Source: a virus | Taxonomy: Duplodnaviria > Heunggongvirae > Uroviricota > Caudoviricetes | Length of the DNA: 13,956 nucleotides | IMG/VR virus record: IMGVR_UViG_2671181040_000015 | Direction: 5' to 3' (one strand) | Part shown: positions 1 through 13,956 of the stretch, in pieces | How the letters are laid out: each line of letters starts with the position of its first letter | Numbering within the stretch: position 1 is the stretch's first letter | Made by a program: the position numbers and the translations under genes | Notes under the pieces: generated by a model | What the model saw: only the letters and a program-made list of their open reading frames with translations | The model's database searches: none | Told to the model about the DNA's origin: nothing

Positions 1-570
1 ACAATGCTTAATGCGCTGGCAGGTAAACAACCGCTGGACAATACGCTTACCAATTTGAGTGGAAAGGATGTAGCTGGTCTTCTCGCATACCTTGGTTTGG
101 GAGAAGGCTCTGCATTGCCTGTTGGTGTGCCTGTTCCGTGGCCTTCAGCCACTCCGCCAACAGGCTGGCTGAAATGCAATGGTGCGGCTTTTTCTGCTGA
201 AGAATACCCGGAACTGGCAAAGGCTTACCCGACAAATAAATTGCCTGATTTACGCGGTGAATTTATTCGCGGCTGGGATGACGGGCGCGGGGTTGATGTT
301 GGGCGTGCAATCTTATCATCGCAGGGCGATGCCATCAGAAATATAATTGGCAAGTTTGGTAATACTCAATTGTACCCAAGTATCTATTGTGATGGTGCAT
401 TTGGCGTCACTGTTGAGAATGTGTCACAAACTTTAGGATTAACTCTTGCGCCTTCAGGGGCAGGTAATGGGACTGTAAACTTTAGCTTTGATGCATCTAA
501 AATCGTTCCTGTTGCCACTGAAAACCGGCCGCGCAACGTCGCATTTAACTTCATTGTGAGGGCTGCATAA
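1..570 (+). CDS. Tail-fibre protein, 3' portion (5' partial, continues upstream of the window); 1..105 is the end of the constant shaft (Sc), 106..570 the variable receptor-binding C-terminus (Sv1)
   Basis: The frame is open from base 1 (ORF track 4..570) with stop TAA at 568-570. The C-terminal domain (PVGVPVPWPSATPPTGWLKCNGAAF...RGEFIRGWDDGRGVD) resembles Mu S / P2 H / e14 Stf-type fibre tips. Crossover site A lies inside the coding sequence. Confidence 0.9.
   Translation, partial: TMLNALAGKQPLDNTLTNLSGKDVAGLLAYLGLGEGSALPVGVPVPWPSATPPTGWLKCNGAAFSAEEYPELAKAYPTNKLPDLRGEFIRGWDDGRGVDVGRAILSSQGDAIRNIIGKFGNTQLYPSIYCDGAFGVTVENVSQTLGLTLAPSGAGNGTVNFSFDASKIVPVATENRPRNVAFNFIVRAA
80..105 (+). other. 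Crossover site A (gix/hix/cix-like 26-bp invertase site): TTCTCGCATACC-TT-GGTTTGGGAGAA
   Basis: Two imperfect 12-bp inverted half-sites around a 2-bp TT core. The half-site form TTCTCnnAAACC resembles remembered hixL/gixL half-sites. Sequence identity with copies B and C ends exactly at the inner edge of the site (position 105/106). Confidence 0.75.
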
Positions 571-1172
571 TGGCACAGGCAAAATTAAACAGCGAACTGA
601 TTGCCACGGTAGCGGGTGATGTGACCGTGTTTAACTACGACAGCAAGACGCGGGAATATCTTTCCACATCAACTGAATATCTTGCTGTTGGCGTCGGTAT
701 CCCGGCATGTTCTTGTTTAGATGCACCAGGTATACATAAAGCTGGTTATGCAATCTGCCGTTCAGCAGATTTAAACTCATGGGAGTATGTGCCAGACCAT
801 CGCGGTGAAATCATCTATAACACCGAAACGGGAGACGCCAAAGAAATCACAACTCCGGGTGATTACCCTGAAAATACAACCACTATCGCCCCGTTAACGC
901 CATTCGATAAATGGGATGGTGAGAAATGGGTGACCGATACTGAGGCACAGCATTGCGCCGCAGTAGACGCGGCAGAAGCACAGCGTCAGTCACTGATTGA
1001 TACTGCAATGGCTTCCATCAGTCTGATTCAACTGAAATTGCAGGCCGGGCGGAAGCTGACGCAGGCAGAAACCACCCGACTTAACGCTGTGCTGGATTAC
1101 ATTGACGCGGTGACGGCAACAGATACCAGCACCGCGCCGGATGTCATCTGGCCTGAACTGCCGGAGGCGTAG
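570..1172 (+). CDS. Tail-fibre assembly chaperone Tfa1 (partner of Sv1)
   Basis: 200-aa ORF whose ATG overlaps the fibre stop (TAATG at 568-572). Its C-terminus (LDYIDAVTATDTSTAPDVIWPELPEA) shares the motif seen in the convergent Tfa2 (LDYLDALELVDTSGAPDIEWP), and it sits in the position of Mu U / P2 G. Confidence 0.85.
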   Translation: MAQAKLNSELIATVAGDVTVFNYDSKTREYLSTSTEYLAVGVGIPACSCLDAPGIHKAGYAICRSADLNSWEYVPDHRGEIIYNTETGDAKEITTPGDYPENTTTIAPLTPFDKWDGEKWVTDTEAQHCAAVDAAEAQRQSLIDTAMASISLIQLKLQAGRKLTQAETTRLNAVLDYIDAVTATDTSTAPDVIWPELPEA

Positions 1173-1584
1173 GCCATTCAATATCTGGCGCACCGGAAGT
1201 ATCGACCAGTTCCAGTGCGTCCAGGTAATCCAGCCACAAATTATATTGCGCCAGTTCGTCACCTTTCAGACGACCAATAGCCGCTTTACCAGGCCATTGT
1301 TTACTGTTCATATAATCGTTGGCCTGATTAATCAATTGCTGCTTCTCCAGTTCGGCTGCAGCAATTTGTTCCTCATGTGTTGGTGGTGGAATTTCGGACC
1401 ATGCAGGAAAACCATTTTCTCCAGCGATACGGATTTTTCCTTTCGGCGGTAATCCGGAAAACTCAATATACACTTGCTCATCAACTTCAACAGCATCATC
1501 TGGCCATGAGTCAGCTTGAGTGTAATCCTCTTTCATCTCCAGCGGATAGAAAGAGTTTGTAGTCGCGGAATATATGTAATTCAT
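1144..1584 (-). CDS. Alternative tail-fibre assembly chaperone Tfa2 (partner of Sv2)
   Basis: 146-aa ORF convergent with Tfa1, with 3' ends overlapping by 29 bp (1144-1172). It shares the Tfa-like C-terminal motif and lies 21 bp downstream of Sv2 on the minus strand, with a GGAG Shine-Dalgarno (rc of 1589-1594). Confidence 0.8.
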   Translation of the reverse strand: MNYIYSATTNSFYPLEMKEDYTQADSWPDDAVEVDEQVYIEFSGLPPKGKIRIAGENGFPAWSEIPPPTHEEQIAAAELEKQQLINQANDYMNSKQWPGKAAIGRLKGDELAQYNLWLDYLDALELVDTSGAPDIEWPTPPAVQAR

Positions 1585-1958
1585 TTTTCACTCCATATAG
1601 CTAAATTAACAGCCTAACGCTAAAAATGAAGCGCCGAGGCCAGGAGTACTGGCTCTGGATATAAATTTAACCGGGTCGGGACTAAAACCTGCACAGGCAA
1701 TATAACCAACAGCCCCGCTATCTGGTGTGTAGTCTTGTGAGACCAAAACACGCAGACATCTGTTTGGAAATGCAATCGGGAAATGGGTTACTACATCCTG
1801 TGCAATGCCTGGTGCGCCGATTGAGCCCCACTGAAGAATAAAACCTGATGGTAATTTTTGATATCCAGTACCTGAAACAGAAAGCGTGAAGCTACCCATA
1901 TCAGGTATCTGATTCGCCCCTGTCCCTACATTCCTTTTAGCCGCTTCTCCCAAACCAA
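1408..1958. repeat. Direct repeat copy 1 (551 bp): tfa2 5' end (59 codons), intergenic spacer, Sv2 cassette and inner half of site B
   Basis: Matches 2632..3182 at a constant offset of 1224 bp; spot checks and the identical encoded peptides show no mismatch. Identity ends at 1407/2631 and at 1959/3183. Confidence 0.9.
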
Positions 1959-2808
1959 GGTATGCGAGAAGACCAGCTACATCCTTTCCACTCAAATTGG
2001 TAAGCGTATTGTCCAGCGGTTGTTTACCTGCCAGCGCATTAAGCATTGTCGTGGCAAAGTTCGGATCATTCCCCAGTGCCGCCGCCAGTTCGTTCAGTGT
2101 ATCCAGTGCAGCAGGTGCAGAACCCACCATTCCTGCAATCGCCGATTTCACAAAAGCCGTAGTGGCAATCTGTGTATTGTTGACCGACTGCGCCGCCGTG
2201 GGGGCTGTTGGCGTTCCGGTGAGTGCCGGACTCGACAACGGTGCTTTTAGTGCCAGCGCATTGTTAATGGTGGTACTGAAATTCGGATCATTGTTAATGG
2301 CTGCGGCTATTTCTTTCAGCGTGTCCAGCGTGGCTGGCGCACCATTAATAAGGGCCGTCAGTGCCGCCTGTACAAACGCAGTGGTCGCAACCTGCGTGGT
2401 ATTATTCCCCGCCGCTGGCGTTGGCGCTTTGGGGGTTCCGGTAAATGTCGGGCTGGCTTTTGGCGCGTACTGTGAATGCGGGTCCGGTGCGGCAAGATGT
2501 TTTGCCATCTGATCATCCGCGTACACCTTCAGCTCCAGTGCCTTGTCATCCACATACTTGCGGGTTGCCAGCACTACAGCAGGGTCGATTTTCAGGGTGA
2601 TATTGTCCGTGCTGCTGGTAATCAGCACCAAAAAACCATTTTCTCCAGCGATACGGATTTTTCCTTTCGGCGGTAATCCGGAAAACTCAATATACACTTG
2701 CTCATCAACTTCAACAGCATCATCTGGCCATGAGTCAGCTTGAGTGTAATCCTCTTTCATCTCCAGCGGATAGAAAGAGTTTGTAGTCGCGGAATATATG
2801 TAATTCAT
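1606..2808 (-). CDS. Chimeric 400-aa ORF: Tfa2 N-terminus (59 aa, 2808..2632), inverted tail-fibre shaft segment (about 225 aa, 2631..1971), site B, and Sv2 receptor-binding tip (1944..1606)
   Basis: Continuous ORF in the track. The N-terminal 59 aa are identical to Tfa2. The middle carries fibre-shaft repeats ([10 protein letters not shown]...LDTL.E.AAA...NDPNF). The last 35 codons before site B are identical to window positions 1..105. The C-terminus AAKRNVGTG...LALGC is a distinct fibre tip. Whether it is expressed as such is uncertain. Confidence 0.55.
1945..1970 (-). other. Crossover site B (identical to site A, inverted orientation)
   Basis: The reverse complement of 1945..1970 is TTCTCGCATACC-TT-GGTTTGGGAGAA, with the core at 1957-1958. 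Confidence 0.75.
1945..2049 (-). repeat. Inverted repeat of window positions 1..105 (end of the tail-fibre constant region, including the crossover site); it probably extends further as 2050..2631 pairs with sequence upstream of the window
   Basis: The reverse complement of 1945..2049 equals 1..105 (position p pairs with 2050-p). The identity reaches the window edge, so its true length cannot be determined here. Confidence 0.9.
2034..2495 (-). repeat. Two in-frame tandem repeat units of 231 bp (77 codons) within the inverted fibre-shaft segment
   Basis: The motif GCGCATT..AAATTCGGATCATT recurs at 2034 and 2265. The encoded peptide units are [42 protein letters not shown] and [42 protein letters not shown]. 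Confidence 0.7.
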
Positions 2809-3182
2809 TTTTCACTCCATATAGCTAAATTAACAGCCTAACGCTAAAAATGAAGCGCCGAGGCCAGGAGTACTGGCTCTGGATATAAATTTAACCGGGT
2901 CGGGACTAAAACCTGCACAGGCAATATAACCAACAGCCCCGCTATCTGGTGTGTAGTCTTGTGAGACCAAAACACGCAGACATCTGTTTGGAAATGCAAT
3001 CGGGAAATGGGTTACTACATCCTGTGCAATGCCTGGTGCGCCGATTGAGCCCCACTGAAGAATAAAACCTGATGGTAATTTTTGATATCCAGTACCTGAA
3101 ACAGAAAGCGTGAAGCTACCCATATCAGGTATCTGATTCGCCCCTGTCCCTACATTCCTTTTAGCCGCTTCTCCCAAACCAA
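2632..3182. repeat. Direct repeat copy 2 (551 bp), a duplicate of 1408..1958
   Basis: Constant offset of 1224 bp from copy 1. Contains a second tfa2 start with RBS (ATG rc at 2806-2808) and a second Sv2 cassette ending at site C. Confidence 0.9.
2830..3168 (-). other. Duplicate Sv2 cassette (promoterless fibre-tip segment adjacent to site C); it would become the fibre C-terminus after inversion between sites A and C
   Basis: Encodes AAKRNVGTG...LALGC, identical to the tip encoded at 1944..1606, with stop (rc) at 2830-2832. The ATG of the 130-aa track ORF (3222) lies outside the repeat and is probably fortuitous. Confidence 0.7.
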
Positions 3183-3194
3183 CGTTTATGAAAA
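3169..3194 (-). other. Crossover site C: reverse complement TTTTCATAAACG-TT-GGTTTGGGAGAA
   Basis: The inner half-site and core are identical to A and B. The outer half-site differs (TTTTCATAAACG) but keeps the hix-like form. It lies 55 bp upstream of the invertase start, as gix/cix sites lie beside gin/cin. Confidence 0.7.
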
Positions 3195-3249
3195 TGCAGA
3201 GATAATGGCTAACTGGCATCATCCCCGGTTTTTATTCAGGGGATTGATC
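3195..3249 (+). promoter_or_regulatory. Candidate invertase promoter and RBS region abutting site C
   Basis: GATAAT (3201-3206) is a possible -10 and AGGGGA (3238-3243) a Shine-Dalgarno 6 nt before the ATG. No convincing -35 was found, so the promoter call is weak. Confidence 0.3.
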
Positions 3250-3816
3250 ATGCTTATTGGCTATGTACGCGTGTCAACAAATGACCAGAACACCGATTTG
3301 CAACGTAATGCACTGAACTGCGCGGGATGTGAGCGGATTTTTGAGGATAAAATCAGTGGCACTAAGTCCGACAGACCGGGGCTTAAAAAACTGCTCAGGA
3401 CACTATCGGCAGGAGACACTCTGGTTGTCTGGAAGCTGGACAGACTGGGGCGCAGTATGCGGCATCTTGTTACGCTGATAGAAGAGTTGCGCCAGCGTGG
3501 CGTGAATTTCCGAAGCCTGACTGACAGTATTGATACCAGTACCCCAATGGGCCGTTTCTTTTTTCATGTTATGGGTGCCCTGGCTGAAATGGAACGCGAA
3601 CTGATAGTTGAACGTACCAGGGCAGGGCTGGCTGCAGCTCGTGCCAAAGGCAGAGTAGGTGGACGCCGTCCTAAGTTGACCACCGAACAGTGGGCACAGA
3701 TTGGGCGTTTACTTGAGGCCGGAGAATCAAGACAGCGTATTGCACTGATTTTTGATGTAGGCGTTTCTACTATTTATAGAAAATTTCCGGCAAATAAGAG
3801 CAATGAATCTCCCTGA
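3250..3816 (+). CDS. Serine DNA invertase of the Hin/Gin/Cin/Pin family
   Basis: 188 aa from the ATG at 3250 (the track ORF starts earlier at 3205). N-terminus MLIGYVRVSTNDQNTDLQRNAL carries the catalytic serine motif of resolvase/invertase enzymes, with a C-terminal helix-turn-helix region (GESRQRIALIFDVGVSTIYRK). It lies immediately beside an invertible fibre segment. Confidence 0.9.
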   Translation: MLIGYVRVSTNDQNTDLQRNALNCAGCERIFEDKISGTKSDRPGLKKLLRTLSAGDTLVVWKLDRLGRSMRHLVTLIEELRQRGVNFRSLTDSIDTSTPMGRFFFHVMGALAEMERELIVERTRAGLAAARAKGRVGGRRPKLTTEQWAQIGRLLEAGESRQRIALIFDVGVSTIYRKFPANKSNESP

Positions 3817-3864
3817 ATCAGCATTATTTTGATTATCCCTGCAAGCAGACAAATACCGTCATTT

Positions 3865-3882
3865 TGTGTGAATAACGGTACA
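3865..3882 (+). promoter_or_regulatory. P2-type late promoter activator site (TGT-N12-ACA dyad) for the FI operon (PF-like)
   Basis: TGT (3865-3867), 12 nt, ACA (3880-3882), centred about 85 bp upstream of the FI ATG. This is the spacing expected for the Ogr-dependent dyad centred near -55 with a leader of about 30 nt. Confidence 0.55.
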
Positions 3883-3958
3883 ACTGCGCTTAGCTGTTTG
3901 TCAGGCACAATCACTTCAACATAGGGCGAAGCCTAATCCAATCAGGAGGTTCGCCACT

Positions 3959-5131
3959 ATGGCTCAGGATTACCACCACGGGGTGCGCGTTGTTGAAGTC
4001 AACGAAGGCACCCGATCCATTACCACGGTGAGCACCGCCATCGTGGGTATGATCTGCACGGGCGATGATGCCGATGCAAAAATGTTTCCTCTTAATAAAC
4101 CCGTGCTGATCACTGATGTGCTGACTGCCAGCGGTAAAGCGGGTGAGTCCGGTACTCTGGCCCGTTCGCTGGATGCCATCGCTGACCAGGCAAAACCCGT
4201 GACCGTTGTTGTGCGTGTGCCGCAGGGTGAAACGGAAGACGAAACCACGACCAATATCATCGGCGCTGTGACTGCTGAAGGTAAAAAAACAGGCATGAAA
4301 GCCCTGCTATCTGCCCAGTCACAGCTCGGCGTTAAACCGCGCATTCTCGGCGTGCCAGGTCACGATAACAAAGCCGTTGCGACTGAGTTGCTGAGCGTGG
4401 CGCAAAGCCTGCGTGGGTTTGCTTACCTGTCAGCGTATGGCTGCAAGACGGTACAGGAGGCGATCACTTACCGTGAAAACTTCAGCCAGCGCGAAGGAAT
4501 GCTGATCTGGCCCGACTTTACTGGCTGGGATACGGTGTTGAATGCCGAAGCAACGGCATATGCCACCGCCCGTGCGCTTGGTCTGCGCGCCAAAATTGAT
4601 GAGCAGACCGGGTGGCACAAAAGCCTGTCCAACGTGGGCGTGAACGGTGTCACCGGAATTTCTGCAGATGTGTTCTGGGATCTGCAGGACCCGGCAACCG
4701 ATGCGGGACTGCTTAACCAGAACGACGTCACCACGCTTATCCGCAAAGACGGTTTCCGCTTCTGGGGTTCCCGCTGCCTGAGTGATGACCCGCTCTTTGC
4801 CTTCGAAAACTACACCCGCACGGCGCAGGTACTGATGGACACGATGGCAGAAGCGCATATGTGGGCGGTGGACAAACCGCTGAACCCGTCGCTGGCCCGC
4901 GACATTATCGAAGGTATCCGCGCCAAAATGCGCAGCCTGGTCAGTCAGGGGTATCTCATTGGTGGTGATTGCTGGCTGGACGAGTCGGTGAACGACAAAG
5001 ACACGCTGAAAGCCGGAAAACTCACCATCGACTATGACTACACGCCAGTGCCGCCACTTGAAAATCTGATGCTGCGTCAGCGCATCACCGATCAGTACCT
5101 GGTGAATTTTGCCAGCCAGGTCAGCGCGTAA
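3959..5131 (+). CDS. FI: Contractile tail sheath protein (P2 FI homologue)
   Basis: 390 aa, AGGAGG Shine-Dalgarno at 3944-3949. The sequence ([31 protein letters not shown]...) is close to the remembered P2 FI sequence. Confidence 0.9.
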
Positions 5132-5140
5132 GGGGACAAC

Positions 5141-5656
5141 ATGGCTTTACCACGCAAATTAAAACATCTGAACCTGTTTAACGACGGGAACAACTGGCAG
5201 GGGATCGTAGAGTCTTTGACGCTGCCGAAATTCACCCGCAAATATGAGAAGTATCGCGGCGGCGGAATGCCGGGTGCAGTGGATGTGGATCTGGGGCTTG
5301 ATGACAGTGCTCTGGACACAGAATTTTCCATTGGTGGTACTGAACTGCTGCTGTTTAAACAGATGGGCAAAGCCACGGTGGATGGCATCCAGTTGCGCTT
5401 TACCGGCTCTATCCAGCGTGATGATACCGGGGAAGTGCAGGCCGTGGAGCTTGTGGTACGTGGACGTCACAAAGAAGTGGATTCCGGCGAGTGGAAGACG
5501 GGCGAAAGCAACACCACCAAAGTGACCAGTACCAACAGCTACGCGAAGCTGACCATCAATGGTGAGGTGCTCTATGAAGTGGACCTCATCAACATGGTGG
5601 AAATCGTGGACGGTGTGGACCTGATGGAAGCACACCGTAACGCCCTCGGCCTCTGA
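5141..5656 (+). CDS. FII: Tail tube protein (P2 FII homologue)
   Basis: 171 aa, immediately downstream of the sheath gene, with the size and position of P2 FII. Confidence 0.85.
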   Translation: MALPRKLKHLNLFNDGNNWQGIVESLTLPKFTRKYEKYRGGGMPGAVDVDLGLDDSALDTEFSIGGTELLLFKQMGKATVDGIQLRFTGSIQRDDTGEVQAVELVVRGRHKEVDSGEWKTGESNTTKVTSTNSYAKLTINGEVLYEVDLINMVEIVDGVDLMEAHRNALGL

Positions 5657-5667
5657 TGTATCTGAAC

Positions 5668-5685
5668 GGCGCGGAATACCGCGCC
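5668..5685 (+). other. GC-rich hairpin between FII and E (GGCGCGG-AATA-CCGCGCC), with no U-tract
   Basis: Perfect 7-bp stem with a tetraloop, 12 nt after the FII stop. It may be an RNA stability or attenuation element separating highly expressed sheath/tube genes from E-T-U-D. Confidence 0.4.
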
Positions 5686-5710
5686 AGAACCTAATTTACA
5701 GGACAGCAAA

Positions 5711-6013
5711 ATGAGCGATAAGCAGACTGAAAAGACCATTCAACTGGATACCCCTATCAAGCGTGGTAAAACAGAAATCACCGAAATTGTGCTGCGCAAA
5801 CCGCAGTCCGGTGCGCTGCGCGGTACACGCCTGCAGGCGATTATGGATATGGATGTGAACGCGATGATGATCGTGATCCCCCGCATCTCCAGCCCGGCAC
5901 TGACTGCACAGGAAATTGCAGAGATGGACCCGGCAGATCTCACTGCTATGTCGGTTGAGGTTGTCACTTTTTTGTTGAAGAAGTCGGTGCTTGCCGGTTT
6001 ACCGACAGCCTGA
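5711..6013 (+). CDS. E: Tail assembly chaperone E (P2 gpE homologue)
   Basis: 100-aa ORF between the tube and tape-measure genes. It contains the T6G slippery heptamer near its 3' end. Confidence 0.8.
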   Translation: MSDKQTEKTIQLDTPIKRGKTEITEIVLRKPQSGALRGTRLQAIMDMDVNAMMIVIPRISSPALTAQEIAEMDPADLTAMSVEVVTFLLKKSVLAGLPTA

Positions 6014-6147
6014 CGGTTGACGATCTGGTGGCAGATATCGCCACCATTTTTCACTGGCCGCCATCCGTTACTGACGTTATGCCGCTGACCGAAGTGCTGG
6101 AATGGCGGTATAAAGCGATTCAGAGAAGCGGGGCCAACGATGAGTGA
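5711..6147 (+). CDS. E+E' fusion product made by a programmed -1 ribosomal frameshift at 5968-5974
   Basis: The heptamer T_TTT_TTG is in the X_XXY_YYZ register of the E frame. The -1 frame stays open from 5974 to TGA at 6145-6147 and overlaps the T start at 6140, as in P2 E/E'. Confidence 0.65.
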
Positions 6148-9100
6148 TAATAACCTGCGCCTGCAGGTCATTCTTAATGCGGTTGACAAACTCACCCGCC
6201 CATTCCGTGCTGCACAGGCCAGTTCGAAAGAGCTGGCTGGCGCAATCAGAAACTCCCGTGACGCATTAAAGCAACTCAATCAGGCGGGTAACAGCCTGGA
6301 AAAATTTCGCAAGCTGCAGGCCGATAACAAGAAGTTAGGCGACAGGCTGAACTATGCCAGACAGAAGGCTAATTTGCTTAGCTCTGAGCTGGAGGCGATG
6401 GAACAACCATCACAACGGCACCTTGTGGCTTTAGGTCGGCAAACGCTGGCAGTCCAACGCCTGGAAGAACAACAAAAATATTTGCAGAAGCAAACGGCGC
6501 TTGTGCGTGCAGAACTGTACCGGGCGGGAATTTCTGCGAAAGATGATGCGGGAGCAACTGCCCGTTTAGCCCGTGAAACATCACGTTATAACCAGGAATT
6601 GTCGAAACAGGAGGCGCGCCTGAAGCGACTGGGGGAAGCTCAGCGCAGGATGAATGCGGCGCGTGCCAGTTATGCCCGTTCGCTGGAGGTGCGCGATCGT
6701 ATTGCAGGAGCCGGAGCCACCACCACGGCTGCAGGGCTGGCAATGGGTGCGCCAGTGATGGCGGCAGTAAAAAGCTATACCAGCATGGAAGATGCCATGA
6801 AAGGTGTGGCAAAGCAGGTCAATGGTCTGCGTGACGATAATGGCAACCGCACTGCACGTTTTTATGAAATGCAGGATGCCATCAAGGCTGCCAGCGAACA
6901 GTTGCCGATGGAAAACGGTGCGGTGGACTTCGCTGCACTGGTTGAAGGTGGGGCGCGCATGAACGTCGCAAACCCTGACGACAGCTGGGAAGACCAGAAA
7001 CGTGACCTGCTGGCCTTCGCCAGCACGGCAGCAAAGGCGGCAACAGCCTTTGAGTTGCCAGCGGATGAACTGTCAGAAAGTCTGGGGAAAATCGCCCAGC
7101 TCTACAAAATCCCTACCCGCAATATTGAACAGCTCGGCGATGCGCTGAACTATCTGGATGATAACGCCATGTCGAAAGGGGCAGACATCATTGATGTGAT
7201 GCAACGTCTGGGCGGTGTGGCTGACCGTCTGGATTATCGTAAAGCGGCGGCGCTGGGTTCCACCTTCCTGACACTGGGCGCTGCGCCAGAGGTTGCAGCC
7301 AGTGCAGCAAACGCGATGGTGCGTGAATTGTCCATTGCCACCATGCAAAGCAAGAGTTTCTTTGAAGGAATGAATCTGCTGAAACTCAATCCTGAGGTGA
7401 TTGAAAAGCAGATGACGAAGGATGCGATGGGAACCATCCAGCGCGTGCTGGAGAAGGTGAACGCACTGCCGCAGGATAAGCGCCTGTCTGCCATGACCAT
7501 GTTGTTTGGTAAAGAGTTTGGCGATGATGCGGCGAAACTGGCAAACAACTTGCCGGAACTGCAGCGCCAGCTAAAACTGACAGCGGGCAATGATGCGCTC
7601 GGTTCGATGCAGAAAGAATCCGACATTAACAAGGACTCACTTTCTGCGCAGTGGTTGCTGGTTAAAACCGGAGCGCAGAACACCTTCAGCAGCCTGGGCG
7701 AAACGCTGCGCCAGCCGCTGATGGATATTCTGTACACGGTGAAAAGCATCACGGGGGCGTTGCGCCGCTGGGTGGAAGCTAACCCGGAACTGACAGGCAC
7801 ACTGGTGAAAGTAGCGGCTGTTGTGGCTGCGGTTACCGTAGGCCTCGGCACCTTAGCGGTGGCGTTGGCTGCAGTGCTGGGGCCGCTGGCAGTGATCCGT
7901 CTGGGATTCTCTGTGCTGGGTATCAAAACGTTACCTTCCGTTACGGCAGCAGTAACACGAACCAGCAGCGCGTTGTCCTGGCTGGCGCACCACTTGCACT
8001 GCTGCGACGCGGGCTTGCTTCAACGGGCAGCGCAGCGGGTTTACTTACTGCGCCGTTGTCGTCTTTGCGCCGCACGGCATCACTGACGGGAAATGTCCTG
8101 AAAACTGTAGCAGGTGCGCCGGTTGCACTTTTGCGGTCTGGATTATCCGGTTTACGTGCTGTTGCTGTGATGTTTATGAATCCACTGGCAGCACTACGCG
8201 GCGGGCTGACTGCCGCAGGCGCGGTGCTACGAGTACTGGCATCCGGTCCGCTGGTGATGCTGCGCGTTGCCCTGTATGCCGTGTCTGGTCTGTTAGGTGC
8301 TCTGCTCAGTCCGATAGGTCTTGTGGTTACTGCACTGGCGGGTGTGGCGCTGGTTGTCTGGAAATACTGGCAACCCATCACCGCGTTTCTCGGTGGTGTG
8401 GTGGAGGGATTCAAAGCAGCGGCAGGTCCCGTCAGTGCCGCGTTCGAACCACTTAAGCCTGTGTTCCAGTGGATTGGCGATAAAGTGCAGGCGTTGTGGG
8501 GCTGGTTTACTGATCTGCTGACACCCGTTAAGTCGACTTCTGCCGAACTGCAGAGCGCAGCGGAAATGGGGCGACGATTCGGGGAGGCGTTGGCGGAAGG
8601 GCTGAATATGGTTATGCATCCGCTGGACTCCCTCAAATCCGGCGTATCCTGGTTGCTGGAGAAACTCGGCGTTGTCAGTAAAGAGGCCGCAAAGGCGAAA
8701 CTACCGGAAAGTGTGACGCGTCAGCAACCTGGGACGGTGAATACAGACGGTAAAGTGATGATGCCATCGGGTGGTTTTCCGTCATGGGGATATGGCTTTG
8801 CGGGGATGTATGACAGCGGCGGCTATATCCCGCGCGGGCAGTTTGGCATCGTCGGTGAAAACGGGCCGGAAATTGTTAACGGCCCGGCAAATGTGACCAG
8901 CCGGAGAAATACAGCTGCACTGGCTGCCGTTGTTGCCGGAATGATGGGCGTTGCTGCCGCGCCAGCAGAGCTTCCACCGTTGCACCCTTTGGCACTTCCC
9001 GCGAAAGGCGGCGAAGCGATGGTGAGTCGTGCAGCCACTGTGCCGCCCGTTCACCGGATTGAGGCACCGACGCAGATCATCATTCAGACGCAGCCAGGAC

Positions 9101-9213
9101 AAAGTGCGCAGGATATTGCGCGGGAGGTGGCACGCCAGCTTGATGAACGTGAACGCAGGCTGAAGGCAAAAGCCAGGAGTAACTACAGCGATCAGGGGGG
9201 ATACGACGCATGA
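6140..9213 (+). CDS. T: Tail tape measure protein (P2 T homologue), reading frame interrupted: the track shows two overlapping ORFs, 6140..8086 and 8056..9213, that need a -1 shift to join
   Basis: Both ORFs look like tape-measure sequence (coiled-coil and Ala/Leu-rich hydrophobic stretches). The last 30 residues of the first ORF and the first 50 residues of the second frame are low-complexity junk, which places the break roughly between 7950 and 8000. Confidence 0.75.
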
Positions 9214-9695
9214 TGATGGTGCTGGGATTGTACGTGTTTATGCTGCGCACCGTTCCGTATCAGGAACTGCAGTATCAACGCAGCTGGCGACATGCGTCAA
9301 ACAGCCGGGTAAACCGTCGTCCGTCCACGCAGTTTCTGGGACCGGACAACGACATGCTGACGCTTTCCGGTGTTCTTATGCCGGAGATAACAGGCGGCAG
9401 GCTGTCGTTGCTGGCACTGGAGCAGATGGCAGAACAGGGGAAAGCATGGCCCCTGATTGAAGGTAGCGGCACGATTTACGGCATGTTTGTGATTGAGGGA
9501 CTGAATCAGACTAAAACGGAGTTTTTCCGCAACGGTATGCCGCGCAGGATTGAGTTCACCCTGTCGCTAAAACGGGTGGATGAATCCCTGTCCGATATGT
9601 TCGGTGATCTCAGTACTCAACTGAATAATCTGCAGGACACGGCAACGTCTGCCTTAAGCGATATCAGTAAAACGGTGGGAGGGCTGCTGTCGTGA
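9210..9695 (+). CDS. U: Tail protein U (P2 gpU homologue)
   Basis: 161 aa; its ATG overlaps the T stop; size and position match P2 U. Confidence 0.8.
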   Translation: MMMVLGLYVFMLRTVPYQELQYQRSWRHASNSRVNRRPSTQFLGPDNDMLTLSGVLMPEITGGRLSLLALEQMAEQGKAWPLIEGSGTIYGMFVIEGLNQTKTEFFRNGMPRRIEFTLSLKRVDESLSDMFGDLSTQLNNLQDTATSALSDISKTVGGLLS

Positions 9696-10792
9696 ATTTC
9701 AGCTCTGAACTGCTTAACAAAGGCAACAAAACTCCGGCATTCAGCATCAGTATTGAAGGCAGGGATATAACCACTGTGCTGGACAACCGCCTGATGGGGC
9801 TTACGCTGACGGATAACCGGGGCTTTGAAGCGGACCAGCTTGATCTGGAGCTGGACGACGCTGACGGAAAAATCGTGCTGCCGCGCCGTGGTGCAGTCAT
9901 TACGCTGGCGCTGGGCTGGAAGGGGCAGCCGCTTTTCCCGAAAGGGGCATTCACGGTGGACGAGATTGAACACACTGGCGCACCGGACCGCCTGACTATC
10001 CGGGCGCGAAGTGCTGATTTTCGGGAAACCCTGAATACCCGCCGTGAAAAATCGTGGCACAAGACCACAGTTGGGGAAGTGGTGAAGGAAATAGCCGCGC
10101 GGCACAAGCTGAAGATGGCACTGGGTAAAGACCTGTCGGATAAGCCCGTGGAGCATATAGACCAGACTAATGAGAGTGACGGCAGTTTTCTGATGCGGCT
10201 GGCGCGCCAGTACGGTGCTATTGCATCGGTGAAAAATGGCAATCTGTTATTCATCCGGCAGGGTCAGGGTAAAAGCGCCAGCGGTAAACCACTGCCGGTG
10301 ATCACTATCACACGTAAGGACGGCGACAGTCACCGCTTTACCCTGGCAGATCGCGGAGCTTACACGGGCGTAATTGCCAGCTGGTTGCATACCCGCGAAC
10401 CCGCGAAGAAAGAAAGCACTACGGTGAAGCGTAAGCGCAGGACTAAGAAGCAGAAGAAAGAGCCGGAAGCGAAGCAGGGCGATTACCTGGTGGGGACGGA
10501 TGAAAACGTGCTGGTACTTAATCGCACCTATGCTAATCGGAGTAACGCCGAACGGGCAGCGAAAATGCAGTGGGAACGCCTGCAACGCGGCGTTGCGTCA
10601 TTCTCGCTACAACTGGCGGAAGGGCGGGCAGATCTCTACACGGAAATGCCAGTGAAAGTCAGTGGCTTTAAACAGCCGATAGATGATGCGGAATGGAGCA
10701 TTACGACTCTGACGCATACCGTCAGCCCGGATAACGGTTTTACGACCAGTCTGGAGCTTGAAGTGAGGATTGATGATTTCGAAATGGAATGA
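9692..10792 (+). CDS. D: Tail protein D (P2 gpD homologue)
   Basis: 366 aa, GTG start overlapping the U stop, last gene of the tail operon before ogr. Confidence 0.8.
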   Translation: MNFSSELLNKGNKTPAFSISIEGRDITTVLDNRLMGLTLTDNRGFEADQLDLELDDADGKIVLPRRGAVITLALGWKGQPLFPKGAFTVDEIEHTGAPDRLTIRARSADFRETLNTRREKSWHKTTVGEVVKEIAARHKLKMALGKDLSDKPVEHIDQTNESDGSFLMRLARQYGAIASVKNGNLLFIRQGQGKSASGKPLPVITITRKDGDSHRFTLADRGAYTGVIASWLHTREPAKKESTTVKRKRRTKKQKKEPEAKQGDYLVGTDENVLVLNRTYANRSNAERAAKMQWERLQRGVASFSLQLAEGRADLYTEMPVKVSGFKQPIDDAEWSITTLTHTVSPDNGFTTSLELEVRIDDFEME

Positions 10793-10882
10793 TTCTTCGC
10801 AATGGAGAACTTTTAAGTTTGCAAAATGGAATAATGCGGTATCATTATTGTGAATTTAGCAAAAATGGGGAGAACTCGAAAA

Positions 10883-11101
10883 ATGATGATTTGCCCACTG
10901 TGTGGAAGTGCCGCCCATACTCGCAGCAGTTTTCAGGTATCTTCATTGACCAAAGAGCGTTACAACCAGTGCCAGAACATTAACTGCAGCCATACTTTTG
11001 TTACCCATGAAACTTTTGTTCGTTCGATTGCAACGCCAAAAGAGTCAAATCCGGTTCAGCCGCATCCAATGAAATCAGGACAGGTGGCGCTCTCTCTTTG
11101 A
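10883..11101 (+). CDS. ogr: Ogr/Delta-type zinc-finger late transcription activator
   Basis: 72 aa from the ATG at 10883: MMICPLCGSAAHTRSS...CQNINCSHTF has the Cys-X2-Cys...Cys-X4-Cys zinc finger and the Ogr length. The longer track ORF starting at 10850 is not used. Confidence 0.9.
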   Translation: MMICPLCGSAAHTRSSFQVSSLTKERYNQCQNINCSHTFVTHETFVRSIATPKESNPVQPHPMKSGQVALSL

Positions 11102-11181
11102 CGCTGTCGCCATTTTGTCGCCATCGTTAAAAAACAGTGCTTCTAACATCATGATTTTAAACAGCATAAATTTCAGGCAAC

Positions 11182-11224
11182 AAAAAACCCATCAACCTTG
11201 AACCGAAATGGCGGGGTTGATGGG
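11182..11224 (-). terminator. Rho-independent terminator on the minus strand, downstream of ybjL
   Basis: Perfect 10-bp stem (11188-11197 and 11215-11224, CCCATCAACC / GGTTGATGGG) followed on the minus strand by a run of 6 T (complement of A at 11182-11187). Confidence 0.6.
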
Positions 11225-11336
11225 CTCCACAAAATGGGGACATCAAAGAAAAGCAGTGGCACTAATTAAGACTGATGCCCTGCGGAAAAGTTCTGCGGTT
11301 GTGCAAAAAAATTTCATTTTCAGGGCAACTTCAGTT

Positions 11337-13022
11337 TTATCCTAATCCAGGCCATACCATGACGATGATTGTCCCTGCCAGCGTCAGCAGGACGTTGGCG
11401 ATTGCGTAGGTGCCCGCATAGCCCAGCGCAGGGATGTTACTGCGAGCTGTATCACTGATGATCTCCATTGCCGGCGCGCAGGTGCGTGCGCCCATCATTG
11501 CGCCGAACAACAGTGCGCGGTTCATTCGCAATACATAAGCACCGAACAAGAAACAGATAACCACGGGCACAAGACTGACAATTAATCCGGCAATCAACAT
11601 CTGACCGCCAATCGCGCCCAGGCCGTTATTAATACCGCTACCGGCGCTCAGACCAACGCCTGCCATAAACACCATCAAGCCGAACTCTTTCACCATGCTT
11701 AATGCACCTTGCGGAATGTAACCGAAGGTCGGGTGGTTAGCACGCATAAAGCCCAGCATAATTCCGGCGAATAACAACCCGGCAGCGTTCCCCATGCCGA
11801 AACTGAATGTGCTGAACTGGAAGGTGATCATCCCGATCATCAGCCCAATAACAAAGAAGGCGCAAAATGCCAGCAGGTCAGTGACCTGGCTGTGAATCGA
11901 GATAAAGCCGATGCGATCGGCGATGGTTTTTACGCGACGGGCATCACCGCTGACTTGTAAAACGTCACCTTTGTTAAGCACGACGTTGTCATCTATCGGC
12001 ATCTCAATCTGGCTACGAATGACGCGGTTAAGGAAGCAACCGTGATCGGTCAACTTCAGTTGTGCGAGACGTTTACCTACAGCGTTATGGTTTTTAACGA
12101 CCACTTCTTCAGTGACGATACGCATGTCGAGAAGGTCACGATCGAAAACTTCTTTACCGTTACGGAAGCTGGGATCGAGTCGGGCATGGGCGTCGGGATA
12201 GCCTACCAACGCTATTTCATCGCCCATTTGTAGCACGGCATCACCGTCTGGATTTGCAAGAATCCCGTTACGTCGAATACGTTCAATGTAGCAGCCGGTT
12301 TGTCGATAAATACCCAGTTCACGCAGATTTTTGCCGTCGGTCCAGGCCACGAGCTCCGGGCCGACGCGATAGGCGCGGATCACCGGTAAATAAACCTTAC
12401 GGTTGGCATCAGTGTCCAGGCCACGTTCGCGGGCGATTTGCTGGGCGCTGGTCTGTAAGTCCTGATGCTGCAATTTCGGCAAGTAACGCGCACCAACAAT
12501 CAAACTCACCAGACCGATTAAATAGGTTAAGGCATACCCGAGGCTCAGATTATCCAGTGCCAGTGAGAGCTGCCTGCTTTCCATGCCGGAATGACGCAGT
12601 GTATCGCCAGCACCGACCAGAACCGGTGTCGACGTCATAGAGCCTGCTAACATACCGGCCGTCAGGCCAATATCCCAGCCAAACAGCTTACCTAACCCTA
12701 AGGCGATCACCAGCGCACTGCCAACCATCACCAGTGCTAACATTAGGTAATTTTTCCCATCGCGAAAAAAAATGGAAAAAAAGTTCGGTCCGGCTTCGAC
12801 CCCGACGCAGAAAATAAACAGCATAAAGCCAAGATTAAGCGCATCGGTGTTAATGCTGAAATGTTGTTGGCCTAATAACAGCGATACGACTAAAACGCCA
12901 ATGGAATTACCCAGTTGGATCGAACCAAGTCGTAACTTTCCGAGACATAGCCCAAGCGCGAGGACCACAAATAATAACAGAATGTAATTCCCATTTAACA
13001 ATTCGGCGACGTTTATATTCAC
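11337..13022 (-). CDS. ybjL: Putative transporter YbjL (YidE/YbjL family, membrane domains plus RCK_C-type regulatory domains)
   Basis: 561 aa, N-terminus [39 protein letters not shown] start; followed by ybjM and grxA as in the E. coli chromosome. Confidence 0.9.
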
Positions 13023-13291
13023 GGAGGCTAACTTCTTGTTTACTAGTAAGCTGTTGAAAGAAATGGTAATTTACGATAATGTTTTTTACCAGAATTCAGG
13101 GCGCAGATTCATTCAGCGCACCTAAACGATAGTAAAGTAACAATATATTTTACTAGTGTAATCACATTAGGTATCAACGGCTATATGAATTGCGTTGGCC
13201 TATATTAGCATGGAATGCGAAGCGGCTTTATCTTACTGAACGCCACACTGGCGAAAAATGTGTTCGATAGACGCAGTGTCAGGAGGAACGA

Positions 13292-13669
13292 GTGAAACAT
13301 AAACAACGTTGGGCGGGGGCAATCTGCTGTTTTGTCCTCTTCATTGTGGTGTGCCTTTTTCTGGCGACGCACATGAAAGGCGCTTTTCGGGCTGCCGGGC
13401 ATCCTGAAATCGGCTTGCTATTTTTCATTCTTCCTGGAGCAGTCGCCAGCTTCTTTTCACAGCGTAGAGAAGTCCTGAAACCTCTGTTTGGCGCAATGCT
13501 GGCGGCACCCTGTTCGATGCTCATTATGCGGCTGTTTTTTTCACCGACGCGCTCATTCTGGCAAGAGCTGGCATGGTTACTAAGCGCGGTGTTCTGGTGT
13601 GCGCTGGGGGCACTGTGTTTCTTATTTATCAGTAGTTTGTTTAAACCACAGCACAGAAAAAATCAGTAA
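13292..13669 (+). CDS. ybjM: Inner membrane protein YbjM
   Basis: 125-aa hydrophobic ORF, GTG start with AGGAGG Shine-Dalgarno (13281-13286), divergent from ybjL and convergent with grxA. Confidence 0.8.
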   Translation: MKHKQRWAGAICCFVLFIVVCLFLATHMKGAFRAAGHPEIGLLFFILPGAVASFFSQRREVLKPLFGAMLAAPCSMLIMRLFFSPTRSFWQELAWLLSAVFWCALGALCFLFISSLFKPQHRKNQ

Positions 13670-13689
13670 AGCCCTCAACGCGAGGGCTT
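13669..13689. terminator. Hairpin between the convergent ybjM and grxA genes (AAGCCCTC-AACGC-GAGGGCTT)
   Basis: 8-bp stem with a 5-nt loop between the two stop codons (13667-13669 and 13699-13701). The U-tracts are weak on both strands. Confidence 0.4.
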
Positions 13690-13698
13690 GTCAGACGA

Positions 13699-13956
13699 TC
13701 AGGCGTCCAGATTTTCTTTCACCCATGCAGCAAAATCGGTATAGCCGCCGATATGTTGCTGATCGACAAAAATCTGCGGCACGGTTTCTACGGGTTTACC
13801 TGCCTTTTGTTGTAGATCTTCTTTAGTGATCCCTTCCGCACGAATATCTACATACTGATACTGAAAATCATCGCGTTCATTGCTCAATTTCTCAGCCAGA
13901 TCTTTTGCACGCACACAGTAAGGGCAACCCGAACGACCAAAAATAACGGTTTGCAT
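13699..13956 (-). CDS. grxA: Glutaredoxin 1
   Basis: 85 aa, MQTVIFGRSGCPYCVRAK with the CPYC active site. The gene is complete; its ATG is at the window edge (13954-13956 rc). Confidence 0.95.
   Translation of the reverse strand: MQTVIFGRSGCPYCVRAKDLAEKLSNERDDFQYQYVDIRAEGITKEDLQQKAGKPVETVPQIFVDQQHIGGYTDFAAWVKENLDA

Follow-up and report, generated by a model that had tools for sequence, protein, structure and literature searches.

An apparent third crossover site in the tail-fibre switch of a P2-like Escherichia coli prophage traced to a probable single-base scaffold join

The window analysed here, a stretch of 13,956 nucleotides, opens inside a tail-fibre locus. Its first 570 nt (1-570, plus strand) hold the 3' part of the tail-fibre gene H (ORF 4-570; Pfam Collar PF07484, 8e-16; 99.7% identity to the SL124 H gene), namely 91 nt from the end of the constant fibre region (Sc), followed by crossover site A and the variable C-terminus Sv1, which is of the tail-collar type. 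This is followed by Tfa1, the tail-fibre assembly chaperone cognate to Sv1 (570-1172, plus strand; Pfam Caudo_TAP, 8.6e-32). On the minus strand lie Tfa2, the chaperone cognate to Sv2 (1144-1584; Caudo_TAP, 1.5e-37), here in the silent orientation, and the alternative fibre C-terminus Sv2 itself, whose first appearance (1606-1944; Pfam Gp53-like_C) is identical to 2830-3168. Beyond it, 687 bp of the constant region recur as their reverse complement (1944-2630, minus strand), corresponding to H residues about 127-354; in blastn this copy aligns with positions 2420-3106 of the SL124 locus (L001) at 99.85%, with H residues 127-347 read identically. The stretch from 2632 to 3182 is the second copy of a 551-bp repeat, containing Tfa2 codons 1-59, Sv2, an inner half-site and the core, and a DNA invertase gene completes the module. 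A scan for promoters and terminators over positions 1-4000 returned no more hits than shuffled sequence.

The invertase (3250-3816, plus strand) is an intact protein of 188 aa that combines a resolvase catalytic domain bearing the active-site serine (Pfam Resolvase PF00239, 2.2e-53) with a C-terminal HTH (HTH_7 PF02796, 1.4e-15), and is thus a small serine recombinase of the Pin/Gin family. In a full-length alignment to the Gin structures 3UJ3 and 4M6F (E about 1e-92) it keeps the catalytic Ser10 and the conserved VRVSTNDQ motif, and it is 87% identical to PinE, 83% to the invertase of the EPEC P2-like prophage and 75% to Gin (over 185 residues). The comparison with Gin and Pin proposed in the initial annotation therefore came out in its favour, as did its placement of a serine invertase 55 bp past site C, with the ATG at 3250. 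Switches of the Gin/Pin/Cin/Hin type have, in cis, a recombinational enhancer bound by Fis, which lies within the 5' part of the invertase gene at a distance of about 100 bp from a site. A scan of the gene with the Fis consensus, using the native enhancer spacing from PMC4817059, found one Fis-like 15-mer (nt 71-85), at the same position as in Mu gin, in a motif that is very degenerate and overlaps coding sequence; a search for a second at the expected spacing gave none that was convincing, with the same degeneracy and coding overlap applying.

The half-site GGTTTGGGAGAA is present three times, at 94-105 (plus strand), 1945-1956 (minus) and 3169-3180 (minus), against a chance expectation of 0.06. 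Around these copies we recovered all three 26-bp sites described earlier, with their shared inner half-site and TT core: A (80-105, plus strand) and B (1945-1970, minus strand), which are identical in 26/26 positions and read TTCTCGCATACC-TT-GGTTTGGGAGAA, and C (3169-3194, minus strand), which reads TTTTCATAAACG-TT-GGTTTGGGAGAA. Comparison of the 26-mers bears out that A is inverted relative to both B and C. When aligned to known sites, C proved identical to e14 pixR (26/26) and A matched pixL at 23/26 positions, while each matched Mu gix at 17/26; both have the 26-bp length, the 12-bp half-sites and a TT core in matching register that characterize Gin/Pin-type sites. A and C, the left and right sites of the real switch, bracket the alternative C-termini and their cognate tfa genes in frame with the constant 5' part of the fibre (ORF map, Pfam), and in-silico flipping yields either the 508-aa H-Sv1 with Tfa1 or the 466-aa H-Sv2 with Tfa2. 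The intact Pin/Gin-family enzyme and the pix/gix-like sites support the invertase-driven tail-fibre switch that had been predicted. Site B has a setting that had been overlooked: it is no isolated 26-mer and is embedded in the inverted 687-bp copy of the constant region.

The provenance of the window bears directly on site B. An exact look-up of its 648-aa tape-measure fragment returned one record only, the draft CYFW01000004.1 (GCA_001283465.1), of which the whole window constitutes positions 2-13957. The sole mismatch in 13,956 bases is window position 2631 (record position 2632), which is 'A' in the window and 'N' in the record. This base parts what we term contig P1 (1-2630) from contig P2 (2632 onward). 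The sequences on its two sides, the Sc' end ...CAGCACCA and the Tfa2' start AAAACCATTTT, are adjacent nowhere else and have neither homology nor a core dinucleotide in common. A 30-mer across the joint was absent from the viral, genome and metagenome collections, the junction was spanned in 0 of 5426 complete E. coli genomes, and no phage record covering at least 80% of the region was found. As origins of the joint we rejected crossover by the invertase at pseudo-sites (no shared core dinucleotide, and one extra base needed, which is incompatible with conservative exchange) and microhomology or template switching (ACCATGC lies near in both parents, yet was left unused by the joint).

Window position 1 is the record's second base. 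The record itself begins 81 nt ahead of site A, and its opening 107 nt repeat its positions 1945-2051 as a reverse complement; P1 is hence a segment capped by Sc at both ends, the form that an assembly-graph path across a population of mixed orientation should take. The three-site layout hangs entirely on the 2630/2632 joint, which was never sequenced, so that the three sites share the written sequence but not demonstrably a single DNA molecule. We accordingly read position 2631 as a one-N scaffold join and the contiguity of B and C in the window as apparent rather than real. Site B, composed of the Sc outer half and the Sv2-side inner half, would then be the left joint of the flipped state and not an extra genomic site.

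The repeat points in the same direction. Positions 1408-1958 and 2632-3182 form a perfect direct repeat (551/551) whose identity stops exactly at the core dinucleotide, the behaviour of a contig overlap that diverges where two states diverge. The 'duplicate Sv2 cassette' of the initial annotation is therefore present in the text as a 551-bp repeat, which also takes in 59 Tfa2 codons; as a real duplicate it falls away, for it appears to be the unmerged 551-nt overlap of P1 and P2, the same genomic DNA written twice. The inverted copy at 1944-2630 would be the rightward extension of P1 into Sc, from flipped-state reads. The 400-aa ORF on the minus strand (1606-2808), a chimera of Tfa2 1-59, a junction codon, H 127-354 and Sv2, would be a by-product of the false join and is not to be taken as a gene. 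Its exact look-up gave no match, since the junction codon holds the N and the recorded product therefore has an X at that point. The A-B and A-C inversions, previously treated as separate events, yield identical H-Sv2 products, and with the overlap merged they collapse into a single inversion between two sites.

Relatives display the two-site arrangement directly. Among complete genomes SL124 comes closest, at 99.8% identity; it carries two sites and is shorter by exactly 1224 bp. Deleting 1224 bp from the window gives exactly its arrangement, and no genome covers the query beyond the 83% (in two pieces) that SL124 does. The Sc-Sv1 joint is contiguous in 380 complete E. coli genomes and the Sc-Sv2 joint in 24. 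That inversion would join the constant shaft to Sv2, followed immediately by Tfa2, had been predicted, and this state is real: strain NRZ14408 has this flipped arrangement complete, together with an identical invertase protein. Among the related IMG/VR loci with at least 4.5 kb of upstream sequence, exactly two sites were found in 44 of 51 and three in none; the window's arrangement was equally absent from the 5426 complete E. coli genomes, the only look-alikes being N-joined scaffolds. One of these, in an independent draft (L050), has the order Sc (76)-A-segment-B-Sc' (about 640), with the N still visible, followed by an overlapping piece that runs through C and the invertase; a second (L023) is similar. 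Both were discarded as natural three-site relatives on account of their N joins, and a third candidate (L066) was discarded as an IS-disrupted Mu-like contig with no clean three-site switch.

Taken as a whole, the locus would be an ordinary two-site Pin-type invertible tail-fibre segment of a P2-like E. coli prophage adjoining rybB/ybjL, with the order H constant region, site, [Sv1-Tfa1-Tfa2'-Sv2'], site, invertase. We assign a probability of roughly 0.7 to the reading that the third site reflects two contigs, carrying between them both orientations of this switch, joined over a one-base gap. The isolate would have been sequenced with short reads from DNA that most likely held the segment in both orientations, and the assembler would have emitted two pieces. 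P1, a 2.6-kb contig, would consist of the invertible segment with stretches of the constant fibre region on either side, its left end drawn from Sc-Sv1 reads of one orientation and its right end from Sc-Sv2 reads of the other, the latter presumably supplied by a flipped sub-population of the same culture. P2 would be the large chromosomal contig, starting 551 nt inside the segment and reading across the right site and on into the invertase. A scaffolder would then have set P1 before P2 with a single N between them, which is shown as 'A' in the window, leaving the 551-nt overlap unmerged and thereby creating the apparent third site, the apparent second Sv2 cassette and the chimeric ORF. Thus, site B and the second Sv2, on which the claim of three sites instead of two rested, would both stem from contigs joined across a single N. 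The software behind the join may have been of the type of SSPACE and GapFiller, greedy tools capable of false joins and N gaps (PMC5320598).

There is close precedent in the EC958 prophages Phi1, Phi2 and Phi4 (Forde et al. 2014, PMC4134206), which have the same class of switch with 26-bp sites. Their segments switch at high frequency in culture, with about half of the reads in each orientation, giving rise to spurious extra contigs, and the authors warn that merging alternative-orientation contigs creates artefactual duplications. EC958 was assembled from PacBio data and its extra contigs stayed separate, whereas here a scaffolder appears to have joined them in the draft record.

The Sc-Sv2 joint (site B with the 687-bp Sc') might instead have come, through the same scaffolding artefact, from a second P2-like prophage in the same genome. 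In such a prophage the same fibre module would stand in the opposite orientation, either permanently or as its resting state, and active switching in the culture would not be implied. This explains the N join and the overlap equally well, and an E. coli genome has related fibre and invertase modules at a median of 2 locations (maximum 11). It demands, however, that a second copy match for 1.2 kb or more without a difference (551/551 and 106/106), and high-frequency inversion in culture is the documented norm for such segments (PMC4134206, PMC4272514); we consider this source unlikely.

Considerably less probable is that the sequence represents real DNA, namely a tandem duplication of 1223 bp that arose while the segment was flipped (taking in the final 687 bp of Sc, the left site, Sv2 and the first 59 codons of Tfa2) and was followed by inversion between the outermost sites, the N being an uncalled base at the joint. 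The outcome would be three usable sites and four interconvertible states, whose products can all be enumerated; site B, being identical to A, would be predicted to be competent, and a single N could in principle be an ambiguous call within truly contiguous sequence. In-silico flipping between A and C with the SL124 upstream sequence added gives a perfect tandem repeat of period 1224, and a model built from canonical flipped SL124 plus the duplication disagrees with the sequence at just 7 positions in 8000. A backward same-direction false join, however, always mimics a tandem duplication, and hence this fit does not discriminate. We demoted the duplication-inversion account, although it reproduces the sequence, since the only base documenting the joint is an N near the start of a draft record that begins at the switch locus; moreover, the identical layout with visible Ns recurs in the unrelated draft L050, and no other sequence in the collections searched carries the joint. 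Were it true, a two-site fibre switch would have been caught gaining a third usable site, with a chimeric Tfa::fibre ORF, a plausible first step toward multi-site systems such as Min or that of EPEC. A three-site host-range switch shaped by evolution, its third site adding a selectable arrangement as in Min or the EPEC P2 module, is scarcely credible despite three competent-looking sites with matching TT cores and the existence of genuine three-site P2-like switches (PMC4272514; locus L085), given that the third site fronts no new cassette and gives the same H-Sv2 product, that B is flanked by a truncated inverted constant-region piece and a truncated tfa, and that the arrangement is missing in all relatives searched and depends on the N join.

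The real switch has clear counterparts. It resembles the e14 P segment of E. coli K-12 with its invertase PinE both in the similarity of enzyme and sites and in the layout (fibre constant part, site, Sv-Tfa / Tfa'-Sv', site, invertase); unlike the e14 element, it lies in a P2-like tail cluster (V-W-J-I-H ... sheath, tube, tape measure, U, D, ogr). With Mu G and Gin, and also P1 C and Cin, it shares the catalytic serine motif and 26-bp sites with 12-bp half-sites and a 2-bp core, placed about 69 bp upstream of the invertase ATG as in Mu, but its core is TT rather than the TC of Mu and its segment measures about 1.9 kb against 3 kb. The Min system of p15B has the same invertase family and the same tail-fibre cassette logic, with six genuine crossover sites and many isomers, whereas nothing here points to more than two genuine sites. 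The Min consensus is quoted in PMC4134206.

The remark in the initial annotation that multi-site systems are known mainly from Min and shufflons was incomplete, as a P2-like prophage of EPEC E2348/69 has an invertible module with three repeats and four variants (Goldberg et al. 2014, PMC4272514). This module likewise sits in a P2-like tail cluster beside its invertase and has TT-core sites of the same family. Its three sites, however, lie in one finished chromosome and serve three different C-termini, with all four variants recovered by PCR (PMC4272514), whereas the third site of the window owes its existence to the scaffold join alone and has a duplicate next to it: the N is the sole link between B and C, and the sequences behind them are identical, as against three distinct cassettes in EPEC.

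A genuine three-site version in a P2-like prophage has thus been in the literature since 2014. The wider lesson is that invertible prophage segments repeatedly give rise to false duplications, phantom crossover sites and chimeric ORFs when draft genomes are scaffolded; the same artefact is seen at this locus in at least two other drafts (L050 and L023), and a single N, or a base put in its place, can conceal a scaffold join from a reader of the raw sequence. The third site is most likely not a real feature; the genuine part is a phage host-range switch of a well-known kind. Both of its orientations occur across genomes and both joints were also assembled from the present isolate; while the two joints might instead reflect a second related prophage, their assembly from one isolate suggests that the switch was flipping in the sequenced culture.

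The first 3816 nt of the window (1-3816) cover the distal part of a tail gene cluster of the P2 type. It comprises the 3′ part of the fibre gene H (ORF 4-570), which codes for a tail-collar domain, the gene for the chaperone Tfa1 (570-1172), two elements on the strand opposite to Tfa1, namely the second chaperone gene, Tfa2 (1144-1584), and Sv2, a gp53-like fibre C-terminus, and finally a gene for a serine recombinase of 188 aa (3250-3816). The genes for the sheath, tube, E/E′, tape measure, U, D and ogr lie 3′ of this invertase. The right end of the prophage is marked by the RybB sRNA gene (11179-11257, minus strand; Rfam, 105 bits) directly after ogr, with ybjL, ybjM and grxA beyond, and rybB/ybjL is the insertion position both here and in E. 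coli SL124, the closest complete genome.

The recombinase can be aligned over its full length with the sequences of the Gin crystal structures (E ~1e-92), keeps the VRVSTNDQ active-site motif, and is 87% identical to PinE of e14, 83% to its counterpart in the EPEC P2-like prophage and 75% to Gin. The 12-mer GGTTTGGGAGAA occurs three times in the window, at 94 (+), 1945 (−) and 3169 (−), against a chance expectation of 0.06. Re-finding the 12-mer and 26-mer positions confirmed the coordinates, orientations and distances of the three crossover sites that had been proposed: A (80-105, +), B (1945-1970, −) and C (3169-3194, −), with A inverted relative to both B and C. Sites A and B read TTCTCGCATACC-TT-GGTTTGGGAGAA and site C reads TTTTCATAAACG-TT-GGTTTGGGAGAA. 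Their suggested kinship to known invertase sites likewise held on alignment: site C is identical to e14 pixR at 26/26 positions, site A matches pixL at 23/26, and A and C each match Mu gix, taken straight from the Mu record, at 17/26. Among close relatives (the SL124 locus L001 and many IMG/VR loci), the outer half of the left site is variable (TTCTCGCATACC versus TTCTCACATACC, window 85), with its inner half and TT core nearly invariant. A search for a Fis enhancer at the locus gave no convincing candidate. Wild-type invertases of the Gin/Pin kind depend on a Fis/enhancer synapse, and equal deletion and inversion are seen only in hyperactive mutants (PMC4817059), which bears on the earlier idea of a B-C deletion.

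Rather than standing alone as a 26-mer, site B is embedded in a 687-bp reverse-complement copy (1944-2630) of the constant part (Sc) of gene H, covering approximately residues 127-354. The supposed duplicate Sv2 cassette is a 551-bp perfect direct repeat (1408-1958 = 2632-3182) that begins at codon 59 within Tfa2 and stops precisely at the B and C core dinucleotide. No new cassette lies behind the third site. The inverted Sc copy (Sc′) meets the second repeat as ...CAGCACCA / A / AAAACCATTTT..., with no homology and one unaccounted base. The first 79 nt of that repeat (2632-2710 = 1408-1486), coding for the Tfa2 N-terminus, match yfdK of the K-12 CPS-53 prophage at 100% identity, as they do the tfa genes of ~1500 genomes.

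The origin of the unaccounted base emerged from the source record. The tape-measure gene (6140-9213) is broken by a 4-nt deletion at ~7977, with one CTGG unit lost from CTGGCTGGCTGG relative to SL124, leaving ORFs of 648 aa and 385 aa versus a single 1025-aa CDS in SL124; if real, this deletion probably prevents the prophage from building tails. Used as a strain-specific tag for exact look-up, the 648-aa fragment matches one record, the 216,738-bp draft CYFW01000004.1 (GCA_001283465.1), with the gene at 6141-8087; hence, the window corresponds to record positions 2-13957. The record starts inside gene H, one base ahead of the window, with 107 nt at its start that repeat record 1945-2051 in reverse complement. 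Over all 13,956 bases, the sole mismatch is the 'A' at window 2631, which is 'N' at record position 2632, and this is exactly the unaccounted base at the joint. The joint at 2631 was therefore never sequenced: it is a one-N join of two contigs, and the N was swapped for a base somewhere before analysis, which conceals the scaffold join from readers of the raw sequence. Thus, B and C do not lie on one sequenced molecule, and the claim of three sites instead of two fails; the three-site arrangement is not real but an artefact of scaffolding, and what underlies it is a known two-site switch.

In our reconstruction, the first contig (P1, 1-2630) is the invertible segment with constant region at either end, joined on the left to the alternative C-terminus Sv1 (the Sc-Sv1 joint) and on the right to Sv2 (the Sc-Sv2 joint). 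No canonical single molecule has this shape, which is instead assembler output when reads of both orientations coexist. The second (P2, 2632 onward) is the chromosomal contig, entering the segment by 551 nt from the invertase side; shared stretches such as 2632-2710 probably explain its start point. The two represent the same DNA over these 551 nt, parting at the crossover core as the two states themselves do, and were unmergeable because P1 ends in Sc′ rather than in the invertase flank, such that the scaffolder tied them via read pairs with one N left. With the overlap collapsed, 1224 bp drop out and the arrangement is exactly that of SL124. As P1 holds an Sc-Sv2 joint, such a joint was present in the reads of the isolate. 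While a second related prophage could have supplied it, since the median genome carries related modules in two places, its source is most likely a flipped sub-population.

Both states of a two-site switch are seen in relatives. An unbroken Sc-Sv1 joint occurs in 380 complete E. coli genomes and an unbroken Sc-Sv2 joint in 24, with strain NRZ14408 carrying the entire flipped locus, namely H-Sv2 (466 aa), Tfa2, Tfa1′ and Sv1′ (primes denoting the opposite strand), then an identical invertase protein. In SL124 (99.8% identity), the locus is smaller by exactly 1224 bp, with the two canonical sites. Exactly two sites are present in 44 of the 51 related IMG/VR loci whose upstream sequence reaches 4.5 kb or more, and three in none; the three-site arrangement is absent from relatives. 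The invertible segment (query 89-3182, site to site) also occurs in other prophages with different flanks and no adjoining matching invertase (E. coli genome matches H2 and H17-H26, e.g., NZ_CP157093.1 3172490-3175031), a pattern that fits exchange of cassettes at the crossover sites.

A real 1223-bp tandem duplication, with the lone N an uncalled base in contiguous sequence, appears very improbable. An in silico A-C inversion joined to the SL124 upstream sequence does yield a perfect tandem repeat with a period of 1224, and a model combining the canonical flipped locus, a 1223-bp tandem duplication and one filler base mismatches at 7 of 8000 positions. However, the joint has no second occurrence: searches of the viral, genome and metagenome contig collections did not find it, not one of 5426 complete E. 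coli genomes reads across it, and no phage record covers at least 80% of the region. Enumeration showed that such a layout could reach four states, H-Sv1 in one and H-Sv2 in the other three, with a predicted chimeric ORF, Tfa2(1-59)::H(127-354)::Sv. A real rearrangement was our initial model, displaced once window 2631 proved to be 'N' in the record.

The same layout, with its Ns still visible, is found in a separate draft genome (L050, IMGVR_UViG_2747843111_000001). Its first part reads Sc (76), A, segment, B, Sc′ (about 640), followed by an N; next comes an overlapping piece, with 949 nt repeated, that extends across site C and both the invertase and sheath genes, then another N and B-Sc′ again. 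L023 (IMGVR_UViG_2693429728_000004) is a variant of this pattern. These "viral contigs", draft-derived and from this same locus, are alternative-orientation contigs strung together by single Ns (L050 2523 and 5198; L023 2494 and 4146), yielding phantom extra crossover sites and duplicated cassettes. A further locus (L066, IMGVR_UViG_2695420595_000022, 1-4800) opens with a 52-nt inverted copy of the right site and invertase flank, which is a flipped-state right joint. It has a Mu gp48-like gene and a short fibre gene on the minus strand and an IS3-family transposase (3340-4086) between a middle site and the invertase; its arrangement is rearranged or IS-disrupted. In EC958, the PacBio reads at switches of the same sort were split about equally between the orientations and gave spurious extra contigs, the integration of which is said to create artefactual duplications in phage regions (Forde et al., PMC4134206). 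SSPACE and GapFiller are described as greedy tools that are prone to false joins and that place N gaps where contigs are linked (Page et al., PMC5320598).

Even if real, a three-site switch would not be new in kind, because the P2-like prophage of EPEC E2348/69 has a published three-repeat, four-variant switch established by sequencing and PCR (Goldberg et al., PMC4272514); we confirmed three TT-core sites in its finished genome. The real feature here is an ordinary, well-supported member of the Pin/Gin family of tail-fibre switches, the closest known system being the e14 P segment. If its Sc-Sv2 joint does come from a flipped sub-population, the switch would be active in culture.

Follow-up and report, generated by a model that had tools for sequence, protein, structure and literature searches.

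A common type of invertase-driven tail-fibre switch in the Z/fun slot of a P2-family prophage, lengthened by an assembly artefact

A DNA invertase and two sets of tail-fibre tip and chaperone genes lie upstream of the sheath gene FI in the viral record IMGVR_UViG_2671181040_000015 (IMG/VR), and they raise the question of whether a P2-type tail operon recently gained a host-range switch at this place. The whole stretch of DNA that was analysed (13,956 nucleotides, hereafter the window) is the start of the draft contig CYFW01000004.1 and begins at contig position 2. We put at roughly 80% the probability of the reading developed here, in which the locus is a host-range switch of a common and already described kind, exchanged and lost as a unit and representing the prevailing state of its lineage, whereas 1,224 bp of it are an assembly artefact.

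The window opens inside the tail-fibre gene H, which is truncated there because the source contig begins within it; window position 1 corresponds to position 12001 of the prophage locus of Escherichia coli SL124 (L001), within H (11044-12570). The remaining C-terminal end of H, an ORF at 4-570 on the plus strand, comprises the last stretch of the constant part (4-105) and the expressed fibre tip Sv, which carries a phage tail Collar domain (106-570; PF07484, E = 8e-16). It is followed on the same strand by tfa1, the fibre-assembly chaperone gene paired with Sv (570-1172; Caudo_TAP, PF02413, E = 9e-32), and on the minus strand by tfa2, the chaperone gene paired with the alternative tip (1144-1584; PF02413, E = 1.5e-37), and by the silent alternative tip Sv' itself (1606-1944; gp53-like_C domain). 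An invertase gene at 3250-3816 and FI at 3959-5131, the right border of the slot, both on the plus strand, complete an order of genes that agrees with the preliminary description. BLASTP queries with tfa1 and tfa2 gave a weak, C-terminal similarity to P2 G for tfa1 only, and the equivalence of the tfa genes with G is therefore based on position and Pfam family.

The invertase (188 aa) is a serine enzyme of the Gin/Pin/Fin type, with an N-terminal catalytic Resolvase domain (PF00239, E = 3e-53) and a C-terminal helix-turn-helix domain (HTH_7, PF02796). It aligns with Mu Gin (3UJ3) over residues 1-184 with E = 8e-93, and the catalytic serine, Ser9, is present in the motif YVRVSTNDQ. The start given earlier, at 3205, is an in-frame ATG further upstream, and the relatives begin with MLIGYVRVST, which corresponds to position 3250.

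Downstream of H and its chaperone, the order FI, FII, E/E', T, U, D, ogr is that of the late region of Peduoviridae (the P2 family). The prophage, integrated beside ybjL, is a member of this family resembling Wadgaonvirus and Elveevirus, the nearest named genera, and its FI shares about 68-70% identity with that of P2. Between the invertase and FI (3817-3958, plus strand) a TGT-N12-ACA dyad at 3865-3882 is a candidate Ogr-activated, pF-like late promoter. This region is 94-100% conserved in close relatives, including some without invertase. A scan of positions 1-4200 for sigma-70 promoters and terminators returned hits no more numerous than in shuffled sequences and was for this reason not used.

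Between G and FI, P2 (NC_001895) has the terminator of the V operon, fun(Z) encoded on the other strand and the activator site of pF, so that the equivalence of the present locus with the P2 Z/fun slot, as first proposed, holds by position. In both cases the slot follows the fibre-assembly gene and precedes the pF promoter and FI. Its cargo is variable, as had also been proposed: among the close relatives it is the invertase module, an Acyl_transf_3 gene, a DNA methylase (N6_N4) or nothing. The invertase has been reported as a frequent cargo of the Z/fun hotspot, with neighbouring genes inverted (bioRxiv 10.1101/2024.10.15.618418). P2 itself carries the oppositely oriented fun(Z) and lacks a crossover site in H; the present switch, by contrast, extends leftwards into H.

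Two 26-bp crossover sites in inverted orientation, each with a 2-bp core, delimit this switch. The left site, L, lies inside H at 80-105 (TTCTCGCATACC TT GGTTTGGGAGAA), and the right site, R, inverted relative to L, at 3169-3194 (TTCTCCCAAACC AA CGTTTATGAAAA), 790 bp upstream of FI in at least 26 relatives. The invertase would recombine L, in H, with R, just upstream of its own gene, and thereby flip a segment of about 1.85 kb in which two sets of tip and chaperone genes, Sv/tfa1 and Sv'/tfa2, are arranged head to head. The set that faces the constant part of H is predicted to form an in-frame fusion with it and to be expressed as part of the late operon, while the other stays silent. Fusions of H with both tips are in frame across site L (...LAYLGLGE|GSALP... 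and ...LAYLGLGE|AAKRN...) and either tip precedes its own Caudo_TAP gene, such that an inversion would swap the fibre C-terminus and its chaperone together. The left border had initially been placed at tfa1, which turns out to be inside the invertible segment. Among invertase-bearing relatives the tfa1-type gene is on the plus strand in 7 and on the minus strand in 8. A simple motif scan of the 5' portion of the invertase gene found degenerate Fis motifs, with no convincing pair at the expected 48-bp spacing; the switch may depend on Fis and an enhancer, and it would be expected to affect host range.

The window is collinear with the SL124 prophage (99.8% identical, with the same gene order) except for a surplus of 1,224 bp at 1959-3182, equivalently 1408-2631, which is missing from that prophage and from every other relative. 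The two halves of this surplus have distinct origins. Positions 1971-2630 (minus strand) are a reversed constant part of H, which represents a contig end on the flipped-state path and no second copy of the gene here; together with the adjoining site M (1945-1970), the exact reverse complement of L, they belong to a piece (1944-2630) that is the reverse complement of L001 11420-12106 at 99.85% identity. M belongs to a 106-nt perfect inverted repeat and marks the H/Sv' junction of the flipped orientation; in the true genome Sv' adjoins R. Positions 2632-3182 (minus strand), which are the start of the next contig, repeat 1408-1958 (the N-terminus of tfa2 and Sv') over 551 bp at 100% identity. Between them, base 2631 is a scaffold gap: N in CYFW01000004.1 and A in the window, it is the one base at which window and source record disagree, and it falls exactly where collinearity breaks. 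The 1,224 bp are thus an assembly artefact, two overlapping contigs joined across an N. Positions 1-2630 and those from 2632 onward are separate assembly pieces with 551 bp in common; the first leaves the segment along the flipped path and enters reversed H, and the second follows the unflipped path to the invertase. The source assembly GCA_001283465.1 contains both junction types, H|Sv and H|Sv', and to judge from this assembly the artefact most likely arose because the sequenced culture held both orientations. The true module is accordingly 1,224 bp shorter, as in SL124 and phage 500465-1. From the tfa1 stop to the invertase stop, a distance first estimated at about 3.2 kb, the window measures 2,644 bp and the real genome 1,420 bp; the larger figure counts from the tfa1 start.

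In principle, a real joint could lie hidden beneath the single N. If the H|Sv'|tfa2-N junction had been tandemly duplicated in the flipped state and an ordinary flip between the outermost sites had followed, a three-site system would result; carrying out both events in silico on the canonical sequence yields the window exactly, to the last base. Three-site P2-like switches exist elsewhere, and one relative (L070) has three candidate sites. However, the sole novel joint that such a duplication requires is the N of the source record and was therefore never sequenced, which makes the duplication unnecessary, and the two 551-bp copies are 100% identical. The branch point in H, moreover, is 107 nt from the contig start, which we read as a break typical of assemblers at repeats and branch points. 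The joint was not found in 5,426 complete E. coli genomes, nor in the genome, viral and metagenome contig collections (the last two searched with a variable gap), and an exact look-up of the 400-aa chimeric ORF combining tfa2, H and tip gave no match. We consider a real duplication very unlikely. Microhomology at the joint (the 7-nt ACCATGC near both ends) had been considered as well and was dropped because the source record has an N at the joint.

The two junction types could also stem from two related P2-like prophages of one genome, fixed in opposite orientations, with no switching in the culture. Several matching places are often found in E. coli genomes (median 2 per genome), and the breaks at H 11420 and tfa2 13408 may point to further repeat boundaries in the genome. 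Conversely, identity to the partner sequence is 100% both for the reversed H piece and for the 551-bp overlap, a private SNP at position 85 recurring at 1965, and switching of P2-like prophages has been documented in ordinary culture. Two prophages are thus quite an unlikely source of the junctions, and a single switch present in both orientations is the reading retained below.

Without its surplus, the locus has close counterparts. Escherichia phage 500465-1 (Wadgaonvirus, NC_049342) displays in gp31-gp36 the identical order H, tfa, tfa (reverse), tip (reverse), invertase and sheath, with nucleotide identities to the window of 97.5% for the invertase and 96.5% for FI, but its alternative tip differs. 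Neither this phage nor the SL124 prophage has the 1,224-bp insert, and both have an intact tape-measure gene. In Fels-2 of Salmonella LT2 the invertase STM2702 is directly upstream of FI and adjoins reversed H-like and G-like genes; its identity to the window is 74% for the invertase and 83.5% for FI, the alternative H fragment is longer (359 aa), and a 14-mer search for the crossover sites found no match there. STM2702 is named Fin in PMC12529663, which cites Fin as reported to act as a DNA invertase. Peduovirus magyaro and Cartapus are annotated with the same layout. The layout is therefore already annotated in four phages (Fels-2, 500465-1, Cartapus and Peduovirus magyaro) and published as a frequent Z/fun cargo.

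Outside this family, the assignment of the module to the Mu/e14 type is confirmed by the match to Mu Gin and by the 16-nt inner arm TTGGTTTGGGAGAAGG, identical to the inverted repeat of the e14 P segment (PMC12529663), on which PinE acts and, in trans, PinQ and PinR. The P segment, of about 1.8 kb, has two tips and two Tfa chaperones (PMC12529663), and a tfaE-type annotation is found among the matches to the window region. However, e14 is a lambdoid remnant, whereas the present module lies between H and FI within the late region of a P2-type phage. The G segment of Mu with Gin and the C segment of P1 with Cin share the logic of a constant fibre part combined with alternative tips and chaperones, but their tips are unrelated in family to the Collar and gp53-like_C tips of the window. 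Inversion has been demonstrated in P2-like prophages of EPEC; the prophage of EPEC E2348/69 shares invertase-driven fibre switching, shown there by paired-read patterns, but its shufflon has three real repeats and three tips, whereas the third site of the window is a by-product of assembly.

The preliminary description went further and proposed that the module had been acquired by the tail operon. Several observations agree with a recent acquisition as a unit, into the Z/fun slot, by this lineage. The GC3 of tips, chaperones and invertase is 0.35-0.49, lower than that of the late genes FI through D (0.57-0.65), the constant part of H being at 0.59. Of the 40 close relatives with FI at least 94% identical, ten have no invertase, some of them carrying other cargo. 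Across genera, Peduovirus magyaro is closer to the window in the module than in FI (nucleotide identity 79.6% for the invertase, 90% for tfa1 and 86% for the constant part of H, but only 70% for FI); the uniform presence with congruent phylogeny that had been named as the mark of an ancestral module was thus not found. Low GC3, however, does not date the event, and it is expected for fibre tips, which are exchanged often. In 28 of the 40 close relatives the invertase lies at exactly the same place relative to FI (-709 to -146), and its identity in them (93.7-99.1%) tracks that of FI (95.3-98.1%); in the SL124 prophage the two values are 100% and 99.9%. The module is also found at this place in Fels-2 and in relatives whose FI is 81-87% identical, the identity of their invertases being 70-75%. 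Moreover, three invertase-less relatives bear deletion scars instead of empty sites: two (L026 and L037) retain the 3' end of the invertase gene, and in the third (L019) the outer half of the right site is kept, fused to the pF region. Common position, parallel divergence, the placement in Fels-2 and these scars indicate a polarity of loss as much as of gain. What stands of the proposal is the modular behaviour, with polymorphic presence, low GC3 and a similarity across genera exceeding that of FI; recent acquisition is unlikely. P2-family phages exchange and lose the module as one block, and in this lineage its presence is the prevailing state and no recent gain.

The tape-measure gene of the prophage carries a 4-bp deletion causing a frameshift, and for this reason the phage is probably unable to build tails. 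If tail building is lost, the switch may now have no phage-level function. As both orientations nevertheless occur in the assembly, it may be retained for the host, for instance through alternative fibre proteins blocking the adsorption of other phages; the fibre protein StfE2 of e14 has been reported, with PinQ, to block such adsorption. We give only a slim chance to the switch being kept for such a benefit or to the N hiding a real third-site duplication.

The locus itself carries little biological weight, its layout being annotated in reference phages and the presence of an invertase in the Z/fun hotspot being published. It calls for caution with invertible loci in draft genomes, which may yield duplicated and chimeric ORFs when contigs of both orientations are scaffolded, as with the fusion of tfa2, H and tip found here. 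A placeholder N turned into a base conceals the joint, and module sizes, ORFs and repeats read from such a stretch would be wrong. Indirectly, the artefact itself speaks for flipping of the switch in the culture that was sequenced.

The window takes in the right-hand late region of a prophage of the P2 family and runs on into the E. coli chromosome (ybjL, ybjM and grxA). It opens in the end of the tail-fibre gene H with its Collar-domain tip Sv (4-570, + strand), followed by the fibre-assembly chaperone genes tfa1 (570-1172, +) and tfa2 (1144-1584, -), a gp53-like alternative tip, Sv' (1606-1944, -), a serine invertase (3250-3816, +), the tail sheath gene FI (3959-5131, +) and, 3' of FI and also on the + strand, FII, E, T, U, D and ogr. 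FI is 98-99% identical to that of Escherichia phage 500465-1 (Wadgaonvirus) and of several Klebsiella prophages, whereas it shares only about 68% identity with the P2-type FI. The gene order given in the preliminary description is real, and its observation is partly confirmed: the distance from the tfa1 stop to the invertase stop is 2,644 bp as written instead of 3.2 kb, and tfa1 had been placed outside the cassette. Since the left crossover site lies inside H, at 80-105, Sv, tfa1, tfa2 and Sv' are all within the invertible segment.

Downstream, the tape-measure gene T (6140-9213) is split into a 648-aa ORF and a second ORF starting at 8056 by the loss of 4 bp from a CTGG repeat (7971-7978), present in two copies in the window versus three perfect copies in 28 relatives and one perfect copy in 8 others. 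The two-copy state is absent from every other locus compared, and the prophage is probably tail-defective. Its end (region 10883-11336) comprises an ogr/delta-type zinc-finger gene and, between this gene and ybjL, a low-GC (0.42) stretch, the presumed location of the attachment-site junction. In E. coli SL124 the prophage occupies the identical chromosomal place.

In P2, the terminator of the V operon comes after G, then the oppositely oriented fun(Z) gene and, ahead of FI, the pF activator site. According to this gene order, the invertase, the silent tip and the silent chaperone fill the Z/fun interval by position, as had been proposed. This layout is already annotated in RefSeq phages; in P2-like phages the Z/fun hotspot often harbours a DNA invertase gene, with adjacent genes being inverted and fibre and chaperone genes swapped (2024 preprint, bioRxiv 10.1101/2024.10.15.618418), and a 2014 study of EPEC measured the inversion in P2-like prophages. 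An invertase switch in the Z/fun slot of P2-like phages is therefore already known.

The invertase shows close homology to Mu Gin (E = 8e-93, residues 1-184) and carries the catalytic serine motif. The crossover sites L (80-105; TTCTCGCATACC TT GGTTTGGGAGAA) and R (3169-3194; TTCTCCCAAACC AA CGTTTATGAAAA) are in inverted relative orientation and have the inner arm TTGGTTTGGGAGAAGG in common, copies of which lie at 92-107, 1944-1958 and 3168-3182 in the window. Fusions of H to Sv and to Sv' are both in frame, and among invertase-bearing relatives the tfa1-type gene is oriented toward FI in 7 and away from it in 8. The invertase would be expected to depend on a Fis enhancer, TGT-N12-ACA at 3865-3882 is a candidate late promoter, and the switch would affect host range. 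In two loci, L023 (site at 3903) and L084 (NC_041848, 5441), the right site repeats the left one exactly, giving a 26-31 bp perfect inverted repeat instead of the usual divergent outer half. L070, a short viral contig of a related phage, displays three candidate sites 5' of the invertase (99, 1444 and 2156; one in - and two in + orientation) and may represent a genuine multi-segment switch.

The nearest relative, the SL124 prophage, is 99.8% identical to the window and shorter by exactly 1,224 bp. Window positions 1-1958 correspond to 12001-13958 of the SL124 locus, 1944-2630 are the reverse complement of 11420-12106, which reads as H in reverse, as expected after a flip, and from 2632 on collinearity restarts at 13408. 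The window contains a perfect 106-nt inverted repeat (1-106 versus 1944-2049) and a perfect direct repeat of 551 bp (1408-1958 versus 2632-3182), reported by the repeat analysis alone as 1408-1707 versus 2632-2931 and revealed in full by the SL124 comparison. A 400-aa ORF on the minus strand (1606-2808) combines the alternative tip with 59 residues from tfa2 and 229 from the constant part of H; a protein look-up found no exact match to its product elsewhere. In a model in which a tandem duplication arises in the flipped state and an ordinary inversion follows, every base of the window is recovered in silico. However, the window corresponds to positions 2-13957 of draft contig CYFW01000004.1 (GCA_001283465.1; locus L087, 1-18087), and the sole difference between them is position 2631, which is A in the window and N in the record. 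The joint was thus never sequenced, and this model was dropped; moreover, the joint matched nothing else in 5,426 complete E. coli genomes or in genome, viral and metagenome contig collections, making a real duplication concealed by the N very improbable. The stretch 1-2630 and the sequence from 2632 on represent separate assembly pieces with 551 identical bases in common, which diverge at the crossover site. The first runs on into reversed H (flipped state) and the second into the invertase (unflipped state), a scaffolder having strung both in series. The source contig also begins 107 nt ahead of the point where H-to-Sv and H-to-Sv' diverge, which we interpret as an assembler break at a branch point. 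The simplest cause of the two pieces would be a culture holding both orientations, a situation experimentally shown for P2-like prophages of EPEC; two prophage copies in one genome would also supply both junction types, an unlikely origin, if slightly less so than a concealed duplication. The true locus has the canonical form, with 1958 abutting 3183, and the main new information is that the 1,224 bp, including the chimeric ORF and the third site (1945-1970), arose as a by-product when a locus that was probably switching actively was scaffolded.

The region 5' of FI was typed in 80 viral contigs encoding an FI at least 90% identical. Where FI was at least 94% identical in nucleotides, 28 of the 40 informative loci have an FI-adjacent invertase at exactly -709 to -146, two (L026 and L037) just a 3'-terminal remnant of the gene, and 10 none; invertase identity (93.7-99.1%) parallels that of FI (95.3-98.1%). 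Among the 33 informative loci with FI 81-87% identical, a range including Fels-2, whose invertase gene likewise lies directly 5' of FI, the invertase adjoins FI in 3 and lies elsewhere in the interval in 2 (70-75% identical where present), while BLASTN, at such divergence, detected none in 28. In L019, which lacks the invertase, the outer half of site R is joined to the pF region (6844-6880), through a clean deletion of the gene, and L026 (6802-6858) and L037 (6751-6858) retain its last 57-108 nt; these remnants are scars of invertase loss. The slot of relatives without invertase contains an Acyl_transf_3 gene or nothing. Six of these loci (L014, L026, L039, L040, L053 and L064) encode a 355-403 aa membrane protein on either strand, 1-2 kb 5' of FI, probably a surface-modifying conversion gene; the four scanned (L014, L026, L039 and L053) match Acyl_transf_3. 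L080 carries an N6/N4 DNA methylase between invertase and FI, at -626 to -81 from FI.

Compared with Peduovirus magyaro, tfa1 is 90%, the H constant part 86% and the invertase 79.6% identical, FI and the J-H region only 70%, so the cross-genus signal is incongruent. GC3 is 0.35-0.49 in the tips, chaperones and invertase versus 0.57-0.65 in the late genes. Together with the distribution, the parallel identities and the deletion scars, these data argue that the block of fibre and invertase genes is a mobile family module, often exchanged and often lost, and that it is the normal state of this prophage's clade. The proposed modular acquisition is thus partly supported, by the incongruence and low GC3; the 80 FI-matched contigs gave no sign of a recent gain by this prophage. 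Finally, the inner arm exactly matches the inverted repeat described in the e14 P segment (PMC12529663), and the host invertases PinE, PinQ and PinR might therefore flip the segment in trans, even in relatives without an invertase of their own.

Follow-up and report, generated by a model that had tools for sequence, protein, structure and literature searches.

The stretch of DNA analysed here, hereafter the window, is 13,956 nucleotides long and is a P2-like E. coli prophage carrying an invertible tail-fibre segment together with a serine DNA invertase of the Pin/Gin type. Cassettes for tail-fibre C-terminal parts and assembly proteins fill positions 4–3222, the invertase gene occupies 3250–3816 on the plus strand, and the tail sheath gene starts at 3959. 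Over positions 3100–3900 the window is 100% identical to E. coli SL124, in which the element adjoins ybjL and the P2 late genes lie in their usual order. The same interval is covered to at least 80% in 760 of 5426 complete E. coli genomes, and several Klebsiella and Escherichia P2-like phages match it at 95–97% identity. The host is E. coli, a species that possesses Fis.

The invertase is a protein of 188 amino acids that matches the Pfam families Resolvase (PF00239, 2e-53) and, in its C-terminal helix-turn-helix, HTH_7 (PF02796, 1e-15). Its best solved relative is Gin (E-value 8e-93), and its amino acid identity is 85% to PinE, 77% to Cin, 74% to Gin and 66% to Salmonella Hin. Alignment with Gin, Cin and Pin (MLIGYVRVS) places the start codon at the ATG at 3250 and not at 3205, where the mechanically called ORF begins. 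The ORF is intact, with the catalytic Ser9 in the invariant RVST motif. Residues K46, K47, R50, Q150, R153 and L154 correspond to Hin K47, R48, K51, Q151, R154 and L155. The Hin residues K47, K/R48, K/R51, Q151, R154 and L155 are reported to be specific to Fis/enhancer-dependent invertases and to contact Fis and the enhancer (PMC3798978). Additionally, the window's protein has the wild-type residues, H106 and M114, at the two positions altered in the Fis-independent mutants Hin H107Y and Gin M114V (PMC3798978, PMC3575834).

Adjoining the invertase gene is crossover site C, TTCTCCCAAACCAACGTTTATGAAAA (3169–3194, plus strand), which consists of two 12-bp half-sites flanking the core AA at 3181–3182. 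This 26-bp sequence is unique in the window, was matched 0 times across 200 shuffles, and is identical to the e14 crossover site upstream of pinE. Its first 15 bases fall inside the published e14 P-segment repeat CCTTCTCCCAAACCAA (PMC12529663). Among close relatives site C varies in its inner half and in the flank beside it but not in its outer half; many different inner flanks stand against a constant outer half-site and leader. Since the ATG is that at 3250 and the site ends at 3194, the gap between them is 55 bp, the distance given in a preliminary description of this DNA.

The inverted-repeat partner of site C is site A (80–105), with the core TT on the plus strand. Both sites are intact and have matching cores, and they stand in inverted orientation because the cores read TT and AA. 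The junction predicted from A × C recombination was found at full length in 353 of the 5426 complete E. coli genomes, where it is annotated as a single continuous tail protein; therefore both orientations of the segment occur in nature. A further site in the window, site B, is a hybrid of the form expected as a product of A × C recombination and lies within an odd 1224-bp rearrangement of the invertible region. This rearrangement is absent from all complete E. coli genomes searched, and for that reason we rejected the reading of the three crossover sites as a true multi-site shufflon. The rearrangement would fit a switch that has become inactive in this prophage and an enhancer that is now a relic, as would the distal Fis-like core described below, which is weak by motif rules. 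We consider a dead switch very unlikely, however, as it is at odds with an intact invertase ORF that retains Ser9, with intact and inverted crossover sites, with the occurrence of both junction states across genomes, and with a hybrid site B that is itself the expected recombination product.

To place the enhancer of this switch, we used the P1 record, in which an "enhancer of Cin-mediated C-segment inversion" is annotated at 31678–31749; with the cin start at 31660, this corresponds to cin nucleotides +19 to +90. Because the invertase genes align without gaps across the annotated cin enhancer, its equivalent here is 3268–3339, which comprises codons 7–30 of the invertase gene. DNA identity over this interval is 87.5% to pin of e14, 78% to cin, 75% to hin and 72% to gin, and in every case exceeds that of the rest of the gene. 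The likeness to hin had been pointed out in the preliminary description, which also expected a Fis-dependent enhancer in the 5' coding region. The expectation is supported by two Fis-like cores, homology, geometry, synonymous constraint and the Fis-contact residues. Its placing at about 3262–3325, and in a region ending at 3330, needs correcting to 3268–3339 since both ends cut the distal core (3320–3334). Codons 8–22 encode VSTNDQNTDLQRNAL, as had been proposed.

We scored the window for Fis sites with an ad hoc encoding of published rules (PMC4784862) and not with a published weight matrix, such that a score by itself is weak evidence. The score rises with an A/T-rich centre, with a G at −7 and a C at +7, and with a pyrimidine-purine step across positions 4 and 3 in each half-site; it falls when position 3 is C or T, position 4 is A or position 8 is G. 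As a check, the known hin distal site ranks high, at 11.5–11.75. By this measure the interval holds a proximal 15-bp core, TGTCAACAAATGACC (3272–3286, centre 3279), with a score of 7.5 (top 1.3% of the window) and a distal one, GCGCGGGATGTGAGC (3320–3334, centre 3327), with a score of 6.75 (top 2.3%). Their centres lie exactly 48 bp apart, agreeing with the spacing of about 48 bp that had been anticipated, and no other such pair occurs within the invertase gene's first 120 nt. A convincing middle Fis site was not seen by this scoring.

Both cores occupy columns of the annotated or published cin, gin and hin enhancers. In the columns of the proximal core, the score is 7.5 in pin, gin, cin and hin alike. 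The columns of the distal core score 6.75 here, 7.0–8.0 in the three genes pin, gin and cin, and 11.5 in hin. Because homologous columns score alike, the Fis-like sites of the window match those of working phage systems. In the distal core the centre (GGATG) is G/C-rich and position −3 is a G, features that are poor for Fis by the published rules (PMC4784862); in this the core resembles the gin, cin and pin sites and not the strong hin distal site. It is followed by a conserved A/T tract, ATTTTT (3337–3342). The 33-bp spacer between the cores (3287–3319) contains the A/T-rich segments ATTTG (3296–3300) and TAATG (3306–3310), which are collinear with ATTTA and TAATG of the hin spacer, the segments that Hin's helix-B region comes close to (PMC3798978). 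The hin enhancer itself has two Fis dimer sites with centres 47 bp apart, about 100 bp from hixL (PMC3798978), and in gin the Fis sites are likewise inside the coding region (PMC3378877). From the centre of the crossover site to that of the proximal Fis site, we measured 97.5 bp here, 96.5 bp in Mu and e14, and 106.5 bp in hin.

Fis-like pairs this good at 47–49 bp occur in 7.5% of 100-bp windows of this sequence, and the motif pair alone is therefore weak evidence; at the nearby positions 3203, 3246 and 3350 the Fis score is higher. Support for the enhancer comes instead from homology, geometry and synonymous-site constraint. To quantify the last of these, we compared 88 invertase genes, dereplicated at 97% identity and drawn from viral contigs, genomes of many Enterobacterales, Mu, P1 and e14, and defined synonymous identity as the share of identical codons among pairs with the same amino acid. 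For codons 7–31 this value is 0.60, compared with 0.43 for the rest of the gene. Among 20000 random codon sets only 4 were as high as codons 7–31, and among 158 contiguous windows only 3. The difference is found within the Pin-like clade alone (0.77 versus 0.62) and in the distant clades (0.59 versus 0.42).

The constraint is concentrated at two places. Codons 9–12 reach 0.83–0.94, against 0.43 for the gene, and the third bases of these codons fall on −3, 0, +3 and +6 in the proximal core; the most fixed of these third positions are −3, 0 and +3, which are critical for Fis. A second peak falls on codons 30–31 (ATT TTT, 0.85–0.93), the A/T tract beside the distal core, and A/T tracts flanking a core are of the kind that stabilizes Fis complexes (PMC4784862). 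Additionally, when codons 6–33 were recoded synonymously, both sites were as good as those observed in only 0.4–0.6% of resamplings.

Conservation of the 5' coding region might in principle reflect only protein, codon or mRNA-structure constraint on an invertase that needs no enhancer. Synonymous constraint is common in 5' coding regions, and the first codons of this gene pair with the leader in a predicted fold; part of the constraint could indeed stem from translation-initiation or mRNA-structure effects. As a full explanation, though, this is most improbable. The peaks lie on or beside the Fis cores, at codons 9–12 and 30–31, and not at codons 1–5 alone, and in the proximal core it is the Fis-critical third positions that are most fixed. 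Moreover, the protein keeps the Fis-contact residues and lacks the known Fis-independent substitutions, and the interval lines up with the enhancer annotated in cin.

On the sequence evidence, 3268–3339 is very probably a recombinational enhancer that depends on Fis and serves the Pin/Gin-type inversion switch of this P2-like E. coli prophage. By every criterion that can be tested on sequence, the system belongs to the Hin/Gin/Cin/Pin family, with e14 Pin as its nearest member. In this family the enhancer measures about 60–70 bp and has its two Fis sites, spaced by 47–48 bp, in the 5' portion of the invertase gene; a loop of some 100 bp to the adjacent crossover site is native to hin, gin and pin. 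Fis binds the enhancer in these systems, and inversion relies on Fis, HU and supercoiling. We infer Fis binding, looping, activation and any autoregulation, the mechanism being taken over by homology. Under such a mechanism, low-level invertase would be made from a weak promoter abutting or overlapping site C, and invertase dimers would bind site C and its inverted partner site A. Two host Fis dimers would occupy the cores centred on 3279 and 3327, and the stretch of about 97 bp from site C to the nearer Fis site would loop, probably with the help of HU. The three DNA segments would then join in an invertasome, where Fis would switch the invertase to an active tetramer, and a single 180-degree subunit rotation would leave the tail-fibre cassette segment inverted.

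Of the known systems, the Pin/P-segment switch of e14, a cryptic prophage of E. coli K-12, is most similar. The 26-bp site is identical, the gap between site and ATG is 54 bp in e14 and 55 bp here, TGGCATCAT is common to both leaders, and crossover site and proximal Fis site lie the same distance apart (96.5 versus 97.5 bp), in addition to the 85% amino acid and 87.5% enhancer identities given above. In contrast to e14, the carrier here is a complete P2-like prophage beside ybjL, and its tail-fibre cassettes differ. The distal core also differs from that of e14 at two synonymous bases, with G instead of A at −3 and T instead of C at +3.

As in the Gin/sis system of Mu, the invertible segment does not include the invertase gene, whose 5' end adjoins a crossover site. 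The Fis sites of Mu gin are also inside the coding region (PMC3378877), its proximal core is identical to that of the window, its distal core has the same GGATG centre, and its site-to-Fis distance is 96.5 bp against 97.5 bp here. In contrast, Gin is only 74% identical at the amino acid level and 72% over the enhancer DNA, and the sequence of its crossover site is different. For gin, three Fis sites are reported, whereas our scoring gave no convincing middle site here. The annotated enhancer of P1 cin (+19 to +90) is collinear with the interval and 78% identical to it. It is situated differently, however, about 500 bp from the nearest crossover site compared with about 97 bp here, since it is the 3' end of cin that abuts cixL.

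In the Hin/hix system of Salmonella flagellar phase variation, the two Fis cores likewise fall in the same codons as here and keep the same distance from each other. Further features held in common are ATTTR and TAATG in the spacer, the Fis/enhancer-contact residues and a short loop to the adjacent site. Unlike the window's gene, hin is itself part of the segment that inverts, and what it controls is a promoter and not tail fibres. The distal Fis site of hin is strong (AAATT centre, 11.5 versus 6.75 here), and the hin loop is about 10 bp longer (106.5 bp).

If the interval is read as an enhancer, the widespread P2-like E. coli prophage invertases would belong to a complete Pin/Gin-type switch whose Fis enhancer lies within the gene, and tail-fibre switching should therefore track host Fis levels and so growth phase. 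The gene would also be a clean case of a regulatory DNA element that constrains synonymous sites within a gene, which bears on codon-based analyses and on the recoding of such genes. Beyond annotation, the significance of these results is small. Such invertases are annotated only as "recombinase family protein" and are found in hundreds of complete genomes.

The leader between site C and the start codon (3195–3249, plus strand) is constant DNA of 55 bp, and an inversion-independent promoter would therefore have to abut or overlap site C. From this, invertase occupancy of the site could affect the promoter, and autoregulation is plausible on geometric grounds. Overlap of crossover site and promoter has been discussed for gin and hin. 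A sigma-70 promoter scan of 3000–4000 gave no plus-strand match upstream of the gene, and an Rfam search of the same interval returned nothing credible.

The preliminary description had proposed a specific form of autoregulation, in which GATAAT (3201–3206, plus strand) is a possible −10 of the invertase gene and binding of the invertase to site C, which lies 7 bp upstream, could regulate transcription of that gene; we read this as repression. The hexamer is present where it was placed and matches TATAAT at 5 of 6 positions. A transcript starting near 3213 would include most of a predicted leader hairpin, and with 55 bp of constant DNA before the ATG a promoter near site C is geometrically forced. 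Nevertheless, we regard this assignment as unlikely. Neither a promoter call nor a −35 at 16–18 bp accompanies GATAAT; ACCAAC, CCAACG and AACCAA were read there by eye, and the bases before the hexamer are AGA and not the TG of an extended −10. Across 44 distinct leaders from genes at least 93% identical, the hexamer is GATAAT, GATAAC, GGTAAC or GATTAC, and the last three lose the final T, yet the neighbouring blocks GAAAATGCAG and CTAACTGGCATCAT are almost constant; e14 has AATAAC. A lone GATAAT is not more than chance. Our literature search, for which primary papers and reviews were outside reach, found neither a mapped promoter of pinE, gin or hin nor a report of autoregulation.

Two other −10-like hexamers are better conserved than GATAAT. 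GAAAAT (3190–3195, plus strand), read by eye, takes in the outer end of site C and one further base. It is constant in e14 and in all close relatives but one, which has GAGAAT; Mu has GATAAT at this place. CATCAT (3217–3222) is part of the block CTAACTGGCATCAT (3209–3222, plus strand), which also holds the 5' arm of the leader hairpin. This block is constant in nearly all close relatives (one starts GCAAC), and its TGGCAT(C/G)AT portion is common to e14 and Mu. GATAAT thus appears as just one of three weak −10-like candidates, among which sequence alone picks none.

Transcription of the invertase mainly by read-through, from the invertible segment or a late tail-fibre operon, would fit with a leader that has no recognisable promoter and with tail-fibre genes upstream (4–1172) on the same strand. 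Expression would then follow the orientation of the segment and the lytic cycle, but switching also takes place in lysogens, as is established for Mu and e14. A terminator-like hairpin with a T run (3211–3236), albeit a weak one of 6 pairs only, also lies shortly before the gene, and the constant leader is strongly conserved. We consider read-through as the main source of transcript quite unlikely.

The leader is predicted to fold into a hairpin spanning 3207–3262 on the plus strand (RNA fold of −19.6 kcal/mol, z −2.75; z −4.7 for a 60-nt version), in which the ribosome-binding site GGGGA (3239–3243) and the AUG (3250–3252) pair with 3215–3226. According to this model, the hairpin would matter only for a transcript that begins no further downstream than about 3207–3215. 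A family-wide thermodynamic hairpin signal is absent (mean z −0.27), and the signal is confined to the Pin/Gin-like clade and some Hin-like leaders. A tentative possibility is that the 55-bp leader acts as an expression-limiting module, in which an anti-Shine-Dalgarno element and a promoter in or abutting the crossover site together keep invertase very low. If so, the module would supply the very low invertase level that rare switching requires. In the predicted fold, the conserved TGGCAT box and C-run (3214–3226) pair with the ribosome-binding site and AUG, and anti-Shine-Dalgarno pairings of differing sequence would recur across Hin-, Gin- and Pin-type genes (CCCC/GGGG, TCCTCC/GGAGGA and TCCTT/AAGGA). 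Lastly, a sigma-54 reading of the TGGCAT box, made by eye, was rejected as the window and its clade have GG and not the required −12 GC; e14 does fit, with TGGCAT-N5-CTGCT.

The distance from the centre of the crossover site adjoining the invertase gene to the centre of the proximal Fis site differs between systems by steps of about one helical turn. In this window, the distance between the centre of site C (3181.5) and the centre of the proximal Fis core (3279) falls, together with those of Mu and e14, at 96.5–97.5 bp, while the corresponding distance for hin is 106.5 bp. For P1 cin, the proximal Fis centre lies 87.5 bp from a degenerate site-like sequence upstream of the gene (TTTCCACACATACTGGTTTTTGTTAA).

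To score Fis sites, we used an ad hoc encoding of published Fis-binding rules (PMC4784862), and the two highest scores near the invertase gene, 8.5 and 9.75, were obtained in the leader, at centres 3203 and 3246, respectively. These Fis-like centres are 43 bp apart and flank the conserved box, with the start codon overlapped.

The leader also contains a terminator-like hairpin at 3211–3236 (AACTGG...CCGGTT, followed by TTTATT), immediately 5' of the invertase ribosome-binding site. Gin/Pin-like leaders repeatedly carry, at this position, a G/C-rich element with a T run after it. This hairpin could insulate the invertase gene against read-through from the invertible segment. Additionally, a larger leader hairpin is predicted at 3207–3262, in which the ribosome-binding site (3239–3243) and the AUG are paired with the conserved TGGCATCATCCCC. 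The predicted fold has a free energy of −19.6 kcal/mol (z −2.75), and a 60-nt version of the hairpin gave a z of −4.7. Among 50 diverse invertase leaders, Shine-Dalgarno pairing to upstream bases was 0.465, compared with 0.371 when the upstream sequence was shuffled (Wilcoxon p 0.0025, calculated over sequences that are not independent of one another). The complementary pairs involved differ from clade to clade.

A comparison with this prophage as it occurs in E. coli SL124 shows 1224 bp of additional sequence in the invertible region of the window (1944–2631 and 2632–3181). Here, 'site B' (1945–1970) is the A/C hybrid crossover site, and after it the constant part of tail-fibre gene H is present as a copy in inverted orientation (1970–2630). 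The junction at 2630/2632 lies away from any crossover site, and the sequence beyond it duplicates 1408–1957. This junction was found in 0 of 5426 complete E. coli genomes. Either a rare duplication accounts for the extra 1224 bp, or the assembly is chimeric, built from a population of mixed orientation; the canonical element is one with two crossover sites.

The tape-measure gene (6140–9213) is divided in the window into two overlapping ORFs, 6140–8086 and 8056–9213, whereas in SL124 it is a single ORF of 3078 nt. Alignment of 2632–13956 to SL124 contains one gap, and thus the split may reflect a frameshift or a sequencing error.

Lastly, a TGT-N12-ACA motif (TGTGTGAATAACGGTACA) is present at 3865–3882, about 80 bp 5' of the tail sheath gene (3959), and resembles the activator site recognised by Ogr/Delta in the late promoters of P2. 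If 3865–3882 is such a site, the invertase gene would be an insertion that separates the tail-fibre genes from the sheath operon's late promoter.

Follow-up and report, generated by a model that had tools for sequence, protein, structure and literature searches.

A one-unit CTGG deletion splits the tape-measure gene of a P2-like Escherichia coli prophage and recurs at the same tract in other copies of the gene

We report that the tape-measure gene (T) of a P2-like prophage, contained in a 13,956-nucleotide stretch of Escherichia coli DNA (hereafter the window), is divided between two reading frames, and that the division very probably results from a real and recent 4-bp deletion in which one CTGG unit was lost from a (CTGG)3 tract by slipped-strand mispairing, so that T is now a pseudogene. 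The lesion lies at positions 7978-7985, it is absent from the relatives of the prophage, and it recurs in other copies of the gene; replication slippage is the cause that we infer for the loss of the unit.

Results and discussion

The prophage and its tail genes

The window corresponds to positions 2-13957 of CYFW01000004.1, a contig of the E. coli draft assembly GCA_001283465.1, and carries the right arm of a P2-like (Peduoviridae) prophage, the remaining left half of which is on another contig. The following features were recognised:

Left end, up to the invertase gene: genes for tail fibres, with an invertible segment
3250-3816: invertase gene
3959-5131: sheath gene
5141-5656: tube gene
5711-6013, + strand: tail assembly chaperone E (PF10109 and PF06528 matches for the E/E' pair)
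6028-6147, + strand: tail assembly chaperone E' (same matches for the pair)
6140-9213, + strand: tape-measure gene T, P2 gpT-like, 3074 nt, broken
9210-9695, + strand: gpU-like tail gene, equal in length to intact relatives
9692-10792, + strand: gpD-like tail gene, equal in length to intact relatives
10883-11101, + strand: ogr/Delta-like late-gene activator, intact as the first-pass annotation of the window had it
11337-13022, - strand: ybjL, chromosomal, adjoining the right prophage end

The start of U overlaps the stop of T (ATGA), and the chromosomal order after the right prophage end is ybjL(-), ybjM(+), grxA(-). T sits directly after E/E', which carry a slippery site, and before gpU/gpD, as it does in E. 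coli SL124, E. coli HS and Klebsiella phage 4LV2017 (Peduoviridae, Elveevirus). The latter is the closest deposited phage: the order sheath, tube, E, E', T, U, D, ogr is common to it and the window, and its gp35, annotated as 'P2 gpT-like', shows 96.9% nucleotide identity over the whole gene, but the T gene of 4LV2017 is a single 3078-nt ORF, whereas that of the window is interrupted at codon 617.

Two reading frames of one gene

The first-pass annotation had traced tape-measure coding from frame 2 (stop at 8086) into frame 1 (open from 7783), and both ORFs are indeed present, as two parts of T:

6140..8086, + strand: 5' T fragment, frame 2, 648 aa, deposited as CTY85530.1
7984..9213, + strand: 3' part of T, frame 1, native residues 617-1025, detached from the 5' part

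Codons 1-616 of the 5' fragment are native (through Ala616); after them come 32 codons read out of frame (HHLHCC...ARHH) and, at 8084-8086, a premature TGA. Frame 1 is preceded by a TAA at 7780-7782 and translates without a stop over 7783-9213, so that the two frames overlap by 304 nt (7783-8086); the ORF list contains 8056..9213 in this frame, and the gene caller chose for the 3' part a 347-aa remnant from the ATG at 8170 (CTY85547.1), in which a profile search found no Pfam or NCBIfam domain. Residues 200-567 of the 5' fragment score 314.9 bits with TIGR01760 (tape_meas_TP901; curated cut-off 28.8, E=6e-94) and residues 246-457 score 68.4 bits with PF10145 (curated cut-off 33.2), and the complete TIGR01760 domain is retained within this ORF. 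Members of the family have one continuous 1025-aa ORF, and the window gene is split at codon 617; we regard it as a predicted pseudogene of the tape-measure family and not as a functional member.

That both frames encode tape-measure sequence, as had been proposed, is borne out by relatives, since each aligns to one continuous gene of 3078 nt and 1025 aa, which is the size of the T CDS in SL124, HS and JP538. A 1001-nt query spanning the junction matched 1037 E. coli records, and among the matches listed the matching stretch was 1005 nt, that is, 4 nt above the query, under a single CDS annotated as 'phage tail tape measure protein'. Uninterrupted T genes of 3078 nt occur in more than 980 complete E. 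coli genomes (about 989 records), and T has the 3078-nt form in all 32 of the phage records that cover the gene. The two-ORF layout in related functional phages, which would have spoken for a normal arrangement, was thus looked for in these 32 phage and about 989 E. coli records, and the gene was a single ORF. A conserved two-ORF layout with a programmed frameshift in T was rejected on the grounds of these single-ORF relatives and of an overlap without a slippery site: within 7783-8086 there is neither an X XXY YYZ heptamer in the zero frame nor a homopolymer of five or more bases.

A programmed -1 frameshift does exist in the vicinity. The P2-type slippery site TTTTTTG at 5968-5974 in E/E' looks intact, lies just upstream of T and not inside it, and is the genuine programmed -1 site of the tail module, serving the E+E' chaperone. 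Programmed -1 frameshifting of tail chaperones is known from lambda (G/GT) and P2 (E/E+E') (PMC5009743), and in these systems, as in the T gene of the window, a -1 change of frame occurs in a tail module next to or within the tape-measure region. The likeness ends there: the chaperone site has a slippery heptamer and is kept in all relatives, whereas the break in T has neither property, and the two phenomena are unrelated.

One might still suppose that the break is bypassed by a -1 (or +2) ribosomal shift somewhere in 7783-8086, or that a tape measure in two pieces works, so that the prophage is functional. Tape-measure proteins tolerate internal changes, as deletion mutants of lambda gpH illustrate, and the 304-nt overlap together with the nearby use of frameshifting by P2-like phages would suit a shift. 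However, models for lambda gpH and P2 gpT hold that the tape measure must be one chain to set the length of the tail, the overlap offers no recognisable shift site, and the 32 phage records lack the two-ORF layout, as do about 99.7% of E. coli copies, and hence we consider a bypass highly improbable.

One missing CTGG unit

Alignment with relatives places the break precisely. Where the relatives read GTTGTC-CTGG-CTGG-CTGG-CGCACC, the window reads GTTGTC-CTGG-CTGG-CGCACC, and this is the sole length difference from SL124, HS and JP538:

7978..7985, + strand: (CTGG)2 remnant of an ancestral (CTGG)3, from alignment with SL124, HS and JP538

The switch had been predicted at about 7950-8000, an interval that includes these positions, and its description as a -1 frame break is fair, since the loss of 4 bp shifts the downstream coding sequence out of frame 2 and into frame 1. 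When one CTGG is re-inserted, the window yields an ORF of 3078 nt and 1025 aa without a single amino-acid difference from the protein of E. coli SL124. SL124 is the nearest relative; its T gene differs from that of the window by two substitutions and the deletion only, and over 11.3 collinear kb there are 22 mismatches and no gap other than the missing CTGG. The identity of the restored protein to that of SL124 means that the split T cannot be a chance overlap of ORFs, and this identity together with the few differences from SL124 indicates that the deletion is recent. No change other than the loss of CTGG disrupts a reading frame in the part of the prophage that is visible here.

The intact tract, CTGGCTGGCTGG, is the only tetranucleotide repeated three times in the intact T gene, and it encodes S-W-L-A-G inside a hydrophobic segment. 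The tract in the window opens with CCTGG at 7977-7981; CCWGG is the methylation site of Dcm.

Recurrence at the same tract

To place the lesion among its homologs, IMG/VR was scanned with the gapped pattern GTTGTCCTGG N{0,8} CTGGCGCACCAC, which returned 107 copies with the following alleles:

(CTGG)3, CTGGCTGGCTGG: 88 of 107 copies
Middle unit synonymously interrupted: 14 of 107 copies (TTGG in 13, TTAG in 1)
(CTGG)2: 4 of 107 copies (L037, L048, L075, L108)
(CTGG)4: 1 of 107 copies (L061)

A synonymous change in the middle unit (CTGG-TTGG-CTGG or CTGG-TTAG-CTGG) interrupts the repeat and should stabilise the gene. JP538 likewise has TTGG as its middle unit. The same pattern run against genome contigs retrieved one (CTGG)3 copy from Escherichia sp. 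(L117) and seven other matches, which were set aside as apparently due to chance, being in unrelated and mostly uncultured (MAG) lineages such as Actinomycetota and Burkholderiales.

Among complete E. coli genomes, the four bases are missing from 2 of the 771 records that matched a 76-nt junction query, namely those of K99B and F829, in both of which NCBI PGAP annotates T as 'frameshifted'. These two carry the identical lesion to that of the window, with no difference in kind; in comparison with decayed prophage pseudogenes, the lesion in the window is very recent, the CTGG-restored protein being identical to that of an intact relative. A synthetic 84-nt query for (CTGG)4 in complete E. coli genomes ranked none above the (CTGG)3 alleles. 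Unselected frequencies of length variants at the tract are hence 5 of 107 in IMG/VR and 2 of 771 in complete E. coli genomes. Taking the IMG/VR copies, the window, K99B and F829 together, the length variants at the tract number eight, of which seven are (CTGG)2 and one is (CTGG)4, and no other length variant was found.

We compared the flanks of these alleles over 1.2 kb on each side of the tract (2.4 kb in total). Any two of the seven copies with (CTGG)2, namely those of the window, K99B, F829, L037, L048, L075 and L108, are 53-101 sites apart, and the nearest neighbours of each variant carry (CTGG)3, at 0-62 differences: 1-2 for the window, 1-4 for L108, 11-14 for K99B and F829, and 0 for the (CTGG)4 copy. 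With carriers so far apart and each closest to intact copies, shared ancestry of the (CTGG)2 alleles was rejected, and the distribution implies a minimum of seven deletions that arose independently, plus one insertion. Sequencing error could account for some of the other (CTGG)2 or (CTGG)4 alleles, although two of these alleles come from finished genomes.

The tract also stands out within the gene. A multiple alignment of 88 full-length T copies contains eight small frameshift indels at the tract and two elsewhere (L097 and L011), where three of the eight belong to the window, K99B and F829, which entered the set through the CTGG lesion itself. Counting other breaks in T by stepwise ORFs gave too many, since L020, L022, L033, L071 and L079 lose homology upstream, by rearrangement or truncation. 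As the tract accounts for most small frameshifts in T, inactivation of the prophage at this gene seems to be steered by local sequence and not to be random.

These comparisons also bear on whether the isolate in truth has (CTGG)3 and an intact T, with the gap introduced by base-calling, assembly or gap-filling. The source is a draft contig with an odd left end, where a block of 554 bp is duplicated and the junction base is N, and the exact 648-aa product has been deposited from a single contig. Yet a repeat of 12 nt is far below read or k-mer length and poses no problem for assembly, a deletion that removes one whole repeat unit and nothing else is characteristic of biological slippage, and the (CTGG)2 allele is found in two finished genomes and four IMG/VR contigs of different backgrounds. 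In addition, the identical 347-aa downstream remnant is present in a second deposited assembly (CTY76186.1); further remnants that agree in length (347 aa) are on record from an NCTC genome and from Logan contigs. An artefact is therefore, in our view, unlikely. Where the choice had been left between a sequencing indel and an inactivating mutation, a single 4-bp indel is found, and both the clean loss of a unit and the recurrence in finished genomes favour mutation.

Slipped mispairing and the lacI hotspot

If slippage is the cause, the tract would have misaligned by one unit during replication, one CTGG unit of the template would have looped out, and the new strand would have been left one unit short. 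Translation now departs from the native frame after residue 616, adds 32 aberrant residues and stops at 8084-8086, and the C-terminal 409 residues are no longer attached, which makes T a pseudogene. Slippage by +4 back to (CTGG)3 could in turn restore the gene.

A tract of this unit and copy number is familiar from the laboratory. The classic hotspot of spontaneous mutation in lacI is a (CTGG)3 tract, at which slipped mispairing adds or removes one unit, and such one-unit changes are described as dominating the lacI mutation spectrum (Farabaugh et al. 1978, as related in PMC12606429 and PMC11603525). The hotspot of Farabaugh, Schmeissner, Hofer and Miller (1978) has the same unit in the same number as the T tract, CTGGCTGGCTGG, and T resembles lacI in that exactly one unit is gained or lost, with a frameshift as the outcome, independent recurrence and dominance of the small-indel spectrum of the gene. 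The two differ in that T is a prophage structural gene in natural isolates, whereas the lacI data are a selected laboratory spectrum. A prior description of a CTGG hotspot in the tape-measure genes of P2-like phages was not found in the open-access literature.

Deletions and insertions at the T tract stand at 7:1. The order ybjL(-), ybjM(+), grxA(-), followed in locus L004 by ybjC(+), nfsA(+) and rimK(+), is what we take to be the K-12 orientation, at ~0.9 Mb on the right replichore; on the basis of the gene order in the window and L004, T would be co-directional with the replication fork, provided that the K-12 orientation is kept. When lacI was placed in P. putida, the same hotspot behaviour was obtained, and deletions dominated if the gene was co-directional with the fork and insertions if it was head-on (PMC3485313). 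The excess of deletions would fit this orientation bias, with small numbers on both sides of the ratio, and could equally reflect faster reversion of (CTGG)4.

The existence of both contracted and expanded alleles may also suggest that the tract is an adaptive and reversible ON/OFF switch, a phase-variable contingency locus controlling the production of infectious particles, all the more as the tract is kept in most copies even though synonymous interruption is possible (and is found in 14 of 107). But the tract has three units only, in contrast to the longer tracts and far higher switching rates of known contingency loci; OFF alleles are rare at the frequencies given above for complete-genome records and IMG/VR contigs; the benefit to phage or host is not obvious, lysis not being prevented by the loss of T; and the tract simply encodes its five residues of the hydrophobic segment. 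An adaptive switch is hence scarcely credible, and retention of the tract as an ON/OFF control that sets prophage infectivity at a low rate of switching, which would be the stronger form of the wider hotspot proposal given in the conclusions, finds no positive support. We return to slipped-strand mispairing at a mutation-prone tract as the preferred account of the lesion.

Probable consequences for the tail and the prophage

Because a single chain spanning the tail is needed, a product without residues 617-1025 should not support normal tail assembly. The prophage would thus be expected to make neither a tail of normal length nor an infectious particle, unless +4 slippage restores (CTGG)3. Termination now falls 1.1 kb upstream of U, the start of which overlaps the stop of T, and the expression of U and D, through translational coupling, may be reduced as well.

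Decay in related prophages and the invertible segment

A 90%-identity cluster of C-terminal T fragments (P0016-P0030 shown) has 341 members of 277-698 aa, and one C-terminal fragment of 441 aa is present on 34 contigs. E. coli assemblies therefore often contain a broken T of this lineage, and some other break points in T may be recurrent too. Damage to neighbouring genes was also seen. In JP538 (L003 5197-6289) the gpD gene is annotated as frameshifted, and in F829 (L006 92-1649) the invertase and sheath genes are partial and tube, E and E' are absent, in addition to the CTGG deletion in T.

The left end of the window has a peculiarity of its own. Positions 1-1958 correspond to 1726-3683 of the SL124 locus (L001), positions 1944-2630 to L001 1145-1831 in reverse complement, a stretch that makes up the body of the tail-fibre gene, and positions 2632-13956 to L001 3133-14461. 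A direct duplicate of 554 bp results in the window (1408-1961 = 2632-3185), and the base at the junction, 2631, is N in the source contig. Positions 1-3185 look as if the invertible tail-fibre segment had been assembled twice in succession, once in each orientation, and with such an arrangement the 400-aa ORF at 1606..2808(-) is probably chimeric. Either this is an artefact of scaffolding, or the culture contained both orientations, which would imply an active invertase. The invertase switch had been taken to be intact, and this stands for the invertase gene at 3250-3816; the left 3.2 kb, however, seems to contain the segment in both orientations.

Conclusions

For annotation, 6140-9213 is to be treated as one frameshifted tape-measure pseudogene and not as two genes, in a prophage that is probably tail-defective. 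The event is of a known kind at a known hotspot motif and represents ordinary prophage decay. That a textbook laboratory hotspot motif acts alike in natural genomes is a modest point, which leaves existing understanding unchallenged. A wider proposal, to which we give little credence at present, would see in the tract nature's equivalent of the lacI hotspot, in the tape-measure gene of a widespread P2-like lineage, where it repeatedly, and in principle reversibly, knocks out tails. If this were true, the ratio of -4 to +4 alleles would provide a natural read-out of how replication slippage is biased between the leading and the lagging strand and of how fast prophages decay, a read-out made possible by the thousands of sequenced E. 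coli that carry T at a fixed chromosomal site and in a fixed orientation.

Follow-up and report, generated by a model that had tools for sequence, protein, structure and literature searches.

The 235 bp spacer between ogr and ybjL (positions 11102–11336 of the 13,956-nucleotide stretch of DNA analysed here, referred to below as the window) is almost certainly the attR site of a P2/186-like prophage (Peduoviridae, Fels-2/Felsduovirus type) that resides in the 3′ end of rybB, a small-RNA gene located between rcdA and ybjL. The right part of the window contains, in order, D, ogr, the 235 bp spacer, ybjL, ybjM and grxA. ORF calls agree with a previous sequence-only reading of this DNA on the ends of the two genes that border the spacer (11101 for ogr and 11337 for ybjL). 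That reading had also placed attR within the spacer, and this is borne out by a break in homology together with a core sequence at 11179–11192. As it had supposed, ogr is the final gene at the right end of the prophage, with an ogr/Delta-like annotation in all matching genomes. The features of the region are the following.

10883–11101, plus strand: ogr, late-gene activator of 72 amino acids (Pfam Ogr_Delta, E = 5e-22), with its TGA stop codon at 11099–11101.
11102–11178: P arm of attP, the phage-derived half of attR, which starts directly after the ogr stop codon and is missing from prophage-free genomes.
11105–11123, plus strand: two direct TGTCGCCA repeats with an 11 bp period, candidate arm-type Int sites, with a matching pair in the P′ arm.
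11144–11156, minus strand: IHF-like candidate site AATCATGATGTTA, one mismatch from WATCAANNNNTTR, between the arm repeats and the core.
11166–11192: extended 27 bp core ATAAATTTCAGGCAACAAAAAACCCAT in its phage allele; attB of K-12 is the same at 23 of the 27 positions.
11179–11192: 14 bp exact common core AACAAAAAACCCAT, the only stretch common to attB, attP, attL and attR.
11179–11226, minus strand: intrinsic terminator of rybB, a 12 bp stem-loop followed by UUUUUUGUU (from the fold and the Rfam structure line).
11179–11260, minus strand: rybB, intact gene of a sigma-E-dependent, Hfq-binding small RNA (Rfam RF00110; MG1655 annotation).
11267–11293, minus strand: candidate rybB promoter of sigma-E architecture, with GAACTT at 11288–11293, a 16-nucleotide spacer and TCTTA at 11267–11271.
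11337–13022, minus strand: ybjL, host gene of the aspartate:alanine antiporter family (561 amino acids; Asp-Al_Ex and TrkA_C domains).

Window positions 10850–11900 were used as a megablast query against 5,426 complete E. coli genomes. The stretch from ogr through the spacer into ybjL is found whole in about 1,115 of these, and in the remaining genomes homology to the window starts only at 11166. The alignment to a prophage-free ybjL region that had been proposed as a check was also carried out: K-12 BW25113 corresponds to the window over 11166–11336 only, and leftwards it continues into rcdA and not into window positions 11102–11165. A prophage-free reference with the full 235 bp joined to ybjL was sought and does not occur. 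Using rcdA–attB–rybB of K-12 as the query in the reciprocal search, a contiguous empty site is present in 4,227 genomes, and in lysogens the match stops exactly at the final base of AACAAAAAACCCAT.

An anchored alignment of attB from K-12, attL and attR from AMSHJX01, HS and SL124 and the window contains a single 14 bp exact core (window 11179–11192) that is common to all sites. To the left of this core the sequence is host-specific at attB and attL and phage-specific at attR, and to its right the converse holds. The DNA is thus of phage origin up to 11178 and purely of host origin from 11193 onwards. Exactly one copy of AACAAAAAACCCAT is found in K-12 and one in attP of Klebsiella phage KP12, while SL124, HS and AMSHJX01 have exactly two each, and these flank a complete prophage of about 34 kb (int ... 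ogr). The direct repeat that had been expected at the other prophage end is therefore found beside the integrase gene in all three genomes. As attL of the source genome lies outside the window, this repeat is seen only in near-identical relatives; SL124 is 99.8% identical to the window overall and fully identical over 9532–11348.

In these relatives attL consists of the 3′ flank of rcdA joined to the core and a phage terminator, and in SL124 and HS the adjoining integrase contains the Pfam domains Int_N and Phage_integrase. The left end in the source genome is predicted to read rcdA stop codon, 16 nucleotides, AACAAAAAACCCAT, TTATGTAAA(C/T)GGGTT... and then int. Klebsiella phage KP12 contains a contiguous attP (locus L003, approximately 3200–3410), in which the P arm adjoins the core and the P′ arm without a break, and in Klebsiella phage 4LV2017 attL and attR are annotated on CAGGCAACAAAAAACCCAT. 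In one genome (NZ_CP173539.1, 2193445–2195127) the ogr–ybjL interval is longer by about 630 bp and contains an annotated hypothetical protein, which points to a secondary insertion at attR or close by.

The host sequence at the junction is the gene for RybB. The RF00110 covariance model aligns over its full length (model positions 1–79 of 79) with the minus strand at 11179–11257, scoring 105.3 bits against a gathering score of 40 (E = 1.4e-22), and no other Rfam family is found in the window. The rybB ncRNA annotated in MG1655 (887979–888057) corresponds to window 11182–11260; its neighbours are rcdA (ybjK) and ybjL, and it has the orientation of the latter. rybB is sigma-E-dependent, and the candidate promoter resembles the sigma-E promoter consensus; as read from the sequence, six nucleotides separate its TCTTA element from the +1 G at 11260. 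At all 19 host-flanked loci retrieved (six genera and further Enterobacteriaceae), rybB sequence stands next to the core.

The sequence-only reading had argued against a tRNA target and for integration either into intergenic DNA or into the 3′ end of the gene upstream of ybjL. Its first point holds, as ARAGORN finds no tRNA or tmRNA genes in the whole window; a tRNA or tmRNA gene as the integration target was rejected on this result and on RybB being the sole Rfam family. The target, however, is the small-RNA gene rybB rather than plain intergenic DNA or the end of a protein-coding gene. Nor is rcdA located upstream of ybjL: the two genes are convergent in K-12 BW25113, where the 3′ end of rcdA forms the left flank of the empty site. 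Integration touches no coding sequence, since the core begins 17 nucleotides past the rcdA stop codon.

One could still suppose that the phage inserted into intergenic DNA without features, or into the 3′ end of a protein-coding gene, and that the hairpin in the spacer is a terminator of ybjL itself or of the phage. The hairpin does have the same orientation as ybjL, and ybjL transcripts may also end there, given that no other terminator is located in the 41 nucleotides between the ybjL stop codon and the rybB promoter. Nevertheless, we consider this explanation very improbable, and it is already contradicted by the full-length RybB match of 105 bits, the rybB annotation at the equivalent position of MG1655 and the sigma-E-type promoter that can be read 5′ of the hairpin gene. 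The body of the hairpin is moreover found in neither attP nor attL, and the core itself only begins beyond the rcdA stop codon.

Insertion into rybB involves the last 11–14 bases of the gene, and the core corresponds to AUGGG of the descending stem followed by UUUUUU and GUU. Because the phage carries an identical copy of the core, RybB is rebuilt intact, in the same way as in integration into tRNA and tmRNA genes. Window 11179–11345 is identical to K-12 at 167 of 167 bases, so the lysogen retains RybB with its promoter, seed, hairpin and U-tail unaltered. With rybB rebuilt exactly, this envelope-stress regulator (sigma-E) would be expected from its sequence to be functional in lysogens. The locus is a clean example of a phage that targets the terminator end of the gene for an Hfq-dependent small RNA and restores the gene exactly.

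The strong minus-strand terminator noticed previously in the spacer is real. It spans approximately 11179–11226, with stem arms at about 11215–11226 and 11186–11197 and a U-tract after the stem, and its 3′ 14 nucleotides are the att core. The minimum free energy is −24.1 kcal/mol (fold of 11170–11240; z = −2.8), and only two out of 200 shuffled sequences are as stable. A G+C-rich stem-loop followed by a U-tract is what defines a Rho-independent terminator. The RybB match in Rfam, the rybB annotation of MG1655 and the sigma-E-type promoter architecture upstream identify the hairpin as the terminator of rybB. A simple terminator and promoter scan of the spacer returned nothing; it missed the hairpin because the loop exceeds the 8-nucleotide limit of the scan, and this null result reflects the loop-length rule and not the absence of a terminator.

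Whether this terminator is derived from host or phage had been left open, and the answer differs along its length. The hairpin body (11193–11226) occurs in the host only and is not phage derived, since it is missing from attP and attL, and the final five stem bases with the U-tract (11179–11192) are common to the phage and the host. These 14 nucleotides also complete a weaker phage hairpin in attP and attL, AACCCGUUU-ACAU-AAAUGGGUU followed by a U-rich stretch (−9 kcal/mol). This hairpin is located downstream of int, and in attP the core provides its 3′ half and U-tract. As the rybB and phage terminators share one 3′ half, both survive recombination. More remotely, transcription driven by sigma-E might read through the rybB terminator and yield an antisense RNA across ogr.

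The att arms resemble those of phage 186. The 20-nucleotide double repeat of the P arm occurs again in the P′ arm of attP (CTGCCGCCAATTTGTCGCCA / CTGCCGCCACTTTGTCGCCA, the P′-arm pair being CTGCCGCCACTTTGTCGCCA), and the repeats of both the P and the P′ arm agree with the 186-type arm consensus tgccGCCActt (PMC3448106). The IHF-like site is suggestive by its position only, as the pattern is not enriched in the window (nine occurrences found versus 10.8 expected). The P′ arm (KP12 locus L003 3308–3344, with an equivalent in attL of the lysogens) also contains 18-nucleotide direct repeats, TAATGAAAACAATAAGTT and TAGTAAAAACAATAAGTT, with a 19 bp period. These sit outside the window, between the core and the Int repeats of the P′ arm, and judged by sequence they are candidate excisionase (Apl/Cox-type) or IHF sites.

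For the recombination chemistry, the exact cleavage points and the protein binding, we infer a scheme from the P2/186 paradigm. Int would be positioned by the paired TGYCGCCA arm repeats in the P arm (11105–11123) and the P′ arm and would bridge arm and core sites, probably with bending by IHF. In attP, the core reproduces the U-tract of the rybB terminator together with the last five bases of its stem and extends about 13 bp further; strand exchange would occur in a 6–8 bp overlap inside the 14 bp identity at 11179–11192. In attR, the P arm of the phage is joined to a rybB gene that is restored in full. Excision would require an Apl/Cox-type factor of the phage. The inverted repeat CATAAAT ... 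ATTTATG of attP was tried as a pair of core-type Int sites and rejected; its arms are 19 bp apart, and the standard overlap is 6–8 bp.

The functional core may be longer than the 14 bp identity. With modest confidence, we favour a core that comprises the whole stretch of about 27 bp (11166–11192), as in P2, the 14 bp being what remains in a diverged attB allele of this host lineage. Left of the 14 bp, phage and K-12 agree at nine of 13 positions. Empty sites of O157:H7 possess the phage-type core exactly, at 27 of 27 bp, with alleles intermediate between this and the K-12 type being frequent in other lineages of E. coli. The rightmost 25 bp are exact at empty sites of E. albertii, E. whittamii, Citrobacter, Enterobacter, Lelliottia and Atlantibacter, with rybB directly next; an exact pattern match was required for this retrieval, which tells us that such sites exist across genera and is not a measure of their conservation. 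Klebsiella attL and attR likewise share 19–20 bp. A longer core would allow the crossover to fall further left in other hosts. What speaks against it is that in SL124, AMSHJX01 and HS attL retains host-type bases and attR phage-type bases at the mismatched positions, which places the exchange to the right of 11178 and, for the lineage of the window, within 11179–11192. A core of about 27 bp is a refinement of the assignment of attR to rybB and not a contradiction of it.

In at least five other genera, empty sites have the 25 bp sequence AAATTTCAGGCAACAAAAAACCCAT directly 3′ of rybB, and the flank on the rcdA side is wholly different each time. The 13 bp just 3′ of rybB (window 11166–11178; K-12 locus L001 2001–2013) are polymorphic among prophage-free E. 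coli, which may reflect either ordinary drift or traces left by integrating and excising phages. The host flank could be undergoing conversion to the phage allele through successive rounds of integration and excision in which exchange or mismatch repair falls left of the 14 bp identity, although we regard this as rather unlikely. If it were the case, site quality would depend on the lineage, and therefore so would the frequency of lysogenisation.

Insertion at rybB has been described before. The "rybB ncRNA" is the insertion site of the P2-like prophages Rybb*W, Rybb*B (carrier of retron-Ec86) and Rybb*Cr of E. coli W, B and Crooks (Archer et al., PMC3032704), and hotspot #29 is occupied only by Felsduovirus phages integrated within rybB (Hochhauser et al., PMC10121019). 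PhiECO1 of E. coli HS is located at 916812–948276 (Nilsson et al., PMC3448106), and its start is 17 nucleotides after the rcdA stop codon, exactly where the core begins here. The same paper gives 'PhiECO1' in its table as the known integration site matched by PhiECO2 and PhiECO3, and its text counts these prophages with those that have 186-type CI repressors. The HS prophage, also named DuoHS, can be induced by the SOS response, and a cured strain with a reconstituted attB can be lysogenised by it again (PMC12055606). Our literature search found no paper that joins ybjL with P2-like phages or attB, and the site is indexed under rybB.

The prophage in the window shares with PhiECO1/DuoHS, the Rybb* prophages and those of hotspot #29 the rybB site, the 14 bp core and the order int ... 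D–ogr–attR, and its P arm differs from theirs by only a few bases. Cargo and immunity regions vary among the copies at rybB, and the copy in the window has a frameshifted T and a rearranged tail-fibre segment. A similar organization is found in the Klebsiella phages 4LV2017 (Elveevirus, KY271398) and KP12, in which the D–ogr–attP region is 96–97% identical to that of our prophage and the host flank at attR is recognisably rybB. They differ in the host genus, in a host core identity of 19–20 bp versus 14 bp and in lacking a small ORF between int and attL. That D–ogr–attP (10400–11200) is 96–97% identical in many Klebsiella pneumoniae phages and prophages indicates recent sharing of this module across genera.

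The resemblance to 186 and P2 extends to a tyrosine integrase with an N-terminal arm-binding domain, the ogr–attP–int layout and a core that overlaps a terminator-like hairpin, and with 186 in particular to two direct arm repeats of the type tgccGCCActt on each side of the core. In contrast to 186 (tRNA-Ile gene) and P2 (locI), the target here is a small-RNA gene. Other phages target the 3′ ends of structured RNAs: tRNA genes, ssrA (Fels-2, SopE-phi, CP4-57), cyaR (the P2-like Wphi2 and the K-12 ogr-D′ remnant) and, as a further small-RNA gene, sdsR/ryeA-ryeB in Salmonella (PMC3032704 Table 2, PMC3333887, PMC3448106). As in these tRNA, ssrA, cyaR and sdsR integrations, the phage duplicates the 3′ end of the RNA gene, which is restored after insertion. 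Compared with typical tRNA cores, the duplicated stretch of 11–14 nucleotides (the 3′ half of the terminator and the U-tail) is much shorter.

The finding is an ordinary one, as the rybB insertion site is common and already published, and current understanding is unchanged by it. The arrangement occurs in about one fifth (~20%) of complete E. coli genomes, and the site is known to carry defence-system cargo. Its value is mainly one of annotation: the spacer should carry the labels rybB and attR instead of being treated as a bare junction between genes with an unassigned terminator.

The prophage itself may be damaged. Compared with SL124, a 4 bp deletion at 7986/7987 in the tape-measure gene T turns the 3,078-nucleotide gene into two overlapping ORFs (6140–8086 and 8056–9213); the prophage may be tail-defective, or the deletion may be a sequencing error. 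Because of this deletion the prophage is possibly no longer viable, although its att site is intact. The split of T and the rearrangement of the tail-fibre inversion region relative to SL124 would both fit a decaying, non-excisable remnant in which attR no longer works. We think such a fossil junction unlikely, as attR in the window does not differ from SL124 in its arm, core or arm repeats and differs from the functional HS prophage at only four bases. In addition, the right-hand 11 kb are 99.8% identical to an apparently complete prophage, and a defective tail would be no bar to excision.

The tail-fibre inversion module occupies window positions 1–3816, with Cin/Gin-type crossover sites at 80–106 and 3168–3194 and an invertase gene at 3205–3816. 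It contains a perfect inverted copy of the constant region of H (1–106 versus 1944–2049, extending to 2630) and a 554 bp direct duplication (1408–1961 = 2632–3185). Together these create a minus-strand ORF of 400 amino acids (1606–2808) that is lacking in SL124. Either the rearrangement is real, or the assembly has mixed different inversion states. Between int and attL, the E. coli copies of the prophage have an ORF of 89 amino acids (L002 9566–9835; L005 2447–2716; L006 38105–38374) that has no Pfam match, and in Klebsiella KP12 and 4LV2017 int is instead annotated across the P′-arm repeats.
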